Below, one piece after another: positions 1-64,000 of a stretch of DNA of 64,000 bases. Made by a program: the position numbers and the translations under genes. The DNA lies in contig CASFPZ010000016.1 of the NCBI GenBank assembly GCA_949296365.1, forward strand, positions 17,157-81,156. The letters run 5' to 3'. Positions within the stretch are counted from its first letter, which is position 1; every line of letters starts with the position of its first letter. Source of the stretch: an uncultured Akkermansia sp. (GTDB lineage: Bacteria > Verrucomicrobiota > Verrucomicrobiia > Verrucomicrobiales > Akkermansiaceae). The notes beneath the pieces were generated by a model. It was not told the DNA's origin and searched no databases. It was given only the letters and a program-made list of their open reading frames with translations.

Positions 1-2
1 TC

Positions 3-1466
3 CAAAACGAAGTTAACAAGGGGAACTACATGGCAGCGTTGCAACTTGCTCTATACTGGAGACTGAAGGTTGACGGAGGCAAAAATATGTCTCTTGAATC
101 CATAGAAGCTAATTATCAGACCCAAAAATGGTTAGAAAAAGCCCAACCATCAGATCATCCGGTTGTCGCACTTTATCAAGCAGTTCAACAGGAAAATTCC
201 AAAATTTGGGATGCACAGGGAACTCTGCCTCAAAACGTTCAACAAACTCTTGAGGACTGTAGGACATTAGCTCGACAAGGGAATTTTGAAGCGATTGAGG
301 CATTGTCCAACTTGACCCAGCCAGATGAGCAAGAAACGCGCCTCTGGGTTAAAGCACTGAAGCGAAAAGTTGAACAAGATCATAACATGGAAGCAGCCGC
401 CCAACTCGCTAACCTTTGCCTATTTAGTATTGCAGGCAATACTCAAGATCCTCAGATAGGGTTGTACTATGCAGAGCTCGCCGCTAAAGCCAACAATATC
501 GAAGGCATGTTCATTTTAGGTAAAGCGCTCAGATACGGGATGGGAGATTCTGACCGTACTGATGAAGGAATCCAATGGCTTCAGAAAGCAGCCCAATTAG
601 GTCATGTCAATGCAATTAAAATTCTCCTCAACGATGTCCACCTGGCAGATGAGACACAAGAAAGCCAAGATATAGTCAAGCAAGAACAAGAGTGGGAAAA
701 GTTGCTTTGCAAACGAGGTCAGGTTGACACCCTCGTCGCTCGAGGCCTCGATTTGATCGAGCAAAAAGAGCATCTCAACGAGGGAGTTGTTTTACTCCAA
801 CGAGCAGCGGACCAAGATAGTTTCGAAGCGATCGAGGCTCTAGCTCAGTACTATGAGGAACTTTCGCACAACACACCAGAAGATGAAAACAAAGCAGCAC
901 TCGAAGCCAGCAAAGCATACCGTTTAGCAGAAAAGCTTGCTGAAAAGGGAGGGGTTCAAGGAATGATCCGTCTTGCAGAATATTACGAACGAGGATTCGG
1001 AACAGCAAAAGATTTTGGAAAAACAATTGAGTGGCTTCAAAAAGCCAGTGCTATGGATTCCCAACGTGCTAAAATCAAATACGCTCGATGTCTCTTGAAT
1101 GGGATTGGAGGAAAAGTCGATAAACAAAAAGCCTTTGATCTTCTTTCAGAAGTGAAAGAAGATGCACCGGATACTCCGGATCTTGATTTCATGTTAGGAT
1201 ATATGTATGAAGAAGGATTTGGGGATACGCCACCTAATCTTGCAGCGGCATGTAAATACTACACACAAGGAGCCGAAAAAGGAGATTCTCGAGCTATGAA
1301 TAACCTTGCCTCAATGTATGAAACAGGATCTGGAATGAAAAAGGATCTCGACCAAGCCCTCAAATGGTACAAGAAATCTGCGGAACTAGGCAATAAAGAT
1401 GCCCAAATCAACTTAAAGCGGCTCAAATCCATCAATAATATCTCGGTAAAGATTCCAGAGAATTGA
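3..1466 (+). CDS. SEL1-like repeat (TPR) protein, probably 5'-truncated by the window edge
   Basis: Repeated SEL1 units (GMFILGKALRYGMG...WLQKAAQLG; AMNNLASMYETGSG...WYKKSAELG). The frame is open from base 3, and KGNYMAALQLALYW...KWLEKA is itself a SEL1-like unit, so the start probably lies upstream of the window. Confidence 0.85.
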   Translation, partial: QNEVNKGNYMAALQLALYWRLKVDGGKNMSLESIEANYQTQKWLEKAQPSDHPVVALYQAVQQENSKIWDAQGTLPQNVQQTLEDCRTLARQGNFEAIEALSNLTQPDEQETRLWVKALKRKVEQDHNMEAAAQLANLCLFSIAGNTQDPQIGLYYAELAAKANNIEGMFILGKALRYGMGDSDRTDEGIQWLQKAAQLGHVNAIKILLNDVHLADETQESQDIVKQEQEWEKLLCKRGQVDTLVARGLDLIEQKEHLNEGVVLLQRAADQDSFEAIEALAQYYEELSHNTPEDENKAALEASKAYRLAEKLAEKGGVQGMIRLAEYYERGFGTAKDFGKTIEWLQKASAMDSQRAKIKYARCLLNGIGGKVDKQKAFDLLSEVKEDAPDTPDLDFMLGYMYEEGFGDTPPNLAAACKYYTQGAEKGDSRAMNNLASMYETGSGMKKDLDQALKWYKKSAELGNKDAQINLKRLKSINNISVKIPEN

Positions 1467-1490
1467 TCTCGTTCTCTTTTTATCTTCCGC

Positions 1491-2090
1491 ATGCTCAAAA
1501 AGATTTTCATCTACTTTTGTCAAATTTTGGTCTATCTAGCGATTGCCTTGATTCCGATCGCTTGGTACTTGTACCACATAAACGATTATGGATTTTATGA
1601 AGCGATCATCAAGGCTCTTGTCGCAGCTCTTGTCATAGCAGTTTTCCTTCGAGTTTGTTTGTTGCCGGCCATTGGGAATATCATCACAGAGACCCTCTTT
1701 TCAGCTCATTCATTTCCTGACGAAGCCAAAGAACTCGCTCTGGCACGCAATCTACTCGCGCAAGGTAAACTTAATGAAGCATGCCAAACACTCGAGCAAT
1801 ATGCAAAAAATAATCCTGGGTACCTCAAAGCCTGGGATGCTTATATTTCCTTTCTTTTGGATCCGATGAAAGACTATAAACGGGCAGTTGCCGTGATGGA
1901 AGAATGTTCTCAATCGAAACGGTGGAATGCAGAAGATCGAGCCTGGTTCCTTTACCGTTGTGGCAAAATTTACGAGAACCACCTGTCCCAGCACACACAA
2001 GCAGTCAACTGCTGGCAAAAAGCAGCTAAAAAATATCCCAAGACAGCTTTTGGTCGAGAAGCCGCCAATAAACTGGCCCATCCTAGTTAA
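1491..2090 (+). CDS. Membrane-anchored TPR protein
   Basis: Two N-terminal hydrophobic helices followed by TPR-like helices (AWFLYRCGKIYENHL...AVNCWQKAAKKYP). Confidence 0.7.
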   Translation: MLKKIFIYFCQILVYLAIALIPIAWYLYHINDYGFYEAIIKALVAALVIAVFLRVCLLPAIGNIITETLFSAHSFPDEAKELALARNLLAQGKLNEACQTLEQYAKNNPGYLKAWDAYISFLLDPMKDYKRAVAVMEECSQSKRWNAEDRAWFLYRCGKIYENHLSQHTQAVNCWQKAAKKYPKTAFGREAANKLAHPS

Positions 2091-2142
2091 ATCAACAGCA
2101 TCAGCAATCTCTCACTTCGACGAATATTCTTAATTTTTTCTC

Positions 2143-4440
2143 ATGATTCCATCTCTCCCACAACAGACTCCTCAAGAACGCATTGCTTGGCTCCGTTCAG
2201 AGCTCGAACGCCACAATCGCCTCTATTATATTCAAGCCGACCCGGAAATCTCTGATAGCGAATACGATGCTTTGTTTCGCGAACTCGAAGGACTCGAACA
2301 TTCCCATCCGGAACTAGATTCACCCAATTCTCCCACAAAACGCGTCGGTGGAGCGCCCCAAGAGGAATTTGCTTCTATCCAGCACCAAACGCCCATGTTG
2401 TCCATCGATGATATTTTTGAGCATTCGGGATCAGAGGAACCGGATCAGGAATTGATCGATTATTACGAACGGACCTGTCAACTAGCAGGAGAGTCTCGGT
2501 TAGACGTTACCGTTGAGCCCAAAATTGACGGAGTCGCCATAACCCTTATGTATCAGAATGGTCAGCTCGCCTACGCAGCGACACGTGGGGATGGCCATGT
2601 GGGAGACGACATTACAGCCAACGCCCGAACTATCCGCTCCATTCCTTTGTTTCTCCAAAGTCATTTTTTGCCGGAAGTTCTCGAGGTACGAGGAGAAATC
2701 TTCATGCCCAAAGAGGATTTTGCCCGACTCAATGCAGAGCGCGATATGAATGGAGAACCAGCTTTTGCCAACCCCCGCAATGCCGCAGCCGGTACGCTAA
2801 AACTACTAGACTCTCGTCAAGTTGCCAAGAGACCATTAGCCTTTATCGCCCATGGAATAGGAAGTTACCACGGGCCCAGACTCAACAATGCCGACGACTT
2901 TCAACGGTTGCTCCAAGAATGTGGTCTTCCCTGCAATACCCCCGTGCTAAAAGCCACTTCTCTCGATGAAGTTCGTCAGGCAGTACGACAAATCGATCAA
3001 TTGCGCCACACCCTTCCCTTTGGGACAGACGGAGCCGTTGTAAAACTGTACGATTTCACACTTCGAGAACAGTTAGGAGCCACAGCGAGGGCACCCCGTT
3101 GGGCCGCCGCTTACAAATTTCCGCCAGAGCAAAAAGCCACCCTTCTCAAAGCTATTTCTATTCAGGTAGGACGAACAGGAGTATTAACACCAGTAGCCGA
3201 GCTCTCGCCAATTCGGCTCTCCGGGACAACAGTCTCACGTGCAACCCTGCATAACCAGGATGAAATTTCGCGCAAAGACATTCGCATAGGCGACACAGTT
3301 ATCGTTGAAAAAGCGGGAGAAATTATTCCAGCCATTATTCGCATTGTTCCAGAAAAACGCCCTACCGATGCGCAACCTTATTCAATAGTCAAAGCAGTTC
3401 AGGGGATGTGCCCAGCCTGTGGGGCACCGATTTCGCAACAAGAAGGAATGGTTGCCTGGAAATGTACCAATTTTACCTGTCCAGCTCAGGCCGTTTCTCG
3501 CATTACACATTTTTGTTCACGAGCAGCTCTTGACATCGAGAGTATTGGAACTTCGGCAGCGGAAGCGCTCGTGGAGGCCCGATTGGCTCATTCTCCGCTC
3601 GATCTATTTGATCTTAGTATCGATCAACTGGCAGGATTAAATCTTGGAACTGTCGATGAGCCCAGACGTTTTGGCGAAAAAAATGCACGCAAAGCTTGGG
3701 AAGCGCTACACACAGCAGCGCCCAACTTGCCACTCGACCGTTGGGTGACCGCATTCGGCATTCCTCAAGTTGGAGAAGTCATAGCTCACTCGTTAGCAGC
3801 AACTCACGCTAGTTTAGTCCAGTTGTCTGATTCGCCTTATCTAAGGGATCTAATTCGTTTAGATAATTTACTCAATCAACTACAGTTAGCAAACCCCAAT
3901 ACTCGAGCCAATAAAAAACTCATTCGAGAAGCTCCAGACAGCGAAGTCAATATCCAGCAAAACTTTGTCTCTTTGCTGAATACCTACACGTCAACCGCAC
4001 GACCATGGCTCGAACGCGGCTACATTCGAGAGCTCAAAAACAAAGTAGGGAAAATACCAGCCTATGGTTCAGATATCGGAGTTTCAGCTGCACGAGAAAT
4101 CATTAATTTCTTTGCGTCACAAGCCGGGCGCAGAGTCCTCCAGAAACTCGACCAACTGGATATTACCCCACCATCTCCCACATATCGGGCCTATGCGAAT
4201 GAACAAAACCAAGGACTCTTAGAGGGCAAATCGTTCGTCATTACAGGAACACTCAGTCAACCTCGCAGTTATTTCGAGAAACTCATAGCAGAGCATGGGG
4301 GTAAAGTTTCATCAGCCATTTCTCAGGCTTCATCCTATTTGTTAGCAGGCAAAGGAGGGGGATCTAAACGAGCGAAAGCCGTTCAGTGGGGAATCTCTAT
4401 CATTTCCGAAGAGGACTTCATGAAGATGATCCACTCGTAA
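2143..4440 (+). CDS. ligA: NAD-dependent DNA ligase
   Basis: EPKIDG adenylation motif, ATRGDG, NPRNAAAGTLK, Zn finger CPAC...CTNFTC, HhH region and C-terminal BRCT (GKSFVITGTL). Confidence 0.97.
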   Translation: MIPSLPQQTPQERIAWLRSELERHNRLYYIQADPEISDSEYDALFRELEGLEHSHPELDSPNSPTKRVGGAPQEEFASIQHQTPMLSIDDIFEHSGSEEPDQELIDYYERTCQLAGESRLDVTVEPKIDGVAITLMYQNGQLAYAATRGDGHVGDDITANARTIRSIPLFLQSHFLPEVLEVRGEIFMPKEDFARLNAERDMNGEPAFANPRNAAAGTLKLLDSRQVAKRPLAFIAHGIGSYHGPRLNNADDFQRLLQECGLPCNTPVLKATSLDEVRQAVRQIDQLRHTLPFGTDGAVVKLYDFTLREQLGATARAPRWAAAYKFPPEQKATLLKAISIQVGRTGVLTPVAELSPIRLSGTTVSRATLHNQDEISRKDIRIGDTVIVEKAGEIIPAIIRIVPEKRPTDAQPYSIVKAVQGMCPACGAPISQQEGMVAWKCTNFTCPAQAVSRITHFCSRAALDIESIGTSAAEALVEARLAHSPLDLFDLSIDQLAGLNLGTVDEPRRFGEKNARKAWEALHTAAPNLPLDRWVTAFGIPQVGEVIAHSLAATHASLVQLSDSPYLRDLIRLDNLLNQLQLANPNTRANKKLIREAPDSEVNIQQNFVSLLNTYTSTARPWLERGYIRELKNKVGKIPAYGSDIGVSAAREIINFFASQAGRRVLQKLDQLDITPPSPTYRAYANEQNQGLLEGKSFVITGTLSQPRSYFEKLIAEHGGKVSSAISQASSYLLAGKGGGSKRAKAVQWGISIISEEDFMKMIHS

Positions 4441-4466
4441 AAGTCATTCATACACGCTTCATTCCT

Positions 4467-5030
4467 ATGGCATTCATCATTCTCGGAGTTACCGGTTCCA
4501 TTGCTGCTTATAAAGCGGCTGATCTCTGTTCTCGCCTCGTCAAATCAGGACACGATGTCCACTGCGTTTGCACAGCTAAAGCATGCGAATTCATCACACC
4601 TTTGACTTTGCAAACAATATCACGCAATCGTGTCTTTACTTCATTCGACGATGAAAAGAACGAATGGATTCCCCCTCATATCAGCATGACCGACAAAGCC
4701 GCTCTTCTCGTCGTGGCCCCCGCCACAGCCAATACCATCGCTCACATGGCTTACGGATTCGCTCATGATATACTAGGGGCAGTCTACCTGGCGACACAAA
4801 GCCCAATTCTCATCTGTCCAGCTATGAATACGCGCATGTGGACCCACCCAGCAACACAACATAACAAAAGAATTTTAGCAAGTCGCCCTAACCATTACAT
4901 TTTGGGACCCGCCTCTGAAGGAGTTCTCGCTTGTGGAGCTCGAGGTGCAGGGAAACTTGTGCCAGTCGACACCATTGTGCAAGCGATCCAAGATATTCTG
5001 GATGGCCATTCGCCGACGCAATGTATTTAA
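4467..5030 (+). CDS. coaC: Phosphopantothenoylcysteine decarboxylase (stand-alone CoaC flavoprotein)
   Basis: IILGVTGSIAAYKA, VAPATAN, PAMNTRMW, LACG..G.GKL motifs; no CoaB domain. Start set at ATG 4467 to avoid overlapping ligA. Confidence 0.9.
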   Translation: MAFIILGVTGSIAAYKAADLCSRLVKSGHDVHCVCTAKACEFITPLTLQTISRNRVFTSFDDEKNEWIPPHISMTDKAALLVVAPATANTIAHMAYGFAHDILGAVYLATQSPILICPAMNTRMWTHPATQHNKRILASRPNHYILGPASEGVLACGARGAGKLVPVDTIVQAIQDILDGHSPTQCI

Positions 5031-5061
5031 TGCGCATTTTTTACTTTTTACGCGTTGTGCA

Positions 5062-5673
5062 ATGACTTATGATATCGACATGAAAGCGGCAGTTCTTTTC
5101 ATGATGCTTGCATGTTGTCTGTGTTCCTGTGAGACCAAGTTCCCGATCAGTTTTCATATGGAGCAGAAAGACGATTTGGGCAAATCATTCAAAGCAGTCG
5201 ATAAATTCACCATTCGCGAAAAGAACAAAGTTTTTGACCGAGCGCCCTTTCTTTCTGGCAACGATATGCAGAGTTACCGTTCTTTTCCGGCGCAAGATGG
5301 GACTTACGGTGTCGTATTCAATGTAAAAAGGATGATGTGGTCGCGTCTGGAAGCTTTCACAACCAATAATTTGGGTTCAGATATTCTCCCCATGGTTAAT
5401 GGACATCCCATGGAAGTCACCCACCTCTACAACAAACCTATCACGTCGGGGAAAATAGTCATTTGGGGAGGGTTTACTCCGGCTGACTTAGCGGTTTTAG
5501 CCGACACCATACCGCCGGAAAACGAAGAAAAAGAGCAACCAATCCTTAATATTGCCGACTCGACTAAACCTAATTTAAGTGTCAGCCCGCAAGAATGGGC
5601 AGAGCGACAAAAAGAAAAAGCCGAGGAAGTAGAGGAGCGCAAGGTGATCTCAGAAAAACGAGGGAGATTCTAA
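5062..5673 (+). CDS. Hypothetical lipoprotein, possibly with a SecDF P1-head-like fold
   Basis: Signal peptide with Cys (LACCLCSC); GVVFNV...LPMVNG...PITSGKIVIWG pattern recalls SecD head subdomains; charged tail. Confidence 0.5.
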   Translation: MTYDIDMKAAVLFMMLACCLCSCETKFPISFHMEQKDDLGKSFKAVDKFTIREKNKVFDRAPFLSGNDMQSYRSFPAQDGTYGVVFNVKRMMWSRLEAFTTNNLGSDILPMVNGHPMEVTHLYNKPITSGKIVIWGGFTPADLAVLADTIPPENEEKEQPILNIADSTKPNLSVSPQEWAERQKEKAEEVEERKVISEKRGRF

Positions 5674-5677
5674 AACC

Positions 5678-6724
5678 GTGCGGAAACAGTTTCACATCCC
5701 TTCAGCTGCTTTGTTTTACGGACTCTTGGCCGTCTTTTTTTCCATGTCGGCCAAGGCGGTTTTTATTCGTCTTCCAACTCAAAATGATGCTATATTCCAT
5801 AGCAAACCCGAAGCATTCTACATGTACGTTGATAGGACTTTCGGAGGGGTCAAAAGCAAACCATGGCAAGGCGGCCAGTACGGATTCGTTCGTACACTAG
5901 TCAAAACTCAGGCAGGACCTATCGCGACCAAATTTCACGAGGGTATTGACATCAGACCAATTAAGTACGATGCAAAAGGCAATCCTCTAGATGAAGTAAG
6001 GCCCGTAGCAGGAGGCAAGGTTGTTTATGTTTCGGATAATCCGAAACAGAGTTCTTATGGACGTTACATTGTCATCGAACACAAGTTACCAGAAGGTCCG
6101 CTTTATAGCCTTTATGCACATTTAGCCTCAATATCATGTCGCGTTGGAGAATATGTTGGCACCGGTAATACAATTGGTAAAATAGGGTATTCCGGCACAG
6201 GAATCAACAAGGAACGGGCCCATCTACATCTTGAATTAGCACTTTTACTCAACAAGGATTTTCAGGTTTGGTACGATTCTCGGAGACTGGGGACCCCCAA
6301 CAGACATGGCATTTACAATGGATTAAACTTAGCAGGGTTTAACCCTAGCGACGCCCTGATGGTCAGCAATAACCAGAAGTCTTTTGAACTTAGTCAATAT
6401 ATTTCCTCGCTCAAGCCACAATACACAGTTCGAGTCCCTAACACAGGGATGTTGGATCTAGCCCAACGTTATCCATTTTTACTCCGCCAAGGGCCAGCAC
6501 AACCAACATCTTGGGAAATAGCATTGACGGGAGAAGGGGTGCCAGTTTCCATCACACCTTCAACAGCCGCTTGTTCCTCTCCAGTTGTTATCCACGCCGT
6601 ACCCCATCCGTTCAATCAATTGTACAGAACCGTCAACCGAGTTAAAGGATCTAGCAAAAAACCCATTCTCACACCATCAGGGCAAAGTTATATCAAGTTG
6701 TTGACTCTCGGCGCAGGCAAGTAA
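5678..6724 (+). CDS. M23 family peptidase
   Basis: FHEGIDI, YGRYIVIEH, YAHL, IGYSG and AHLHLE zinc motifs; N-terminal signal; GTG start. Confidence 0.9.
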   Translation: MRKQFHIPSAALFYGLLAVFFSMSAKAVFIRLPTQNDAIFHSKPEAFYMYVDRTFGGVKSKPWQGGQYGFVRTLVKTQAGPIATKFHEGIDIRPIKYDAKGNPLDEVRPVAGGKVVYVSDNPKQSSYGRYIVIEHKLPEGPLYSLYAHLASISCRVGEYVGTGNTIGKIGYSGTGINKERAHLHLELALLLNKDFQVWYDSRRLGTPNRHGIYNGLNLAGFNPSDALMVSNNQKSFELSQYISSLKPQYTVRVPNTGMLDLAQRYPFLLRQGPAQPTSWEIALTGEGVPVSITPSTAACSSPVVIHAVPHPFNQLYRTVNRVKGSSKKPILTPSGQSYIKLLTLGAGK

Positions 6725-6729
6725 ACCGA

Positions 6730-9444
6730 ATGAAAACATACCTGCCTATGACATCCTTATTGTCTTATTTTCCACTCTGCCTTTTCTTAGTCCACACGTC
6801 AGTTTTGTTGTCTGTAGGGAAAGAGGCGACAATCATGTCGTCGCCGGATCCAGTCGTCTCAGGCAAAATTTCCATTTCCAGTCCAGCATTTCAACGCGGC
6901 CTTAAAGCACTCAAAGATCAATTGCCACTCATTGCCGTCAGGAATTTCCAGGATGCGCTACGAGTTCACGGTGGCAAATGGAATCAAAAACAATTAGAAG
7001 TAGTCAATCAATTTTTGGGAGAAGCCATGATACGTTCTGGCAAATACACAGAAGGGTTGCAAGTGCTCTCTTCACTACCACAGACTCCCGCCAACAACTA
7101 TTGGACAGCGATTGGACTCATCGGACAAGGTTCACTCATTCGTGCCCTTCAATGGCTCACTCACACCGAAATTCCCAAAAATTCTCAGTGGGCCCCTTAT
7201 TATTTGCAAACTCGAGCAGTCATTGCAGGTCGGCTCAATGATCAACAGTTGTTAGAAACCAGTCTTAAAGAACTCGTCTCCCTCCAAGCCGGCGCCATAT
7301 CTGCCCGTGCAGCCATTTGGCTCGCAAGCCTGCACATGCAAAACAAACAATACGATCAGGCATTGGAGACATTAACACCCTTGTTAACTCGCCACGAAGA
7401 TCCACCAGCCTGGTTGTCGAACCTCATTCCTCTAGTTCGCATCGTCCAAGCCCAAATCATGGGAGCTCAAGGTCAATGGGATCCAGCTATCGCCCAATTA
7501 AAAAATCTGGCTGAATCCCCTAAATTGCCAATCAAGTATAAAAATTTAGCACAAGTTACCATTGCTTTACTACATCTTGATCGAGATAAAGATCAGGCAA
7601 AGGCTCACACAGGTAAACCAGACGAACCATCCCCAGTTGAAGAGTCAACACCCGGCGATGAGTCAAATGTTGCGAAAAATTACCTAGGAGAAGATCAATT
7701 ATTAGCTTTCATCTCCAGTAATCCTGATTCTCAATTGTTGACAGACGTATTCAGAGTTTTGTTGCAAGAGAAGACTTTTCAGTCAAATCCGCAAGCTTTA
7801 GAAAAATTGACCTCATGGGCTAACGACACAAACAGTACGCGACAGCCTCTTGCAGCTTACGCCCTCTGTGAAATTTTCAACCGGGAAAAAGATTACGAAG
7901 GCCTCATTTCTCTCACTCGCAAAACTTTAAAACAAGCTCCAGCACATCCTGCTTCAGAAGCCTTGCTCATCAAGACCCTGCACACATTACTCCAACTTGG
8001 GTATGTCGACCAAGCCGACAGTTTGCTCAAAGAATTTCCGTCGTTTCAATCAGTTGCAGTACGTTTCCAAGCAGGCAGAATCGCCTATGAACAACAACGA
8101 TTCGAAGAGGCGCTGCAACTTTTTCAATCGACTTTTTGGGAAGGAGGCGACCGCCTCATGAATACCTCGCTGTATAATGCAACCTTAGCCGCTTTGGAAT
8201 TGTCTGATCGAAACGCCCTCGATGCCATCATGCAGCAAGCAGTCATGGATTCTAATCTTCGAGAAAAACTTGCATACGAGCAAGCACATTATATTGCCCA
8301 ACGCATGATGCCAGAAGCCCAACAAGCGCTTCAATCCATGATTAATGAATTTCCCAATTCTCCTTGGGTAATTCCAGCAAAGCTCGATCTGATCGAAGTG
8401 TTACTCAACCAAAATCCCCCTGACGTCAAAGAAGCAGCTCGTCAAATGAACTTATTCCCCAAGGATAAGTTGGATGCACAGGCTAAATTGAGATACGCAC
8501 GGCTCAACATCATTCTTTTAGAAATTCAACAAAGTTGGGATAAAGCCATCCAGGCAGCGCGAGATGCACTCAAACAATATCCCGATGCCCCCTGTGCCGA
8601 TGCAATTCAACTTAAGCTAGGAGAATTATTGTATAAAAGCGGGAGTTTCAACGAATCATTGTTAGTACTTCAGCCATTTAGCGAGCGGTATCCCGATTCA
8701 GATTTGAAGCGCCCAGCTATGTTTCTAGCTGGGCGAGCAGCCGAACAATGCAATACCCAGGATTCACTCGACACAGCTCTAGGACTATTCCAACAGTTAG
8801 CTGACACCCCTGGGAGGCTTTCTAGTTCCTCGAAAGTAGAAATTGCAGCACTACTGCTCAGGACAGGTAAGACTCAAGAAACGATCGATTATCTCAACCG
8901 CCTCCTTCAGCAACGACTTTCACAGCCGCTCAGGCTACAAGCACTATCTATCTTAGCAGAGGCTTGGGCCTCCATGGGGGATTCAGCACCAGATTCACTA
9001 GTAACAGCCAGAAGACTCTGTACCCAAATGCTCGAAATGCCTAATATCCCCCTGCACTGGAAATTTAAGGCACTTGCACAGCGAGCCCAATTTGCTGAAA
9101 AGCAAGGGAATTTGAACGCAGCTCTCGAAGATTATTTGTCTATTCTTCAATATGCACCAACCAATGATCAAGCATCCAGCCGCAAAGATTGGTTTTGGTT
9201 TTACAGCGCGGGTTTTTCGGCACTGCATATTCTAGAACTTCGTCAGGATTGGCAAGCAGCTCTCGACTTGGCGATACGACTTTCCAAGACGTCCGGGCCC
9301 AAAGCAGCCGATGCAGCTAATCGAGCTAGACGTATCCGGCTCGAACATTTTATCTGGAATGACATCGACCTTGAGCCTATTTCTTTTCCGGACTCCGGCC
9401 AACAAAAGAATCCTGTTCCTCAATTGGAGCCTGCAGAGTCTTAA
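6730..9444 (+). CDS. Large secreted TPR protein
   Basis: 904 aa, signal peptide, many TPR-like helices (AIQLKLGELLYKSG...ERYPDS). Confidence 0.75.
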   Translation: MKTYLPMTSLLSYFPLCLFLVHTSVLLSVGKEATIMSSPDPVVSGKISISSPAFQRGLKALKDQLPLIAVRNFQDALRVHGGKWNQKQLEVVNQFLGEAMIRSGKYTEGLQVLSSLPQTPANNYWTAIGLIGQGSLIRALQWLTHTEIPKNSQWAPYYLQTRAVIAGRLNDQQLLETSLKELVSLQAGAISARAAIWLASLHMQNKQYDQALETLTPLLTRHEDPPAWLSNLIPLVRIVQAQIMGAQGQWDPAIAQLKNLAESPKLPIKYKNLAQVTIALLHLDRDKDQAKAHTGKPDEPSPVEESTPGDESNVAKNYLGEDQLLAFISSNPDSQLLTDVFRVLLQEKTFQSNPQALEKLTSWANDTNSTRQPLAAYALCEIFNREKDYEGLISLTRKTLKQAPAHPASEALLIKTLHTLLQLGYVDQADSLLKEFPSFQSVAVRFQAGRIAYEQQRFEEALQLFQSTFWEGGDRLMNTSLYNATLAALELSDRNALDAIMQQAVMDSNLREKLAYEQAHYIAQRMMPEAQQALQSMINEFPNSPWVIPAKLDLIEVLLNQNPPDVKEAARQMNLFPKDKLDAQAKLRYARLNIILLEIQQSWDKAIQAARDALKQYPDAPCADAIQLKLGELLYKSGSFNESLLVLQPFSERYPDSDLKRPAMFLAGRAAEQCNTQDSLDTALGLFQQLADTPGRLSSSSKVEIAALLLRTGKTQETIDYLNRLLQQRLSQPLRLQALSILAEAWASMGDSAPDSLVTARRLCTQMLEMPNIPLHWKFKALAQRAQFAEKQGNLNAALEDYLSILQYAPTNDQASSRKDWFWFYSAGFSALHILELRQDWQAALDLAIRLSKTSGPKAADAANRARRIRLEHFIWNDIDLEPISFPDSGQQKNPVPQLEPAES

Positions 9445-9456
9445 ATTATTTGAGTT

Positions 9457-10806
9457 ATGCCGAATCAACAACCTCACCCCAGACCTTGGCGCCCTAACGC
9501 CGCTGCTGTGATCATCAGTACTGAAGGTAAAGTCTTGCTCGGCAAAGATCCGGGCAATAATGACTACTGGCACTTTCCTCAAGGTGGCGCAGTCAAAAAT
9601 GAACCCATTGAACATGCCCTTGCACGGGAAGTTTGGGAAGAAGTTGGTTTACGACCGGCTGACTATATGATCGCCCGCTCAATCTCTAACCTTAGATACA
9701 AATATCCGGAACACAACAGTAAAAGCAACAGATGGATCGGACAAAACCAAACCTACTTTCTTCTCGTTTGCAAAAATGATCATCCCAAAATATCTGTTGC
9801 AAGAAGTTCTGAGTTTTCAAAAGTCAAATGGTTTGATATACATGAATTGAAATTAAGCATTTTCCCCAAATTTAAGCGTTCAGTCATTCAAAAAGTGCTT
9901 TTGGAATTTTTCCCCGAGCATTCACAGTCCAGTCTCACCGAGACGTCTTGCGTTTCCACTTTACACCCTAATGTCCCTATCAACCAACAACTCCCTGTTA
10001 TGGATAGATACCTCGTACCACATGGTTCTAAGTTAAACTTCAAAAATTTTCCACCCGATGACAAAAACTTGTTTTCGGGGAACAAAGAAGAATCTCTCGT
10101 AGAATTTAACGCACTTTCCAAAGAGTTCCAAGAATTACAGCGTAAATTCTATGCTGAAAATAAACACCGCATGCTCATCATTTTTCAGGCTATGGATGCC
10201 GGGGGAAAAGATGGGTGTATTAGAAACGTTTTTTCCAATGGAGACCCACAAGGGATCCGCGTCATTCCATTCAAAAAGCCAACTCCTGATGAATTAGCTC
10301 ACGATTATCTGTGGCGTATTCACAAAGAAGTTCCTGGCAATGGCCAAATTGTTATCTTTAATCGTTCTCATTACGAAGACATCATTGCAGTTAAAGTAAA
10401 ACGCCTATTCCCTGATGAGGTTTGGAAACGCCGTTACCAATCAATTATTGATTTCGAGCGGATGCTTGCGGAAGAAGGCACAACAATTATCAAAATCTTT
10501 CTCAACATCTCGAAAGCAGAACAAAAAGCTAGGCTCGAAGGCAGACTCAATAATCCAGAAAAAATTTGGAAGTTCCAAATGGACGATCTGGATGACAGAA
10601 ATAGATGGGATGATTTTCAAAACGCATATAGAGACTTAATTGAAGCGACCTCATTTCCCCACGCGCCATGGTACATTATCCCAGCCAATCGTAAATGGTA
10701 TAGGAATCTCGTTGTCCTACGGTTGGTTGTCGAGAAACTCCGCAGTCTCAAATGTACTTACCCTCAGCCTATTTTCGATCCATCAACAATCAAAATTTCT
10801 GACTGA
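9457..10806 (+). CDS. Fusion of an RppH-like Nudix hydrolase and polyphosphate kinase 2 (class III-like)
   Basis: N-terminal WHFPQGG plus a complete Nudix box GGAVKNE-PIEHALA-REVWEEVGL; C-terminal QAMDAGGKDG, FKKPT..EL.HDYLWR, FNRSHYED, PWYIIPANRKWYRN. Confidence 0.9.
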   Translation: MPNQQPHPRPWRPNAAAVIISTEGKVLLGKDPGNNDYWHFPQGGAVKNEPIEHALAREVWEEVGLRPADYMIARSISNLRYKYPEHNSKSNRWIGQNQTYFLLVCKNDHPKISVARSSEFSKVKWFDIHELKLSIFPKFKRSVIQKVLLEFFPEHSQSSLTETSCVSTLHPNVPINQQLPVMDRYLVPHGSKLNFKNFPPDDKNLFSGNKEESLVEFNALSKEFQELQRKFYAENKHRMLIIFQAMDAGGKDGCIRNVFSNGDPQGIRVIPFKKPTPDELAHDYLWRIHKEVPGNGQIVIFNRSHYEDIIAVKVKRLFPDEVWKRRYQSIIDFERMLAEEGTTIIKIFLNISKAEQKARLEGRLNNPEKIWKFQMDDLDDRNRWDDFQNAYRDLIEATSFPHAPWYIIPANRKWYRNLVVLRLVVEKLRSLKCTYPQPIFDPSTIKISD

Positions 10807-10951
10807 TTTTCTCTTTCATGTCCATAATACCTAGAATTTTCATTAGCACGTTGAACGATTAATTACCATAAGGAGTCTTAAAGGAAACGCAACAATAGAA
10901 AACATGTGACATTTTCTTTTAAGTTATTTTAATGATAATTACCGACTACTT

Positions 10952-11740
10952 ATGAAAGGAAATTCTAAGACCACAAAGAAAGGAGGTTTATTACTGACCA
11001 CTGAGAGAAATGAATTTATTTTAAGACAACTAGCCGAACATGGAGCAGCCCGAACCACACTTTTGGCAAAAGCCATGAATGTAACAGACGAAACAGTTCG
11101 TAATGATTTGATTCGCTTGGAGCAGAGAGGGTACCTCATGCGAGTCCACGGAGGTGCTGTTCCCATTGCCAAGAAAATTAGCACTAATACTAGTAAGATA
11201 CACACTGCTCGCGATGTTGATTTAGCTAAAGCAGTCGTACGTTACCTCCAGCCTAAAACAACAGTTTTTCTTGATGGAGGTATATTTGGGGGACTTATAG
11301 CTTCGTATCTGCCTGCAAATAATATGACGATCGTTACAAATTCCCCAATCATTTTTAACCAGTTAAAAGACGAGCCTCATATTAATATCTATGCCACCGG
11401 AGGTCTTTTCGATCGAGAATCCAACCTCTTTTTAGGACGTCGTGCAGTTGAATCCATTAGCCATATGGCGATGGATCTAGCCATTCTAATCGCCGATTCA
11501 TTTATTCCTGGCCGAGGGCCAGGATTCACCAACCTGGGAAAAGCGGATTTCTTTGAAGCTATTGTTCCTTTAGTACGTTCTTTTTATGTCGTGTGTCCCG
11601 CCTCTGCTTACCAAGAAAATGTTTCCTATTTTCCCATCTCGTCATCAAATATACATAAATTGATGACTATTGCTGAAAATATTGGGAACGAAGATCTCAT
11701 CACAATCAACCGAGAGGGCATACAGGTTGAGGTCGTTTAG
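10952..11740 (+). CDS. DeoR/GlpR family transcriptional regulator
   Basis: ERNEFIL...NVTDETVRNDLIRLEQRGYLMRVHGGA HTH; VFLDGG and IVTNS sensor motifs. Confidence 0.92.
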   Translation: MKGNSKTTKKGGLLLTTERNEFILRQLAEHGAARTTLLAKAMNVTDETVRNDLIRLEQRGYLMRVHGGAVPIAKKISTNTSKIHTARDVDLAKAVVRYLQPKTTVFLDGGIFGGLIASYLPANNMTIVTNSPIIFNQLKDEPHINIYATGGLFDRESNLFLGRRAVESISHMAMDLAILIADSFIPGRGPGFTNLGKADFFEAIVPLVRSFYVVCPASAYQENVSYFPISSSNIHKLMTIAENIGNEDLITINREGIQVEVV

Positions 11741-11801
11741 TACTTGCGAATCATTGAGATATTCACGCTATTTTCAATCATAGAGTTTTGTTCTATTCTT
11801 T

Positions 11802-13028
11802 ATGAGAATCGGCCTTATCCAACCAGATGTTATACCAGGGGATTTTCCCAAAAACCTCAGATCGATTATCGAAGCCTACCGAGCATGCATTGACGATGAA
11901 GCACAACTCGTCATCGCTCCGGCTATGAGCTTGAGTGGGCCCCATCCAGGAGAACTCCTTGCTCGCTCAGCATACATTTGCGAGCATGAAAGCGCTCTCC
12001 AATACATGTGTCGAGAAATAGCCGACATACCTCTTATTATGGGGTCTATCTCTGGTCTATCGTCTAATTATCAGCCTATTTGCAATCGTTACCTTTTGAC
12101 GCATGACCACCTCAAATGCCTGTCTCCATCTGAAAGCATAGTTTCTATCCAGAATCACCAGATATTAATAGAACATTCAGAAACCATTCCACTACGATCG
12201 TCCGAGGACAACATAGTAGATCTCATCTTATGCCTGCCTAGCAATCCCTGGCAAATCGAACGATCAAATAACTGGTTGTCAGTTGCTTCTGAAGCAGCAC
12301 GATCTTGGCACGCCCCCACCATTGTTGTACAGCATGCAGGCGGATCAGGAGAATTCGTTTTTCCGGGCAATTCCATGGTATGGAGCTCACTAGGACATTG
12401 GGTTGGGGGGCTTCCTCTATTTACAGCAGCTGATCGAGTATTCGATACTTGTCTCCAAGCTTTACCCCCCACCCTCCCAACTTTGAGATCGCAAATCCTC
12501 CTGGCTATTCAAACCTCCATCCGCAGTCTGCTCATCAAAGGAGGATTCGAAGGTGTTTTGTTGTTGAAAGAAGATGTTCCGGCCTGTCACCTATTAATAC
12601 AATTAGTTAAGCAAATTATAGGAGAAGTTCCCCAGATGGTTCAACCATTGAATCAACCCACTCCCCTAGAAATAGCAACCTCCCAGAATAGCCTTTTACT
12701 TTCACCTTGTTCCAAGAACCAACGTCTATTTGAAAATGTACCCTTAGCGCACTATGCTCCCTGCGCTGACTTATGGGATAGCGAACTTATTCAATTAGTT
12801 GATCCTAAAATTACAAATTGGTCAGAAAAAGATCGGGTCCTCAATTTGCTCGTCGACAACCATCGTTCAGGGACCGACTTGATTGCCGACGGATTTCCTG
12901 AACTTTTAGTACGTCAACTCCAACGCCAACTCGAACGATCGCGTTGGTTGCGTCACACCAACATACCTTGGCTTCACATGCATGGCGCCACATTGCCAAG
13001 TCCCCTTTTGCACCGTTTTTCCGACTAA
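11802..13028 (+). CDS. Degenerate glutamine-dependent NAD synthetase-like protein (nitrilase domain plus eroded NadE domain)
   Basis: MRIGLIQ...GDFPKNL, GGSGEFVFPGNS, C-terminal LVRQLQRQLERSRWLR. The catalytic PEL is PAM and SGGxDS is absent. Confidence 0.65.
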   Translation: MRIGLIQPDVIPGDFPKNLRSIIEAYRACIDDEAQLVIAPAMSLSGPHPGELLARSAYICEHESALQYMCREIADIPLIMGSISGLSSNYQPICNRYLLTHDHLKCLSPSESIVSIQNHQILIEHSETIPLRSSEDNIVDLILCLPSNPWQIERSNNWLSVASEAARSWHAPTIVVQHAGGSGEFVFPGNSMVWSSLGHWVGGLPLFTAADRVFDTCLQALPPTLPTLRSQILLAIQTSIRSLLIKGGFEGVLLLKEDVPACHLLIQLVKQIIGEVPQMVQPLNQPTPLEIATSQNSLLLSPCSKNQRLFENVPLAHYAPCADLWDSELIQLVDPKITNWSEKDRVLNLLVDNHRSGTDLIADGFPELLVRQLQRQLERSRWLRHTNIPWLHMHGATLPSPLLHRFSD

Positions 13029-13140
13029 ACACCAACTATCCTCATCCACCTCACAGTTCATCAGGATTGAACATAGTTCTGGCCAGCCAAGCACTGAATA
13101 TTCCCGGTCAGGTTAGATCTCAGCACACCGATCACTGAGA

Positions 13141-13950
13141 TCAAACGTTTAACGCATCAATCTGTTGAGGCGTCAGCCAACGATGGTAATTCGCAATCGC
13201 TTTGTAAACAAAGTCTAATCCAGTTTCAACAGCGAGCGCCAAAGGCATACCCTTCGCCAATGAAGCAGTAATAGCGGCCGACAGCGTACACCCAGTGCCA
13301 TGGGTATACACCCCCTGTAATTTAGGTCTAGCCCATTCGTACGTTTTACCCTCAGAATCAATAAGCACATCACGGCAAACACCATCCAAATGACCACCTT
13401 TTAACAAGACAGCACATTTGTAACGGTAGACCATTTCGCTAGCAGCATCTTTCAATTGATCCGGGCTAGTAATAGGAGCACCATCCAATAAAGCAGCAGC
13501 TTCATCCAAATTAGGAGTCAAAAGCGTTGCTAATGGGAACAATTCAGATTCATACACCTCGATCGCTTCCTTGCGCATCAAAGGAGTACCAGCTGTCGCA
13601 ATCATGACAGGATCCACAACCAGAGGTAATTTCCATTCGTATAACTCAGCAGCCAATACATTCACAATAGGCGGAGAATATAGCATCCCCGTCTTTATAG
13701 CTTTTACAGGGAACGAGGAGAGACATAGACGGACCTGGTCAGCCACGAGACCAGTTTCAATTTCCTGAATACCGCGTACTTGTCCTGGAATTTCAGATAC
13801 GACACAAGTCACAGCCGTTAAAGCATAAACACCCAAATTATGAGCCGTTTTGAGATCAGTCTGCAACCCAGCTCCCGAAGAACAATCCGAACCAGCAACG
13901 GTCAAAATCACAGGTGGAGCATTAAGTACATGTCTAGAATCATTTTCCAT
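13141..13950 (-). CDS. thiD: Hydroxymethylpyrimidine/phosphomethylpyrimidine kinase
   Basis: LTVAGSDCSSGAGLQTDLKT, KTGML, VVDPVM, TPNLDEA, KGGHL, HGTGCTLSAAI. Confidence 0.96.
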   Translation of the reverse strand: MENDSRHVLNAPPVILTVAGSDCSSGAGLQTDLKTAHNLGVYALTAVTCVVSEIPGQVRGIQEIETGLVADQVRLCLSSFPVKAIKTGMLYSPPIVNVLAAELYEWKLPLVVDPVMIATAGTPLMRKEAIEVYESELFPLATLLTPNLDEAAALLDGAPITSPDQLKDAASEMVYRYKCAVLLKGGHLDGVCRDVLIDSEGKTYEWARPKLQGVYTHGTGCTLSAAITASLAKGMPLALAVETGLDFVYKAIANYHRWLTPQQIDALNV

Positions 13951-14213
13951 AATGTTTATTTAGCACATTCTGCTAAAAAAAACACACAAATCCACGCAAT
14001 GTCACAAGAAAGTGTCCAGTTCTATTTGGGCAAATTTCGAGAGTCCAACCACCTCTTATCTTTCAACGAAGACGATGTCCAGTATAACAGGATCCGTTAA
14101 GCAACGAGGATTCAAGATTTCATTCATGTTTTGAGACAAGATTGAGTATTGCTATATTTCCTTTTTTAATTAATATTGAGGTATCGAGCATAACTGTTCA
14201 GCCCTCATCAATT

Positions 14214-14819
14214 ATGAAAAGATTGGTAACTATTCTGCTTGTCGGGTGTTGCATAGCGACGACCACCTTTGCAGTTGACGAAGGATTTGACGAAACGGGG
14301 CCTCACGTCCGCGTCGTCCGTCATGATGACGGATCGCGAAGCATCTTCAAAAAACTTCCCAACCAAAAAGGCATGCAGAAAAGAATGTACAGTGCCGATG
14401 GGATTTTGATTTCGATTACGCAGTACGCGACAGGCAAGTGGGGACAATTGACCGGTTGCAAAATTTATGATAGCAATAAGAATGAGATTTATAAGGTTTC
14501 TTACGGTTACGACAAGCGTACAGCACGTCTACTTGAAGAACGGATGTTCGATTCCAAGACCAATCTATTGTTACGCCGATTTATCTACACATACGATGCA
14601 GCGGGAAACCGCAGTAAACCTCTCTGCATCAATATTAGAAAAGATGTAGCCGAAGAGTATAAAAAGAAAGTGACAGAAAAAGTTGGCGCAGAAGAATACA
14701 ACAAAATGATCATGGGGCCGTCCATGCCCGAAAAAGATCCCTTTGCAGACGACCCAAGTCGGGCGACACCAGGCATCACGCCCATTGCGCCAGACAAACC
14801 AGCTCCAAAATCCAAGTAA
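14214..14819 (+). CDS. Secreted hypothetical protein with YD-like beta repeats
   Basis: Signal peptide MKRLVTILLVGCC; YTYDAAGNR and VSYGYD YD-like motifs; Pro-rich tail. Confidence 0.6.
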   Translation: MKRLVTILLVGCCIATTTFAVDEGFDETGPHVRVVRHDDGSRSIFKKLPNQKGMQKRMYSADGILISITQYATGKWGQLTGCKIYDSNKNEIYKVSYGYDKRTARLLEERMFDSKTNLLLRRFIYTYDAAGNRSKPLCINIRKDVAEEYKKKVTEKVGAEEYNKMIMGPSMPEKDPFADDPSRATPGITPIAPDKPAPKSK

Positions 14820-14860
14820 CGGTTTAGATTAACAAACCCTAATTAGAATTTTCAGTAGTC

Positions 14861-14889
14861 TTGACAGAGTAAGGACTCATGTCTATTTT
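14861..14889 (+). promoter_or_regulatory. Sigma70-type promoter of the corrin operon, overlapping a hairpin
   Basis: TTGACA (14861-66), 17 bp spacer, TATTTT (14884-89), directly before the riboswitch. Confidence 0.55.
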
Positions 14890-15062
14890 TTAGGCCACCT
14901 AACGGGGAATTCCGTGAGAACCGGAAACAGTCGCGCTGCGGTATCGGGTTACGACTCTTCAACGCTGTCTTTTTTATAAGGCAGATCCAGCCAGTCTCAT
15001 TTTCGTATGGGGTGAAGGCGAAGAGAAGAAATGAAGCCCGGAGTCCGAATATCCGTCGGAGA
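14888..15062 (+). ncRNA. Cobalamin (B12) riboswitch
   Basis: AACGGGGAAT-TCCGTGAGAACCGGAAACAGTCGCGCTGCGGTA core, ...GGTGAAGGCG..., 3' GAGTCCGAATATCCGTC; immediately upstream of cbiL. Confidence 0.9.
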
Positions 15063-15083
15063 ATAACATATTAAATTCAACGC

Positions 15084-15812
15084 ATGATTGAAGATTCTTC
15101 ACAACAAGGCAACTTGGGGAAGTTTTATGGAGTTGGGATTGGCCCAGGAGACCCGACTTACTTAACCGTAAAAGCGGTCCAAGTATTCACGAATTTAGTT
15201 GATGTCATTTTTACCGTTTCGGGGCCAAAGACCGAAACCAGTGTTTCCGAATCCGTTGTAAGATCGCTTCCTTTTCGGGGGAAAATTGTTCCGCTTGTTT
15301 TTTCTATGTCTAGGAACAGTGAAGAGCGACAACTCCAGGTCGTACACAATGCCGGGATCGTTCGTGACATGCTCAAACAAGGGTTGAATTGTGCTTTTGC
15401 GACTTTAGGAGATACAATGACTTACAGTACATTTGGTTATATCCTCAAGTTTTTAAAGCAGACATTGCCCGATCTCCAAACAGAAATTATTCCAGGCATC
15501 ACCTCCTTTGCCACTTTGTCAGCGCATTCCCAGACAGTCCTCGTTGAAGATCGGGAACAATTAAGAATCATCCCTGCTTTCAAAGCCGACATGGTCGATT
15601 CCATTGAATTTCCACCATCGTCAACAACAGTGCTCATGAAGACATACAAATCACGGGACGCCTTGATCCAAAGGTTGCTTCATGAACCAGGAGTCAGCAT
15701 CGTATACGGAGAACGACTGGGAATGGAGGACGAATTCATCACCAGCGATCCTCAGGAAATTTTAAAAAGGCCAGAGACCTATTTATCCCTCATGATGGTG
15801 AAAAAGTCATGA
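15084..15812 (+). CDS. cbiL: Cobalt-precorrin-2 C20-methyltransferase
   Basis: FYGVGIGPGDPTYLTVKA, FATLGDTMTYST, IIPGITS, VLMK; first gene after the B12 riboswitch. Confidence 0.9.
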   Translation: MIEDSSQQGNLGKFYGVGIGPGDPTYLTVKAVQVFTNLVDVIFTVSGPKTETSVSESVVRSLPFRGKIVPLVFSMSRNSEERQLQVVHNAGIVRDMLKQGLNCAFATLGDTMTYSTFGYILKFLKQTLPDLQTEIIPGITSFATLSAHSQTVLVEDREQLRIIPAFKADMVDSIEFPPSSTTVLMKTYKSRDALIQRLLHEPGVSIVYGERLGMEDEFITSDPQEILKRPETYLSLMMVKKS

Positions 15813-17068
15813 ACAAGTCCAAACGTTCAAGTTTGCCACCTTGGAAGCGACCTTGGCAATGGTTTTGGTTCACACTTGCTCTCATCTCCTCGTTAATATT
15901 GATAGCAATCATGCCCGCAGGGTCCGGGACAAAGATGAAAAAAAGGCCGAGTGCGGCAACAACAGTTCAACTCACGCAACCAATTGATTCGTCTCGCAAT
16001 CAATCAGAACGACAACAGCACACAAGCTCGACAAATTCTGACAAATCGCCCAGCCCTACAGCTTCAGGGAACCGGCATCAACCAACAAAAAATGCAAGTT
16101 TCCTTCACAAACTTGTGTTGAAAGCCTCCGATATTGGGAAGTTATTTTTTATGGTTTCCATCGCGGCCTTGATTGGTAGTATTGCTGAAGCTCGTAAATA
16201 CCATTTAATTTTTGGTTTTATCTTGAAGCGGTTTTCAAAAATGATGCGCCTTCCAGTCATTGTAGGTTTAGCAATGCCGACAGCCCTTTATTCCAGCACC
16301 GCAGCCAACAGCATGCTTGTTAGTAGCCATGCCGAAGGGAAAATCGAGCATTCATCCCTCATTGCCGGAGGCATGGCCAACAGTTACTTAGCCTACGTCT
16401 CTCATTCTCTGCGAATCATGTATCCCGTCATCGGCGCAGTAGGCCTTCCAGGACTTATGTATTTTGGCGGGCAGTTTTTCCTAGGTTTTCTTTTTATTCT
16501 CGGTGTTTTGTTATGGCACAGGCGTCGTATTCTTCGCCATGCTGAACAATTAGGAGGCGATACAACAGTTTACCAGGAGGAAACACCCGATAAAATTCCT
16601 TTACCTTGGAAACAAACATTCGTCAAAGCAGGAACACGCATAGGCACACTGTTATTTCGGATGATGTTGTTAACAGTGCCACTTATGCTCTTTGTCGAAT
16701 GGTTGATGAAAAAGGGAATTTTTGAATTTTGGGAGCAACACATTCCATCGCAAGTCACCCGGATTTTCCCTTCCGAACTAGTTAGCATCGTCTTCACACA
16801 AGTGGGAGGATTAGTCCAATCGGCTTCTATAGCAGCCAATCTACGCGATTATGGAGTGATCACCAATTCTCAGATTTTGTTGGCAATGTTAGTGGGCAAT
16901 GCAGTAGGCAACCCCTTTCGAATGCTACGACGCAATCTTCCCTCTGCCTTGGGAATTTTCCCAACAAAAGAGGCACTAACAATTGTCTTTGGCATGCAAA
17001 TTTCCCGCATTATTTGTACTATTTTGTTAATCGTTATCACTGCCTTGTTTATCCACTACACACATTAA
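15809..17068 (+). CDS. Multi-pass membrane protein (Gate/nucleoside-recognition-like), candidate cobalt or corrinoid transporter
   Basis: About 8-9 hydrophobic segments in two similar halves; overlaps the cbiL stop (ATGA); sits inside the riboswitch-controlled operon. Confidence 0.6.
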   Translation: MNKSKRSSLPPWKRPWQWFWFTLALISSLILIAIMPAGSGTKMKKRPSAATTVQLTQPIDSSRNQSERQQHTSSTNSDKSPSPTASGNRHQPTKNASFLHKLVLKASDIGKLFFMVSIAALIGSIAEARKYHLIFGFILKRFSKMMRLPVIVGLAMPTALYSSTAANSMLVSSHAEGKIEHSSLIAGGMANSYLAYVSHSLRIMYPVIGAVGLPGLMYFGGQFFLGFLFILGVLLWHRRRILRHAEQLGGDTTVYQEETPDKIPLPWKQTFVKAGTRIGTLLFRMMLLTVPLMLFVEWLMKKGIFEFWEQHIPSQVTRIFPSELVSIVFTQVGGLVQSASIAANLRDYGVITNSQILLAMLVGNAVGNPFRMLRRNLPSALGIFPTKEALTIVFGMQISRIICTILLIVITALFIHYTH

Positions 17069-17077
17069 CATCCATCT

Positions 17078-17758
17078 ATGAAACCCGCTGTTGATGATCC
17101 ATATCCGACTTTGAGGTGGAGCCTCCGAGCAGATGAAATAGAAAGCGAAAGTTTTCGAACGATCGACACGGAGTGTGCAACCATTCGCCAATCGATGCCA
17201 TTACCACTCTGGCGCATTGCTAGGCGCTTGATCCACACAACAGCAGATCCTTCTATAGCCGATACTCTGCATTTCCGCAACAATCCAGTCGAATGCGGTC
17301 TAGAAGCACTCAGTCGCAAAGCCCCCCTGTTCTGCGATTCGACGATGATTCGTTCTGGCATTTCACTTTCACGGCTCCGTCAAGTTAATCCGGCTTACGA
17401 ACCCGGCGACCTTCACTGTTTTATCAAGGATCCCGACATTATTGAAAACTCAAAAGAGACCGGCCATACTCGAGCTATATGTTCTGCCGAGAAAGCCAAA
17501 CGAATCGGTATTTTAGAGGGAAGCATCGTTCTAATAGGCAATGCACCTTTAGCGCTTGCGCGCATCGCCGAATACATACTTCAAGACGGGATACGACCAT
17601 CACTAGTAATTGGCATGCCAGTTGGTTTTGTCAATGTTGTTGAATCCAAACAACTGTTAGCAAAGTGTGATGTTCCACAAATTGTTATCGATGGGCGGCG
17701 AGGGGGGAGTCCGCTTGCAGTCGCGACCTTACATGCAATCATCGAAAGCGCTCATTAA
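17078..17758 (+). CDS. cbiC: Cobalt-precorrin-8 methylmutase
   Basis: IESESFRTI, RLIHTTAD, IGNAPLAL, IGMPVGFVNVVESK, GRRGGSPLAVA. Confidence 0.95.
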   Translation: MKPAVDDPYPTLRWSLRADEIESESFRTIDTECATIRQSMPLPLWRIARRLIHTTADPSIADTLHFRNNPVECGLEALSRKAPLFCDSTMIRSGISLSRLRQVNPAYEPGDLHCFIKDPDIIENSKETGHTRAICSAEKAKRIGILEGSIVLIGNAPLALARIAEYILQDGIRPSLVIGMPVGFVNVVESKQLLAKCDVPQIVIDGRRGGSPLAVATLHAIIESAH

Positions 17759-17761
17759 TCC

Positions 17762-18898
17762 ATGCAGACTGATCGTCACCATCTTAGAACAGGGTTCTCG
17801 ACAGGTGCCTGTGTCTCTGCCGTGATTTTGGCGGCTTTTCGCTCTTACACCACACCCCAGTTTCATGAGGAACTCACTCAGACACTGCTCTTTCCTGATG
17901 GTCAGCAACGTCTATTGACGCTACTTGAGGTTCATCCTGGTTTTGCCTCAATCATTAAAGACGGAGGGGACGATCCAGACTGTACTCATGGCGCAGAAAT
18001 CTATGCTCGTCTCCGACCAGCACAGATCGATGAATTGGGGGAACATGATTATCTCGTTTCTAATCAACACTCTTGCCACGTCATCCTGCGAGCAGTCGAG
18101 GGTATAGGCCTCTGTACGCGGTTAGGACTTGACTGCGAACGCAACCACTGGGCAATCAATATCGGCCCACGCCAAATGCTCCAAGCGAATCTTCCTCAAG
18201 TTCCCGGGTGTTTTTTAGCTGAAATTGGCGTCAAACAAGGAGAAGAACTAGCCCATAAAACACTCAATCCACGCCTCGGAATCCAAGGTGGCATCTCCAT
18301 ATTAGGCACAACAGGGTTAGTCAGGCCATTCAGTAACGAAGCCTACATTGCAACCATTCGTATTTGTCTGCGTTCGATCAATCTATCCGGGGGGACTCAG
18401 GCAGTTCTATGTACAGGGGGGCGGACTCAAAAAACAGCCCAAAGCATCTTACAACACTTGCCAGAAACGGCTTTCATATGCATCGGCGATTTTATTCAAG
18501 ACAGTATCCAAGCAGCCCAACAACAGCATATTAACCACATCATACTCTCCTGCATGCCAGGCAAACTCTGTAAATACGCTGCTGGTTTTCAAAATACCCA
18601 TGCGCATAAAGTTGACCAAGCTATGCATCTTTTCTCTGAGGTTTACCATTCTCTTTTGGATCATACCCGATCCGCCCAACCTGAAATCAGTTCCCATTCA
18701 AGCATCAGACAAGCTTTAGAATATGTCGAGCCTCAACTGATTATACCACTTTACCGAGCATTTTGCAAATTAGCCTATGAGCATTTTTCAACATGGGCTC
18801 CAGGCATAACAGTTCGTTTCTTGATCTGCGATTTCGATGGGACCTTGCTACTGGATATCATTCATTCTTCTGATCCCCATCAGCCATGCCACCCTTAA
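17762..18898 (+). CDS. cbiD: Cobalt-precorrin-5B C1-methyltransferase
   Basis: LRTGFSTGACV, IKDGGDDPDCTHGA, TLNPRLGIQGGISILGTTG, IGDFI. Confidence 0.96.
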   Translation: MQTDRHHLRTGFSTGACVSAVILAAFRSYTTPQFHEELTQTLLFPDGQQRLLTLLEVHPGFASIIKDGGDDPDCTHGAEIYARLRPAQIDELGEHDYLVSNQHSCHVILRAVEGIGLCTRLGLDCERNHWAINIGPRQMLQANLPQVPGCFLAEIGVKQGEELAHKTLNPRLGIQGGISILGTTGLVRPFSNEAYIATIRICLRSINLSGGTQAVLCTGGRTQKTAQSILQHLPETAFICIGDFIQDSIQAAQQQHINHIILSCMPGKLCKYAAGFQNTHAHKVDQAMHLFSEVYHSLLDHTRSAQPEISSHSSIRQALEYVEPQLIIPLYRAFCKLAYEHFSTWAPGITVRFLICDFDGTLLLDIIHSSDPHQPCHP

Positions 18899-20115
18899 CT
18901 ATTATATCGTGTGGGATTGGACCAGCTTCTCTACCCTCACGTTCCTACCAAGAAATAGACCAAGCAGAATTCATCTTCGGTTCCCAGAAGCTTTTGGAAC
19001 AATTGGGCAATTCCACAGCCCAATGTATTCCATTAGGAGCTGATGCCCGCACAAAAGCCGCTCAAGCTCTCGATTTAGCCCAGCAAAATTGCCGAGTCGT
19101 CTTGTTAGCCTCCGGCGATGCCCTATTCCATGGTATTGGAGGAACAATTCATACACTCCTCCAGGAACGCCAACACAGCGACAACCTCGTCCAGTTTATT
19201 CCCGCAGAAACGGCTTTTCAGGCACTATTCCATAAACTGGGACTTTCTTGGGACAATGCAAGAGTCTTCAGCGCCCACAAAGACGGTCTCCATCCTTGGG
19301 GAGAAATTCTATCATCACCCCTTGCTGTTATCTATGGAGGTTTTCCATGGACAGCCGATCACTTAGCGGCCGAATGCCTACGCCGCAGTCCCGCTAGCGC
19401 CACTCGTCTTGCAGTGGCAGCAGAAGACCTCGGTACACCACAAGAACGTATTATTCAGGCCCCACTCGCTCAATTAGCTCAGGAATCTTTTAGCCCGACC
19501 TCGATCCTTCTCTTGTTACCCTCCCTCGACGCACACCACGCAGCCACTCTGCCTCTTGGTATAGACAACGAGCAATACTCTAAAGAAAATAATCTCATCA
19601 CCGACCAAGATGTTCGAGCCATTATCCTGGCCAGGTTACAGTTACCCGCTTGGGGGGTTTTATGGGATATCGGTGCAGGGAGTGGTTCCATTGGACTAGA
19701 AGCCGCCGCCCTCCGCCCCGCATTGCGAGTCTTAGGATTAGAGAAAAACCCAGCAAGGCTTGCCAATATTCTCGAAAATCGCAATCGGTTGGCAACACCC
19801 AATTACGAACTTCTCGAAGGGACAGCCCCGAACGATCTTATCAAAATGCCACAGCCAGACCGCATTTTCATCGGCGGAGGCGGACCAGCTATGGAATCAA
19901 TTTTGAGTGCCAGTCTGCATGCACTTCACCCCGGAGGGCGAATTGTCGTCTCGGCAGTAACACTAGAAAGCACCCATCTCGTTTATTCACTCTTCCCAGC
20001 CCATCGTATTGATTTTACTGAAATAACGATTGCACGAGAACGTTCCCTTGCAGGCCATTACCACAGCTTGCAAGCCGGGAACCGCATTTCTATTTTTACG
20101 TTTTCCAATCCATGA
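18886..20115 (+). CDS. cbiET: Fused C5,C15-methyltransferase/decarboxylase CbiET
   Basis: LASGDALFHGIG (CbiE) followed by ITDQDVR...LWDIGAGSGSIGLE and PDRIFIGGG (CbiT). Confidence 0.92.
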   Translation: MPPLTIISCGIGPASLPSRSYQEIDQAEFIFGSQKLLEQLGNSTAQCIPLGADARTKAAQALDLAQQNCRVVLLASGDALFHGIGGTIHTLLQERQHSDNLVQFIPAETAFQALFHKLGLSWDNARVFSAHKDGLHPWGEILSSPLAVIYGGFPWTADHLAAECLRRSPASATRLAVAAEDLGTPQERIIQAPLAQLAQESFSPTSILLLLPSLDAHHAATLPLGIDNEQYSKENNLITDQDVRAIILARLQLPAWGVLWDIGAGSGSIGLEAAALRPALRVLGLEKNPARLANILENRNRLATPNYELLEGTAPNDLIKMPQPDRIFIGGGGPAMESILSASLHALHPGGRIVVSAVTLESTHLVYSLFPAHRIDFTEITIARERSLAGHYHSLQAGNRISIFTFSNP

Positions 20116-22757
20116 ATAACCAATCTTCACCCGTCTTTTTCGTAGGAGCCGGTCCAGGAGCCGACGACCTGATCACCTTGCGCGGCGCCCACTTACTCGA
20201 GTCGGCAGATGTTGTCGTCTATGCAGGTTCGCTCGTTTCTCCAGACCAGTTAGCACGTTGTAAATCTGACTGTCAAATTCATGACAGCGCACGCCTCTCT
20301 CTCGAAGAACAGGTTGAGATTATGTATCGAAACGCTATTCTAGGGAAATTAGTCGTTCGACTCCACACAGGCGACCCCTCCATGTATGGCGCTATCGCAG
20401 AACAGATCAAAAAACTCAACGAATTGGGAATCTCGTCAGAAATTGTACCAGGAGTCAGCAGCGTCTTTGCAGCAGCAGCAGCACTCAAAACCGAATTGAC
20501 CAGCCCTGGAGGTTCCCAAAGTCTTGTTTTGACTCGTACGGCAGGACGGACCCCCATGCCATCAGGGGAAACCCCAACAGCATTTGCAAAAACAGGCGCA
20601 ACGTTAGCCTTTTTTTTAAGCATGGGAAAAATAGAATCGCTGATGGCAGAACTAATCGCTGCAGGTCTTGATCCACAAACACCCGCCGCTATTGCATATC
20701 GAGTTTCATGGCCCAACGAACTCATCATCAAAGGTACGATCGAGACTCTCGCCACACAAGCAAAAGAAGCAGGCATTGGGCGCCAAGCACTCATCCTTGT
20801 CGGTCGAGCGCTCGCAGGCAATAGCGATCATTCTCGTCTCTACGACCATAAGTTCAGTCATGGTTACCGTAACCAGTTACCCAATGAATCTTTTGTTGGC
20901 CGCTGTGCTCTCTATGCTTTCACGGACAAAGGTGTAGCCAAAGCTCTCGAAATTGCTTCGGCACTGCCTGATGCTGAAATCTACACAACGCGGCCAATTA
21001 CTACTCAACAACCAGGAGTCTACTCCATGACTTCCGCTGAGTGGAACACCCAATTTTCACGCCATTGGGGAACTTTCGACGCACATATTTTTATTGGGGC
21101 AACAGGCATTGCCGTCCGCAAAATTGCTCCATTTCTCAATGCTAAGACTCACGATCCAGCCGTGGTTTCATGTTCAGAGAATGGGCATTGGGTCATTAGC
21201 TTAAGTTCCGGCCACTTAGGGGGCGCCAACCGTCTCTGCCGAAAGATCGCACGCATTACCGGAGGACAAGCTATTATTAGTACAGCCACCGATTCTCGCA
21301 ACCTGACAGCTTTCGATGAAGCAGCTGTGATAGAAAGCGCTTTTATCGAAAACCCACAGCTCATCAAAGCGGTTAATTCGGCATTGTTAAATGGACAAGC
21401 AATTCTGTTCGACGGACCTAAAGATTATTTTGACCGTTATTGGAGCGCCTGTCCCAATGTTCGCCGCGGCACACTACCAGAAAAGCAGGTTGGTGAATTT
21501 GCCGTTGTGTGGTCTGATAGCCAACACGAGTCAATTACCCAACAAACAGATGTTTTGTTCATTTGTAGCCGATCCATTGTACTTGGAGTTGGCTGCAATC
21601 GAGATACAAGCATAGAATCACTCCGTTGTTCAGCCGAAGATTTTCTTTCACGACATAACTGGGCACCACGCCAATTGGCAGGATTGGCAACCTGTACCGT
21701 CAAAGCCGACGAGTCGGCAATCCGCCAATTAGCAGACGAATGGCAATTGCCTCTGTTGTTTTTCACTCCAGAGCAATTATCCACAATTTCCGTTCCACAT
21801 CCATCTGCCATTGTCAAAGAAAAAGTTGGGACTCCTTCCGTTAGCGAAGCATCTGCCATCCTCGCAACAGGCCAAGGGAAACTTCTTGCTAGTAAAACGC
21901 GTTACAACGATGCAACTTTTGCCGCAGCGCTTTGTCGATCTAGAGTTCAAGTTTCCGATATTTCTTTAACAAAAGATACACCTTCGCCAGTTGGACGACT
22001 TTTGGTTGTAAGTTTGGGGTCTGGATCTCCGGAACACATTACGCCACAAGCCACCGAAGCCATCGATACAAGCGACATCATTGCAGGGTACACTCACTAT
22101 GTCGATATGATTCGCGATCGGATCGGTTCAAAACCAGTCATCCAAACAGGCATGCTTGGCGAAGTATCGCGCTGCCAAGCAGCATTAGAGGCAGCAGCTT
22201 CAGGGAAAACCGTTTGCATGGTCTGCTCGGGCGATGCAGGCATCCTTGCTATGGCCGGGTTGCTTTATGAAATGCAGAATTGCAATCCCCAATTTGCCTT
22301 AGTCGATATTGTTGTCATTCCCGGTATTACTGCAGCCAGTTTAGCAGCTTCAGCCCTAGGAGCCCCTCTGCAAAATGGATATTGCCTCATTAGCCTATCA
22401 GATCTGTTAATTCCTGGGGATGAAGTACGTGACAATATCGAACATGCCGTTCACACGCATCTACCAGTCGTATTCTATAATCCAGCTGGCCGCAAACGCC
22501 GCCAGATCATGGAAGATGCAGTCAACCGGTTCCGTCAAGTTCGTGGCGATCAAACACCAGCGGCAATTGTCCGGAATGCAGGCCGTCCTACCCAGAGAAT
22601 CTGGACAGGAACTTTAAAGGATTTCCCCTTCGAACAGGTAGATATGTCCAGCCTCATTCTCATCGGAGGCAAACGCACAGTCCTGATCGATCACCTCATG
22701 TACGAAGCTCGCGGCTATGCCGACAAGTATCGAATAAACCCCACCCCGCAAGAATAA
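20112..22757 (+). CDS. cbiFGH: Triple fusion CbiF-CbiG-CbiH
   Basis: VGAGPGADDLIT...RLHTGDPSMYGA (CbiF); GATGIAVRKIAP...DPAVV...SGHLGGAN, LGVGCNR, VSEASA (CbiG); SLGSG...SGDAGILAMA...FYNP (CbiH). Confidence 0.93.
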   Translation: MNNQSSPVFFVGAGPGADDLITLRGAHLLESADVVVYAGSLVSPDQLARCKSDCQIHDSARLSLEEQVEIMYRNAILGKLVVRLHTGDPSMYGAIAEQIKKLNELGISSEIVPGVSSVFAAAAALKTELTSPGGSQSLVLTRTAGRTPMPSGETPTAFAKTGATLAFFLSMGKIESLMAELIAAGLDPQTPAAIAYRVSWPNELIIKGTIETLATQAKEAGIGRQALILVGRALAGNSDHSRLYDHKFSHGYRNQLPNESFVGRCALYAFTDKGVAKALEIASALPDAEIYTTRPITTQQPGVYSMTSAEWNTQFSRHWGTFDAHIFIGATGIAVRKIAPFLNAKTHDPAVVSCSENGHWVISLSSGHLGGANRLCRKIARITGGQAIISTATDSRNLTAFDEAAVIESAFIENPQLIKAVNSALLNGQAILFDGPKDYFDRYWSACPNVRRGTLPEKQVGEFAVVWSDSQHESITQQTDVLFICSRSIVLGVGCNRDTSIESLRCSAEDFLSRHNWAPRQLAGLATCTVKADESAIRQLADEWQLPLLFFTPEQLSTISVPHPSAIVKEKVGTPSVSEASAILATGQGKLLASKTRYNDATFAAALCRSRVQVSDISLTKDTPSPVGRLLVVSLGSGSPEHITPQATEAIDTSDIIAGYTHYVDMIRDRIGSKPVIQTGMLGEVSRCQAALEAAASGKTVCMVCSGDAGILAMAGLLYEMQNCNPQFALVDIVVIPGITAASLAASALGAPLQNGYCLISLSDLLIPGDEVRDNIEHAVHTHLPVVFYNPAGRKRRQIMEDAVNRFRQVRGDQTPAAIVRNAGRPTQRIWTGTLKDFPFEQVDMSSLILIGGKRTVLIDHLMYEARGYADKYRINPTPQE

Positions 22758-22773
22758 CGATCGTTCACCAACG

Positions 22774-24699
22774 ATGTCTGAATCCAGTCAATCCAGTCCT
22801 TTTCACGCTTGCTGCATCGCTGCTCCACGGTCTGGCGAAGGGAAAACTACGGTTACTCTCGCCCTCATGCGCGCTTTTCGCAACCGTGGGCTATTCGTTC
22901 AAGGATTCAAATGTGGACCAGATTATATCGATCCATCGTTTCACCGCCAAGCATCTGGACACGAATCCATCAATCTCGATACTTGGATGATGGGACAACA
23001 AGGAGTTATCAATACCTGGCGCCACTATATTGCTCAAGCCGATATGGCAGTATGCGAGGGAGTCATGGGTCTGTTCGATTCTCGAGAACCAGGTAATATC
23101 GAGGGAAGTACAGCAGACTGTGCGGCCACCCTCAATATTCCCGTTGTTCTCGTCGTGCAAACACGCGGCATGGCAGGTTCCATTGCAGCACTTGTAGCTG
23201 GATTTCGTAATTTTTTACCTCGTTTAAAATTAGCAGGAATCATCGCCAATGGAGTTGGCAGCGCCCGGCATGTTGACATTTTATCTCAAGCCTTGGAACG
23301 AGAAGGATTACCCCCACTTCTCGGTTCATTGCCTTTTCAAAACAAGCAATCCCTGCCAGAACGCCAGCTAGGTCTCGTCCCAGCAGAAGAATGTCAAGAA
23401 CTCGAACCCTGGTTCGAAGCCATGGGACAACTAGCTGAAGACAGATTCGACTTGAAACGCCTCTTCGAACTCAGTCAATGTCCTCGCCCCACAGATTCAT
23501 CTCCATCGCCAACGATAACACTCAGACCATGTCTCAAACGACTCGGCATTGCTCGAGACAAAGCCTTTCGCTTCTATTACGAAGAGAATCTCCGTTTTCT
23601 CAAAGCACAAGGCTGGGAACTCGTTCCTTTTTCTCCATTGGAGAATTCTGAACTACCTCAAAATCTTGATTCATTGTACATCGGCGGAGGGTACCCTGAA
23701 GAATTCGCCCCCCAACTTGCCTCCAACGTTTCCATGAGGCAGTCCATCTTTCAATTTGCTCAATCAGGCCACATGATTTACGCCGAATGCGGCGGCTACA
23801 TGTACCTAGGGAAAAACCTGATAGTTCAAGACAAGAAGTTCCCGATGTGTGGCGTTATCAATGGGACTTGCACCATGGGACAAAAGCTGCGTTCGTTAGG
23901 GTATCGCGAAGTTGAATGGCAACCCCATCGTTTTCCCTGGCGGCCCGATGTTCAACGATTGCGAGGTCATGAGTTTCATTGGTCGAATATGGAACTACAC
24001 GAGACCTTACCCCCCCTTTATTCCTACCGCGACCGCCAAGGCAATTGGCACCAAGAAGGTATATATTCCGGCAATGTCATGGCCGGTTATATTCATCTAT
24101 TTTGGGCTTGTCTTCCCGAATCCCCCGACCAATTACGGTCGCGTTACTCTGGCCGGGTTTTGTTGCTCAATGGGGCCTCCAGTTCAGGGAAGACAAGCCT
24201 CGCCTATGCCTTAAGAAACATTTGTCCCGGTCCAGTTATGGTCTTTTCAATAGATCATTTTCTACCCCTTTGCGGCAATATTAGCCAATCGGTATCCCAA
24301 GCCGTCGATCAAACCAAGCTCCCTCTCATTGAAACCTTCCATGCCAGCGTTGCTGAGGCAGCTCGCGCCGGAGTCTTCGCCATTGTCGACCATGTCATCG
24401 GAGAAAACCCCGCCTGGCTAATCGACCTAGTTTCGCGCCTTGGATCCATCCCCCTCAAAATCGTCAAAGTGACCTGCCAACAAAAGCTCCTCCTCAACCG
24501 CGAACTCTCTCGAGAAGACCGTCCAGTCAATCCAGAACATGCCCTGCGCCAGTTCCAAACAATCCACAACAACATGCACTACGACTGCGAAGTCGATACG
24601 ACTTATGCCTCACCCGAACAACTTGCCACAGAAATTTTGGACACCCTAGGTCTTGATCCAACATTCCTCCCTCAGGCCCAAAGGAATTGCCACCCATAA
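22774..24699 (+). CDS. cbiA: Cobyrinate a,c-diamide synthase fused to a C-terminal chloramphenicol-phosphotransferase-like P-loop kinase
   Basis: SGEGKTT, FKCGPDYID, EGVMGLFD, YAECGGYMYL, GHEFH (CbiA), then RVLLLNGASSSGKTS...SIDHF...YDCEVDTT (CPT-like). Confidence 0.9.
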   Translation: MSESSQSSPFHACCIAAPRSGEGKTTVTLALMRAFRNRGLFVQGFKCGPDYIDPSFHRQASGHESINLDTWMMGQQGVINTWRHYIAQADMAVCEGVMGLFDSREPGNIEGSTADCAATLNIPVVLVVQTRGMAGSIAALVAGFRNFLPRLKLAGIIANGVGSARHVDILSQALEREGLPPLLGSLPFQNKQSLPERQLGLVPAEECQELEPWFEAMGQLAEDRFDLKRLFELSQCPRPTDSSPSPTITLRPCLKRLGIARDKAFRFYYEENLRFLKAQGWELVPFSPLENSELPQNLDSLYIGGGYPEEFAPQLASNVSMRQSIFQFAQSGHMIYAECGGYMYLGKNLIVQDKKFPMCGVINGTCTMGQKLRSLGYREVEWQPHRFPWRPDVQRLRGHEFHWSNMELHETLPPLYSYRDRQGNWHQEGIYSGNVMAGYIHLFWACLPESPDQLRSRYSGRVLLLNGASSSGKTSLAYALRNICPGPVMVFSIDHFLPLCGNISQSVSQAVDQTKLPLIETFHASVAEAARAGVFAIVDHVIGENPAWLIDLVSRLGSIPLKIVKVTCQQKLLLNRELSREDRPVNPEHALRQFQTIHNNMHYDCEVDTTYASPEQLATEILDTLGLDPTFLPQAQRNCHP

Positions 24700-24712
24700 A
24701 ACTCGCTACTTC

Positions 24713-26569
24713 TCAACGATAATTGGTCTGTAACAAATAACGCTGAACTTCATCCATACTCGTTGCAAGTATCGGGAATGGAATAAAATTCGCCCCGTCG
24801 GGATTTTTTTGTTTCCAGGTATCGCCCGTCACTTGAGGGATTCGATTTCCCGACCGAATTATTTCTTTTAACCATGCCGATTGAGGCATATGGCTCGCTT
24901 CTCCTGCGGTAAAAGGCATTTGCCTTCGCCAATTTGTACCGCCAACAGTGCCAGGCGTATTCAACCGCCAATCCAAATCGAATAATTCTGTCCACATCAA
25001 CGCCGCATAATTCGATCGGCAACGCATCAAGGCTAGAAACATAGAGTTCTTGATCGTTTCGTTCCACTCACAAAGCACTGATTTATAATCAATCTGGCAA
25101 TAATCAGCAAACCAACCTAACAAACGTATGGCATCTGCGGCACGTTGTCTAATTTCCTGTTTCTCCACAGGGCACGAATCCATCAATACCCCACGCTGGA
25201 AAATACCAGCTTTTCTTGCCCGCTCAATTTGCTCATATGCCTCATTCCATGTAGTCATAATTGTCACAAAATCATGAGTACCATATGTTGCAAATGAGCA
25301 AGGATGATACATGTTACCTGGCATAATGCACCCGTTACTCTGAATTTCCCAGTGAGGGATTTTGAAGCCCGCGATGCCCAATTGCCTCATATTGGGACGC
25401 ACATAATCAGGTACGCACCCCAAATCCTCTCCCACCACGCGAATGTCCGGCGCTGCCGCTAATAACATCCGTAAATATAAATCTCCCGCCATTAAATTCT
25501 GTTTGCGATTCCAGGGCGTATCGTCCCCTCTTGGCATAAACCCTGGCAATCTTCCCCCTGTTCGAGAAGCAGCCTCTGCATAGTTCAACGGCAAAAATGC
25601 TGCATTTTCCGTAGGTTTCCAAGGGAATGCATAGATCCGGTAAAATCCTAAAATGTGATCAATCCGAGCTATAGAAAAAATTGAAGCAGTTGCAGTTAAC
25701 CTCCGGCGCCACCAAGCATACTGTTCGCGAGCCATCACATCCCACCGATACAAGGGAATACCCCAATTCTGTCCCCATTTAGCAGTAAATGGGTCTTGAG
25801 AATAAGCCCCCTCCGCCGGAGCGCCACCACACCAATTCGTGTCAAATAAATGACGTTCAAAAAATACGTCAGAACTAGCCATCGATACTCCGATAGGTAT
25901 ATCCCCCATCAAGGCGATCCCTCGATAGTCAGCATAGCGACGAACCCCTTCGTATTGCCGGAACGCAACCCACTGCAACCATTTTTCAAACTCTTTTTCT
26001 TTTGCAAATTGTCGAGCGATATCACGAGCCCGATCAGGATCCTGCTCCGGCCAATGCCACCAAACATCCGTCCCAAAGAAATCAGACAAAACCTTAAAAC
26101 ACGCAAAATCCTCTAACCATGAACCCTGTTTTGCCTTCCAATTTTCAAACTCACCTCGCAGTACCTCCAGCATGTCGTCTTCCTGGAAATTCTTCCAGCA
26201 TTTCCGAAATACCCAATATTTCAATCTCCTCACTTTGGGATAATCCACTAAATTCGCCCCAGACGGATATTGCCATCCAGGCACTCCATCCTTATCAAAC
26301 ATTACCCGTCGCTTCATACCAGGTAACGCCCACGGTTCCATCGCAATATACAACGGTTCCAACGCTATGGAACTAATCGCTGAATATGGAGACGGATTCT
26401 CGTCACTCCCCAACGCATTCACGGGTAACAACTGCAAAAAACCGACATGATGCTCAGCCGCCCAATCGATCCATTCACGCAGAGCAATTAAATCGCCTAT
26501 GCCATGGTCGTTGTCTCTTCTCATTGAAAATAGAGGAAGTAAAAGCCCTGCTAAACGCCGATTTTCCAT
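24713..26569 (-). CDS. malQ: 4-alpha-glucanotransferase (GH77)
   Basis: AGLLLPLFSMR, LQLLP, SPYSAISS, GDIPIGV, QNWGIP, RIDHILG, GEDLG, GTHD, NTPGT...NW. Confidence 0.93.
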   Translation of the reverse strand: MENRRLAGLLLPLFSMRRDNDHGIGDLIALREWIDWAAEHHVGFLQLLPVNALGSDENPSPYSAISSIALEPLYIAMEPWALPGMKRRVMFDKDGVPGWQYPSGANLVDYPKVRRLKYWVFRKCWKNFQEDDMLEVLRGEFENWKAKQGSWLEDFACFKVLSDFFGTDVWWHWPEQDPDRARDIARQFAKEKEFEKWLQWVAFRQYEGVRRYADYRGIALMGDIPIGVSMASSDVFFERHLFDTNWCGGAPAEGAYSQDPFTAKWGQNWGIPLYRWDVMAREQYAWWRRRLTATASIFSIARIDHILGFYRIYAFPWKPTENAAFLPLNYAEAASRTGGRLPGFMPRGDDTPWNRKQNLMAGDLYLRMLLAAAPDIRVVGEDLGCVPDYVRPNMRQLGIAGFKIPHWEIQSNGCIMPGNMYHPCSFATYGTHDFVTIMTTWNEAYEQIERARKAGIFQRGVLMDSCPVEKQEIRQRAADAIRLLGWFADYCQIDYKSVLCEWNETIKNSMFLALMRCRSNYAALMWTELFDLDWRLNTPGTVGGTNWRRQMPFTAGEASHMPQSAWLKEIIRSGNRIPQVTGDTWKQKNPDGANFIPFPILATSMDEVQRYLLQTNYR

Positions 26570-26599
26570 ATATTATTCACCTGTTTAATAATTTAAAAT

Positions 26600-27235
26600 G
26601 ACTTTGTTACAACGTCAAGAAACGGGGCGCTTTATTGAGCTTATCTTTGTCGAAGTAAAAACACAAAAGATAAAATACAATGACAAAGAACTCAACAAAC
26701 CCCAGCAAAAGTAAACATAAAATCCGTAATTGGCAAGCGTACAATAAAAATCTTTGCAGCCGGGGCTCCTTGAGCTCTAGATCAATCAGGCTCTACTGAA
26801 TGAATGGAAGGACCTTTTGGATAAAAAAGAGTGGTCGGCGATATTGAGAAATGAGGTTATACAGGTTATCCCACCGCCAAAGAACGCCGTCCATCCTATC
26901 TCACCACAAGGCGAAGAAGCGCTCCATTTAGCCCAACGCAACCAAGCCATCAGGATATCGAACAAGAAGGGCTGGAGGTCTGAAAGAAGAAGATGGGTTA
27001 CCATCAGCGTTCTGTGAACGAAGCAGGCATGTTCCGCTACAAGACAATCTTTGTGGGAACTTGTCCGCATGTCAATTCAGCAATCAGTTGGCGGAAGTTA
27101 ACATGAAGCGCCTGTTATTGAACAGGTATGCCCAACTAGGTATGACGATGGCTTACAGAGAAGGTTGAAGGAGGCTTGATTTCAGAGAGAATTGATGTCT
27201 CTGCTCCCTTTTTTGCACAACGTTGCAACAAAGTC
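26600..27235 (+). mobile_element. Internally deleted IS5-family (IS903 group) element
   Basis: Terminal IRs GACTTTGTTACAACGT (26600-15) and ACGTTGCAACAAAGTC (27220-35), 15/16 complementary. Transposase remnants KHKIRNWQAYNKNLCSRGSL, VIPPPKNA, LLNRYAQLGM with frameshifts. No target duplication seen. Confidence 0.85.
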
Positions 27236-27366
27236 GCTTCAGAAGCTTTTTTGGGACTTATCAATACTCTGACTTCACCAACGAAAATCGCAGGAAGTTA
27301 CCGTTATATGAGCGCAAAGATAGCAGGCATTAATACCTTACGTACCATCATATTATTCTATTCTTA

Positions 27367-27971
27367 TTACAATTTCTTTAATATTTTCATTAAGCGCCCA
27401 AGTTCTGAGTAAGTATATTCTCTTCCACTTCTTTCTTTTTCATCCATAGACAAGTCTGCATTTTCCTCGGCTTTTTCAAGGCGTCCACCGTTTTTTCCAA
27501 ATAAGCATGTAACCCCTTACTCTTCTTGAAGAAAGCAATCGTCTTTTGATATTTTACACATTGATTTAAATCTTCTAACAACGATTTTTGCGTCTCATAC
27601 AAACGAGAAGTATAGTGGAAGTAATAAATAAAAAACAATTCTGTACAACGATGTGTATCAAAAAATTCGACCTTGCAGCATATGCCTTTCTTTGGCTTGT
27701 TGATAGGCTTGGCATACTTCTTCTTTAATTTTTGATATTGAGAACGCTCCGGTTCCACATTTTTCGTGTCCATATCTATGATGCAGAGAATATGACTGTA
27801 GCCCATATTCACACCTTCTTCAATCTTGTCAGTAAGTTCTTTAATGCTTGTATGTTTAGGGTCATCTGGCTTGATGGTTAACCGTTTGAATACATCACAC
27901 AACGAGTTGAAGTAGTAAAATTCCGTAGGACCTTCGCCTAAGATAAGAACTGTTTGTCATTGTTTTCCCAT
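27367..27971 (-). pseudogene. RloB/AbiLii-like TOPRIM protein, inactivated
   Basis: Reads MGKQ*QTVLILGEGPTEFYYF with an in-frame TGA at 27957-59. Adding one base to the T6 run at 27491-96 restores ...EKNGGRLEKAEENAD...YTYSELGRLMKILKKL*. Confidence 0.75.
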
Positions 27972-27972
27972 A

Positions 27973-29253
27973 TCAATCCTCCCAATTTATGAAGATACTA
28001 CCTAGCTCAGGTTTAGCTCCTAGACGACCAATATGATAGGAGTTGTAAAGAGACAAATTCTTGTGTAACCCAAAAGAGTCTCCACGAGAATACTCAGATG
28101 AAGCAGTTTCTCTTTTCTTTTCGACAAACCATACTACACCTCTGTTATCGTTGATTAAATCCTGAGAGAGGAGAGTTGTTTCTTGGCTTGTAATAATCAA
28201 CTGTGATTTTTCGGAACTGAAAATAAAAACGTTAAGATAGTAATATAATAGGTCGTAATGTAAATCCTCCCCTAATTCGTCAAGATAATACACATGAGGA
28301 CTTGTTATCATATCATATAGTGCTTCTAAAATACGTATATATTTTTGAGTACCTTTTGACTGCCACTTGAGAGGAATATCAAAATCTTCACTTTCCGAAT
28401 GATTGACAAATGTAATGGAATCAAAAGTAGATTTAAGCAACGCTTCTTTCATTCCCTCTGGGATATTTTCTTTTTGGATACGCTCGCGGAATTCATTAGG
28501 TACAAAACGATCTTCTACAATAGGCCTATATTCTAAAATATTCAAATCAGCTTTTCGAAGCATCATGTTATAAAACTTACGTTTTTTCGGGTCGCTATAA
28601 GCATTCTTTAATATTTCAACAAGACCTTTTTCCTCGTCATCATCCACATTGAGGTAATTATCCATCAACCAACTATGAAGCTTATTAAAGGGAGCTATGT
28701 CTTCTTTCAAGGCTGCTTTTCTGCACACCGACAAAACGCTATGATTATTCAACGTGTTCTCGCGAATGCTTTCTTGTGTTTTGACAAACAGTTTAAGGCT
28801 TGGTCCGAACTTGATTTCAGCCTGTACCTTATCATCGACAAATATGCGTTCGTAAAACAAAGACTTTGACTTGTTCGGATAGTAATACAGGCTCTCGTTT
28901 AGAATATACTTATCATTAAACTTCACCTCATAGTCATATCTTATGTCATCTGCATAAAACGACACATACATTTCGGTTGGGTCGTCTTTCGTTAGGGCAA
29001 AAGGAAGGTAGCCATGTATCCCCTGTTTGGCATCCGATTGGGGTAATACTAGCAAGCGAAAGACTTCATTTAATGCGATCAGCATATTTGATTTACCAGA
29101 AGCGTTGGAACCGAACAAAATCCCCAACTTGTATAAGAACACACCTTCAACAACCTCTGTTGCTAATTCCGAAGAAGGTCCTTTCGCTAAGAAATTTAAC
29201 TCTTGCTTATCGCGAATGGAAAGATAATTCTTTACACTAAATTTTCTTATCAT
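27973..29253 (-). CDS. AAA_21/ABC-type ATPase (RloA/AbiLi-like)
   Basis: MIRKFSVKNYLSI, GSNASGKSN Walker A, QSKGTQK signature, YYLDELGEDLH Walker B, YHIGRLGAKP C-terminus; directly upstream of the RloB-like gene. Confidence 0.88.
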   Translation of the reverse strand: MIRKFSVKNYLSIRDKQELNFLAKGPSSELATEVVEGVFLYKLGILFGSNASGKSNMLIALNEVFRLLVLPQSDAKQGIHGYLPFALTKDDPTEMYVSFYADDIRYDYEVKFNDKYILNESLYYYPNKSKSLFYERIFVDDKVQAEIKFGPSLKLFVKTQESIRENTLNNHSVLSVCRKAALKEDIAPFNKLHSWLMDNYLNVDDDEEKGLVEILKNAYSDPKKRKFYNMMLRKADLNILEYRPIVEDRFVPNEFRERIQKENIPEGMKEALLKSTFDSITFVNHSESEDFDIPLKWQSKGTQKYIRILEALYDMITSPHVYYLDELGEDLHYDLLYYYLNVFIFSSEKSQLIITSQETTLLSQDLINDNRGVVWFVEKKRETASSEYSRGDSFGLHKNLSLYNSYHIGRLGAKPELGSIFINWED

Positions 29254-29399
29254 AATAATCGATAGTGTTTTCTCATCTTTGACAGCTGAAAGGTAAAAAA
29301 ATATTACCTAATTTACTGTAAATCAGTGACTCACAACAAGAAAAAGAGTCTGCCCGTTATATATTATCATTTCCTCACTCTTAGTACTTGTTTAACTTT

Positions 29400-29745
29400 A
29401 CTATATCCCCCTGTTTGGCACAATATCCATTCCCAAGGACACGCAGATTTTGTCAAAATTTGATCGTTCATTTGCTGAGAAGCGGGTATAGAATATTTCT
29501 TTCTCTACAGGGCGTTGTTCCTATCATCTCTCTACGCAGAGTAGTGATAATCTGTTCCGCTGTCAACTCCACGGCGTGTTTTGTAAGTTCTGCCTCGAGC
29601 AATCTATGAACCAACGCTAAATAGCAGATTAGGAAATGAGCTCGAATCCGTCGCTCCTTCCAGTGGGAACAGGGGTGCGCCTTGAGAAGAGACTTTGAAA
29701 TTCGGAATGATTCTTCAATTAGCCAGAGGTTGCGATGGATTCGCA
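29400..29745 (-). mobile_element. IS1634-family transposase C-terminal remnant
   Basis: The minus strand translates to HRNLWLIEESFRISKSLLKAHPCSHWKERRIRAHFLICYLAL, matching the IEESFR...RIRAHFLIC pattern. Confidence 0.7.
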
Positions 29746-29852
29746 GTAACCCAACTAGGTATGACGATGGCTTACAGAGAAGGTTGAAGAAGTATTGATT
29801 TCAGAGAGAATTGATGTCTCTGCTAGTTGTTGCACAACGTTGCAACAAAGTC
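29746..29852 (+). mobile_element. IS903-type right-end fragment
   Basis: CCAACTAGGTATGACGATGGCTTACAGAGAAGGTTGAAG...ACGTTGCAACAAAGTC, near-identical to 27136-27235. Confidence 0.85.
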
Positions 29853-30003
29853 GATGCAATCAGTCATTTAGAGCAATTCAGAAACGATGATTCAGGACTG
29901 TTCAGACAGATCGAAGTCATTGATAATTGCACACACCATCAGCCTTACTCCGTCCTTGAATTTCAATCGGCAGATTGCTTTGTGTCAATTTACAATTAAG
30001 TAC

Positions 30004-30032
30004 TTGCGACAACACACGATATCGTGTATAAT
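30004..30032 (+). promoter_or_regulatory. RM operon promoter containing a perfect 14-bp palindrome (putative operator)
   Basis: TTGCGA (30004-09), 17 bp, TATAAT (30027-32); ACACGATATCGTGT at 30014-27; GAGGTG RBS before ATG 30060. Confidence 0.75.
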
Positions 30033-30059
30033 TAAACCTAATAAGATTGAGGTGATTAT

Positions 30060-31154
30060 ATGATTATCGCTCTTACAGAATACGCAAGAATGCACAACAG
30101 AAGTGGAGATACGCTCCGACGTCTTGCGGAGAGAGGCGCACTTAAAACAGCAAAAAAAATTGGGAGGAATTGGACTGTAGATAGTGAGGAAGAATATCCA
30201 ACAAAACGGCGGATAGCAACAAAACCAATCACAGTTGTATCTCTATTTTCTGGTTGTGGCGGCATGGATTTAGGTCTCATAGGAGGTTTTGATTTCTTGG
30301 GAAAGCACTATGCCAAGACAGGTTTTGAAATCATCTGGGCAAATGAAATCAGCCCGGCAGCTTGTAAGACCTATCGAGAGAACTTCGGTAACTATATCAT
30401 TGAAGGAGACATTGAGGAACAAATAGAAAATCTTCCTGCATCGGCAGATATCGTTGTCGGGGGATTCCCTTGCCAGGATATTTCCATCAACGGGAAAATG
30501 CTTGGTGTCAATGGAAAAAGAAGCAGCCTGTATACCTATATTGTCGAAACGGTAAAACGAATAAAACCTAAAGCCTTTATCGCCGAAAATGTAGGTGGTC
30601 TGTTGCTCAAGCAAAATGAGTATTCGCTTAATAAGATACTTGAAGATTTTAATTCTCTGGGATATAATCTAAGTTATCAACTATACCATGCTGAGGATTA
30701 CGGTGTGCCGCAGACAAGAGAGCGCGTCATTTTTGTTGGGACAAAAAAGGGGGTGCCTAACTTTGTTTCTCCAAAGCCAAGTGTCTTTGCTCCAATCACA
30801 GCTTACGAAGCGCTACATGATTTAGAAGAACATCCACAAGATAAAGCGTTTTCCCATATTTGGAGCCAAGCAAAAGTAAGTGGAGAGCAAGGAAACCGCC
30901 GCTTAGTTGCCAATCGTCCTGGCTATACTATACGGGCAGAGTGTCATGGAAATATTCAATTTCATTATGCACTTCCCCGTAGAATTTCCATGCGAGAAGC
31001 GGCTCGTATTCAGTCTTTCCCAGATTCGTTCTCTTTCCCTTGCGGGTTGCGGGAAACAGAAAGACAGATTGGAAACGCAGTCCCGCCTGTACTTGCATGG
31101 CATATAGCTAATTCTGTAAAAAATGCTATCGAAGGGAATAAGAATAGGGTATGA
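30060..31154 (+). CDS. DNA (cytosine-5) methyltransferase with an N-terminal excisionase-like HTH
   Basis: FSGCGGMDLG, GFPCQ, ENV, PQTRERV, QIGNAVPP. The first ~47 aa (EYARMHNRSGDTLRRLAERGALKTAKKIGRNW) look like a winged HTH. Confidence 0.92.
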   Translation: MIIALTEYARMHNRSGDTLRRLAERGALKTAKKIGRNWTVDSEEEYPTKRRIATKPITVVSLFSGCGGMDLGLIGGFDFLGKHYAKTGFEIIWANEISPAACKTYRENFGNYIIEGDIEEQIENLPASADIVVGGFPCQDISINGKMLGVNGKRSSLYTYIVETVKRIKPKAFIAENVGGLLLKQNEYSLNKILEDFNSLGYNLSYQLYHAEDYGVPQTRERVIFVGTKKGVPNFVSPKPSVFAPITAYEALHDLEEHPQDKAFSHIWSQAKVSGEQGNRRLVANRPGYTIRAECHGNIQFHYALPRRISMREAARIQSFPDSFSFPCGLRETERQIGNAVPPVLAWHIANSVKNAIEGNKNRV

Positions 31155-32164
31155 CAAAAAATGAATTTGAAGAAATATTAAACAGATGTTGTGTCCACTT
31201 GACAGATGAATCCCGAGCTACGGGATTTAAGACTTCTGCTCAATTTGAGAACCGTGTGCGAGAAGTTCTGAGTGAAATTACAAAGGACAACCAAAGCTTT
31301 CAAATTGATTTTAACCCACATCCACAAGCATTTCCTGACATTGCAATGGGTGAATACGGTGTTGAAGTAAAATTCACTATGAACGACACTTGGCGTAGTA
31401 TTGCCAATAGTGTTCTCGAAACCCAGCGTATTGATGAAGTCAAACATATTTATGTAGTGTTTGGGAAAATGGGGGGAGTCCCAGAGGTACGCTGGGGCGA
31501 GTACGAACAGAGCGTCATTCATGTCAGAACGTCTCATGTTCCTCGTTTTGAAATTGAACTTCCTTCTGAAAAAACTGACGTTAAAGAATCCTTATTTGCA
31601 CAGATAGGTATTCGGTATGATGACTTCAGAAAGCTTGATACGCAGGATAAGATGAAATACATCAGATCCTACGCAAGAAAGATACATCCCGATGGACGCT
31701 TGTGGTGGGTTGAAGATAAAGAAGATTCAGATGAACATACGACACCAGTTCAGGCACGCCTTTATACAAACCTCACAACGGAAGAAAAAACTCGCCTTAG
31801 AGCAGAAGCAGCGTTGCTTTGCCCAAGCATTGTTAAATCAGGGCGATCACGAAACAAATATGATGATATGGTACTCTATCTGTTAACCTATCACGGCGTA
31901 TTGTGCCATCAGGCACGAGATTTATTTTCTGCCGGTAGCGTTGCTAACCCTAAAAACGATAATGAGGGAGGTATCTATATTGAACGAGCCTTAAAACTCA
32001 TCGAAAATGAAATGAAAGCGGCAGCTCTCCGCATGGATAACGCTTTGTTCGTTGAATATTGGGGTGAGAGTGTTCCGCCAGAAAAAAGAATTAGACGTTG
32101 GCTTGAAAAGGCAGACGAGCTTGCAACAGAATGGATTCCATCAAAGAGCTTGTTTCTTGAGTAG
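31151..32164 (+). CDS. Putative type II restriction endonuclease (PD-(D/E)xK)
   Basis: FPDIAMGEYGVEVK catalytic-type motif; ATGA overlap with the MTase stop. Confidence 0.72.
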   Translation: MTKNEFEEILNRCCVHLTDESRATGFKTSAQFENRVREVLSEITKDNQSFQIDFNPHPQAFPDIAMGEYGVEVKFTMNDTWRSIANSVLETQRIDEVKHIYVVFGKMGGVPEVRWGEYEQSVIHVRTSHVPRFEIELPSEKTDVKESLFAQIGIRYDDFRKLDTQDKMKYIRSYARKIHPDGRLWWVEDKEDSDEHTTPVQARLYTNLTTEEKTRLRAEAALLCPSIVKSGRSRNKYDDMVLYLLTYHGVLCHQARDLFSAGSVANPKNDNEGGIYIERALKLIENEMKAAALRMDNALFVEYWGESVPPEKRIRRWLEKADELATEWIPSKSLFLE

Positions 32165-32175
32165 TTCAAAACCGG

Positions 32176-32195
32176 CACTACGTTGCAACAAAGTC
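32176..32195 (+). repeat. Isolated IS903-type right inverted repeat
   Basis: CACTACGTTGCAACAAAGTC shortly after the REase stop; matches the right end of the 55927-56895 copy. Confidence 0.8.
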
Positions 32196-32228
32196 CTATG
32201 ATGTCAATCTACCAGCTGCAATTATGAT

Positions 32229-32560
32229 TTACCTGTTCAAATCATCAAATTGGATGTGATAATGGTTCTTCAAATGTTGGAGAATTTTTTCTTTGTTGTT
32301 TCCGCACAGAAGTTTGATTTCGAATATTTTGGCATCGACAAGCGTTCGGTACCACCAGCCTTGGAGAAACGTCCAGACAAACCCCGTTGCCCCATCCAGA
32401 AACGCACGTTTCCAGACATAACGGTAACAAAAATAAGCAAACGAGCGCCAAAACAGAGGCAACCGAGCATACTGGTGTTTTTTCATGCGTTTGCCAAGAG
32501 CCTGAAGGCTGATTTTTCAGAAGGACATCCGCAACGTCCGTTTGATAGACATTGAGGATA
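32229..32560 (-). pseudogene. 3' fragment of a GT2 family glycosyltransferase
   Basis: YARLPLFWRSFAYFCYRYVWKRAFLDGATGFVWTFLQGWWYRTLVDAK is a typical GT2 C-terminus; an in-frame stop lies just upstream and there is no room for the N-terminal domain. Confidence 0.65.
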
Positions 32561-32600
32561 CCTCAATACTGTTTTATCCGTTTTACTAGTTCTTCATGTT

Positions 32601-33677
32601 TTAGAATAGTTTCCGGCAAAACGGCTCTACAGGACGCAGGCCAGGCGTCGAGCCAATGGCCGTTTCTCGAGTAAGAGGATCCGGGAACAAATACAAGGCA
32701 TATCCACCAAAGCCACCGCCGCAGTACTTTCTCGCTATCGATCCTGCGATCTCCGGCAGATCCTCCATCCCCTCGTCGCGCTGCACACTGTAATACAGCG
32801 ATACCCCTGCTGCCAGCACCTCAATGTTGTGCTCGCTCACCCCTGCTCGCGCAATCAACGACGACTGTGCTATCCGCTCGTAATCCCGCTTGCGATCCGC
32901 CACTGACGGCGTATCGTGGTGTTGGTTCGTGTAATAAATCGCCATGCGACCCTGCAGAAAATCCCCCGTGCTCTTAAGATCCAGAACCGGAGATGGCCCA
33001 GAGCGCCAAACACACAACCCCGTTTCGTTGATCACGGCAGGATCCTGCCAACCAACACCAAGAGCCAATTCCGACTGCACCGGATCTCGTCCTTCCAACA
33101 TAGCCCAAGCTCCACTGCCCCCCATGCCTGCGCATTTCTCATACCCCCACTCCATCAGCGACACCATCGGCGTCACTGCGCAGTTGACAACATAAGCCCC
33201 AGGTCGCGCATAACGGGGCACATCAAGCCAACCACCAGCAAAATCGACGCGCAACGGCACTTCGTTGGGCGCCTTAATGCGCCGCACCAACATACTGGTT
33301 GACACCGGTTCAAAACGTGGAGGAGTCTTGGGCAGCACCGTATAGGCAGCGCCGACTCGGGCACACAACTCTCGTTTCAACTCGCCATACTGGTCGTCTT
33401 CAGTCACCGCCAGGATATCAGGACGTTCATCGATAAAATCCTGTTCGAAATCGAGACCTTTTTTCATACCCTTGCCGACAACCACTTTGTCGACCATGCG
33501 AAGAACCTTTTTGTGTTCGTCGGGAATGGAAGACTTACGATGTTTATGGATCCACAAGACCTCTGACGAGGCGAATGACACAACCAAATAATCGCCAAGG
33601 CTGCGAGCTTCTTCAAAAAACTGAATGTGACCAGCGTGGAGGATATCGTAACATCCAGATACAAATACTTTTTTCAT
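32601..33677 (-). CDS. Fusion of an HldC/RfaE2-like nucleotidyltransferase and an HddA-like GHMP sugar kinase
   Basis: VFVSGCYDILHAGH (HxGH), VSTS; then PLRVDFAGGWLD, AGMGGSG, GWQD, KYCGGGFGG. Confidence 0.8.
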   Translation of the reverse strand: MKKVFVSGCYDILHAGHIQFFEEARSLGDYLVVSFASSEVLWIHKHRKSSIPDEHKKVLRMVDKVVVGKGMKKGLDFEQDFIDERPDILAVTEDDQYGELKRELCARVGAAYTVLPKTPPRFEPVSTSMLVRRIKAPNEVPLRVDFAGGWLDVPRYARPGAYVVNCAVTPMVSLMEWGYEKCAGMGGSGAWAMLEGRDPVQSELALGVGWQDPAVINETGLCVWRSGPSPVLDLKSTGDFLQGRMAIYYTNQHHDTPSVADRKRDYERIAQSSLIARAGVSEHNIEVLAAGVSLYYSVQRDEGMEDLPEIAGSIARKYCGGGFGGYALYLFPDPLTRETAIGSTPGLRPVEPFCRKLF

Positions 33678-33704
33678 CTTATTATCTCCATTAGGTTGAT
33701 AAAC

Positions 33705-35489
33705 TTAGCCAATACTTTGTTTGTCGTAAAGTTCTCTGTAGAGTGGACACTTAGCATACAGGTCGTCATGCCGACCATCTGCGATAATACAGCCGTTCTC
33801 GAAAACGAGGATACGCTGGGCAATACGAATCGAGCTAAAGCGATGAGCAACAATAAAAGTCGTTCGCCCCATAACCAAACGATCCAACTCATCTTGGATT
33901 TTAGTTTCGCTTTCCGCATCAAGCGATGCTGTTGCTTCGTCCAAAATTAAAATCGGGGCATCCCTCAAAAAAGCTCGAGCAATAGCCACACGCTGTTTTT
34001 GGCCGCCCGACAAACCATCTCCACAATCTGCCAACTTTGTATAATACCCCTCTGGCTTCGATAAGGCAAATTCATGAACAGATGCCTTTTTCGCAGCTTC
34101 AATCACTTCTACATCCGTAGCAGCTGGTTTCCCCATCCGGATATTTTCAATAATTGAATTGCGGAAAATAAAAGGGCTCTGTGACACCAGAGCAATGTAA
34201 CTTCTTAAATCAGCTTTACGCACAGATCGTATATCAATTTCGTCAATGAGTATCTGTCCCGAGGTTACCTCGTAAAATCTGGGGATCAAACTGGCAAAAG
34301 TTGTCTTACCAGCGCCACTAGGCCCAACGAGAGCAACAACCTGCCCAGGAAGAATGTCAAGGTTGATATGCTTCAGAACAGGAGTCAGACCATCGTAGGA
34401 AAACGACACATCGCGAAAACTGATGTGCCCATAAACATCTTTCAAAGGGATAGGACTCACGGGATCCGGCATTGTATCGGGCTGATCGAGAATGTAACTC
34501 AACCGCTCCAAAGAGGCCTGAGCCTGTTTAAGACGGTTATACGTCATTCCCAAACGTTTGATCGGATCGTAACACATGAATAAAGCAGCAGCCAAAGCCA
34601 TAAATTCCGACTCAGTCATGCCAATTGCATTGCCACGAACAAGAAGATACCCCAATCCTAAGGCACATACACTTTCGAGAACCGGTAAAAGGAATTGTTT
34701 ATATTTGACGGCCTTCATTTGGATTCTGATGTAACGTTGAGTTACCAAACGAAAAACGGAAACTTGCTGTTCCTGCATGTTGTATGAGCGAACCTCTCGT
34801 TGCGAGCTGAGATTCTCTTGCGCAACCGCTGTTAAATCACCCAATTCCTTTTGTGCCCTCCGAGCTTTCTCAACCATACGTTTGCCAAAGAAGGCAATAG
34901 GCCAAATCGATAATCCTACAAACACCATATTCATTAACAAGATAGACATCTGCGAGTTTTCCATCGATTTGTATATCAAATAACCCAAAGCACTAACTAA
35001 AGTCATTGGTTGTTTGATCAAATCGTTAGCAACCGTCGTAATGCCAGCTTGCACGTTCTGTGTATCAGTTAACAGACGACTAATCAAATCTCCTTTTTTC
35101 TGAGTTTCATGAAAGGACAAAGGTAATGTTTGTAACTTGGAAAAAGCAGCCATCCGAATTTCTTCTAAAATTCGCATTCCGACAAAAGCAGTCAGATAAC
35201 CATTCACAAAAGTAGCTATTCCACGGATACTCATCACTACCGGCAGCATCAAACAAGCTACCACTAATACAATGAGCGGCAACGTCTCCTTCGAAACGTG
35301 ATTTACCAGGAATTCATGAATAAACGGCGGAAGTTTACTGTTGTCAAATACGACCGGAAATACTTGGTCGATCATCGTGGGAATACCAAATCCGCTTGCT
35401 GCCGACGCCACTACGCCAGAGGCTAGGGCTAGGATGAAAGGAATGATGAGTGGTCTTAAATAAACCAAAAAGCGAAGAAACTGTTTCAT
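33705..35489 (-). CDS. MsbA-like ABC transporter (TMD+NBD)
   Basis: GPSGAGKT, LSGGQKQR, ILDEATASLD, VAHR; six-TM N-terminal domain. Confidence 0.9.
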   Translation of the reverse strand: MKQFLRFLVYLRPLIIPFILALASGVVASAASGFGIPTMIDQVFPVVFDNSKLPPFIHEFLVNHVSKETLPLIVLVVACLMLPVVMSIRGIATFVNGYLTAFVGMRILEEIRMAAFSKLQTLPLSFHETQKKGDLISRLLTDTQNVQAGITTVANDLIKQPMTLVSALGYLIYKSMENSQMSILLMNMVFVGLSIWPIAFFGKRMVEKARRAQKELGDLTAVAQENLSSQREVRSYNMQEQQVSVFRLVTQRYIRIQMKAVKYKQFLLPVLESVCALGLGYLLVRGNAIGMTESEFMALAAALFMCYDPIKRLGMTYNRLKQAQASLERLSYILDQPDTMPDPVSPIPLKDVYGHISFRDVSFSYDGLTPVLKHINLDILPGQVVALVGPSGAGKTTFASLIPRFYEVTSGQILIDEIDIRSVRKADLRSYIALVSQSPFIFRNSIIENIRMGKPAATDVEVIEAAKKASVHEFALSKPEGYYTKLADCGDGLSGGQKQRVAIARAFLRDAPILILDEATASLDAESETKIQDELDRLVMGRTTFIVAHRFSSIRIAQRILVFENGCIIADGRHDDLYAKCPLYRELYDKQSIG

Positions 35490-37342
35490 GGGGTCTCCTC
35501 TTTGTTATGCATCTGTTGTTTATCGTACAAATCCCGATAAAGAGGAGATGTCTGATAGAGCTCCTGATGCGTGCCGTCTGCAATAATACGCCCTTGCTCA
35601 AATACGAGGATGCGATGAGCCATGCGAATCGTACTAAATCGATGGGCAATGATCAACGTAGTACGCCCAGTAGCTAGAGATTCCAATTGTTTCTGAATCT
35701 TGAACTCGCTTCGCATATCCAACGACGCTGTCGCCTCATCCAAAATCAAAACTGGAGCATTCTTCAAAAAAGCTCGAGCAATAGAAACTCGTTGTTTTTG
35801 TCCCCCAGATAACCCCTCCCCCGACTCACCAATCATGCGTTGGTATCCCCCCGCTTCTTCTCGTACAATGTCATCAATGACAGCTCGTCTACCCGCTTGG
35901 ATTACTTCACATTGAGAGGCTTCGGGCTTTCCGATTCGAATGTTATCTTCTACTGTACCACGGAACAACACGGGATACTGCGACACGTAGGCAATCTGCC
36001 TCATTAAATCCTTCTTTCTGTATTCACGAACGTCGATTTCATCAAGTTTCACGGAACCTTCGTTCACATCGTAAAAGCGGCAAACCAGATTGGCAAATGT
36101 CGTCTTCCCCGCACCACTCGGTCCCACCAACGCTACAATCTGCCCAGCCGGAATGTGAACATTGACATCGTTCAAAACGATCTTATTACCGTCGTAAGCA
36201 AAACGCACGTGGTCGAATTTAATATCGCCTCGGCACGATTTTAATTCTCGTGGTTGCTCAGGATCTGGCATGTCATCTGGTTGAAAAATAACTTCATTAA
36301 ATCGGTCGACAATAGCCATATTCATTGCCAATCTATTATGCACTGATCCCAAACGTTTTACTGGGTCATAGCAAAGATACATAGCTGTTGCCAATGAAAT
36401 AAAATCTTTCACTTCCATACCATTACTACTGCCCACATACAAAGCAATAGCCAAGGCAATAGCACTGGAGATTTCAACCATAGGAGTCAGAAGATTCTGC
36501 CATTTGACAACATTTAGCATCGTCTTCAAGAAATCCCTGATTTGAAACCTCACGTGCTTGATTTGTTCGCTTTCCATACCATATGCTCTAATATCTCGCT
36601 GAGAAGCCAAATTTTCCTGTAACGAAGCTGTAATGTCTCCCAATCCAGCCTGAGCCTTGCGTGCTTGGTTAAGCATTCTCTTTCCAATGCGCTGGATAGG
36701 AATGATACAAAATCCCACTAGAATCATATTAACCAACAAAATCAAGAACTGTTGGTTTCCACAAGCTTTGTAGACAAGATATCCCAGGGCTCCTAGCAGG
36801 GTCATGGGCTGCAAAATCATATCGTTAGCAACCTGCATAACCCCCTCTTGCAGAAATTGCGTATCGTGCATCAGGCGACTCAACAAGTCTCCGCTTTTGT
36901 TCTTTTCGTGGTACGATAAAGACAAAGTTTGAAACCGACTGTACAACTGAGTTCTGAAACGTTCTAATACACGCAACCCCGCTGAAGTTAAACAATAAGC
37001 GTTAACATAGCTTGCAATCCCTCGAACCACGACCACAGCAGGCAGAAAACATGCCGCCGCCCACACCACCACTTCATGTAAATTCTCTGCCCCAAAAATC
37101 GACACAAGGACCTCTTGCGTTGGCTTAGGCAACTGGTCGCGTTCGAAGACAATCGGAAATACTTTGTCGATCATGAAAGGGAAACCAAACCCTCCCGTAA
37201 GAGCCGCTGCAGCACCAGCTAAAATTGAAATTAACAACGTCCATTTATAAAAGCGAATATAGTAATCCCACAAATACTTCAAACGCCCCATCATTGTCGG
37301 CGACGGCGGATTCGTAGGCAAAGTAACAGTATCCCGAGTCAT
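35486..37342 (-). CDS. MsbA-like ABC transporter (TMD+NBD), tandem paralogue
   Basis: Same canonical NBD motifs; its stop overlaps the start of the next paralogue. Confidence 0.9.
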   Translation of the reverse strand: MTRDTVTLPTNPPSPTMMGRLKYLWDYYIRFYKWTLLISILAGAAAALTGGFGFPFMIDKVFPIVFERDQLPKPTQEVLVSIFGAENLHEVVVWAAACFLPAVVVVRGIASYVNAYCLTSAGLRVLERFRTQLYSRFQTLSLSYHEKNKSGDLLSRLMHDTQFLQEGVMQVANDMILQPMTLLGALGYLVYKACGNQQFLILLVNMILVGFCIIPIQRIGKRMLNQARKAQAGLGDITASLQENLASQRDIRAYGMESEQIKHVRFQIRDFLKTMLNVVKWQNLLTPMVEISSAIALAIALYVGSSNGMEVKDFISLATAMYLCYDPVKRLGSVHNRLAMNMAIVDRFNEVIFQPDDMPDPEQPRELKSCRGDIKFDHVRFAYDGNKIVLNDVNVHIPAGQIVALVGPSGAGKTTFANLVCRFYDVNEGSVKLDEIDVREYRKKDLMRQIAYVSQYPVLFRGTVEDNIRIGKPEASQCEVIQAGRRAVIDDIVREEAGGYQRMIGESGEGLSGGQKQRVSIARAFLKNAPVLILDEATASLDMRSEFKIQKQLESLATGRTTLIIAHRFSTIRMAHRILVFEQGRIIADGTHQELYQTSPLYRDLYDKQQMHNKEETP

Positions 37343-37373
37343 GGAACAAGCAAATCAAACAACAACATCAATC

Positions 37374-37994
37374 CTATTCCTCTGGTAAAATCCCATGTTC
37401 GACCAAAGAGCGAACAATACGCTGAACGACAAGATCAATGACTGCATCAGCGTCAATACGTACCATCCAGGGTTCGCAAATGCTCTCGAAAATGGCGCGA
37501 CACTGACGAAGTGATTCTTCTTTTTCAAATGAATTTACTCCTAACCCACGCATTCCGATCCGATTCAGAGACTCTTTAACTGGGATATCTAACCATAAAA
37601 CAACATCCGGCACAGGTGCAAACTTCTCATTGAGTTCACGGATTTGCTTGATATTCATTCCACGAATGCCTTGATAAGCCATCATTGAGATATAGTACCT
37701 ATCCAACAAAACCCAGTCACCGCGCTCCAACGCAGGGACAATCAAGGTATCAACGTGTTCGCGACGGTCCTTTAAAAAAAGTTCTGCCTCTTCCTCAAGA
37801 GAATAACGCCCTGTCGAACCAGAAGCCCTCAACAAACTCCCCCATTTCCCGCTCGTAGGTTCGAAACTCGTTATTACATGCTTGCCGAGTTTCTCCAATT
37901 TTTCTTTCAATAGTTGGATTTGTGTCGACTTGCCTGCACCATCAATCCCCTCGAAAACGATCAATTTACCCTTCCTGTTTTCAGTAAAGCTCAT
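37374..37994 (-). CDS. tmk: Thymidylate kinase
   Basis: LIVFEGIDGAGKSTQ, FEPT, LLDRY, PDVVLWLD. Confidence 0.96.
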   Translation of the reverse strand: MSFTENRKGKLIVFEGIDGAGKSTQIQLLKEKLEKLGKHVITSFEPTSGKWGSLLRASGSTGRYSLEEEAELFLKDRREHVDTLIVPALERGDWVLLDRYYISMMAYQGIRGMNIKQIRELNEKFAPVPDVVLWLDIPVKESLNRIGMRGLGVNSFEKEESLRQCRAIFESICEPWMVRIDADAVIDLVVQRIVRSLVEHGILPEE

Positions 37995-39385
37995 GACGAT
38001 GCAAATTGTTCGCCTTTTCCAGACAAAATACAGGTCTTCCCAAACTCAGGGATAATTATTGTGATATCAGGCAACTCCTGGCTCAATCGGTTACGCATCC
38101 ACTCGATAGCCTCTAGGTCACCGTGAACCAGAACGACTCGCTTGGGATGGAGATTTCGTACATAGTCCACCAGTACTTCGCGATCAGAGTGCCCTGAAAA
38201 ATCGAAGCTATCCATTTCGCACTTCACAGATACAGGAGAACCATGGGAACTCATGCAAACAGTTTGGCCTGTAGCAATTGTTTTCAGCATGCCTGCAGGA
38301 GAATCGGGGTCACAATAACCGACAAATAAAATAGAATTGGCAGGATTGGGCAACACTTGCTCTGCCAAAGTATTCGACAAGGTTTTCTCCGTCATCATGC
38401 CACTGGAAACAAGATAGATATTACCAGGCTCACAGCGCATCATACCTTTCGAACGACGCGGTAACGGTACCATTTCGACTTGTTCTTTGAAGATAAAATC
38501 AGTTGGAATTCGGCGCGTCCGATGTTCAAAAAGATCATAAAGACGCATCACCTTAGCACTCAGGCCACCGTAATATACTGGTGTTTTTAAAGGAATAAGA
38601 CCTTCCTGCTTAAACCGGTGAATACTGTAAAGTATCTCCTGACCCTTGCCCAAGGCAAACACTGGAATCAATACACTTCCCCCTCGCTGCAACGTCTCAG
38701 CAATCTTGCCCGCAAATCGACTTAGTTCTTGATTCCGGCTAAATCCTTCTGGACGTTCCTGCTGCCCACGCGTACACTCCATAATCAATGTATCAACTCC
38801 ATCTTGAGGAAAATCAGCACCAGGAATCACACTTTGATCCTCAAACTGAACGTCTCCCGTGTAAAATACCGTCTCTCCAGCCTCTGATTCCAAATAGACT
38901 CCAGCAGACCCCAAAATATGCCCTGCATCGTAAAACATTGCCAACACATTTTTTTCAGATCCAATCCGGAATGCTTCCTGATAAGGTTTGGCCTGCCAAT
39001 GTTCGCTCCACTCCTCCAAATCTCGATGTGTAAAAAGTGGATATTCGATAATCCCAAGCTCCAATCTTTTAGAACTCATCACATTAACAGAATTGTGCAA
39101 CATAACTTCACCAACGGCTGCTGTTGCCGGAGTCATGAAAACTTCCGCTTGCGGCTGTTTCATTTGCAATACGGGCAGTGTCCCGATGTGGTCAAGATGT
39201 GAATGTGAGATAAATACAGCCTCAACCTCGCCTGATTTCAGCTGATAAAAATCAGGTATGGCAGCTTCACCTTCTTTCTTCGGGTGCATCCCGGAGTCTA
39301 AAATTATTCTTACTCCATCAATTTCCAGTAAATAACAGTTGGAGCCAATTTCCTTTTCCCCGCCTATATTTCTAAAAGTTACCAT
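37991..39385 (-). CDS. MBL-fold beta-CASP ribonuclease
   Basis: EIGSNCY, SHSHLDHIG, AGHILGSA, YTGD, MECT, FSGHSD, LVHGD; start set at MVTFRNIGG. Confidence 0.9.
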   Translation of the reverse strand: MVTFRNIGGEKEIGSNCYLLEIDGVRIILDSGMHPKKEGEAAIPDFYQLKSGEVEAVFISHSHLDHIGTLPVLQMKQPQAEVFMTPATAAVGEVMLHNSVNVMSSKRLELGIIEYPLFTHRDLEEWSEHWQAKPYQEAFRIGSEKNVLAMFYDAGHILGSAGVYLESEAGETVFYTGDVQFEDQSVIPGADFPQDGVDTLIMECTRGQQERPEGFSRNQELSRFAGKIAETLQRGGSVLIPVFALGKGQEILYSIHRFKQEGLIPLKTPVYYGGLSAKVMRLYDLFEHRTRRIPTDFIFKEQVEMVPLPRRSKGMMRCEPGNIYLVSSGMMTEKTLSNTLAEQVLPNPANSILFVGYCDPDSPAGMLKTIATGQTVCMSSHGSPVSVKCEMDSFDFSGHSDREVLVDYVRNLHPKRVVLVHGDLEAIEWMRNRLSQELPDITIIIPEFGKTCILSGKGEQFASS

Positions 39386-39459
39386 GTCGGAATAGATATA
39401 ATACCGCAAAATTTCCCATTTGTCAAAACCAACGAACTAGGATGACATCGGGAATAACC

Positions 39460-41205
39460 TTAAATTCCTCCCAGCATAAATCCATCCTGATCGATCGGTA
39501 TAGCCGATCTAATGTCTTGAATGGAAATTGATAGCGAGGCTCGTCCACGGTAAATATTACGATCGATAGTAAAAGCAATGTCCCAAGGTGGGTCGGGAAA
39601 ATCAAAGTTGGCACCATTAAAGAAGATAGCATCCCGTTCAATAAAACCTTGACGCATAAACAACTTAAGGTGATTGTTACCAACCCGTTTGGGTGGTTCA
39701 GTCGGGAATACCCCTCGAGACATAAACACCGGCAGAGGATTGGAATTTCCAAATGGCTCCAACAATTCGTAGCTATCAAGAAGCTCCAACGTCAACTCAA
39801 CAAACGACACCTCAGCATCAATCAACAAAACAGGCTTCCTCTGTTGAGGGGTCGTCGTTTGTTCAACATATTCATTAAACCTCTGCCGAAAAACATCAAT
39901 CATCTTCTCCTCGATTACGAGTCCAGCAGCCATGTCATGGCCACCGCCAGATATCAGGCAATCGGAACAAGCACTAATCGCCTGAACAAGAGACACCCCC
40001 GGTATCGTGCGACCAGACCCTTTCCCCACTCCTGCCGAGTCGATTGCAATGACAAATGTCGGCTTATAATACCGACGCATTAACTGAGAAGCCACAATAC
40101 CTACTACACCAGGATGCCAGGAGCGTGCGCCCAGCACAATAACGTGGTTTTTTTCAAGGTCAAAATGCTGTAACATAGCAATTGCCTCTGTGCGAATGGC
40201 TTCCTCCTCTTCTTGGCGTCTTTTGTTGTGATCGTCAAGGACATGCGACAAGAATCGGGCTTTGTCAATATCGTTCTCCAACAACAAATCTAACGCATCC
40301 AAAGGAGAATCCATGCGCCCTGCTGCATTCAAACGTGGACCAATACGAAAGCCCACCTGAGCCGCTGTCGGCATACCTGACAAACCCGCCAATTCTGTCA
40401 ATGCACGTAACCCCATGTGAGCACTATGCATCAATTGCTGTAACCCCCGGCGCACTAGAAGTCGATTCTCCCCAACAAGCGGGACAATATCTGCCACTGT
40501 TGCAACAGCCACCATATCCACATATTCTTTCAAGTCAAAATCGTCCAAATGCCGCGCTTTGAGCAAAGCATGAGCTAATTTGAAAACTACGCCAGCACTA
40601 CATAAATAAGTATAAGGGCTGTAAGCTTCTACCTTGGGATTCACTACAGCAGAAGCTGCCGGTAACGGGCCATCCCCGCCTTCATGGTGATCCAGAATAA
40701 TCACATCTATTCCCAATTCATGCAGGTAATCTACCTCCACGACGGAAGACGTGCCACAGTCTACCGTAATAATCAACGAGGGGGTACAATCCAATTCATG
40801 CAAACAACGCTCCAATCCTTGTTTGCTCAGTCCATAGCCCTCCTGAGATCGTATGGGTATAAAATAATGTGGATGTAATCCGTATGCTCCGAGAATCGCT
40901 CGTAACACAGCCACCGACGTCACACCATCGACGTCGTAGTCTCCATAAATACAAACGTCTTCCCCGGAGTCGACAGCCTGAAAAATTCGATCAACAGCTT
41001 GCTGAATGCCTCCGATAGCATAAGGATCCGTCAAATCCGCTAACCGAGGGAAAAGAAATCTCTGAGTCTCCAATCCACCTCGATGGCCACGCTGCAATAG
41101 CAAATGACGAACAAGAGCAGGTATCGCCTCCGGGAAATCCTCGGCCTCTTCTGTCGTCCCCGTCACACACGAGGGACGTTGATGCCAATAAAACCCCGAA
41201 ATCAT
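39460..41205 (-). CDS. recJ: Single-stranded DNA exonuclease RecJ
   Basis: YGDYDVDG, TVDCG, LDHH, ATVADIVPL, PRLNAAGR, GSGR, GGHDMAAG, LEPFGNSNP. Confidence 0.96.
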   Translation of the reverse strand: MISGFYWHQRPSCVTGTTEEAEDFPEAIPALVRHLLLQRGHRGGLETQRFLFPRLADLTDPYAIGGIQQAVDRIFQAVDSGEDVCIYGDYDVDGVTSVAVLRAILGAYGLHPHYFIPIRSQEGYGLSKQGLERCLHELDCTPSLIITVDCGTSSVVEVDYLHELGIDVIILDHHEGGDGPLPAASAVVNPKVEAYSPYTYLCSAGVVFKLAHALLKARHLDDFDLKEYVDMVAVATVADIVPLVGENRLLVRRGLQQLMHSAHMGLRALTELAGLSGMPTAAQVGFRIGPRLNAAGRMDSPLDALDLLLENDIDKARFLSHVLDDHNKRRQEEEEAIRTEAIAMLQHFDLEKNHVIVLGARSWHPGVVGIVASQLMRRYYKPTFVIAIDSAGVGKGSGRTIPGVSLVQAISACSDCLISGGGHDMAAGLVIEEKMIDVFRQRFNEYVEQTTTPQQRKPVLLIDAEVSFVELTLELLDSYELLEPFGNSNPLPVFMSRGVFPTEPPKRVGNNHLKLFMRQGFIERDAIFFNGANFDFPDPPWDIAFTIDRNIYRGRASLSISIQDIRSAIPIDQDGFMLGGI

Positions 41206-41388
41206 GCGCTTATCTTCTTCCTAGAATGTCAAAGGGTCAAGAATGGACTACTGAAAGAAATACCTACATGCCATTAAAATTATTTATAATGGCGTGAATA
41301 TCAACTAAATACACTAGTGTTAAAAATTAAGTATCTTACTTGATTGACGCAGTCCATAAACGGACTTTTGCCTCGTTGTTCCATATTT

Positions 41389-43326
41389 TTAAAGTTCGTA
41401 ATACGTATAACCATTCAATCCCGAACGGAAAACATCCATAGCCTTACGGCGCTCGGCGGGAGTAATCCTCCCTTCAGTAACTGCATTTTCAGCAAGAATT
41501 CGGAATTGATCGATCAATGATTTGGTATTGTATTCAACGTAAGAAAGGACATCTGCCACAGTATCCCCCTCGACCTCATGCGTATACACAGGGTGTTTAT
41601 CCTCCAAATGGACACCCACCACATTTGTATCACCTAAAAGGTTGTGGAGATCTCCAAGCGTTTCCTGGTACGCACCTACCAAAAATACACCAATGTAATA
41701 GTTTTCATCTGGTGCGACATTGTGAAGCAAAATAGCTTTAGCTACATCTTCTCGATCGATAAACTGGTCAATCTTCCCATCGCAGTCACATGTAATATCG
41801 GCAATGACTGCTCGATTGGTGGGCCGTTCATTCAGGCGCTGTAATGGCATTACTGGAAATAACTGATCAATCGCCCAAGTATCCGGTAACGACTGGAATA
41901 GCGAAAAATTCCCATAATACACATCTACCATTGAACACGACAACTCGCGTAAATCTTCCGGAATAGTCTCCATTTCTGTCAACATCATCGAAATACGCTT
42001 CAAAATGTGCCAGTAGTAAGCTTCTCCTAAACCTCGTTCCCGCAACGTACTATTCCCATAAAAGAACTGAGCTCTTAATTGGTCACGGTAATAACAGGCA
42101 TCATTGTAACATTCCTGCAAATTTTTCCGCGAAATCATACGATTCGTGTCCACCAAACATTTCAATAATTCTGAGGCATCTTCGGGTATCGCTGGCGGAT
42201 TATCCTCACCCGGTGCATTCGTCACATCCAATACATTAAACACAAGAACAGAATAATAAGCCACCACCGCTCGGCCAGACTCCGTAACCAGTGTTGGATG
42301 TTCAACTCCATACTTATTGCATACCTCACCGACAATTTCAACGACATCCCTCGCAAATTCGGCAATGGAATAGTTACAGGATGAATGGAAATTCGTCTTC
42401 GATCCATCATAATCAACAGCCAACCCTCCCCCCATATCGAGGATTCCCATGGAAGCTCCTTCCTTGACAAGGTCAGCATAAATGCGCGCTGCTTCTGTCA
42501 AACCTTCTCGGATAATGGAAATATTGGGTATTTGAGATCCCTGGTGAAAATGCAACAATCTCAAACAGTCCAAATATCCCTCGTTCTTCAACTTGTCAAC
42601 CACCTCAATCACTTGGGCTGCATTTAAACCAAAAACAGATTTATCTCCTGCCGATTCTTGCCACATGCCGGCTCCTTTAGTAGCTAAACGTACTCGTATC
42701 CCTAAATTGGGGCGAATCTTCATCTTAGCAGCTCGTTTCAGAATCACATCGAGTTCAGAAGGCATTTCGAGCACGATAAAAATATTAATTCCAAGTTTCT
42801 GTGCCGTAAGCGCAAGATCAATAAATTCATCATCTTTATAACCATTGCAAATCAAGTAAGATTCCGGATTCTGCATATAGGACAACGCAGCAATCAACTC
42901 AGGTTTCGACCCCGCCTCCAATCCATAATTGTATCTGGCCCCAAATGCTGTTACTTCCTCGATAACCTGCCGTTGCTGATTCACCTTTATGGGGTAGACT
43001 CCTTGATAACGGCCACGGTAATTGGCTTCTCGGATAGCTGAAGCAAAACTTTCATTCAATTCCTCTATGCGATTACGCAACAAATCCCTGAACCTAAACA
43101 ATACTGGTACACTCATACCTCGCTCGACGAGGCCGTCCACTAAATCAACCAAGCTAACATCGTGATAGACACCGTCCTTACTGTCATTCAGTCTCACAGT
43201 CGCCTCCCCATTCTTATTAACTCGGAAATACCCATTTCCCCAATCGTCTACACAATATAATTCAGCTGAATCGTTATGTGTCCAACCGCGGATTTTTTGT
43301 TTGATTCCTTCCTTGCGTGTCGCCAT
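41389..43326 (-). CDS. speA: Biosynthetic arginine decarboxylase
   Basis: VYPIKVNQ, LEAGSKPE, HFHQGSQI, DMGGGLAVDYDG, TESGRA, FQSLPDTWAIDQLFP, DITCDCDG, GAYQETLG. Confidence 0.96.
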   Translation of the reverse strand: MATRKEGIKQKIRGWTHNDSAELYCVDDWGNGYFRVNKNGEATVRLNDSKDGVYHDVSLVDLVDGLVERGMSVPVLFRFRDLLRNRIEELNESFASAIREANYRGRYQGVYPIKVNQQRQVIEEVTAFGARYNYGLEAGSKPELIAALSYMQNPESYLICNGYKDDEFIDLALTAQKLGINIFIVLEMPSELDVILKRAAKMKIRPNLGIRVRLATKGAGMWQESAGDKSVFGLNAAQVIEVVDKLKNEGYLDCLRLLHFHQGSQIPNISIIREGLTEAARIYADLVKEGASMGILDMGGGLAVDYDGSKTNFHSSCNYSIAEFARDVVEIVGEVCNKYGVEHPTLVTESGRAVVAYYSVLVFNVLDVTNAPGEDNPPAIPEDASELLKCLVDTNRMISRKNLQECYNDACYYRDQLRAQFFYGNSTLRERGLGEAYYWHILKRISMMLTEMETIPEDLRELSCSMVDVYYGNFSLFQSLPDTWAIDQLFPVMPLQRLNERPTNRAVIADITCDCDGKIDQFIDREDVAKAILLHNVAPDENYYIGVFLVGAYQETLGDLHNLLGDTNVVGVHLEDKHPVYTHEVEGDTVADVLSYVEYNTKSLIDQFRILAENAVTEGRITPAERRKAMDVFRSGLNGYTYYEL

Positions 43327-43374
43327 AGTCTTTTATCTATAAATTCTATCTAAACAATTAAAAAATAGGCTTAA

Positions 43375-44580
43375 TCAACCCAGTCTCGAACGAAAATCAT
43401 CGTACGAGAAATGACGGACGAGTCTCAAATTCCCGCTCTCTTCGATAAAAATGTCGGGATGCTGAACTCCATTGAAGAATGTCGTCTTCACCATAGTATA
43501 GTGAGACATGTCATCAAACACAAGTTCGTCCCCCGGACGAAGCATACGTGGGAATGCATAATCTCCAATAATATCGCCCGACAAACATGTTGCCGCACCT
43601 AGACGAATAGTCACACCCGGTTCCCCTGGCTGCCCTGCTGCACAGTAACTCTCTCCCGGCAAAACAACTGCTGGGTTCTTGTCTTCCTCACAAGTTGATT
43701 CGCCTCGCTCCACTAAAAAAACATCTGGTCGATATGGCATCTCCAAAACATCAGGCATATGTGCCGAGGCTGAAACATTCAGAATTGCATGGTTATATCC
43801 CTCAGATTGAAAAACATCGAGCACATGACACCGTAAAACTCCCGTATGGATAGCCACCGCTTCACCAGGCTCCAACCAAACATCAACCTGGTAGGCCGCC
43901 TTAAGCCTCTGAATGATCCTGATCAACAATTCCCTATTATAATTTGGTTTGGTAATCCAATGTCCGCCTCCTAAATTTAACCATGTAATTTCCGGCTTTT
44001 TCAACAAGAAGCCAAAATCGCGTTCCAAAACTTGCAGAGTTGCCTCCAAATCCTCTGATCCCTGCTCGCACAAAGTATGCATATGAAGTCCGGAAATTCC
44101 CTGCAAATCCGTCCCTGTCAATAGGTCAGAAATGATCCCTAAACGAGATCCAGGAACACACGGGTCGTACAAAGCCGTATGCCCGGTCGAAAACCTTGGA
44201 TTCACACGCAATCCGCATTTCAACTGCCCATTGACAAACCTTGGATGTTTCATGACAACACTCTGAAAACGTTTCCATTGGCTGAGACTATTGAAATCTA
44301 AATGATCTGTTACTTCCAACAATTCTTCAATATCACTCAAATCGTACCCTGGTGCATAGGTTAAAACAGATTTTTGAAATTCTTCCCGAGCCAACCGAGC
44401 TTCCCATACTCCAGAAGCACAACACCCATCCAAGTAAGGACGCAATACATCAAACACTGGCCAAAGAGCAAAACCTTTCAACGCCATAACAATCCGACAC
44501 CCGGCAGCCTGAGCTGTCTGCCGAAGAATCTGGGCATTGCGTTCTAACGCTTCTGAACTAATAATGTAAGCTGGAGTCAA
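43375..44580 (-). CDS. nspC: Carboxynorspermidine/carboxyspermidine decarboxylase
   Basis: MALKGFA, FNSLSQW, YDPCVPGSRLG, GLHMHTLCEQ, NLGGGH, EPGEA, YTMVKTTFFNG. The TTG start is uncertain. Confidence 0.93.
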   Translation of the reverse strand: MTPAYIISSEALERNAQILRQTAQAAGCRIVMALKGFALWPVFDVLRPYLDGCCASGVWEARLAREEFQKSVLTYAPGYDLSDIEELLEVTDHLDFNSLSQWKRFQSVVMKHPRFVNGQLKCGLRVNPRFSTGHTALYDPCVPGSRLGIISDLLTGTDLQGISGLHMHTLCEQGSEDLEATLQVLERDFGFLLKKPEITWLNLGGGHWITKPNYNRELLIRIIQRLKAAYQVDVWLEPGEAVAIHTGVLRCHVLDVFQSEGYNHAILNVSASAHMPDVLEMPYRPDVFLVERGESTCEEDKNPAVVLPGESYCAAGQPGEPGVTIRLGAATCLSGDIIGDYAFPRMLRPGDELVFDDMSHYTMVKTTFFNGVQHPDIFIEESGNLRLVRHFSYDDFRSRLG

Positions 44581-44760
44581 TGGAGTGCATTCAACGTATG
44601 CATAAAAACAGATTTGGCGAGCAAAATAATCATTCCGGAACTAAACAGACTCACTTTTCACATACAAACAAAATTTTTTTAAGGGGAACGTCATCTTTTG
44701 CTTGAAATATCAATCAATTTTCTCTTTTATATGGAAAACCATATGTTACCGCTATTTACT

Positions 44761-45585
44761 ATGAATTCTCTCCGTCCTTTCACTTCTATCACCCTTGGTT
44801 TGTGTTTCAGTGTTATTGTTGCTAGTTGTAACCATTCTTCTTCTCCTAGTGTAGCTGCGCAAAAATTGTCTGATGCTTCTTATACTGAAATTTATGGTTT
44901 CAATGGTAGTATGGCACCCAATGATAGACAATTTGTCGCGTGTGGACCTATACCCTCTCAAGCCAAAAGTCTGATTGTACAATATTTGAAAAAGGCCCAT
45001 CTTAAAAAAGTTGACATCATTCACCCACAACAATTCATTCAGGTTGACGATAAGGGATGGATTCTTTGCACAAATCCTGCTGGACAATTGGTCGGATTTC
45101 TCACGCCTTCCGATGCCTCTATTGACCAAGTAAAACACTATCCTACCTGCGGTAGCTATCAATTGCTTGTCAACGATTCTGCTGATGCGCCTCAGCTCTC
45201 ATACCAAATCCTAAAATCACTTCAATTTTCAGATGCCTACCGTCAAAATGTTCGTAAGCACTTAGGCCTTGAACCCACAGTACTTAATGAGCCAACCCGT
45301 GAAGTCATCTCTAATACTTCAGTTGCTCAGGATAATAATAAAGCAGCCATTTCAAATCCTACACCTAAATCTGCTGCCGAATCCAAGCCTACTGATACTG
45401 AAAATGATTCTACTGCAACTGACATTACCACGGCTGATGATACTTCAGTTGACAATACTGAATCTGTCGATAACGCAGAAACCTCGTCTGAAGAAGAACC
45501 AGCATCCGATGAAACCACCTCGGATACTCCATCTACAGAACCTGAGACTGCCGACGAACCAGAAGCTACTACGGCTGAAGCCTAA
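44761..45585 (+). CDS. Hypothetical lipoprotein with an acidic, Thr-rich low-complexity tail
   Basis: Lipobox VIVASC; C-terminal ~80 aa rich in D/E/T/S/P. Confidence 0.6.
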   Translation: MNSLRPFTSITLGLCFSVIVASCNHSSSPSVAAQKLSDASYTEIYGFNGSMAPNDRQFVACGPIPSQAKSLIVQYLKKAHLKKVDIIHPQQFIQVDDKGWILCTNPAGQLVGFLTPSDASIDQVKHYPTCGSYQLLVNDSADAPQLSYQILKSLQFSDAYRQNVRKHLGLEPTVLNEPTREVISNTSVAQDNNKAAISNPTPKSAAESKPTDTENDSTATDITTADDTSVDNTESVDNAETSSEEEPASDETTSDTPSTEPETADEPEATTAEA

Positions 45586-45622
45586 TAGTTAATTTTCCTC
45601 CATCTTAAAATATTTCCTTTAT

Positions 45623-45658
45623 GAGGGTGTGTCGTAATGAACGATGCACCCTCTTTTT
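45623..45658 (+). terminator. Intrinsic terminator
   Basis: GAGGGTGTGTCGT-AATGA-ACGATGCACCCTC hairpin followed by TTTTT. Confidence 0.8.
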
Positions 45659-45931
45659 CGTCAATTACACAAAAACGGTTCGTTATTTTCAGGCTACCAT
45701 ATTTCGATTTTTTTGATTCATGGATCCTCAATTCCCAAGAAAAGACCCTGTAAGATCGTAAAAGCGTTTAATTAGCCTGTTATGCCTTTTTTCTCTGCTT
45801 CGCACACCTCTTCTTTAGATTGAAGGTAATGGCTAAGAAAGAATCCCAAGTACACAGGCTTTTTACTCGACAGCTCATGAGACGCGCCATAGTCTAATGC
45901 TCAACATATCTTTGTTTATTTCGATCGTCCC

Positions 45932-47401
45932 ATGCCACTTTCCGATTACACCGTTACAATAGGTCTTGAAATTCATTGCCAGATCAAAACTAAAAGCAAG
46001 ATGTTCTGTTCCTGCAAGGCTGAATCTGGCGATGAGCCCAACACTCATGTTTGTCCTGTATGTTTGGGACTGCCCGGAGCTTTGCCTGTGCTAAACAAAT
46101 ATGCCATTGAACAGACTATCTTGACCGGATTGATGTTGGGATGTTCAACTCCATCCATATCCAAGTGGGACCGCAAGAGTTACTTCTATCCAGATATGCC
46201 GAAAAATTACCAGACAACTCAACTGGATTTGCCTTTGTGTATTGGTGGAGCCATTCCTCTTTTCCCATGGTGTTACCCCACCGATATGGTCAAAAAGAAA
46301 GGGTTGCCAGAATTTCGTTCTGCAAAACTCGATCACATCCACCTTGAAGAAGACGCAGGTAAACTAACCCATCACGCTTCCTATTCGTTAATTGATTATA
46401 ACCGTGCTGGCACTCCGCTCATGGAAATCGTAACAGCCCCCGACATGCACTCCCCAGAAGAAGCCTACGCCTGTCTAAAATCTCTTCAACTCATGGTTAT
46501 CTATGGTGGTATCTCAGACGCTGATATGGAAAAAGGTCAAATGCGCTGCGATGTCAATGTTTCCCTCTTCCCTAAAGGCCAACAGGGGCTAGGATCCAAA
46601 ATTGAAATGAAAAATATCAATTCCACAGGTGCCGTTCGTCGTGCCTTGGAATACGAAATTCGACGTCAATCTGAAGAACTCGATATGGGTATTGACCAAG
46701 TGCAATCTACTCGCCGATGGGATGACGAACGCGGAGAAAGCATCCTGATGCGCACTAAGGAAAATGCTCATGATTACCGTTACTTCACCTGTCCGGATCT
46801 TGTACCAATTCACACGGCCAACATAGTCACAAAGATGGAAACGCAAGTTCCAGAACACCCCATGGACAAGCAACAACGTTTCATCAGAGACTTTGCCATA
46901 AGCGAATACGATGCCAATGTGCTCGTAGCAGATCCCGAATTAGCTCGTTATTTTGAGGCAGCAGCAACACAACCTGCTCTGGGTAAAAAAATCGCTAACT
47001 GGGTTATCAATGTCGTCGCTGGCCTCTTGAATGAAAAAGGGATTTCTCCGTCTCAATGTCCTGTACAGCCCACAGCCATTGCAGGACTCGTGACATTAGT
47101 CGAAGACGGTACGGTATCCAACAACCAAGCTCGCGAAGTCTTGATGCTACTTTGGAACCAACCGGAACTCGAACCTACCGTTGCAGCTAAACAACTCGGT
47201 TTCGAAAAAACAGATACCTCGTTTCTCGATGGCATTATCGACAAAATCCTTGCTATTAACCCAGATAAAGCCGTAGAAATCTCTTCAGGAAATGCTAAAC
47301 TCCTCAACTGGCTTACCGGCCAGGTTATGCGAGAAGTTAAAGGGAAAGCGAACCCCAAAATGGTCACCGAAACGCTCCGCAAAAAACTTGGTCTCAATTA
47401 A
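45932..47401 (+). CDS. gatB: Asp/Glu-tRNA amidotransferase subunit B
   Basis: TIGLEIHCQ, RKSYFYPDMPKNYQ, HLEEDAGK, DYNRAGTPLMEIVT, MRCDVNVS, KGKANP. Confidence 0.97.
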   Translation: MPLSDYTVTIGLEIHCQIKTKSKMFCSCKAESGDEPNTHVCPVCLGLPGALPVLNKYAIEQTILTGLMLGCSTPSISKWDRKSYFYPDMPKNYQTTQLDLPLCIGGAIPLFPWCYPTDMVKKKGLPEFRSAKLDHIHLEEDAGKLTHHASYSLIDYNRAGTPLMEIVTAPDMHSPEEAYACLKSLQLMVIYGGISDADMEKGQMRCDVNVSLFPKGQQGLGSKIEMKNINSTGAVRRALEYEIRRQSEELDMGIDQVQSTRRWDDERGESILMRTKENAHDYRYFTCPDLVPIHTANIVTKMETQVPEHPMDKQQRFIRDFAISEYDANVLVADPELARYFEAAATQPALGKKIANWVINVVAGLLNEKGISPSQCPVQPTAIAGLVTLVEDGTVSNNQAREVLMLLWNQPELEPTVAAKQLGFEKTDTSFLDGIIDKILAINPDKAVEISSGNAKLLNWLTGQVMREVKGKANPKMVTETLRKKLGLN

Positions 47402-47431
47402 TTTATCCACCAGTTTGAGTCCCCCCTCGCC

Positions 47432-47460
47432 TTGACGGAATAAAATTCAATCCATACAAT
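47432..47460 (+). promoter_or_regulatory. Sigma70-type promoter of menA
   Basis: TTGACG (47432-37), 17 bp, TACAAT (47455-60); the ATG is only 11 nt downstream. Confidence 0.65.
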
Positions 47461-47471
47461 TCGTTTCCACT

Positions 47472-48389
47472 ATGAGCCAATTGGGGTCTTATTTTCTAGC
47501 TAGCCGTCCCAAAACCCTTTCAGCTGCGCTCATCCCTGTATGGGCCGGGTGCATGGTTGTTTGGCGCTTAACCGGACAATGGAATTTTACTTTAGCTGTT
47601 TTTACATTTACCTCTGCGCTCTGCCTGCAAATTGCCTGTAACTTATTCAACGACGCTATCGATCACGCTAAACATGCTGACACTAAACGCCGTACTGGTC
47701 CAAAACGCATGACAGCCTCTGGCAATTTATCTCGCCGCCAGGTATTTATTGGAGCAACTATTTTCCTTCTTATTGCCTGTGGTATGGCTATCCCTCTTAT
47801 CGACTTGCGTGGATGGCCCATCATTGCTATCGGCATTCCATCTCTTTATTTCGCTTATGGTTACACTGGCGGTCCATATCCTTTGGCCTACAATGGCCTT
47901 GGTGAGATCTTCGTTATTCTCTTCTTCGGGTTAGTCGCTGTCTTAGGCACAATCCTTGTCCAAATTGGGACTTCCCTTTTCGTTCCTGGTACAAATCTCG
48001 TAAGTTTACAGGTCTACCATGCCGGATTTCTTGTAGGTATCCAAGTTGGTCTTCTCAGCGCCTCGATGATTTCTATCAACAACCTGCGCGATCGTAAAGA
48101 AGACGCTACCACCGGGAAGAAAACTCTTGCTGTTCGACTTGGTTCTGCTAAAGCTCGCGGCATGACGATGGGGTTTATCGTTGCTACTTATGTCACTCTT
48201 CCCATGTCATTCAGAGTTCTCCAATTATCGATTGAAGATGCCTGGTGGAAATGGTTACCGTCCCTATTACTGGCTGGTTACATGCTACTGAAAATCCAAC
48301 GTACGCCAGAAAATCAATGTCTTAACCCTGTTCTGGGGCTCGCTTCTCTCCATCTTATCATTTATATCCTTGCCTATACTCTCAGTTAA
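47472..48389 (+). CDS. menA: 1,4-dihydroxy-2-naphthoate prenyltransferase
   Basis: ASRPKTL, NLFNDAID, YTGGPYPLAYNGLGE, INNLRD..ED..TGKKTLAVRLG. Confidence 0.93.
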   Translation: MSQLGSYFLASRPKTLSAALIPVWAGCMVVWRLTGQWNFTLAVFTFTSALCLQIACNLFNDAIDHAKHADTKRRTGPKRMTASGNLSRRQVFIGATIFLLIACGMAIPLIDLRGWPIIAIGIPSLYFAYGYTGGPYPLAYNGLGEIFVILFFGLVAVLGTILVQIGTSLFVPGTNLVSLQVYHAGFLVGIQVGLLSASMISINNLRDRKEDATTGKKTLAVRLGSAKARGMTMGFIVATYVTLPMSFRVLQLSIEDAWWKWLPSLLLAGYMLLKIQRTPENQCLNPVLGLASLHLIIYILAYTLS

Positions 48390-48399
48390 GGGAAATCCC

Positions 48400-48840
48400 A
48401 TCAATATCAACTGACACTCAAAAGCCACCAAGATTGTGGGTCAACTGGTAGCATTTGGCTGCAATGTTAACAAAAGATACGTCAGTCGTTTAAATCATGA
48501 TATTCCATACTTCTCGAATGCATAAGTACAATCTCTGATTCTTCATGATATACTTCATCCGGGATTTCTCCTCTCTCTGTGGTACTTGACTATCTGTACC
48601 AGACTGGCGATGCTTTCTTGTTGCTCTTCTGTCAGAAGATGCCCGCGACACCCTCGTTCGCATATTCTCGCCTTCATCCCCTTTCTCACAAAAGCAATCT
48701 CCATGCCTACGTAGCCTGAATCCATATAAAACTCTTCCCTTTTAATATCATTGCAGTCAACTAGTTCTGATGAATACCTAGAATCATGCACAGAGGCAGA
48801 CGTCGTGGCATAACCTGTTATCAACTTGGTCTTGTAATTA
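48400..48840 (-). mobile_element. IS5-family transposase C-terminal remnant
   Basis: KLITGYATTSASVHDS...YMDSGYVG...ICERGCRGHLLTEEQ resembles the IS5 DDE region; broken downstream. Confidence 0.65.
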
Positions 48841-49241
48841 TTAGTGTCCGGTAAAACTTTTTGAGTAAGTAGTTCCCTTAAAGTAGTTTACTAGGAGAAA
48901 ATTGAGGACAATCAAACTCCAATTTTTGGGAGTCTTATTGTCGATCTGCCGCGCACAGTGTTGTAACAGAGTTTCAGAAACACGTAGAACTTCTTTGGAT
49001 CGGTTCCGACACTCAGATTTGATGGGGTCATGTGCGGCAAGAACTGTTATACTTCTTCAAAGGCGAGAAAGAGATTAGGTGAAAATGCTTAAAGAAGCCG
49101 ATAAGAAACCTCCAGAAACTCGCCTTGTTTTCATTGGACTTACTTTTTCCAGAAATCCATTCGCTACGTCCGTTTGCTAGGCATTGCGGAGGCCTTCAAT
49201 CAATTTGGTCTTATCCGTTTTTACCGGACACTAATAATAAA

Positions 49242-50066
49242 TTAAACAATAACATTAAACCCAACTAGAACAGTTACGATGATGCCAACAGCAAGCCGAT
49301 ACCATCCGAAGACAGCAAAACTGTGTTTCTGCAAGTAGGAAACCATCCATTTTACTGCAACAACCGCAGAAAGCCATGAAGCAAACGTACCAACGGCTAG
49401 CGATTCCCAGCCAAATTGGTTAAGCATTTCTTGACCATGTTTCATCGCATCATAACAAGTTGCGGCCCCCAAAGTGATCAACCCCAACACAAAACTAAAC
49501 TCAACTGCAGCAGACAAAGACAAACCAACAAACATACCTCCTAACATCGTCATCAAACTCCGGCTCGTTCCCGGCCACATAGCCACACATTGCAATAATC
49601 CAATAATAAAGGCTTTCTTAGGTGTCAATTCCTCAAAATCGAGTCCCTGATGTTCATCGCCTTTTTTGCGAGAATACCGCACGTAAATCAAAATGCCTAG
49701 TCCACCAACAACCCATGCAACAATCACTGGCTTGAGACCAAACAAAAATGTCTTAATCCAGTCGTCAAAAATAAGGCCAATAACAACAGCTGGTACAAAA
49801 GCAATCATGAGGTTGATCAGCATTCTGAGTCCTGCTGGATTTTTGCCTAACACACCAAGAACCATTTCTTTCACCCGCATGTAATACAGCCCTAATACAG
49901 CCAAAATAGCACCACTCTGAATACAAACAGCAAATGCATCGTCTGCTGCGTTGTTATGAATTCCTAACAAAGCTTGAGTCACCAGCAAATGTCCAGTCGA
50001 GCTCACCGGTAAATATTCTGTTAACCCTTCGACTATCCCCAAAATCACTGAATCAACGATGGTCAT
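49242..50066 (-). CDS. uppP: Undecaprenyl-diphosphate phosphatase
   Basis: LGIVEGLTEYLPVSSTGH, IQSGAILAV, PGTSRS, EFSF, FGWYR. Confidence 0.96.
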   Translation of the reverse strand: MTIVDSVILGIVEGLTEYLPVSSTGHLLVTQALLGIHNNAADDAFAVCIQSGAILAVLGLYYMRVKEMVLGVLGKNPAGLRMLINLMIAFVPAVVIGLIFDDWIKTFLFGLKPVIVAWVVGGLGILIYVRYSRKKGDEHQGLDFEELTPKKAFIIGLLQCVAMWPGTSRSLMTMLGGMFVGLSLSAAVEFSFVLGLITLGAATCYDAMKHGQEMLNQFGWESLAVGTFASWLSAVVAVKWMVSYLQKHSFAVFGWYRLAVGIIVTVLVGFNVIV

Positions 50067-50162
50067 GGTAGGCTAGTCCTACCGAAATCCCCTCACTAGG
50101 TCAACCGCCAAACTTGGCCCATCCAACTTTTTGCTGGCATGTCTGTCTTTTCGTGGATTTAT

Positions 50163-52076
50163 CTAAGAATTTTTCACATTCCCAACGGATGGTCTTAGTC
50201 GTTCGAGCAATTTTTTACAAGTAGAAGCAACGGCTTCTACCGATAAAGACTCACCCTTATTGTTCCAACAAAGAATCTCATGGAAATTCCCGTATGGTTC
50301 ATACCGTTTATCAGCAACTTCTTCGGCCATAACTACGGTTGGCACTCCAACATAAGTTGCTAATGTCGAGAAAAGTCCATCAACAGCAACTATACCACAA
50401 GCTTCTTCCAATTCGTAGATTAACGAATCTGGTTCGCCAACAACCACCGACAAATTCAATGCTCTTCCCAAACGTTCTGCTTCCTCACTCCGGTCATTTG
50501 TGGCAATAATCCGGCACTCACCCCCCAAAGCTACACTCAATCGTCCCCATAACTCATTCGACCAGCAGCCCTGCGTCCGGTTAGAAAACGGCGCTAAAAA
50601 CCACACGTTTCCAAGCGGAGTCTTCCGCAAAGCAGGAAACAAACTAGGATCTTCACAAGGTACTGCATGGAATTTCGCTAACTCCAGATAGGCATTCATT
50701 AACATGCGCGATTGGCTTATTGAATTCCGGCTAATGTTTCGCGTCCGGAATCGATATTTCCGACTATATGGATGCTCGGCAAATCCCGAAAACGCCAATG
50801 GGCGGAATGGCAGCAATCCTCGAACTGTTTCACAACTGTCATCTAACAACACCGCCATATCATAAGGTCCATCGTCGTACAATGCAGGAGCATTCAACTG
50901 GTTCGATAACTCATTCGCAGAACGGAATGTTACCACTTTGTCTACCACACTTTCTTTTCTCCAAAATGCAGCAAACTTAGGTGCACACACCACAATTACC
51001 TGCATGTCAGACCGAGCCGCTTTCAATGCATGAGCCAATGGTACAGCCAGCAATGTCTCCTCCCATGATTTCGGAGGGGCTAACAGAATCCGGAAAGGGA
51101 TCAAATCCATCCCTTGCAACAAAGCATTCGTCTTTATATCGGTCGATACTATAGCTTTGTAAACTTTCCACCGATGGTGCATCCAAAACCCATCCAACGG
51201 CGAACGTTTTACGATTTCCTCTACCTTGCGATTAACGGCAATCGTAATTCCCGGCACAGAGCTATCAACTTCCTGAGGGTCGATCGGTTCACCCATATCG
51301 GCAATCCAATGTCCCAACCTCTCCGTATATACTCCAACCGCTATCATTGCTGCCTTCGTCCGCTTGTACATCAATGCCGGTAAATACGTTGTTCCAGCCA
51401 CCTTCCGGAAATAAGGAACAAATACTCCTTCCTGTAAATATTGATCACATAACACTCCCAGAGAACCCTTCTCCCGAAGAAAATGCAAAGGAGCTTGAAT
51501 CCCACTCTCTTTAGAAAACATTTGAGTTCCTCGCTCGGTACGCCGCTTATATAAATATTCTTCAATCAATGGATTATCCATCTGCCGGTACATCGAACCG
51601 TAATGCTCAACTTCACGAAAAAATGTTCGGACTCTTGCCAGTATCTCCCAATTCCCCGAATGGGGGATACAACACACTGTCCCTTTGTTTTTACGCAACC
51701 CAGCAGTAAACACTTCCGGATGATCTAAACGTACGTAATGACTCAGTTGCTCATCTGTTAATGTCGCGGTCTTCATCGAGCCTAACATGTTTGCCAACGT
51801 ACGCTTAAAATTCTCCATCACTAACTGATCCAATTCCTTACCTCGTAATGCCGTCCCCATGACGATGCGGATGTTGCGTCGCACAATGCGCCGCCGAGAC
51901 GGCAATAGCCAGTAAGCAAGCCACCCCGTAAAACGCCCCAATTGACAAAGCATCGTCATAGGCGCCAGGGTCAAACACTTTTCAAACACATGGAAAAAAA
52001 ACATCCCTACATGCTGAGAAAACGTATTTTTAGGCGTCTTTGGCGTTACGGCTTGTTCGTCAGTTCCCGGATTCAT
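50163..52076 (-). CDS. Fusion of an LpxL-like lipid A acyltransferase and a GT9 (heptosyltransferase-like) domain
   Basis: PHSGNWE, YRQMDNP, LCDQ, FWMHHRWK; then RILLAPP...AVPLAHALK and VAVDGL...LATYVGVPTVV. Confidence 0.75.
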   Translation of the reverse strand: MNPGTDEQAVTPKTPKNTFSQHVGMFFFHVFEKCLTLAPMTMLCQLGRFTGWLAYWLLPSRRRIVRRNIRIVMGTALRGKELDQLVMENFKRTLANMLGSMKTATLTDEQLSHYVRLDHPEVFTAGLRKNKGTVCCIPHSGNWEILARVRTFFREVEHYGSMYRQMDNPLIEEYLYKRRTERGTQMFSKESGIQAPLHFLREKGSLGVLCDQYLQEGVFVPYFRKVAGTTYLPALMYKRTKAAMIAVGVYTERLGHWIADMGEPIDPQEVDSSVPGITIAVNRKVEEIVKRSPLDGFWMHHRWKVYKAIVSTDIKTNALLQGMDLIPFRILLAPPKSWEETLLAVPLAHALKAARSDMQVIVVCAPKFAAFWRKESVVDKVVTFRSANELSNQLNAPALYDDGPYDMAVLLDDSCETVRGLLPFRPLAFSGFAEHPYSRKYRFRTRNISRNSISQSRMLMNAYLELAKFHAVPCEDPSLFPALRKTPLGNVWFLAPFSNRTQGCWSNELWGRLSVALGGECRIIATNDRSEEAERLGRALNLSVVVGEPDSLIYELEEACGIVAVDGLFSTLATYVGVPTVVMAEEVADKRYEPYGNFHEILCWNNKGESLSVEAVASTCKKLLERLRPSVGNVKNS

Positions 52077-52149
52077 GCTTCCTCCTTACCTTAGAAAATA
52101 ATCCCCCCAGATTCAATCCTTTTCATATCTTTACCAAGTCTGTTGGATC

Positions 52150-52432
52150 TGTTCAATGAACACAAAAGTAAAGCGGGAAGCCGCCAATTGATCCAGTTTT
52201 GATGTTTAAGGTTCTATTTTCCCAACGCCTTTACGGGTTAAGCGACGAGCAGATGGAGTATCAAATAAAAGATCGCATGAGCTTTCGCGAGTTTATTGGA
52301 GTGGAAAGTGTATTGGGCGTGCCCGATGCCAGAACAGTGTAGAAATACCATAATGACCTGAGCAACAAGGGAGTATATGATATGTTATTCAAGCGTTTCT
52401 ACGAGTATCTCGAGAGCCAAGGGAGATCCTAA
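52150..52432 (+). mobile_element. IS5-family transposase N-terminal remnant
   Basis: PPIDPVLMFKVLFSQRLYGLSDEQMEYQIKDRMSFREFIG...VPDARTV*; contains an internal stop and is truncated. Confidence 0.8.
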
Positions 52433-52756
52433 TTTGCTCACCTGACGTATTTTTTGTTAATATATCAGTCAACCGCTAACCAGTTAATCCCTAGCCTTGG
52501 GAGCTCTTTGGATTGTTAGTTAATATGGATGGATTTTTAGAACATCCCTTTATTCTTTTCATACTTCTAACCCAACTCAATAGACCCTATTGTTAACAGA
52601 TTACAATCCGTTAATTTATTGTTATAATATATTGATAATCTGTGATTTACACGAATTACATTAGTATACTTGGATATATGAAAAATTAAGAAATAATTTT
52701 TTGCTATTCAATATATTATTAATAATCAATAGATTATGAGCATTGTGATTTTAGAG

Positions 52757-52785
52757 TTGACAACGGATTGTAAATCCGTTAATTT
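52757..52785 (+). promoter_or_regulatory. Sigma70-type promoter whose spacer is a palindrome, upstream of hldE
   Basis: TTGACA (52757-62), 17 bp ACGGATTGTAAATCCGT, TAATTT (52780-85). Confidence 0.55.
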
Positions 52786-53169
52786 TCAGTAGTCATATGT
52801 CTAATCGGTGTAGTCAATTTATTAAAAAAATACAATATCACATTATGAAGAGTATTTTTATTCATTTTAAAAACAGTAATCATTTTATGACATTTTACTA
52901 TCTACAGTTCAATTATTTTTTATTATTTCAATTTTGTTTCTAAAATTTTACTGTATTGTTGGGACTAAATAGCATTGATATAATACTCCCATCATTAAAT
53001 TTTTCTATGACTTACTACCACATTTCCAATATTAGCATTAATCTACCAGAAACTATTTATATTTAAATGGAAATACTACAAGGGCGGTTTTGTAAAACTA
53101 TTTTTACATCAATTGAATATAATTATATAAAACACATCTTAATCCTGTCATCAATAATTTATTAATTTT

Positions 53170-54648
53170 ATGGTTTCTTTTATCCGATATATCGATCTTT
53201 TTTCTCGTACCAAAATTCTCTGCATCGGAGATTTAATGTTAGATGTTTTCATCTATGGCAAGGTAAACCGGGTATCGCCCGAAGCTCCAGTACCAATACT
53301 GCTTGAATCGGGCGAGAGAAGCATGCCAGGTGGAGCTGGTAACGTCGCCATTAACTTAAGAGCCCTGGGATGCCAAACTTTCATTGCCGGAGTTGTTGGA
53401 GCTGATCGCAATGGCCAAGTTTTGCATTCTTCCCTTTGCGATCAAAATATTGATACGAATCTGCTGCTAACTAAGATAGAGTATCCTACTTCAGTAAAAA
53501 TTCGGTATGTCGCTGGTTCCCATCACCTCCTTCGCGTTGATAAGGAAGAAATGCTGACAGATCAAGATGCAAAATCCCATTTACTACGATTGATTAGTCA
53601 GAAAATTCCAGAGATGGACATCGTCTTATTGTCTGACTACGGAAAAGGCTTATTTGATCGGGAAATGTTATCTTCTTGTATTGCTCAATGTAAAAAATAC
53701 GGGAAACAAGTCATCGTCGATCCGAAACGAAACGACTATTCCTATTACGCTGGAGCTACGCTTGTTAAGCCCAATCTCAAAGAATTTATCGCGGCTATCG
53801 GGCATGAAATCCATCCGTCGCAACCTAGTTTCGATCGACAGGCTATACAATTCGGTCGTAAACTTTGCAACAAACATCAAATCGACAACCTCCTAGTAAC
53901 ACTGGGAGAATATGGTATGATTTTCATACCCGGAACAGAAGGAGAAGCCCTCATCCGTATGGATACACAGGCTCGAGAAGTTTTCGATGTATCAGGAGCT
54001 GGCGATACCTCTTTAGCAGTTTTGGGAGCTGCTATAGCTTCGGGAGCACCTATCCGGGACGCCATGGAATTGGCCAATATTGCTTCTGGCATTGTTGTCA
54101 GCAAATTCGGCACAGCTAGTGTTACCGACAAAGAGCTTAAAGAACAATTAAATGGCATACAAAAGCCAAGAAAATTGAGTAGTGAACAAGCTGCTCAATT
54201 AAGTCAGGAACTGCGAGCCCAAGGGAAAACCGTAGGATTCACCAATGGGTGTTTCGATATCTTGCATCCAGGCCACATCCAGTCATTCGAAAAGGCAAAG
54301 AAAGAATGTGACATCCTCTTTGTTGGACTCAACAGTGATGCCTCGGTTAAGCGCCTTAAAGGTAGTACCCGACCTGTCAATAATGAAAGTATTCGAACAG
54401 CCATGCTCTTAGGGTTAAAAGCTGTCGATTATGTTGTCGTATTCGACGATGACACGGCCCTCTCGCTCGTACAAAGTATTCATCCAGATGTTATTGCTAA
54501 AGAAGGATACCCTTTAGACAAGTGGCCTGAAGGACAATATGTTGTCTCGTATGGAGGTCGAGCTATTGAATTGCCGAGAATCGATGGATTCTCAAGCACT
54601 GAAATAATTCATAAACTTTCCAAATCTTCTCAAGAACGTTCATTATGA
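53170..54648 (+). CDS. hldE: Bifunctional heptose-7-phosphate kinase / heptose-1-phosphate adenylyltransferase
   Basis: GDLMLD...RVSPEAPVP, GGAGNV, LSDYGKG, VDPK, PNLKE, DVSGAGDT, FTNGCFDILHPGH, GLNSDASVKRLKG. Confidence 0.96.
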   Translation: MVSFIRYIDLFSRTKILCIGDLMLDVFIYGKVNRVSPEAPVPILLESGERSMPGGAGNVAINLRALGCQTFIAGVVGADRNGQVLHSSLCDQNIDTNLLLTKIEYPTSVKIRYVAGSHHLLRVDKEEMLTDQDAKSHLLRLISQKIPEMDIVLLSDYGKGLFDREMLSSCIAQCKKYGKQVIVDPKRNDYSYYAGATLVKPNLKEFIAAIGHEIHPSQPSFDRQAIQFGRKLCNKHQIDNLLVTLGEYGMIFIPGTEGEALIRMDTQAREVFDVSGAGDTSLAVLGAAIASGAPIRDAMELANIASGIVVSKFGTASVTDKELKEQLNGIQKPRKLSSEQAAQLSQELRAQGKTVGFTNGCFDILHPGHIQSFEKAKKECDILFVGLNSDASVKRLKGSTRPVNNESIRTAMLLGLKAVDYVVVFDDDTALSLVQSIHPDVIAKEGYPLDKWPEGQYVVSYGGRAIELPRIDGFSSTEIIHKLSKSSQERSL

Positions 54649-55229
54649 CACACCACGATTTCAAGAACGAATTATTGACCGTTGCTACCAATTTCGCCCA
54701 GTTGGCCGAAATGGCTCCAACCATTGAAAAAATAGCCCTACGTTGTCTGCATGCTCTCGAACGTGGCAATAAGTTGATGTTTTGTGGGAACGGGGGATCA
54801 GCCGCTGATTCCCAGCACCTCGCGGCAGAACTTGTTGGCCGCTATAAACTGGAACGCCAGGCTCTACCTGCTATCGCCCTGACTGTGGACACTTCAATTT
54901 TAACCGCTCTGGGGAATGATTATGGTTATGTGTCTGTTTTCGAACGCCAAATCGAAGGTTTAGGGAAACCAGGAGACGTTTTAATAGGTATCTCAACAAG
55001 TGGTAATAGTGATAATGTCGTTCGCGCCTTTCAAAAAGCACGTACCATGGGCATCTCTACAGTTGCTTTGACAGGTCAAACTAGAAGCCGCATGGCGGAA
55101 TTAGCCGATGACACACTCAATGTGCCTTCGACTGTAACAAACCACATCCAGGAAATGCACATAGCTGTTGGGCATCTCATCTGCGAATTCATCGAAATCC
55201 GTCTTTTTAATCAACAACACAATGCGTAA
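54645..55229 (+). CDS. gmhA: Phosphoheptose isomerase
   Basis: CGNGGSAADSQHLAAE, NDYGY, ISTSGNS, IQEMHI. Confidence 0.96.
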   Translation: MTHHDFKNELLTVATNFAQLAEMAPTIEKIALRCLHALERGNKLMFCGNGGSAADSQHLAAELVGRYKLERQALPAIALTVDTSILTALGNDYGYVSVFERQIEGLGKPGDVLIGISTSGNSDNVVRAFQKARTMGISTVALTGQTRSRMAELADDTLNVPSTVTNHIQEMHIAVGHLICEFIEIRLFNQQHNA

Positions 55230-55746
55230 GGTCTTATTTCTCGACCGTGATGGCACTATCAATGTTGATAAACATTACCTCTGTCGTCCCGATCAATTCG
55301 AGTGGATACCCGGCATTGTTCCCCTATGCCAAGGAGTTTTGTCGCACGGTTACGAAATCATCGTTATCACGAATCAATCCGGCATTGCTCGTGGTTATTA
55401 TACTGAAGAAGAATACCAGGTTTTCACCAGGTTCATGATTTCACAGTTTGCACTGCACCAAATTGTTCTCCTAGGCGTATTCCACTGCCCCGATTTGGAA
55501 TCTCCCGACCGGAAACCCGAACCTGGCATGTTTTTGAAAGCAGCTCGACAATACCAAATCAATATGCTTGCTTCGTTGAGCCTTGGTGACAAAGAACGAG
55601 ATGTCATCGCAGCCTCTCGTGCTGGAGTCGGTTTCAATTGTCTCCTATCCCCAAATACAATACCCCCTCATACCCTAGCTCATGCCGTTCTCCGACGTCC
55701 AGACGATATGTTGAAGTTTCTGCCAGAGGCTAGGTGTTGTCTATGA
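55222..55746 (+). CDS. gmhB: D-glycero-manno-heptose 1,7-bisphosphate phosphatase
   Basis: FLDRDGTIN, ITNQSGIARG, CP....DRKPEPGM, GDKERD. Confidence 0.93.
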   Translation: MRKVLFLDRDGTINVDKHYLCRPDQFEWIPGIVPLCQGVLSHGYEIIVITNQSGIARGYYTEEEYQVFTRFMISQFALHQIVLLGVFHCPDLESPDRKPEPGMFLKAARQYQINMLASLSLGDKERDVIAASRAGVGFNCLLSPNTIPPHTLAHAVLRRPDDMLKFLPEARCCL

Positions 55747-55926
55747 TTCTCCGGGAAAAAGCGAACGAAGCTCAGTTTCGAAACACCTGGAGTCTGTTCT
55801 CCAAGTTCGGTTTATGTCTTGTCAAACACAAAAAATCCGCTGAGCGTTTTATTTCTCTTTCTTCGTTTATTTTTGTTATTAATGGTCGGTAAAACTTTGT
55901 CTCTTGAGGTAGTTCTACTAAGAGAG

Positions 55927-56895
55927 GACTTTGTTACAACGACAGAAAAGGGATGGTTTATTGAGCTTATCTTTACAAACGCACAAAAGATAAAATACAA
56001 TAACAGACAACTCAATAAACCACAACAAAAGTAAACATAAAATCCGTAACTGGCAAGCGTACCATAAAAATATTTGCTGACGGGCAACCTTGACCTCTAG
56101 ATCAATCAAGCTCTACTGGATGAATGAAAGGCCCTTGTGGGTAAAAAGGAAGTGGTTGGCGAATGCGTTGATAATGGTAGCATCATCTTGCGTTACCTTT
56201 TGATCAAGACAGCTTACCTGTGAAATTTCGTCAAGCACAAGGCTTTCTGACGAGCCTCTTCAACCTACTTGTTTTTTCCAGACTGCCCATGCCGAACTAT
56301 ACGACCTTGATAGAGACAGGCATTGGTCTCGGACTCTATCAAGGAACGCCTGGATCAAGGGGAGAACTTGATAGTCGGGATTAACTCCACCGCCTTGAAG
56401 GTGTTTGGCGAGGGTGAATGAAAAGTCCTCAAGAATGGCTGGAGTAAACACCGTTGCAGGAAAAAGTTGTACCTCTGTGTGGATCTAGTCTCCCAGGGAA
56501 TCCTGGCAATGCAGCTGACAGGTAATGAGAAAGGCGAGGCGGAGGTAGGTTCAGACATGCTCAGCGACGAATCTAAAAGGCTCAAGATATTCAAAGGAGA
56601 CGGAGGATACGACAAGTTCGGATTCCGGAAGATATTGGGAAATGAGGTTATACAGGTTATCCCATCAGCGAAGTCTGAACGAAGTAGCCATGTCCCGTTA
56701 CAAAACAATCTTTGGGAGAACTATGTCCGCACGTAAAGTCTGCAATCAGTTGGCAGAAATTAAAATAAAGTATCTGTTATTAAATAGGTATGCCCAATTG
56801 GGTATGCCAATGGCCTACAGAGTAGGTTGAAGGGGTATTGATTTCGGAGGGAATTTACGTCTCTGCTCTTTTGGACACTACGTTGCAACAACGTC
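55927..56895 (+). mobile_element. Degraded near-full-length IS903-group element
   Basis: Left IR GACTTTGTTACAACG (55927), right IR ACGTTGCAACAACGTC (56880-95). Remnants NSTALKVFGEGE*KV, KKLYLCVD, GDGGYD, MSRYKTIFG; start codon mutated, several stops and frameshifts. Confidence 0.88.
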
Positions 56896-56966
56896 CCGGA
56901 CACTAATAAATCTGAACTTAATACCCCGCAATACGTCAATTCAGGAAAAACACAGCAGACTCGAAT

Positions 56967-57497
56967 TTATTCATTGGTTCCAGCGGTAGCAGTATCAAGC
57001 GGGGAAGGCATGATAACCGGACGAAGACTGACAGTTCGAGTAGAATATTCTTCAGAAGGTTTAAAAAGCCAACCTGGATCTTTGTTGATAAGTTCGTATC
57101 CAGTCAATTGAAATACAGGTAATTTGAGATTTGAATTTGGTTCGTAAGCCATTTTACCTGTATAATGGCCATAAATACGATATTCATAATTATTGTCAAA
57201 TGAATAAGCCGGACTATCTCCTGATTCTGGATAACGGTCAGGATTAAGTTTGCGGCTTTCGTCCATAATAACGAGCTGAGCATTCCTCCAAGATTCTCTG
57301 GGTTTGCGCAAATAACCCCAAAAACGAGTAGCAGGCACAAAGTAACGTCGGCCAATATAATAATCACCGTCTGGTTCTGTAGCAATGATCTGTTCTCGTC
57401 GAGCAATGGCAAGCTGATCGTCTCGCATCGTATGGCACTGCGTTAATAATCCGCTACAACAGAAAGCTAGAATCAAGAGGAGAGAGCTTTTATTCAT
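56967..57497 (-). CDS. Hypothetical lipoprotein
   Basis: Signal MNKSSLLLILAFCCSGLLTQC; YYIGRRY...RFWGYLR core. Confidence 0.6.
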   Translation of the reverse strand: MNKSSLLLILAFCCSGLLTQCHTMRDDQLAIARREQIIATEPDGDYYIGRRYFVPATRFWGYLRKPRESWRNAQLVIMDESRKLNPDRYPESGDSPAYSFDNNYEYRIYGHYTGKMAYEPNSNLKLPVFQLTGYELINKDPGWLFKPSEEYSTRTVSLRPVIMPSPLDTATAGTNE

Positions 57498-57567
57498 GAA
57501 TGCATTGGATATGGCTCGGCTTAGCATTTGAGTCAAGACCTGATGACACACAGCACAAAGTCTCCGG

Positions 57568-58335
57568 TTAAGAACCATCTACCTTGGCTGCCAAGTTATT
57601 GAGAACAACACCAGCCGCCATCAATCCAAAGGCCCCTGTAACAGGAGCTACCGCACCAAATCGCGAATCAGACAATTCAGCATGACGCTGATACGAGATT
57701 CCGCCTCCTGGTGCAGGATAAACAGGACGTTCCGTAGAAAACACGCAAGGAACCCCCCACGGTCGACAACGATCAATCGGCATGTCGTATTGAGTCTTCA
57801 ACAGACGACGCAATTTCGCCAACAGAGGATCACCTTCAGTTCTCGCAAGATCGTCTACCCTCACTCGCGTTGGATCTCTCCTACCTCCTGCTCCTCCGCT
57901 AACGACGATAGGAATTTGTCGGCGCACAGACGACGCGACGAGATAGGCTTTGGCCTCAATACTGTCGATAGCGTCAACGACAACATCAGGTTGAGCCGCC
58001 CACAATTCCTTGTCGTGATCTGCATCGTAAGGCGTTCTCAGGATCGTCAATTTTATCCAAGGAGCAATATCAACTAAACGTTCCCCCATGACGTCTACTT
58101 TCATACGTCCCACTGTCGAGTACAATGTATGCAATTGGCGATTAACATTGGTAATACTAACCTCATCCATGTCCATAATCACCAGAGAACCAATGCCACT
58201 GCGAACCAATGCCTCTGCAATCCACGAGCCCACGCCTCCTAAGCCGATAATTGCTACTCGGGATTTGCAGAAAACTTGCCAAGCAGTCTCTCCATAAACT
58301 TTACGAACACCAATTAAACACGATTCTATACCCAT
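57568..58335 (-). CDS. tcdA: ThiF-family tRNA threonylcarbamoyladenosine dehydratase
   Basis: VAIIGLGGVGSW..EAL.RSG, DMDEVSITNVNRQ, VDAIDS, SGGAGGRRDP, DPLL..LR..L, FSTE. Confidence 0.88.
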   Translation of the reverse strand: MGIESCLIGVRKVYGETAWQVFCKSRVAIIGLGGVGSWIAEALVRSGIGSLVIMDMDEVSITNVNRQLHTLYSTVGRMKVDVMGERLVDIAPWIKLTILRTPYDADHDKELWAAQPDVVVDAIDSIEAKAYLVASSVRRQIPIVVSGGAGGRRDPTRVRVDDLARTEGDPLLAKLRRLLKTQYDMPIDRCRPWGVPCVFSTERPVYPAPGGGISYQRHAELSDSRFGAVAPVTGAFGLMAAGVVLNNLAAKVDGS

Positions 58336-58348
58336 CCCAATGCACGAA

Positions 58349-59170
58349 TTAAATGACTTTACCATCTCGGTCTACTAGACGCTGAATACGGTCAATCGAC
58401 CGAGCACGCCCAGTCGTCTCGTCGATGCGAACAACCACACCACACAAACGTACAGGCCATCCGGCTACGGGAAACTTTGCTGGCATACTCGAACAGAACC
58501 TCCTGATAATAGCTTCGCGATCTCGGCCCAAAATACTCTCGGCAGGTCCACACATGCCAACATCAGTTAAAAAGGCCAACCCTCCTTCTCGAATGATTTC
58601 ATCAGCAGTTTGGACATGAGTGTGTGTACCTATCAGAGCAGAAGCCAGACCATCGAGGTAATACCCCATGGCAATTTTTTCACTAGTTGTCTCGGCATGC
58701 ATATCGACAAATACCGCGCAGCAATCTTCTTCAGTCTTCAAACGCAGAGTCTCTTCTCGTCCCAATAAGAAAGGGTTCTCTAGTGGTGGTTGAATGAAAG
58801 AACGCCCCTGCAGCGATATGACACCTATGCGTCCTTTGGGTGTACTGATAACAACACTCCCCCTTCCTGGAGTACCACTAGGGTAATTTAATGGACGCAG
58901 CACGCGCAAGTCTTCGTTTTTCATCTCTTGCATCCAGGGAGCTAAATCTGGCTGATCCCAGACGTGGTCTCCTAGAGTCAACACATCTGCTCCAGATGTC
59001 AAAAGTTCGAGAACCAACTTAGGTGTAATACCACGCCCCGCCGCCGCATTCTCCGCATTGGCAATGGCACAATCAATTTCAAACTCTTGTTTCAACAGCG
59101 GAAGCAAAGCTTTAAAGGCTCTACGTCCAGGTTCTCCAACAATATCACCAACAAATAGGATAGACAGCAT
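58349..59170 (-). CDS. ymdB: YmdB-family metallophosphoesterase
   Basis: LFVGDIVG, NAENAAAG, TLGDH, RPLNYP, DMHAETTSEK, GTHTHVQTAD, TDVGMCG. Confidence 0.93.
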   Translation of the reverse strand: MLSILFVGDIVGEPGRRAFKALLPLLKQEFEIDCAIANAENAAAGRGITPKLVLELLTSGADVLTLGDHVWDQPDLAPWMQEMKNEDLRVLRPLNYPSGTPGRGSVVISTPKGRIGVISLQGRSFIQPPLENPFLLGREETLRLKTEEDCCAVFVDMHAETTSEKIAMGYYLDGLASALIGTHTHVQTADEIIREGGLAFLTDVGMCGPAESILGRDREAIIRRFCSSMPAKFPVAGWPVRLCGVVVRIDETTGRARSIDRIQRLVDRDGKVI

Positions 59171-59176
59171 GATTTG

Positions 59177-59665
59177 TTATTTCTTCTTCTTAACGGGAAT
59201 CACGAGTACCGGCAAGGGGGAATTACGCACAACAGAAGTCGTGACGCTACCCACAATGACACTCTCAATAAACCCGCGACCATGTTTGCCCAACACAATC
59301 AAGTCTATTTGATATTCTTTTGCAAAGTGAATAATGGATTCTCCAACTTCAAATTCATCGCTAACCACTTCTTCTACCTGAGCTTCAGTGATATGACGCA
59401 ACTTCTCTGCATAAGTGTGAAGGCAACGTTCCGCATTGCCACGAATTTCTCCACGTTCGTCTGCATCTAAAATCGGATATGGAATGTCATCTGGTAAGAC
59501 TCCCGTCATTTCGTAACGTATATTAGGCTCTAGAATATGGAGTAAATAGACGACTACGCCCTTTTGAGATTGTATAATGGGAATCAACTTGTCAATCACT
59601 TGATCGGAAGCATCTGAAAAATCGATAGCTACAAGAATTCTATTCATAACACCTTTACTTATCAT
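59177..59665 (-). CDS. Universal stress protein
   Basis: RILVAIDFS, LLHI, DLIVLGKHGRG....GSVT..VVR.SPLPVLVIP. Confidence 0.93.
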   Translation of the reverse strand: MISKGVMNRILVAIDFSDASDQVIDKLIPIIQSQKGVVVYLLHILEPNIRYEMTGVLPDDIPYPILDADERGEIRGNAERCLHTYAEKLRHITEAQVEEVVSDEFEVGESIIHFAKEYQIDLIVLGKHGRGFIESVIVGSVTTSVVRNSPLPVLVIPVKKKK

Positions 59666-59704
59666 AAAAAATCTAAATTGACACCAGAAAAATCCAGTTT
59701 AGCA

Positions 59705-62368
59705 TTATCTCATGAATTTTTCAAAATTCTTAGGTTTTCCAAACTTAGGAACGGTGGGTTCGCCAGCTGCTTGAGCAGATTCATTACGGTAGTCTCCGTA
59801 GAAATTCGAGTTTAGGTCCATCCACAAGGTAATGCGATGCCAATCTTCTGTGTCAAGTTGTACACCATGGTGTCCTTTTTTGAGGAAAGGTAACAACTGC
59901 GACGCCCGTGCTCCAACATCGCCAGGAACCGTCCAGGTGAATTTGTTCTGGGACCAATAACTGCCATTACCGCCATGTCGCGCCCAAGCCATATGGCTGA
60001 GTGTCTGGAATCCATTACTCCACCCAAATCGGTTAACCTGACGCCGTTGCCCATTCTGATAATTGACTATTTGGAAAGTCCGCCCATCTAACAAAGGAGC
60101 ACTAGGTGCATTTTGCTCATGACAATGTACACATTTCTTATCAAGAACTGGCTGAACAAGCCGGGGAAATGTCAACGGATATGAGCCTGTGGGTTCCGGC
60201 TGAAGCCGTGACGGCCCACGAGTCAGCGCCATAGGGGTGTCGGAATGTCTTCGTGAGGCTGGAGTCCGGAAGCGATTTTCATGGCACCCCATGCACGAGA
60301 GTCGTTCTCCTTCGTGGGCATAAGTTGACGATCTCATCGAATGAATAGCTTGCTTGTTCTCATCCAACAATTGGAAATAGACGTTGGTATTGACCGGCAT
60401 GGTAAAATAAGTACTTCCATCTTCTTCCACCGGGACAATACCCAAACTACCTCTTACCAAACTCTGATGCCCTACCCCAATATTGGGTTCGTCGATATAT
60501 GCGTTAGATTTCGGAAATAAATTGACTACACGCAACCATTTAATTTTAACGTCTTTTGGTAAAGGACGTTCTGAATCGTAGACATTCATCACAAAAACCT
60601 CTGCCATATCCGAAATTGTATCTTGTCTACCATCGGCCAAAACCTTAGGCCTTGTCATGTCTGGAATGATTCGAGGACGTTTCCTCGGGCGGAATGGGAT
60701 GGGATCCAAACAGGGGATAGCAGCATCTTGCCAAAGCAATTCCCGGTTGCCAAAACTGTCGACCAAATATAGTCCATAATCATGCCCATCACGATCGTAA
60801 ACACACAGGTAAAAATCTTCGCTGAGTGGCCAGGGAGAACCAAAACGTTCGCCAGAGGAGCTACTAGCCCCATTTCCCCAAGGATAGGCATAGCCAGGAC
60901 TTCTCTCAGCCTCGGGGAAATGAACATCAGGAGTTACTCGTTTGACCTGAGACATAGCGCCATCATCCGGCGTGTCTGGATCTACCAAAATCAGAGATCC
61001 ATATGAAATTCCATGGTGAGGCGCCGCTACTGCAATCAATTTTTTACTCCCCGGTATGGCTCGGAAAGAAAATTCTGCCCAAGGCCGATTTTCGCGTTTA
61101 ACAGCGTAGTTGCCATGAGGAGCTCGAGGATCTCGTCCATCCGGATAACATATCCACAAGTGGTGAGCGCCGCAATCGTCACGGTCTACGTAATCCCATC
61201 TCGTATACGCAATCATTCCATCGTTGGTCACGCTTGGATGCCATTCGTTTGTTTCGTGGAAACTCAAGGGGACAATACCTGAACCATCCTGATTCATCGA
61301 ATACAATACGCCCGCCCCTGTCCAACGCGCTCCACAACGCACATTAGCACCTCGTTCGTCGGAAATATAAGCAATACGTCCGTTCGGTAATTCACAAGGG
61401 TCAAATGCATTATAGTTACCATCTGTCAATTGCCGAAGTTCGCCTGTTTTCAAATCAAAGCGAAACAGATGATAAACACGATCCTGCCCCCAAAAATAAT
61501 GACTGTAGTTCGCCGGTAGACGTTTCACCTCTGCATACGTACCAAAATTCTGTGACCAATCGTCCGTCTCAAGCGCTGGAGTATGTTCCGCCTGAGTCCA
61601 CGCAAAATACAATGCTTCAGCGTCAAATCCTAACTCTAGTGATAAGAACGCCCCATTCTTCAATGGTTTACCCCGCTGACGTCCATTAACCACAGGAGTT
61701 TCTGTCAAAAAAGAATAAGCTTTAGGGTTCTCCGAAAAGGGATTTCGCAGCACCATTGGAGAACCTCCAGCCCTGGCATTAAAACCCATGTATTGGTCGA
61801 CGATGTGAATTTCACCGCGACCGTGCCGTTGATTATAATGTGTCAGAAACACAATTTCAGTCAATCCCTTTAATAATTTGTTGCTGAAGGAAAGTGATCG
61901 GCGAATTGAACAAAGCTCTTTGAAACGGGCTAAATCATCAGATCGATCCTCGAGGGGCAATTCACGATATTGTTTTTCCCAGTCATCTAGTCGGGTTTTC
62001 AATTGTGTCACTACAATATCATTCGGCTGGGCTGTAAGTAAATAATCCAACAGAGCCTTCGTGTTACGTAACACAATGTCACAAGGAGATTTGTCCGTCA
62101 ATTGATATACCGAAGATGGGCGTAATGTTTCTTTGTTAAGTCGTTCAAAATTAAAATGATTCTTTTTAATAAGTTGAATATCGCGTTTCAGATGCGCGAA
62201 CTCGTCTTCCCAGTCTTGTTGCGGAGTCCGAGCAGATGGAAGCCCTTTCTTTTCCAGACCAGGTACATTGCGAAATGATTCACATGGGACCATCTGGGCC
62301 GTCAAAGGAATACTTCCTAATATACAGCCTATTCCCCAAAAACACAGGAAGATGGAAGAGAATTTCAT
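59705..62368 (-). CDS. Secreted HzsA-like beta-propeller protein with two c-type heme motifs
   Basis: Signal peptide; FDPCELPNGRIAYIS, EWHPSV..DG.I.YTRWDYVD, GIVPVEEDGS..F..P, SCMGCHE, KCVHCHE, RITLWMDLN. Confidence 0.78.
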   Translation of the reverse strand: MKFSSIFLCFWGIGCILGSIPLTAQMVPCESFRNVPGLEKKGLPSARTPQQDWEDEFAHLKRDIQLIKKNHFNFERLNKETLRPSSVYQLTDKSPCDIVLRNTKALLDYLLTAQPNDIVVTQLKTRLDDWEKQYRELPLEDRSDDLARFKELCSIRRSLSFSNKLLKGLTEIVFLTHYNQRHGRGEIHIVDQYMGFNARAGGSPMVLRNPFSENPKAYSFLTETPVVNGRQRGKPLKNGAFLSLELGFDAEALYFAWTQAEHTPALETDDWSQNFGTYAEVKRLPANYSHYFWGQDRVYHLFRFDLKTGELRQLTDGNYNAFDPCELPNGRIAYISDERGANVRCGARWTGAGVLYSMNQDGSGIVPLSFHETNEWHPSVTNDGMIAYTRWDYVDRDDCGAHHLWICYPDGRDPRAPHGNYAVKRENRPWAEFSFRAIPGSKKLIAVAAPHHGISYGSLILVDPDTPDDGAMSQVKRVTPDVHFPEAERSPGYAYPWGNGASSSSGERFGSPWPLSEDFYLCVYDRDGHDYGLYLVDSFGNRELLWQDAAIPCLDPIPFRPRKRPRIIPDMTRPKVLADGRQDTISDMAEVFVMNVYDSERPLPKDVKIKWLRVVNLFPKSNAYIDEPNIGVGHQSLVRGSLGIVPVEEDGSTYFTMPVNTNVYFQLLDENKQAIHSMRSSTYAHEGERLSCMGCHENRFRTPASRRHSDTPMALTRGPSRLQPEPTGSYPLTFPRLVQPVLDKKCVHCHEQNAPSAPLLDGRTFQIVNYQNGQRRQVNRFGWSNGFQTLSHMAWARHGGNGSYWSQNKFTWTVPGDVGARASQLLPFLKKGHHGVQLDTEDWHRITLWMDLNSNFYGDYRNESAQAAGEPTVPKFGKPKNFEKFMR

Positions 62369-62536
62369 CAATTTATGTTGGGAGTCTAAGCGCCTCATAC
62401 TTTCATGGATACGAAAATAAAAAACTCCTTCTTTCAAGTAAGTCAGGAAACTACCTAAAAATAAGAATTAAACACTCACATTCATGACATTCCCACTTTA
62501 ATGTTTAAGGCTCACCCAAACTGACTTACTAGGCTC

Positions 62537-62565
62537 TTGAATCATGCTTATAGTATTATTATACT
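62537..62565 (+). promoter_or_regulatory. Sigma70-type promoter of glutamine synthetase III
   Basis: TTGAAT (62537-42), 17 bp, TATACT (62560-65). Confidence 0.55.
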
Positions 62566-62596
62566 TGTCACGTCCTCGACGGGCATTCCTGCGCAT

Positions 62597-64000
62597 ATGA
62601 AAAATAATTCGCCTTCTACTCTGGAAAATGCCTCGCACGTGATTACATCCATTTATGGACAAGACGCATTTGGATTAAAAACGATGCGGAATTACCTCTC
62701 GCGAGAAGTCTATAAAAAACTCTTAGCAACGATCAAGAAAGGTCATCAACTTGATCCTGACATAGCTAATGACGTGGCTGTTGCGATGAAACAATGGGCT
62801 TTAGAAAAAGGAGCCAGCCATTACACTCATTGGTTTCAACCCTTGAATGGATCTACCGCCGGCAAACATGATTCGTTCGTAGAAGTAGACCACGAAGGTA
62901 ATTTGGAACTTGCTTTTTCTGGTAAGAATTTGGTGAAAGGTGAATCGGATGCTTCGAGTTTTCCGACGGGAGGATTGCGTGCAACGTTTGAAGCCCGCGG
63001 ATACACTGCATGGGACCCAACAAGTCCAGCATTTATCAAACGCACCGGCCATGGAGCGACATTGTGCATTCCAACGGCATTTTGCTCATATAAGGGAGAA
63101 GCATTAGACAAAAAGACTCCATTACTGCGGTCAATGAAAACTGTATCGATGCAGACAAAGCGATTGTTGGCCTGTTTTGGAGAATCGCAAGACATCCGGG
63201 TAACTCCAGATTTGGGTGCTGAACAGGAATATTTCTTGATCGACAAAAAACTTTTCAGCCAACGGCCAGATTTGATGATGTGTGGGCGTACACTTTTTGG
63301 GAACATTCCGCCAAAACACCAGCAAATGGAAGACCACTATTACGCCTCCATCGAAGACCGTATTCTTGAATTTATGGTCGATGTCGACAAAGCCTTGTGG
63401 GCACTCGGAATCCCTGCAAAAACTAGGCATAATGAAGTAGCACCTTGCCAATTTGAAATTGCGCCGATGTTTGAAAGCCTCAACTTGGCTGTTGACCACA
63501 ACATGCTGCTAATGGAGGTATTGCGCCGAACTGCTAATAAACACGGTTTGGTTTGCTTGTTGCATGAAAAACCTTTTGAAGGGGTCAATGGGTCTGGTAA
63601 ACACAACAACTGGTCTCTAGGAGCTCCAGGATTTGGCAGTCTGTTCAACCCCGGCAAAAGCCCACACGAAAACGCCATATTTCTCACCTTGCTCTGTTGC
63701 GTGATCATGGCCGTCGATAAACATGCTGACATCTTATTAGCTTCAGTCGCAAAAGCAGGTAACGAACACCGTCTAGGAGCAAACGAAGCCCCCCCAGCAA
63801 TCATCTCTATTTATCTGGGAGAAATGCTAGATGAAATCATCCAACAAATCGAAAACGGAGGGTCGGGATCACCTCACGAAAAAGGCGGAGTGATGAACAT
63901 TGGGGTAGATTCTCTACCTATTTTACCAATCGATGCCTCAGACCGCAATCGGACAAGTCCATTCGCTTTCACGGTAAACAAGTTTGAGTTCAGGGCCGTA
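62597..64000 (+). CDS. glnA: Type III glutamine synthetase, 3'-truncated by the window (missing from the ORF track)
   Basis: [103 protein letters not shown]. Confidence 0.96.

Follow-up and report, generated by a model that had tools for sequence, protein, structure and literature searches.

The open reading frame (ORF) under study was located at positions 9457..10806 on the + strand of the window, the 64,000-nucleotide stretch of Akkermansia DNA that was analysed. It extended from an ATG start codon to a TGA stop codon at 10804-10806 and encoded a 449-aa protein that was identical to database cluster P0001. This product was divided into three parts, a Nudix domain (aa 10-155), a tether (aa 156-181) and a polyphosphate kinase 2 (PPK2) module (aa 182-449), an assignment that was based on the ORF call together with Pfam and TIGR03709 matches. 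The Pfam matches to the NUDIX (PF00293; 68 bits against a cut-off of 21.1, aa 12-145) and PPK2 (PF03976; 232 bits against a gathering threshold of 22.3, aa 210-429) families fell within this single ORF, confirming that the Nudix-PPK2 fusion proposed in an earlier sequence-only reading was real. All of the motifs named in that reading, WHFPQGG, the Nudix box, MDAGGKDG and NRSHYED, also were found.

As judged by its sequence, the Akkermansia gene encodes a genuine single-chain two-enzyme protein that comprises an RppH/NudH-type Nudix hydrolase and a class III PPK2. Chance was excluded as the source of the fusion, since the two-domain ORF recurred in approximately 45 protein clusters (at 90% identity) in which both catalytic sets were invariant. 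An assembly or annotation artefact, or a read-through of two genes, was ruled out because the ORF was continuous in these clusters, which included complete genomes and a RefSeq MULTISPECIES entry. Translation of the PPK2 alone from an internal start at Met182 was considered unlikely; there was no Shine-Dalgarno-like sequence upstream, and many orthologues had L, I, V or another residue in place of the Met.

The upstream neighbour was a TPR-repeat gene (904 aa, 6730..9444, + strand). Since only 12 nt separated its stop codon from the ATG of the fusion, the two genes are probably co-transcribed. A TPR neighbour also was present at G002, G083, G064, G044 and P0002. Downstream, the ORF list and the neighbourhood comparison identified a conserved gene for a DeoR-family regulator (10952..11740, + strand). 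In the source genome these two neighbours gave no clue to function. The same genome carried intact PPK1 and Ppx-like genes and a stand-alone RppH that shared 36% identity with the fused Nudix domain and outscored it on RppH models (115.8 against a cut-off of 118). Because this stand-alone RppH has been retained, the fused Nudix domain represents an extra paralogue.

Active sites of the Nudix domain and the PPK2 module

The Nudix domain (9484..9921, + strand) was assigned to the RppH/NudH type from its Pfam match and its closest solved structure, which was E. coli RppH (E 3e-16). The domain was modelled by AF2 with pLDDT values of 86-96. The contact residues reported for E. coli RppH (PMC7144940) were used for a comparison of ligands, in which the Mg and phosphate ligands R8, N10, Q37, E53, E57, Y77, Q95, E120 and K140 corresponded to R12, N14, Q42, E58, E62, Y81, Q96, E119 and K140, all of which were invariant across the fused clade. 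The ligands and the best solved relative were therefore in agreement with the earlier description of the domain as RppH/NudH-like. The Nudix box, GGAVKNEPIEHALAREVWEEVGL (aa 43-65, 9583..9651, + strand), fitted the pattern GX5EX7REUXEEXGU, and its residues E49, R57, E58, E61 and E62 were invariant both in the canonical fusions and in the degenerate, dead-kinase relatives described below.

The cleft that holds the base of the second nucleotide in RppH was not matched. R27 was replaced by D31 (with K30 adjacent), S32 by Y37 and V137 by P137, and among these cleft residues only F139 was kept. The stand-alone RppH of the source genome also had no R27 at the aligned position, and this base-cleft feature may not be universal among RppH. 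In the WHFPQGG motif (aa 38-44, 9568..9588, + strand), the clade comparison showed that H39 replaces the Gln of the RppH motif WQFPQGG: of 52 fused sequences, 98% had His at this position, whereas 95% of the 83 stand-alone RppH-like proteins had Gln. Together with W11, W93 and F136, H39 formed a set of clade-specific substitutions near the active site, which suggests that the specificity of the fused domain has shifted. The fused Nudix domain missed all of the NCBIfam RppH equivalog cut-offs (90.7 against 139, 80.5 against 116 and 77 against 118) and for this reason is termed RppH-like rather than RppH. RNA 5' pyrophosphohydrolase and Ap(n)A hydrolase are its candidate activities; given the missed cut-offs and the differences in the base cleft, its preferred substrate may lie outside those considered here.

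The PPK2 module (10000..10803, + strand) was delimited by alignment with the Meiothermus ruber (M. ruber) enzyme, by Foldseek and by TIGR03709; its first residue, M182, aligned with the start of stand-alone PPK2 proteins. The match to TIGR03709 (PPK2_rel_1) scored 346 bits against a cut-off of 247. Residues 2-258 of M. ruber PPK2 aligned without gaps at 52-53% identity (5lc9/5o6k, E 1e-94), and Foldseek comparison with the same enzyme gave TM values of 0.94-0.96 and an rmsd of 1.5-1.8 A. The class of a PPK2 is indicated by the residue after Walker B, which is Glu in class III, Asn in class I and Gly in class II (PMC8776046). E307 in NRSHYED followed the class III rule, and M. ruber PPK2 has the identical motif; the seven best sequence matches in the PDB all were class III or were listed as class III in PMC8776046. 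The earlier designation of the kinase as class III-like was thus correct on three counts, namely E307, TIGR03709 and the best solved relatives.

Four sequence elements were located in the module, all on the + strand. The FSGNKEE motif (10072..10092), with F206, G208 and K210, was invariant in both the canonical and the dead-kinase relatives. The Walker A motif MDAGGKDG (aa 246-253, 10192..10215) was invariant in canonical fusions and lost in the degenerate clade. The Walker B region FNRSHYED (aa 301-308, 10357..10380) contained the class III signature E307, and its N302 corresponded to N121 of M. ruber PPK2. The lid helices (10507..10599) carried the basic residues R359, R363, K369, K372 and R381, which were invariant in canonical fusions and largely deleted in the degenerate clade. 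Class III PPK2 enzymes phosphorylate NMP as well as NDP (PMC8776046), and phosphorylation of both from polyphosphate (polyP) is predicted for the window protein.

In 28 orthologues down to 50% identity, the catalytic residues of both domains were invariant. Both active sites are, to judge from these residues, intact and conserved, and neither domain was found to be inactive by sequence. The mean identity in the canonical family was 70% for the PPK2 domain compared to 56% for the Nudix domain. The tether (9922..9999, + strand), which was defined by AF2 pLDDT and the orthologue alignment, was variable in length among the 28 orthologues, with a mean pairwise identity of 13%. It comprised about 26 aa rather than the approximately 35 aa first estimated, since pLDDT was low (30-37) over residues 156-179 and the alignment with M. 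ruber PPK2, from its residue 2, started at aa 183. For the canonical protein, AF2 predicted no fixed interdomain interface (pTM 0.59, linker disordered), and the model thus lent no structural support to channelling or activation in this form.

Distribution and origin of the fusion

The domain-architecture survey showed that the fusion is conserved beyond the source genome. The approximately 45 clusters covered most of the genus and two sister genera; within Akkermansia, the fused form was found in nine of 13 genomes (counting that of the window), and cultured strains were among the carriers. One genome, G117, had no fusion. Other Akkermansiaceae genera mostly had an unfused 275-aa PPK2 orthologue and, among the matches listed, one stand-alone RppH. 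The fusion has persisted across three genera and numerous species, and no case of reversion was seen.

The Nudix tree supported a single origin of the fusion and a degenerate clade nested within it (support of 99/99 and 100/98). In the basal lineages (G009, G019 and P0040), a divergent ppk1-ppx pair lay beside the fusion, and the same cluster adjoined the unfused PPK2 gene in G016, G093 and L021. This neighbourhood in the basal lineages ties the fusion to polyP metabolism. The tree and the gene neighbourhoods indicate that the fusion arose once, when an extra RppH paralogue was joined to ppk2 within the ppk1-ppx/ppk2 polyphosphate cluster of the family.

Independent fusions of an RppH-like Nudix domain to PPK2 were not found. 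A word-indexed search with the Nudix region against proteins of 247-786 aa returned this clade only, and among the 150 matches listed from a HMMER search with the Nudix domain, the other long proteins were Nudix-aminotransferase or tandem-Nudix proteins; these searches covered RppH-like Nudix domains and not unrelated Nudix subfamilies. A defence-system or phage origin was rejected, since the PADLOC defence models gave just a generic Nudix match (29.7 bits, candidate PDC-S07) and the degenerate form gave no match. According to one supplementary legend, NUDIX and NUDIX_1 are the most frequent extra domains in PPK2 genes (PMC11968564); as far as that legend goes, the Nudix-PPK2 architecture is already catalogued but uncharacterised. 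A literature search for the fusion protein in Akkermansia returned nothing relevant.

The nested clade comprised at least 55 clusters in which the PPK2 catalytic residues and the lid were lost and the Nudix domain was intact. The dN/dS ratio of the pseudo-PPK2 core was 0.11-0.24, compared to 0.13-0.20 for the Nudix domain. AF2 predicted a compact structure for the dead-kinase form (pTM 0.91), with the RppH and PPK2 folds kept and the PPK2 fold packed on the Nudix domain. No other intact PPK2 was apparent among the matches listed for the dead-kinase genomes. The degenerate gene was located directly upstream of mfd, which encodes a transcription-coupled factor.

Since this clade keeps the Nudix domain intact, Nudix function does not appear to depend on PPK2 products. 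Retention of the PPK2 fold under purifying selection after catalytic loss points to a second, non-catalytic role of the PPK2 module as a partner. The persistence of the fold in relatives that have no kinase active site also suggests that the two halves of the fusion work as a physical pair, although packing was predicted in the dead-kinase form and not in the canonical one.

Proposed function and competing explanations

We tentatively favour, with confidence that falls somewhat short of an even balance, a function for the fusion as a polyP-powered unit for clean-up and recharging, in which the Nudix domain cuts oligophosphates and the PPK2 recharges the products and acts as a partner scaffold. 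The Nudix module would act on 5'-oligophosphorylated substrates by cutting their oligophosphate chain. Candidates, drawn from the substrates of homologues, as are those of the kinase, are dinucleoside tetra- to hexaphosphates and nucleoside tetra- and pentaphosphates, including over-phosphorylated by-products of PPK2; Np4-capped or tri- or diphosphorylated RNA ends are further possibilities. The tethered PPK2 would re-phosphorylate the released NMP and NDP to NTP from polyP. In addition, the PPK2 body may serve the Nudix domain as a partner or scaffold, through oligomerisation, positioning and possibly activation, and this role would persist after loss of the kinase.

An alternative is that the fusion couples polyP to RNA decay, with the Nudix domain trimming 5' ends as RppH does (ppp, pp or Np4 to p) and so initiating decay, while the PPK2 consumes inhibitory polyP and recycles NDP and NMP to NTP. 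All of the RppH phosphate and metal ligands were conserved, as were F139 and K140 of the RNA cleft, the degenerate form was found next to mfd, and in PMC3997798, which cites Blum et al. 1997, PPK is reported as a sub-stoichiometric component of the E. coli degradosome. This explanation was nonetheless judged unlikely. The genome already has a better-scoring stand-alone RppH, the fused domain lacks the R27 and S32 by which E. coli RppH holds the second nucleotide of its RNA, and the substitutions W11, H39, W93 and F136 suggest a shifted specificity.

The sequence-only reading had compared the protein to RelA/SpoT, as a writer and eraser of a nucleotide signal. Under this explanation, PPK2 would over-phosphorylate ATP or GTP from polyP to alarmone-like p4N and p5N, the Nudix domain would degrade these products, and the two activities would be under reciprocal control. 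The domain chemistries were compatible, as had been claimed. Adenosine tetra- and pentaphosphate are made by PPK2 enzymes of all classes, including the M. ruber enzyme, and some reach nona-phosphorylated nucleosides (PMC8776046); RppH cleaves Ap4A-Ap6A with release of ATP and removes Np4 caps, and RppH-type enzymes require ApnA with four or more phosphates (PMC8833179). Both domains also are intact and tethered. However, over-phosphorylation is a minor activity, seen at "detectable levels" (PMC8776046), the AF2 model of the canonical form contained no predicted regulatory element or interface, and RSH synthetase and HD hydrolase domains were absent from the fusion in Pfam and NCBIfam scans. 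The analogy was weakened further by the large derived clade, in which the kinase site was destroyed and its fold kept, so that the "eraser" remained without the "writer" and, among the matches listed, without any other apparent intact PPK2. This explanation is less favoured and has a rather low probability. A product-to-substrate relay, in which the Nudix domain releases NMP, NDP or NTP and PPK2 re-phosphorylates the NMP and NDP, as in the clean-up and recharging function, is at least as compatible with the observations.

It also is improbable that the PPK2 is mainly a non-catalytic platform even in the canonical protein, where it would bind polyP, anchor the protein to granules or form tetramers and so localise the Nudix domain or gate it by polyP or nucleotide status. 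Such a role would fit the dead-kinase clade, in which the fold is under purifying selection and predicted to pack on the Nudix domain, and an inactive PPK2 domain is retained in P. aeruginosa PA3455 (PMC8776046). In the canonical family, however, the PPK2 was more conserved than the Nudix domain and every catalytic residue was invariant, and kinase chemistry is therefore clearly under selection. In the degenerate clade the basic residues of the lid, to which polyP binding is attributed, were missing, which makes it unlikely that the fold was retained for polyP sensing.

A neutral fusion of two housekeeping enzymes with no functional coupling would account for the disordered, poorly conserved tether of variable length and for the lack of a predicted interface in the canonical form. 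We regard it as improbable as well, since the fusion was maintained across genera and species without reversion, the fused Nudix domain was a diverged extra paralogue and not the housekeeping copy, and the PPK2 fold was kept after catalytic death, with a dN/dS of approximately 0.1-0.2 and tight packing predicted. Least probable is a switch set by polyP, in which PPK2 would protect transcripts by using polyP to phosphorylate RNA that bears a 5'-mono- or diphosphate, or to build Np4-type ends, and the RppH-type module would remove the added phosphates; were it true, cellular polyP status would directly set mRNA stability, and the dead-kinase clade would be a constitutive "decapper" in which the PPK2 body had been kept as a surface for binding RNA or a partner.

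PPK2 enzymes have found wide use in ATP regeneration, but little is understood of their physiological roles or of those of the nucleoside tetra- and pentaphosphates that they form. The RppH/NudH family controls Np4A alarmones, Np4 RNA caps and 5'-end-dependent mRNA decay. The conserved fusion provides a strong "Rosetta-stone" argument that, in one lineage at least, polyP-driven phosphorylation of nucleotides is functionally coupled to a hydrolase of the RppH/NudH type. This link can be tested directly, since Akkermansia, a gut commensal under intensive study, is amenable to culture and mutagenesis. The dead-kinase derivative represents a natural experiment that separates the catalytic from the scaffolding role of the PPK2 fold, and a new case of a pseudoenzyme domain that partners a live enzyme. 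Cell-free nucleotide or RNA synthesis could benefit from one polypeptide that both hydrolyses Ap(n)A or Np(n) and regenerates NTP from polyP.

Comparison with known systems

The fused Nudix domain shares the Nudix box and the Mg and phosphate ligands with E. coli RppH (NudH/YgdP), but the two are only about 30-35% identical. E. coli RppH is partnered by the metabolic enzyme DapF, which stimulates it (PMC6061855), whereas in the fusion a covalent link holds the Nudix domain and its partner together; the putative partner role of the PPK2 body resembles this arrangement by analogy. M. ruber PPK2 (5lc9, 5o6k and 5ld1) has Walker A and FNRSHYED motifs identical to those of the window protein. It is a stand-alone enzyme of about 267 aa, in contrast to the window protein, in which the Nudix domain and the tether precede the equivalent first residue.

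The unfused PPK2 proteins of other Akkermansiaceae (Luteolibacter, Roseibacillus, Haloferula and others) are orthologous to the fused module, with 50-63% identity, and share the ppk1-ppx neighbourhood of the basal fusions. They differ in having no Nudix domain, and a single RppH-like match per genome was apparent among the matches listed.

With regard to the dead-kinase clade, a dead PPK2 fold also acts as an in-chain structural partner in P. aeruginosa PA3455, a class II protein with an inactive N-terminal PPK2 domain (PMC8776046). In PA3455 the dead domain is paired with a second PPK2 domain and kinase activity remains, whereas the surviving enzyme in the dead-kinase clade is a Nudix hydrolase. 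Mycobacterium smegmatis MutT1 (5gg5 and 6m72), which was among the Foldseek matches, likewise combines a bacterial Nudix domain with a second domain of phosphoryl-transfer type. The nucleotide product is the substrate of that second domain, whose fold is different (TM of about 0.4 overall) and which has no link to polyP. RSH enzymes are alike in concept only, in that synthesis and hydrolysis of phosphorylated nucleotides take place on one chain. They have no sequence or fold relationship to the fusion, in which, unlike in RSH enzymes, the "synthetase" has proved dispensable in a derived clade.

Domain layout and conservation of the fusion

The fusion ORF (window 9457..10806, + strand) runs for 449 codons from ATG to TGA, and Pfam analysis of its product placed a NUDIX domain at aa 12-145 (68 bits) and a PPK2 domain at aa 210-429 (232 bits). 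A motif check located WHFPQGG at aa 38-44, the Nudix box GGAVKNEPIEHALAREVWEEVGL at aa 43-65, MDAGGKDG (Walker A) at aa 246-253 and FNRSHYED (Walker B region) at aa 301-308, all on the + strand; these motifs were found where a sequence-only reading had placed them. The linker, put by that reading at about 35 residues, spanned residues 156-181 (about 26 residues). The AlphaFold2 model of the canonical protein (mean pLDDT 86) contained two confident domains with a disordered tether between them (pTM 0.59); the models used in this study are single-chain predictions, with input alignments of 28 and 30 sequences. No Shine-Dalgarno-like sequence was found before Met182, and this residue is not kept among fused orthologues; the gene product is most simply read as one polypeptide. 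One predicted chain is shown here to carry two apparently intact enzymes. No solved structure with both Nudix and PPK2 domains was present among the sequence and structure matches.

A search of 5.8 billion proteins recovered full-length Nudix-PPK2 proteins in about 45 clusters (49-76% identity), one of which holds the RefSeq entry 'MULTISPECIES: PPK2 family polyphosphate kinase [Akkermansia]' from cultured strains. In a family survey of 121 genomes from 20 genera, the full-length fusion was present in nine of the 13 own-genus genomes, the window's own counted, and in two sister genera (one genome each). Most other genera encoded an unfused, roughly 275-aa PPK2 that was 50-63% identical to aa 181-449, and had one match to a stand-alone RppH-like protein. 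Both catalytic sets were unchanged in 28 fused orthologues, in which the linker varied in length and had a mean identity of 13%. Judged from these sequences, the fusion is real and conserved, and its occurrence beyond this genome, on which the earlier interpretation depended, was borne out.

The hydrolase and kinase halves

The fused Nudix domain scored 66-91 bits against the NCBIfam models of RNA pyrophosphohydrolase (RppH), missing every equivalog cut-off, and its closest solved relative was E. coli RppH (E 3e-16). In that enzyme the phosphate contacts are R8, N10, R27, Q37, Y77, Q95 and K140, the Mg ligands are E53, E57, Q37 and E120, and the base cleft is formed by R27, S32, V137 and F139 (PMC7144940). 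The metal and phosphate ligands were kept (R12, N14, Q42, E58, E62, Y81, Q96, E119 and K140), except that R27 was replaced by D31, adjacent to a nearly invariant K30. The base-cleft residue F139 was also kept, whereas S32 and V137 corresponded to Y37 and P137. Comparison of the fused domain (52 sequences) with stand-alone RppH-like proteins (83 sequences) revealed a common catalytic core and a set of near-invariant residues peculiar to the fused clade: W11 (Y in RppH), H39, G78, Y83, W93, P110 and F136. Position 39 is Q in 95% of RppHs, WQFPQGG thus becoming WHFPQGG.

The window's genome has seven Nudix genes. One of these, a stand-alone RppH-like gene (158 aa; contig C17 of this genome, 15596-16018, - strand), scored 115.8 against the NCBIfam RppH cut-off of 118 and probably encodes the housekeeping RNA pyrophosphohydrolase. 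Because its product outscores the fused domain on the RppH models and the two are only 36% identical, the fused domain, shown here to have a shifted signature, is an additional, diverged RppH paralogue and not the housekeeping enzyme.

The C-terminal part matched TIGR03709 (NCBIfam, 346 bits; cut-off 247). Its top solved-structure match was Meiothermus ruber PPK2 (E 1e-94), to residues 2-258 of which query residues 183-439 aligned without gaps, so that Met182 occupies the position of the stand-alone PPK2 start codon. The AlphaFold2 model superimposed on this structure with a TM score of 0.94-0.96 and an rmsd of 1.5-1.8 Å (52-53% identity). PPK2 classes I, II and III are told apart by the residue that follows Walker B (Asn, Gly and Glu, respectively; PMC8776046), which here is Glu307. 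The Walker A, Walker B and basic lid residues were unchanged across the 28 orthologues. By all sequence and fold criteria tested, the predicted kinase is class III, in agreement with its earlier description as class III-like. Class III enzymes phosphorylate NMP and NDP from polyP, and PPK2s, that of M. ruber included, also make Ap4 and Ap5 (PMC8776046).

The fused PPK2 is the only PPK2 of the window's genome. Several larger Akkermansia genomes encode another PPK2 that is not fused (about 40% identity) and lies on the opposite strand to the fusion gene, some 10 kb away (G083:C1:636759-637562, G074:C2:125929-126732, G109:C2:28015-28818, G064:C1:586919-587719 and G054:C1:1723003-1723824).

Origin, neighbourhood and the dead-kinase clade

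In the earliest-branching fused lineages (genomes G009 and G019 and the contigs of protein cluster P0040) the fusion gene lies divergently beside ppx and ppk1, and the unfused PPK2 of genomes G016 and G093 and locus L021 occupies the same ppk1-ppx cluster. This shared neighbourhood identifies the kinase half as the ppk2 of a ppk1-ppx/ppk2 polyphosphate cluster, to which a Nudix paralogue was added 5'. In a maximum-likelihood tree of 70 Nudix domains, a weakly supported branch (87/20) separated all fused sequences from the stand-alone RppHs, including that of the window's genome; G009 branched first among the fused sequences and the other 54 formed a strongly supported clade (99/99). The tree is consistent with one fusion event, and the sequence data presented here point to a single origin inside the polyP cluster.

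In the window and its closest relatives the fusion gene has been relocated; it now has a 904-aa TPR gene 12 nt upstream and a DeoR regulator downstream. The ppx-like gene and complete four-domain ppk1 of this genome are on another contig. Downstream of the DeoR gene is a 408-aa ORF (11802-13028, +). Its sole match is a weak, sub-threshold one to CN_hydrolase at the N-terminus (21 bits); a diverged NAD-synthetase-like protein, or what is left of one, is a possible identity. Rfam gave a single match in the window, a cobalamin riboswitch at 14875-15074 (+; RF00174, 44 bits, gathering score 31.5); the window contained no tRNA genes. About 1.1 kb at 52077-53169 has neither an ORF of at least 100 aa nor an Rfam match and lies in the lowest-GC stretch (0.36 versus 0.45 overall); a second low-GC stretch (0.38) is at about 28-30 kb. 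A 246-aa ORF (4933-5673, +) with no Pfam match has its predicted start some 100 nt inside the flavoprotein ORF before it (4386-5030), which makes the start codons uncertain; the counterparts in a relative (L117) do not overlap.

Three congeneric genomes (G021, G092 and G101) had no canonical fusion; in its place was an ORF of 369-386 aa in which the Nudix domain is complete and the PPK2 domain scarcely recognisable (0-37 bits). This dead-kinase form, a large Akkermansia group, comprised at least 55 clusters (identity as low as 36%, 355-430 aa). At loci L101 (2983-4143, +), L102 (2986-4095, +), L103 (2605-3732, -) and L113-L116 the gene was always preceded by three genes for pseudopilins and one LplA-like gene, and followed by mfd. 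The forms were a single clade (100/98) inside the canonical fusions, and the sister G034-type group (97/94) shared this gene context. All RppH-type residues were still invariant, and the Walker A Lys/Asp, NRSHYED and most of the lid were lost or deleted; cluster P0246 was intermediate, with Walker A gone and the lid still present.

Identity in the canonical family was 70% for PPK2 versus 56% for Nudix, an order inverted in the degenerate family (35% versus 55%). In three close pairs, formed from three sequences, dN/dS lay between 0.11 and 0.24 in the pseudo-PPK2 core and between 0.13 and 0.20 in the Nudix domain; by this estimate the dead domain is not freely decaying and purifying selection persists. 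In contrast to the tethered canonical model, the AlphaFold2 model of the degenerate protein formed a single compact unit (pLDDT 93, pTM 0.91) in which what had been the linker is structured. Its halves matched E. coli RppH (TM 0.81) and class III PPK2 (TM 0.62-0.66), the dead PPK2 being predicted to pack tightly against the Nudix domain. Just N-terminal of the first long PPK2 helix is FSGNKEE (window 10072-10092, aa 206-212), of which F206, G208 and K210 are invariant in live-kinase and dead-kinase forms, are present in M. ruber PPK2 (FEGGK) and may mark the retained non-catalytic function.

Possible mechanism and known systems

The likeliest mechanism, held tentatively at somewhat less than even chances, is a 'clean up and recharge' unit powered by polyP. 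The Nudix domain would hydrolyse oligophosphate nucleotides (Ap(n)A, p4N/p5N and possibly RNA 5' ends), and the PPK2 domain would re-phosphorylate NMP/NDP at the expense of polyP while doubling as a physical partner of the Nudix domain. RppH splits Ap4A, Ap5A and Ap6A, releasing ATP every time, and also removes Np4 caps (PMC8833179). DapF, a metabolic-enzyme partner, stimulates E. coli RppH (PMC6061855), and PPK is a minor degradosome component (PMC3997798).

Coupling of the two domains to RNA decay is unlikely. Still less likely is the RelA/SpoT-like writer/eraser proposed by the sequence-only reading. Both domains are intact, as it had supposed, but the model is weakened because the 'eraser' outlasts the 'writer' in the dead-kinase clade. 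Both a PPK2 that is mainly a scaffold and a neutral fusion are improbable. It is shown here that the Nudix domain is what stays constant and that the fold of PPK2 is kept even without catalysis.

No characterisation of the Nudix-PPK2 fusion, and no description of the dead-kinase clade, was found in the searched literature. Public annotation lists the architecture either as 'PPK2 family polyphosphate kinase' or as 'NUDIX domain-containing protein', and a survey states in the legend of a supplementary figure that no extra domain is commoner in PPK2 genes than NUDIX (PMC11968564).

Follow-up and report, generated by a model that had tools for sequence, protein, structure and literature searches.

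The operon and its riboswitch

The window analysed here, a 64,000-nucleotide stretch of DNA from an uncultured Akkermansia sp., carries an operon in the order cobalamin riboswitch, then cbiL-cbiC-cbiD-cbiET-cbiFGH-cbiA, which is closed by a gene fusing cbiA to a kinase domain. The riboswitch aptamer lies 5′ of the operon (14875..15074, + strand) and matches Rfam RF00174 over the full model (positions 1-189) with 44.1 bits against a gathering score of 31.5. It is followed, on the same strand, by cbiL, encoding the precorrin-2/cobalt-factor II C20-methyltransferase (15084..15812; TIGR01467, 167.3 bits against a cut-off of 163), a gene for a 419-aa protein (15809..17068), cbiC, encoding precorrin-8X methylmutase (17078..17758; NF006136 and NF004620, E ~1e-43), and cbiD (17762..18898; TIGR00312, 265 bits against a cut-off of 200). 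Two fused genes come next: cbiET (18886..20115; TIGR02467 for CbiE at residues 12-208 and TIGR02469 for CbiT at residues 238-359) and a cbiF-cbiG-cbiH triple fusion (20112..22757; TIGR01465 at residues 8-253, NF004466 for CbiG at residues 264-604 and TIGR01466 at residues 630-870). The cbiA-kinase gene (22774..24699, +) is the last of the operon and is convergent with malQ, whose end at position 24713 lies 13 bp downstream. An earlier reading of this DNA, made from sequence alone, had proposed that the fusion gene is regulated by B12, which agrees with the RF00174 riboswitch at the head of the operon.

The 419-aa protein has no match in Pfam or NCBIfam. Its position is conserved in the operons of Akkermansia and Desulfovibrionaceae, and tblastn found it with 45-58% identity at the same place in seven related loci (L022, L023, L028, L031, L033, L039 and L040). 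The product of the Akkermansia gene has been described as a hypothetical protein resembling a putative cobalt transporter (PMC6974653).

One reading frame for two enzymes

The fusion gene is a single uninterrupted frame of 641 codons for amino acids, and its translation contains every motif quoted in the sequence-only reading, namely GYIHLF (residues 439-444), RVLLLNGASSSGKTS, SIDHF, AIVDHVI, VKVTC...RELSREDR and YDCEVDTT. The CbiA/CobB part (residues 12-444; 22807..24105, +) comprises both an ATP-binding domain (CbiA PF01656, residues 14-192) and a GATase_3 glutaminase domain (PF07685, residues 257-444, 132 bits). It matches the NCBIfam CobB equivalog NF002204 over the whole model at residues 12-444, with 482.7 bits against a cut-off of 254, and TIGR00379 with 402.6 bits against a cut-off of 261.4. 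The CbiA part is taken to end at about residue 444, because the whole-model match to NF002204 stops there; GATase_3 ends at the same residue, as expected from the earlier placement of the amidase end at GYIHLF. Judged by these profiles, the protein is, up to residue 444, an ordinary cobyrinate a,c-diamide synthase.

Residues 445-459 (24106..24150, +) form a flexible linker that contains neither a Met nor a stop, in line with the linker of about 15 aa without Met noted before. In the AlphaFold model, residues 450-458 of this linker are the sole internal stretch with a pLDDT below 50, while the CbiA part lies mostly at 85-96 and the kinase domain mostly at 80-95. The linker differs in length and sequence between homologues; in Bilophila-type proteins, inserts as long as about 90 aa occur. 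One chain is taken to carry two independently folded enzymes.

The kinase domain follows at residues 460-624 (24151..24645, +). The chloramphenicol phosphotransferase (CPT) assignment made from the sequence was borne out by the profile scan, in which PF07931 matches at model positions 1-170 of 172 with 95.3 bits against a cut-off of 22. The profile match to the CPT structures 1QHX/1GRQ (E 1.8e-23) and the Foldseek match to 1QHS (TM 0.78, target-normalised; rmsd 3.2 Å over 189 columns; 26% identity) place the domain in the same fold. The C-terminal ~180 residues thus form a CPT-fold kinase of the P-loop type for small molecules.

Residues and clade of the kinase domain

The landmarks of the family are all found in the domain: a P-loop at G467-K473, the catalytic Asp494, Asp539 and a lid with R576, E577, R580, D582 and R583. 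The Walker-A P-loop, the catalytic Asp (CPT Asp37) and the lid arginines (CPT Arg133/Arg136) that mark PF07931 are thereby accounted for, and G467-x4-G472-K473, D494, R580 and R583 align with their CPT counterparts and do not vary within the clade. On these residues, the catalytic machinery is judged to be intact. In the alignment, the B12-linked kinases have a signature of their own, consisting of G543, R555, an inserted H589 and R592; the extra basic residues R555, H589 and R592 would fit a small anionic substrate.

In the phylogenetic tree, all B12-linked kinases fall into one clade (SH-aLRT 98), with the CobA-fused kinases as its sister, while the CPT of Streptomyces venezuelae (1QHX) groups with two other proteins (P0019 and P0166), at a large distance from the B12-linked kinases. 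Consistently, the NCBIfam equivalog for CPT (NF033114) scores 61.1 bits against its cut-off of 250. The separate clade, this score and the cobamide-gene context uphold the earlier view of the domain as a pathway kinase, not a chloramphenicol-resistance enzyme. Among the Pfam and NCBIfam matches of the 641-aa protein, the GHMP kinase family is absent.

Distribution of the fusion and of the kinase

The CbiA-kinase architecture was found in 17 protein clusters in one search and in more than 60 in a wider one, across Akkermansia and gut Desulfovibrionaceae including Bilophila wadsworthia; the named genomes belong to Akkermansia, Bilophila, Mailhella and Desulfovibrio, and in A. glycaniphila Pyt the fusion lies at two loci (L024 and L031). 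An assembly, stop-loss or sequencing artefact is rejected, given the same architecture in more than 60 clusters and several named genera. In 17 of 23 related loci, the cbiA-kinase gene is directly followed by cobD::cbiP.

The kinase is also encoded without CbiA. Four genomes that lack cbiA carry a standalone kinase at the head of an operon in the order kinase, cobD::cbiP, cbiB, cobT, cobS, cbiR and cobU, with gaps of 5-30 bp between genes and, in one case (L102), a kinase stop that overlaps the cobD start. Two standalone operons (L104 and L105) have riboswitches nearby, but these lie on the other strand, and the kinase is not under their control. Elsewhere in Akkermansia (L106-L109, L025 and L026), a standalone kinase is found away from cob genes and without a riboswitch, beside genes for a GNAT protein, a redoxin and a tRNA. 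Other ring operons have decayed and retained the kinase, as in one that has kept the riboswitch, a CbiA remnant and the kinase (P0023), and in P0022, P0031 and L029.

Three further fusion partners were observed. The kinase is fused to CobD (TIGR01140, 250 bits) 5′ of cobT-cobS on a single metagenomic contig (P0039), to CbiP in P0060, and to CobA in P0050 and in P0237, the latter on 15 contigs, with the order cbiA, kinase::cobA, cobS, cbiB and cobD::cbiP. The operons of this last type (L112-L114) contain neither cbiR nor cobT in the cluster. In one lineage, the kinase domain is joined to a complete CobA and does not replace it. An apparent CbiA-kinase-CobD fusion (P0234) was discounted, its contig being ridden with frameshifts and containing many split genes.

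Among 101 Akkermansia genomes, the kinase is present in 15, cbiB in the same 15 and one more (G235, the one genome with cbiB and no CPT-like kinase), and cbiA in 8. The kinase therefore tracks cbiB (15/16) and not cbiA (8/15). Within the genus, it goes together with the entire late operon (cobD, cbiP, cbiB, cobT, cobS, cbiR and cobU), so that the phyletic pattern alone does not single out CobD. The sequence-only reading had counted kinases encoded separately in relatives, away from cob genes, as evidence against a pathway role. The relatives do encode the kinase separately, but inside cob operons and directly before cobD::cbiP, which makes the link to the pathway stronger and indicates that the domain does not serve CbiA itself.

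Cobamide genes in the rest of the genome

The other contigs of the source genome carry cobU, cbiB, cobQ/cbiP, cobS and cobD; cobT also lies elsewhere in the genome, which encodes cobA and pduO as well. The CobU model PF02283 leaves the kinase domain unmatched and hits just one gene of the genome, a distinct one (C4:86684-87217, 158.6 bits). CobA (PF02572, 166 bits), likewise a P-loop protein, has the CbiA product as its substrate, and a PduO-type enzyme is also encoded (145 bits). With both encoded already, there is no need for a new corrinoid adenosyltransferase working on the CbiA product, and this role for the domain was rejected.

CobD and CbiP are fused in this genome into a protein of 867 aa, in which the CobD match (TIGR01140, 281 bits, model positions 1-330; C53:9803-10837) is followed after about 25 codons by a full cobQ match (C53:10913-12358). 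In the archaeal genus Methanosarcina, CobD is a bifunctional kinase/decarboxylase; no sign of such an enzyme was seen here, as the two matches fill CobD::CbiP and leave no room for an extra domain.

The reported lack of cbiP, cbiB, cobU and pduX is accurate for the operon within the window. For the genome it is true of pduX only, as cobU, cbiB and cbiP are located on other contigs. The argument built on their absence, that the domain replaces a cobinamide kinase, is thus lost: such a replacement is unnecessary, and the replacement of cobU, cbiP or cbiB was rejected. No pduX was found in the source genome, whose GHMP kinases are limited to GalK and IspE. Because the characterised enzymes PduX, BluE and DabA are all GHMP kinases, CobD appears here as a consumer of L-threonine phosphate without a known producer.

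A candidate L-threonine kinase

The pathway gap and the gene context suggest that the kinase domain is probably an L-threonine kinase of the P-loop type, providing CobD with L-threonine-O-3-phosphate and analogous, not homologous, to PduX and BluE. It would catalyse the reaction of ATP and L-threonine to L-threonine-O-3-phosphate, the substrate of the CobD decarboxylase, and a step performed elsewhere by the GHMP kinases PduX and BluE would be filled by a kinase of the CPT fold. The domain would work with the module for the aminopropanol-phosphate arm (CobD, CbiP and CbiB) and not with CbiA. The common arrangement in most relatives is a kinase domain encoded directly 5′ of cobD::cbiP; in the source genome, the operon would have been split, with the kinase kept on cbiA under the B12 riboswitch and cobD::cbiP-cbiB moved to another locus. 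Among the candidate steps listed in the sequence-only reading, threonine phosphorylation appears to fit best with the lack of a GHMP threonine kinase, the adjacency or fusion to CobD and the co-occurrence with cbiB. Four Desulfovibrionaceae carriers of the kinase, with a single GHMP kinase each, also speak for it. More broadly, the balance tips slightly towards a structurally new class of CPT-fold L-threonine kinases, which Akkermansia and gut Desulfovibrionaceae would possess as a mobile domain joined to CbiA, CobD, CbiP or CobA and which would account for one case of the “missing pduX” among verified cobamide producers.

Some observations weigh against this assignment. Taken alone, the absence of pduX is weak evidence, as most organisms verified to produce cobamides have no pduX annotation (Shelton et al., PMC6461909). 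The standalone Akkermansia kinases located away from cob genes and the occurrence of the CobD fusion on a single contig also count against it, as does the phyletic pattern shared with the whole late operon. The kinase is absent from 141 of the 151 Desulfovibrionaceae sampled; hence another source of threonine phosphate must exist in this family and could exist here too.

Other substrates were considered. An adenosylcobinamide kinase for salvage, converting cobinamide to cobinamide phosphate in parallel to CobU or in place of its kinase half, is unlikely. Textbook chemistry gives it some appeal, as the cobinamide hydroxyl sits in an N-acylated amino-alcohol that resembles the chloramphenicol C3-OH phosphorylated by CPT, and the domain always occurs in genomes with late and salvage genes. 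However, both the source genome and the corresponding operons of relatives encode a normal CobU, which leaves no gap to fill; the domain lies beside or is fused to CobD, CbiP or CobA and never CobU, and its clade-specific basic residues would suit a small anionic substrate more than a large corrinoid, a weak point. Phosphorylation of another arm precursor, either (R)-1-amino-2-propanol to aminopropanol phosphate or L-serine for an ethanolamine-phosphate arm as in norcobamides, shares all the context evidence with threonine, the identity of the substrate being unreadable from sequence, but is quite unlikely. Direct phosphorylation of aminopropanol would make unnecessary the CobD-type decarboxylase that is always encoded next to the kinase. 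Cobamides of the (pseudo)cobalamin type carry an aminopropanol linker. Such cobamides are reported for Akkermansia, whether made or remodelled (PMC7733943, PMC6974653), which counts against a different arm.

A CblS-like kinase of a lower-ligand riboside (alpha-ribazole or alpha-adenosine), recycling it after remodelling of the CbiR type, would be consistent with the CbiR-like gene within the same late operons. It is nevertheless very unlikely, as the phosphorylated riboside is already the direct product of CobT, which is present, the operon with the CobA fusion has neither cbiR nor cobT in its cluster, and the domain is invariably placed at the cobD/cbiP end and never at the cobT/cobS/cbiR end of the operon. 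The family member characterised best, a kinase of the producer S. venezuelae, serves in chloramphenicol resistance, which could point to a true phosphotransferase for chloramphenicol or another antibiotic; a chance fusion could alternatively have left CbiA with a non-catalytic ATP-binding appendage. Both are scarcely credible for a gene under a B12 riboswitch whose domain is fused to four different cobamide enzymes and stands alone in cob operons without cbiA. The separate clade, the score of 61 bits against the 250-bit equivalog cut-off and the invariant catalytic residues argue further against these readings.

Cobamide biosynthesis has a recognised gap at the L-threonine kinase step, and the domain is a good and easily testable candidate for the enzyme that these gut bacteria appear to lack. 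The literature searched (CPT with cobyrinic acid or cobalamin; L-threonine kinase with cobamide after 2020) contained no description of the fusion or of such a role for the kinase, in keeping with the sequence-only reading, to which no description of the fusion was known. If the L-threonine kinase assignment is true, this P-loop analogue would be a new enzyme family in the cobamide pathway. It would improve the genome-based prediction of B12 production and salvage in Akkermansia and Bilophila/Desulfovibrio, gut groups that are studied medically. It could also explain why non-producing Akkermansia keep the kinase with cobDQ-cbiB, and hence which corrinoid precursors they can use, and would provide a compact kinase for engineered B12 pathways.

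Comparison with known systems

The domain shares with the S. venezuelae CPT (1QHX/1QHS/1GRQ, PF07931) the fold, the P-loop, the catalytic Asp (D37/D494), a further Asp (D92/D539) and the lid arginines (R133/R136, equivalent to R580/R583). It differs on the substrate side, where G543, R555, the inserted H589 and R592 occur in the B12 clade only, and in its location within cobamide operons and fusions instead of an antibiotic cluster. CobU/CobP (PF02283), which acts late in the cobamide pathway, is a small P-loop kinase as well, but shows no sequence match to the domain, and a canonical cobU is encoded separately in the genome.

With PduX of Salmonella enterica, BluE of Rhodobacter and DabA, the domain would share the proposed reaction, the ATP-dependent conversion of L-threonine to L-threonine-O-3-phosphate for CobD, an activity classed as EC 2.7.1.177. 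These named and characterised threonine kinases are GHMP kinases with motifs I-IV (PMC10906522), and bluE works with cobC and cobD (PMC6249242). In contrast, the Akkermansia domain has a P-loop of the CPT fold and no GHMP similarity; on these grounds it is not placed among the kinases defined by GHMP motifs I-III and the threonine-kinase motif IV, and would at most be a non-homologous functional analogue.

For joining a corrin amidase with an aminopropanol-phosphate arm enzyme, there are precedents in the bifunctional CobB-CobC (NF053748) and in CobD::CbiP (“CobDQ”), in which the partner is a PLP decarboxylase, whereas here it is a kinase. Another closely related system is the corrin-ring cluster of Akkermansia AmII and A. 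glycaniphila, described as cbiK/X-cbiL-cbiC-cbiD-cbiET-cbiFGH-cbiA (Kirmiz et al. 2020, PMC6974653). The main text of that study mentions neither pduX nor a kinase, and threonine only as a medium supplement. Genus, operon and gene order are the same as in the window, but the last gene, which here encodes CbiA and a putative L-threonine kinase in one chain, is listed there simply as cbiA.

The cobamide operon of the window

A cobalamin riboswitch (RF00174, 14875-15074) is followed by cbiL, a gene for a 419-aa protein without family match, cbiC, cbiD, cbiET, a cbiF-G-H triple fusion and cbiA::CPT, with a convergent malQ 13 bp beyond the latter. The 419-aa protein (15809-17068), whose gene shares 4 bp with the cbiL end, had no match in Pfam and NCBIfam scans. 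It is found with 45-58% identity at the equivalent operon position in Akkermansia and Desulfovibrionaceae, and published Akkermansia work likens it to a putative cobalt transporter (PMC6974653). CbiF, CbiG and CbiH are joined in one 881-aa protein (20112-22757), and this triple fusion is kept in all related operons. Elsewhere in the window (9457-10806), a NUDIX hydrolase domain (PF00293) and a polyphosphate kinase domain of the PPK2 type (PF03976) are joined in one protein.

The operon itself is published: Kirmiz et al. 2020 (PMC6974653) report it from AmII strains of Akkermansia and from A. glycaniphila, with its last gene named plain cbiA, and a term search of the main text returned no occurrence of "pduX" or "kinase". 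In databases the protein goes by "cobyrinate a,c-diamide synthase" only. The sequence-only reading knew of no description of the fusion; a search of mainly open-access literature found no paper on a CPT-like kinase in cobamide synthesis or on a CbiA::CPT fusion.

The CbiA-fused kinase domain

The cbiA::CPT gene reads as one open frame, 641 codons long, on the plus strand (22774-24699), and its translation contains all the motifs quoted in the sequence-only reading. Residues 12-444 cover the whole cobyrinate a,c-diamide synthase model (NF002204, 482.7 bits vs a cut-off of 254; PF01656 and PF07685). The domain after CbiA had been read as a CPT-like kinase, which the profile scan confirms, residues 460-624 matching positions 1-170 of 172 of PF07931 (chloramphenicol-phosphotransferase-like, 95.3 bits vs a cut-off of 22). 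An AlphaFold2 model, built with 17 homologues as input, has a mean pLDDT of 84.7 and two well-folded parts separated by a linker (residues 450-458) with pLDDT below 50. In Foldseek searches, the N-terminal part matched CTP-synthase, dethiobiotin-synthetase and GATase folds, and the C-terminal part matched the S. venezuelae CPT (1QHS; TM 0.78, rmsd 3.2 Å, 26% identity).

The invariant catalytic set of the kinase comprises the P-loop, D494 (CPT D37), D539 (D92), R576, E577, R580, D582 and R583. The CbiA-fused kinase is predicted to be a CPT-fold enzyme that is catalytically competent and devoted to cobamide synthesis. G543, R555, an inserted H589 and R592 are specific to its clade, each being conserved to at least 93% within it and to no more than 12% elsewhere; the extra basic residues are suggestively compatible with a small anionic substrate.

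In a quick maximum-likelihood tree of 163 CPT-family domains (SH-aLRT support only), all domains fused to CbiA, CobD or CbiP group with the standalone Akkermansia ones in a single clade (support 98), which has a stem length of 0.43 and to which the CobA-fused domains are sister (support 86). The S. venezuelae CPT is distant, grouping with the CPT-family proteins P0019 and P0166 (support 99).

Distribution and other fusions

Searching with the kinase part and keeping full-length proteins yielded 17 clusters with the CbiA+GATase+CPT architecture, one of which, from Bilophila wadsworthia, is named "cobyrinate a,c-diamide synthase" and comprises 1196 sequences, and a second search yielded more than 60. 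The fusion is thus not confined to this assembly; it is genuine and widespread, yet taxonomically narrow. Among GTDB species genomes, close kinase relatives (41-55% identity) are restricted to Akkermansia/Verrucomicrobiales and to Desulfovibrionaceae of the gut, namely Bilophila, Mailhella, Desulfovibrio spp. and a MAG labelled "Lawsonia"; two more matches probably come from mis-binned contigs. The kinase is present in 10 of 151 sampled Desulfovibrionaceae, fused in every case. In B. wadsworthia ATCC 49260 it occurs twice, in two diverged cbi operons (L034 and L040) each with its own cbiA::CPT; the two kinase domains are 72% identical, and in L034 the gene after the kinase matches the CobD part only.

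An exhaustive search with HMMER against 1.84 billion representative sequences, followed by domain scans, revealed fusions to CobD (P0039, 597 aa, TIGR01140 at 250 bits, upstream of cobT-cobS), CbiP (P0060) and CobA (P0050, P0237 and P0238). P0237 was found on 15 contigs, in the operon btuFCD-like genes - cbiA - CPT::cobA - cobS - cbiB - cobD::cbiP. This third operon type, with a btuFCD-like transporter and a standalone cbiA, is seen at L112-L114, its source probably being a Verrucomicrobia- or Lentisphaerae-like organism. An apparent CbiA-CPT-CobD fusion (P0234) was discounted, its assembly being rich in frameshifts.

Several loci look like ring operons decayed to short remnants with the kinase retained, in which pieces of CbiF, CbiA or CbiC run on in frame into a kinase domain that is still intact. 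P0022 (L018) has a CbiF-like remnant and adjoins cobA; P0023 (L020) has a cobalamin riboswitch directly upstream, a 76-aa ORF and a CbiA C-terminal remnant; P0031 has a CbiC fragment; and P0187 (L029) has a truncated, frameshifted CbiA ahead of cobD::cbiP-cobT-cobS.

Association with the late pathway

The sequence-only reading took cbiP, cbiB and cobU to be lacking from the operon. As a premise this fails for the genome (2.67 Mb, 46.9% G+C, 99.6% complete), because contig C4 carries cobT, cobS, a CbiR-like gene and cobU, and contig C53 an HAD hydrolase gene, a cobD::cbiP fusion and cbiB; CobA and a PduO-type adenosyltransferase are encoded on contig C1. On C53 (9069-13365), CobD and CbiP form one 867-aa protein, followed by cbiB. 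The HAD gene, which overlaps the start of cobD::cbiP and also adjoins the CPT::CobD gene in locus L110, may encode a pathway phosphatase substituting for CobC. The gene at C4:85810-86670, flanked by cobS and cobU, the position seen in A. muciniphila, is on this ground a putative CbiR-like cobamide-remodelling gene; tblastn found homologues at the matching position in Desulfovibrionaceae operons.

Comparing related loci by tblastn with the cob proteins of this genome gave the usual order in Akkermansia and Desulfovibrionaceae: cbiL - membrane gene - cbiC - cbiD - cbiET - cbiFGH - cbiA::CPT - cobD::cbiP - cbiB - cobT - cobS - cbiR-like - cobU. Therefore, the kinase domain is normally encoded immediately ahead of the CobD domain, and the window's genome has a split version of this arrangement. 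Among 101 Akkermansia species genomes (the same draw for every gene), the kinase is present in 15, and cbiB in the same 15 plus G235 (83% complete); cbiA is present in eight, always fused. Seven genomes have cbiB and lack cbiA, and in these the kinase has a gene to itself. It opens a CPT - cobD::cbiP - cbiB - cobT - cobS - cbiR - cobU operon with gaps of 5-30 bp in G054, G178, G284 and G269, its stop overlapping the cobD::cbiP start in L102 (G054) and the gene looking disrupted in G269. Directly upstream of the L102 operon, a 305-aa ORF (5371-6288) encodes, judging from its translation, a putative IS-type transposase. In G125, G251 and G274, also of the seven, and in G141 (together loci L106-L109), the kinase gene lies away from cob genes; at L109 and L106 (the same loci as L025 and L026) its neighbours are GNAT, redoxin and tRNA genes. 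The presence of the kinase is thus independent of CbiA and tied to the late module, most tightly, by position and fusion, to CobD/CbiP.

Predicted function of the kinase

The characterised L-threonine kinases PduX, BluE and DabA are all GHMP kinases (PMC10906522), and the only GHMP kinases of the window's genome are galactokinase and IspE; it therefore has a Thr-P decarboxylase without a known threonine kinase. Because the conversion of L-Thr to L-Thr-O-3-P is the sole unassigned kinase step of the late module, and no GHMP-type threonine kinase was found in the carriers examined, we propose with moderate confidence that the fused domain is an L-threonine kinase. Several caveats apply: the co-occurrence in Akkermansia spans the whole late operon and not CobD alone, the CPT::CobD fusion was seen once, absence of pduX is common (PMC6461909), and most Desulfovibrionaceae are without the kinase.

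Rival activities would be phosphorylation of cobinamide, of a lower-ligand riboside, or of aminopropanol or serine; these are less likely, since both CobU and CobT are encoded and a CobD always lies next to the kinase. A role in chloramphenicol resistance is very unlikely: the window gene is under B12 riboswitch control, the domain scores 61 bits vs 250 for the CPT equivalog, and it falls in a different clade from the S. venezuelae CPT.

Follow-up and report, generated by a model that had tools for sequence, protein, structure and literature searches.

A two-domain HxGH transferase–GHMP kinase protein of Akkermansia as a candidate L-fucose salvage enzyme

The window, the whole 64,000-nucleotide stretch of an uncultured Akkermansia genome that was analysed, contains an intact gene for a 358-amino-acid protein, which starts with ATG, carries a GGAG 9 nt 5' of this start codon and joins an HxGH nucleotidyltransferase to a compact GHMP sugar kinase (Table 1). 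The two upstream genes, called MsbA-like in the first-pass annotation, are indeed ABC exporters, with 434 and 422 bits against TIGR02203, below its cut-off of 602. The adjacent exporter gene stops 27 nt before the ATG of the fusion gene, so that co-transcription is likely; the pairing of exporters and fusion gene is absent from the other loci examined, and the exporters are context here rather than a conserved partner. On the other side lies a GT2 glycosyltransferase remnant, also proposed in the first-pass annotation and real, being 68% identical to residues 222–299 of a 301-aa Akkermansia GT2 enzyme. An intact 301-aa GT2 gene is found directly upstream of a 74%-identical fusion copy in another Akkermansia genome (G327). 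Beyond the remnant, a defence islet of restriction-modification/RloAB type follows. This local context of exporters, GT2 remnant and defence islet says little about the substrate.

Table 1. Features of the fusion gene and its surroundings, in positions of the window.
Feature	Position	Strand	Remarks
Fusion gene	32601-33677	-	358 aa
HxGH (TagD/HldC-fold, cytidylyltransferase-fold) nucleotidyltransferase domain	33276..33677	-	residues 1-134
HAGH motif	33627-33638	-	residues 14-17
Compact GHMP sugar-kinase domain	32601..33275	-	residues 135-358 and stop codon
GHMP motif I RVDFAGGWLDVP	33216-33251	-	position confirmed by translation
P-loop GMGGSGAWA (GHMP motif II)	33102-33128	-	position confirmed by translation
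GWQD, with predicted catalytic Asp212	33042-33053	-	position confirmed by translation
GHMP motif III GGGFGG	32703-32720	-	position confirmed by translation
Two tandem MsbA-like ABC exporter genes	33705-35489 and 35486-37342	-	Pfam ABC_membrane and ABC_tran
GT2 glycosyltransferase remnant, 85-aa ORF	32229..32486	-	C-terminal ~78 residues left, catalytic N-terminal domain gone
72-bp piece of a ~400-bp dispersed repeat	32513..32584	.	between fusion stop codon and GT2 remnant
Full copy of the dispersed repeat	48836-49239		
HldE-like gene	53191-54624		

The 72-bp repeat fragment marks a rearrangement junction; in a whole-genome blastn search the repeat occurred in dozens of copies of 70–85% identity, many of them at contig ends, and neither an Rfam family nor a tRNA was recognised in the junction or in the repeat. 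The fusion gene has a GC3 of 0.563, the highest among 33 long ORFs of the window (mean 0.41, SD 0.044), with a 5'-to-3' climb from 0.45 to 0.68, and in other Akkermansia genomes the composition of the fusion gene matches its surroundings. A partial second copy with the same high GC3 (residues 197–358, 92% protein identity) opens contig C58 of the same assembly, ahead of a GT9 heptosyltransferase-family gene and a trp operon; a remnant of this GT9 gene was sought in the window and none was found. The window copy lies away from the ancestral locus, and murJ is found on another contig here, preceded by a GT25 gene. Combined, the composition, the partial copy, the repeat and the GT2 remnant suggest that the gene was acquired from, or underwent gene conversion with, a relative of higher GC, and that rearrangement came afterwards.

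The N-terminal domain resembles TagD most closely. Pfam PF01467 (CTP_transf_like) spans residues 6–132 (E 4.3e-8), TagD (1coz) was the phmmer match (E 1.5e-12, 33% identity), and Foldseek returned TagD (1coz/2b7l) with a TM score of 0.80 on the target and 31–33% identity, together with 3glv and HldC (5xf2). A conserved VSTS motif occupies residues 125–128, and the equivalents of TagD Lys44, Lys46 and Arg55 are K45, R47 and K56 (the third phosphate binder also being given as K48), which are invariant in 20 close homologues. The window protein lacks the four residues LLES that follow DEHKKV in a helix of the transferase domain, a deletion unique to this copy among about 160 members bearing the N-domain, nearly all of the others carrying those residues. 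The deletion could weaken the transferase domain of the window copy; the AlphaFold model is still confident around it.

The C-terminal 224 residues gave no Pfam match, and the Pfam GHMP models do not score the window protein, while GHMP_kinases_C does score related fusions. AlphaFold modelled this domain poorly with only 20 close sequences (pLDDT ~30–45) and confidently with a 69-sequence alignment that included relatives of 40–50% identity (pLDDT 96, pTM 0.87). In VIA comparisons, model residues 136–355 matched GHMP kinases with Z 17–22 over 203–220 aligned residues (mevalonate kinase 22.0, WcbL 21.6, galactokinase 21.5, FKP fucokinase 19.9); these values are tied within about 2, so the fold alone picks no GHMP subfamily. 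Foldseek placed the FKP fucokinase (9iip) first, followed by the heptokinase WcbL, 3k85, 4n3o and then mevalonate kinases. The two-lobed fold and motifs I, II and III assign the domain to the GHMP superfamily. This fold normally takes 300–350 residues, and here about 220 residues make up the whole of it, with just about 40 between motif I and the P-loop; the kinase had rightly been called compact, and according to the model it is a complete GHMP core minus the usual insertions. Pfam, Foldseek, AlphaFold and VIA thereby bear out the architecture first proposed, in which an HxGH transferase is joined to a compact GHMP kinase belonging to the HddA/fucokinase branch.

The substrate of the kinase is suggested by its sugar-contacting residues. 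When the family profile was searched against PDB sequences, the FKP fucokinase was the best match (E 9e-5, three motif-level alignments). The fucose contacts and catalytic residues of FKP are Arg592, Trp599, Asp601, Thr602, Gly759, Gln761 and Asp762, of which Trp599 stacks onto C4–C5–C6 of fucose; kcat/Km falls by a factor of more than 3000 with W599A or D601A, and the D762A enzyme has no activity (PMC11982464). By short-motif rather than full-length alignment, R592, W599, D601, G759, Q761 and D762 of FKP correspond to R143, W150, D152, G209, Q211 and D212 of the fusion protein, so that six of the seven are identical, each being kept in at least 93% of the sequences with a residue there among 203 family members, distant sister fusions included. 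As a whole protein the fusion is not an FKP: model NF009948 gave 14 bits through motif I only (cut-off 721), and the N-terminal pyrophosphorylase of the FKP type was not found in it.

The gene belongs to an unnamed family of Amuc_1591-type HxGH–GHMP fusions of about 360 aa, with the HxGH domain N-terminal and the GHMP domain C-terminal. Genome G207, which we take to be that of A. muciniphila MucT, supplies the Amuc_1591 copy to which the window protein is 75% identical, and a FastTree tree places the window protein within the Akkermansia clade. The MucT copy carries V176 and G326, with MurJ encoded next to it downstream, in agreement with Amuc_1591 as described (PMC13313206). The window gene is thus a member of the family that was flagged by genetics in 2026, when all 12 of 12 D-arabinose-resistant suppressor mutants of A. 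muciniphila were found to be mutated in Amuc_1591 (V176G, G326E or frameshift) and growth was restored by L-fucose or mucin (Gut Microbes 2026, PMC13313206). The authors modelled Amuc_1591 against 9IIP and proposed a 'putative fucose-nucleotidyltransferase' feeding LPS, Akkermansia being said to put fucose into its own LPS; they named the protein a nucleotidyltransferase and called its C-terminal part a sugar-binding domain (PMC13313206). This was the only paper found to mention the gene, and its evidence is suppressor genetics and modelling; no enzyme assay has been published for any family member.

A chance resemblance is ruled out by the more than 2,800 homologues scored in the protein collection and by the at least 578 stretches confirmed in the species-genome collection, with one genome per species. 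The confirmed stretches belong mostly to Verrucomicrobiota (Akkermansia, Luteolibacter, Haloferula, Opitutaceae and Chthoniobacterales), with some from Planctomycetota, and the fusion family also occurs on 46 contigs of the viral collection. All 21 sampled Akkermansia species have the fusion, as do 15 of 21 and 10 of 27 in the two best-sampled neighbouring families; it was not found in many other Verrucomicrobiota families sampled. The family proteins are annotated merely as 'cytidyltransferase-like'. The coding stretch of the N-domain abuts that of the C-domain in 76 of 80 metagenome loci. A natural split form (L175) encodes the N-domain and then the C-domain in two overlapping genes, which is an argument that the two domains act together. 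Apparent 'stand-alone' C-domain proteins in the representative library were also considered, and L175, when checked exactly, proved to be this split two-gene form.

The neighbours of the family point to fucose. Among the 80 best loci of the at least 578, Gmd was encoded within the 6-kb flank of 38, upstream and on the same strand in 37, the gmd-linked loci being related lineages rather than independent observations. Fcl was also present in 32 of these 80, and a WecG/TagA glycosyltransferase gene came directly after the fusion gene in 38. In Haloferula rosea KCTC 22201 the neighbours include Fcl (469 bits) and Gmd (592 bits, over the Gmd cut-off), and the operon also holds NusG-like and MarR-like genes, Glf, Ugd and CysC/CysD/CysN. 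Directly after the closest homologue among the genomes (80% identity, G252) comes a GT10 fucosyltransferase-family gene, with a GT25 gene behind it. A second Akkermansia paralogue lies between genes for a WecG-family transferase and an acyltransferase. A sister family with the same architecture (~380 aa, GHMP_kinases_C detectable), 35–41% identical over the first 170 residues and found in other Verrucomicrobiota classes, also occurs beside gmd and fcl, and this linkage is independent support for the reading of the context.

A gap in the fucose pathway of the genome concurs with this. In the 99.6% complete genome, searches for Gmd and Fcl reached at best 78 bits (cut-off 415) and 76 bits (cut-off 500), respectively, and FKP had no match. 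A GHMP_kinases_N search of the genome found just two canonical GHMP genes. The genome does encode a GT11 fucosyltransferase domain within a 760-aa multidomain transferase on contig C81, and a GT10-like match of 22.9 bits, just below the cut-off, lies about 2 kb past the window end. With Gmd, Fcl and FKP lacking and the GT11 domain present, the fusion is the sole visible route to activated fucose here. Gmd was found in just 11 of the 21 sampled Akkermansia species, so that for roughly half of these species, the window genome included, no route to activated fucose other than the fusion is visible. The fcl–gmd–fusion–wecG operon association, the GT10 neighbour and the pathway gap are new here.

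From the two folds, the conservation of catalytic and sugar-contact residues, the orthology with Amuc_1591 and the gene contexts, we consider it probable (about 0.65) that the fusion is a bifunctional L-fucose salvage enzyme, through which free fucose would become an activated precursor for the envelope. We infer a kinase step in which the C-terminal GHMP domain would take free L-fucose, Trp150 covering C4–C6 and Asp152 and Gln211 holding the 3- and 4-hydroxyls; Asp212 could then serve as general base and, with ATP on the GMGGSGA loop, the anomeric hydroxyl would be phosphorylated to give beta-L-fucose-1-phosphate. The N-terminal HxGH domain would join this sugar phosphate with a nucleoside triphosphate to form NDP-L-fucose and pyrophosphate, and the product may feed fucosylation of envelope glycans, either the LPS core or a surface polysaccharide. 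In a genome without Gmd/Fcl and FKP, activated fucose would come from the fusion alone, which presumably draws on fucose released from host mucin.

GDP-L-fucose is the donor of known fucosyltransferases, and it is probably the product here. To our knowledge, the HxGH-fold transferases characterised in this branch work with CTP or ATP instead of GTP, so that GDP-fucose is suggested by context; if it is made, the enzyme would be the first guanylyltransferase of the HxGH fold that we know of. There is also an outside chance that the HxGH domain keeps to CTP or ATP. CDP- or ADP-L-fucose, neither of which is known to us in biology, would in that case be the precursor of glycans in these bacteria and in some phages, and fucosyltransferases with a new donor specificity would be implied. 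Which nucleotide an HxGH-fold enzyme joins to fucose is the question with real novelty.

The sugar itself could be another of similar shape, such as L-galactose, D-arabinose or another 6-deoxyhexose, with fucose as a competitor or a substrate of secondary importance. In vivo the enzyme evidently takes D-arabinose (PMC13313206), Thr602 of FKP is replaced by Val (V153) in the fusion protein, and genes connected with other sugars (Glf, Ugd and NDP-hexose 2,3-dehydratase) occur in some of the operons. However, the six identical contacts include the Trp that stacks on C4–C6, the arabinose phenotype is rescued by L-fucose itself, and the tightest linkage is to fcl–gmd and to GT10/GT11 fucosyltransferase-family genes, so that we find a different principal sugar unlikely.

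A further possibility is that only the nucleotidyltransferase is catalytic and that the GHMP domain binds a sugar or its phosphate without catalysis, fucose-1-phosphate being provided from elsewhere. This would suit the published term for the C-terminal part, a sugar-binding domain (PMC13313206), as well as the heavy trimming of the GHMP domain. It is nevertheless quite improbable, since Arg143, the Ser/Gly P-loop, Asp212 and motif III are nearly invariant across the 203 members, and no other fucokinase is detectable in the genome, neither FKP nor anything besides the two canonical GHMP genes.

The first-pass annotation had proposed an NDP-sugar enzyme for the envelope acting in parallel with a separate HldE near 53170, with emphasis on a non-canonical NDP-heptose, made by the GHMP kinase from heptose-7-phosphate and then by the HldC-like transferase. 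Its general part stands, and an HldE-like gene was recovered at the expected place (435 bits over positions 5–473 of 475); the heptose emphasis does not, and we regard heptose as a very doubtful substrate. rfaE_dom_II is the best NCBIfam match of the N-domain, but at 44.5 bits it scores far below its cut-off of 181.5, and the HldE model NF008454 gave 34 bits over 43 residues against a cut-off of 521, the kinase here being of the GHMP type and C-terminal. WcbL/HddA structures are among the top fold matches, yet the motif GGWLDV of the fusion reads GGGTDV in WcbL, which has Gly where the family has its invariant fucose-stacking Trp150; a genome-wide search with the HddA model NF049969 (cut-off 600) gave one weak match, to an unrelated GHMP gene, and nothing at the fusion gene. 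The only hint from context is the GT9 heptosyltransferase-family gene beside the partial C58 copy. The genome already has the HldE-like gene. The kept fucose contacts including the Trp, the Amuc_1591 genetics and the fcl–gmd/GT10 context favour L-fucose instead.

Action on a non-sugar phosphate (glycerol-3-phosphate, phosphoethanolamine or a cofactor precursor), as in TagD, ECT and PPAT, is extremely unlikely, for although TagD and ECT are the closest sequences to the N-domain, all scores of the fusion protein are far under the family cut-offs (TIGR01518 for TagD, a single-domain family of ~130 aa, gives this two-domain protein 40.9 bits versus 165.4), the fused kinase has sugar-kinase residues, the distribution is patchy, and the gene lies in glycan gene clusters rather than core-metabolism contexts. 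A core-metabolism role, as a replacement in CoA, FAD, NAD or isoprenoid synthesis, had been prompted by the very high conservation and was rejected given the patchy occurrence in the phylum and the glycan operons. The fcl–gmd linkage had raised a stand-in for ManC, from mannose to GDP-mannose. It was rejected because a ManC-type guanylyltransferase gene is present here and in 25 of 25 other Akkermansia genomes searched, so that the fusion is not needed for GDP-mannose, and because D-arabinose mimics L-fucose rather than D-mannose. A link to the phage arabinosyl-DNA pathway was likewise dropped, as that pathway uses MurU-like/APH-type AfhE enzymes (PMC13326640).

Fucose ties Akkermansia to its host, as the bacterium strips it from mucin. 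If the L-fucose salvage reading is correct, envelope fucosylation would depend on host or dietary sugar where the fusion is the sole visible route, D-arabinose toxicity would be explained, and a compact one-gene tool for fucose nucleotides or their analogues would be at hand. Because the family is large and vaguely annotated, one assay would re-annotate thousands of genes.

Among known systems, TagD (PDB 1COZ) is the closest to the N-domain in both sequence and fold, sharing the HxGH motif, the Lys/Arg phosphate binders and an ISTT-like motif; however, it is a single-domain enzyme with a non-sugar substrate, whereas the fusion protein has two domains. HldE/HldC likewise combine a kinase and an HxGH nucleotidyltransferase in one protein, and the fusion transferase has a fold like that of HldC (5xf2), but HldE consists of an N-terminal PfkB-type kinase and a C-terminal transferase, while the fusion has the reverse order and a GHMP-type kinase. 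HddA and WcbL are anomeric sugar kinases of the same GHMP sub-branch (VIA Z 21.6 over 219 residues, 20% identity); WcbL is about 345 aa long, has motif I GGGTD with Gly at the Trp150 position instead of GGWLD, and is partnered by a separate transferase of GT-A type, HddC. FKP of Bacteroides fragilis (PDB 5YYS, 9IIP, 9IIT; NF009948) performs the same two-step chemistry as proposed here in one polypeptide, and its GHMP fucokinase domain shares the Arg/Trp/Asp...Gly-x-Gln-Asp sugar and catalytic residues with the fusion. Its 949 residues, however, begin with a GTP-binding pyrophosphorylase of Rossmann-like and beta-helix structure, a fold different from the 134-aa HxGH transferase, and its kinase domain takes about 360 aa as against about 220 in the fusion. 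Amuc_1591 has the same two-domain architecture as the window protein (363 versus 358 aa). In 11 Akkermansia genomes its locus lies between a gene for a 273-aa protein and murJ, whereas the window copy follows two ABC exporter genes, differs by its foreign base composition and four-residue deletion, and resides in a genome without Gmd, which A. muciniphila MucT does have. The resistance sites V176 and G326 of Amuc_1591 are retained as V172 and G322 in the window protein.

The third-position GC content (GC3) of the fusion gene rises from 0.45 at its 5′ end to 0.68 at its 3′ end, a gradient along the coding sequence that suggests a mosaic origin. The encoded protein has also lost four residues in frame after DEHKKV, a deletion seen in none of the other N-domain-bearing family members compared. 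A partial second copy lies on another contig of the same assembly, C58, and its DNA shares ~95% identity with that of the window copy as far as approximately codon 330, beyond which the two diverge; its GC3 (0.54) is foreign, like that of the window copy, and the next gene belongs to the GT9 heptosyltransferase family. There are two readings of this copy: it is a genuine second locus, or it comes from a strain variant that was collapsed in the MAG.

Coordinates of the features (window positions unless a contig or locus is named)
Feature	Location	Remark
Fusion gene	32601-33677 (-)	
Fusion gene, partial second copy	C58:3-491 (L002/L043)	
Split version of fusion	L175:3514-4696	metagenome contig
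Defence islet	27390-32164	adjoins GT2 remnant
Dispersed repeat (~400 bp), full copy	48836-49239	
Dispersed repeat, fragment	32513-32584	
DDE-transposase fragment	48555-48824	adjoins full repeat copy

The dispersed repeat belongs to a family with dozens of copies (70-85% identity) across many contigs of the assembly, frequently positioned exactly at contig ends. It lacks a long ORF, and Rfam family and tRNA scans of it were empty; the copies are probably non-autonomous mobile elements that break up the assembly. The defence islet encodes an AAA_21 ATPase and an RloB-like protein, followed by a C5 cytosine methyltransferase whose gene overlaps one of 337 aa; the latter found no match in the family search and probably encodes the restriction enzyme.

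A ManC-type GDP-mannose enzyme is retained in the genome, and neither Gmd nor Fcl was found in a whole-genome search. Because Gmd was detected in only 11 of the 21 sampled Akkermansia species, this genus seems to have lost the de novo route to GDP-fucose repeatedly, or to carry it patchily. Haloferula rosea KCTC 22201 and ~37 related loci (among the best 80 of at least 578 species-genome stretches) share an operon in the order MarR-like, NusG-like, SDR, Glf, Ugd, Fcl, Gmd, fusion gene, WecG/TagA glycosyltransferase, CysC, CysD and CysN, which appears to supply the precursors of a surface polysaccharide that is sulfated and contains fucose.

In the split version, the N-domain gene (161 aa, with HSGQ where HxGH is expected) and the C-domain gene (234 aa) overlap by 8 bp, and a GT2 gene follows. 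Relatives of the fusion with 45-56% identity also occur on phage contigs, namely the IMG/VR contig L142 (GC 0.29) and 45 other viral contigs. On L142, genes for a GNAT protein and a GT2-like transferase flank the relative, and around them lies a T4-type replication module that encodes a UvsX-like RecA, a DnaB-like helicase and gp32 and additionally carries QueC. These findings suggest that fusion-type enzymes might be used in phage glycosylation of DNA or the virion; the known arabinosyl-DNA pathway employs another type of enzyme than the fusion (PMC13326640).
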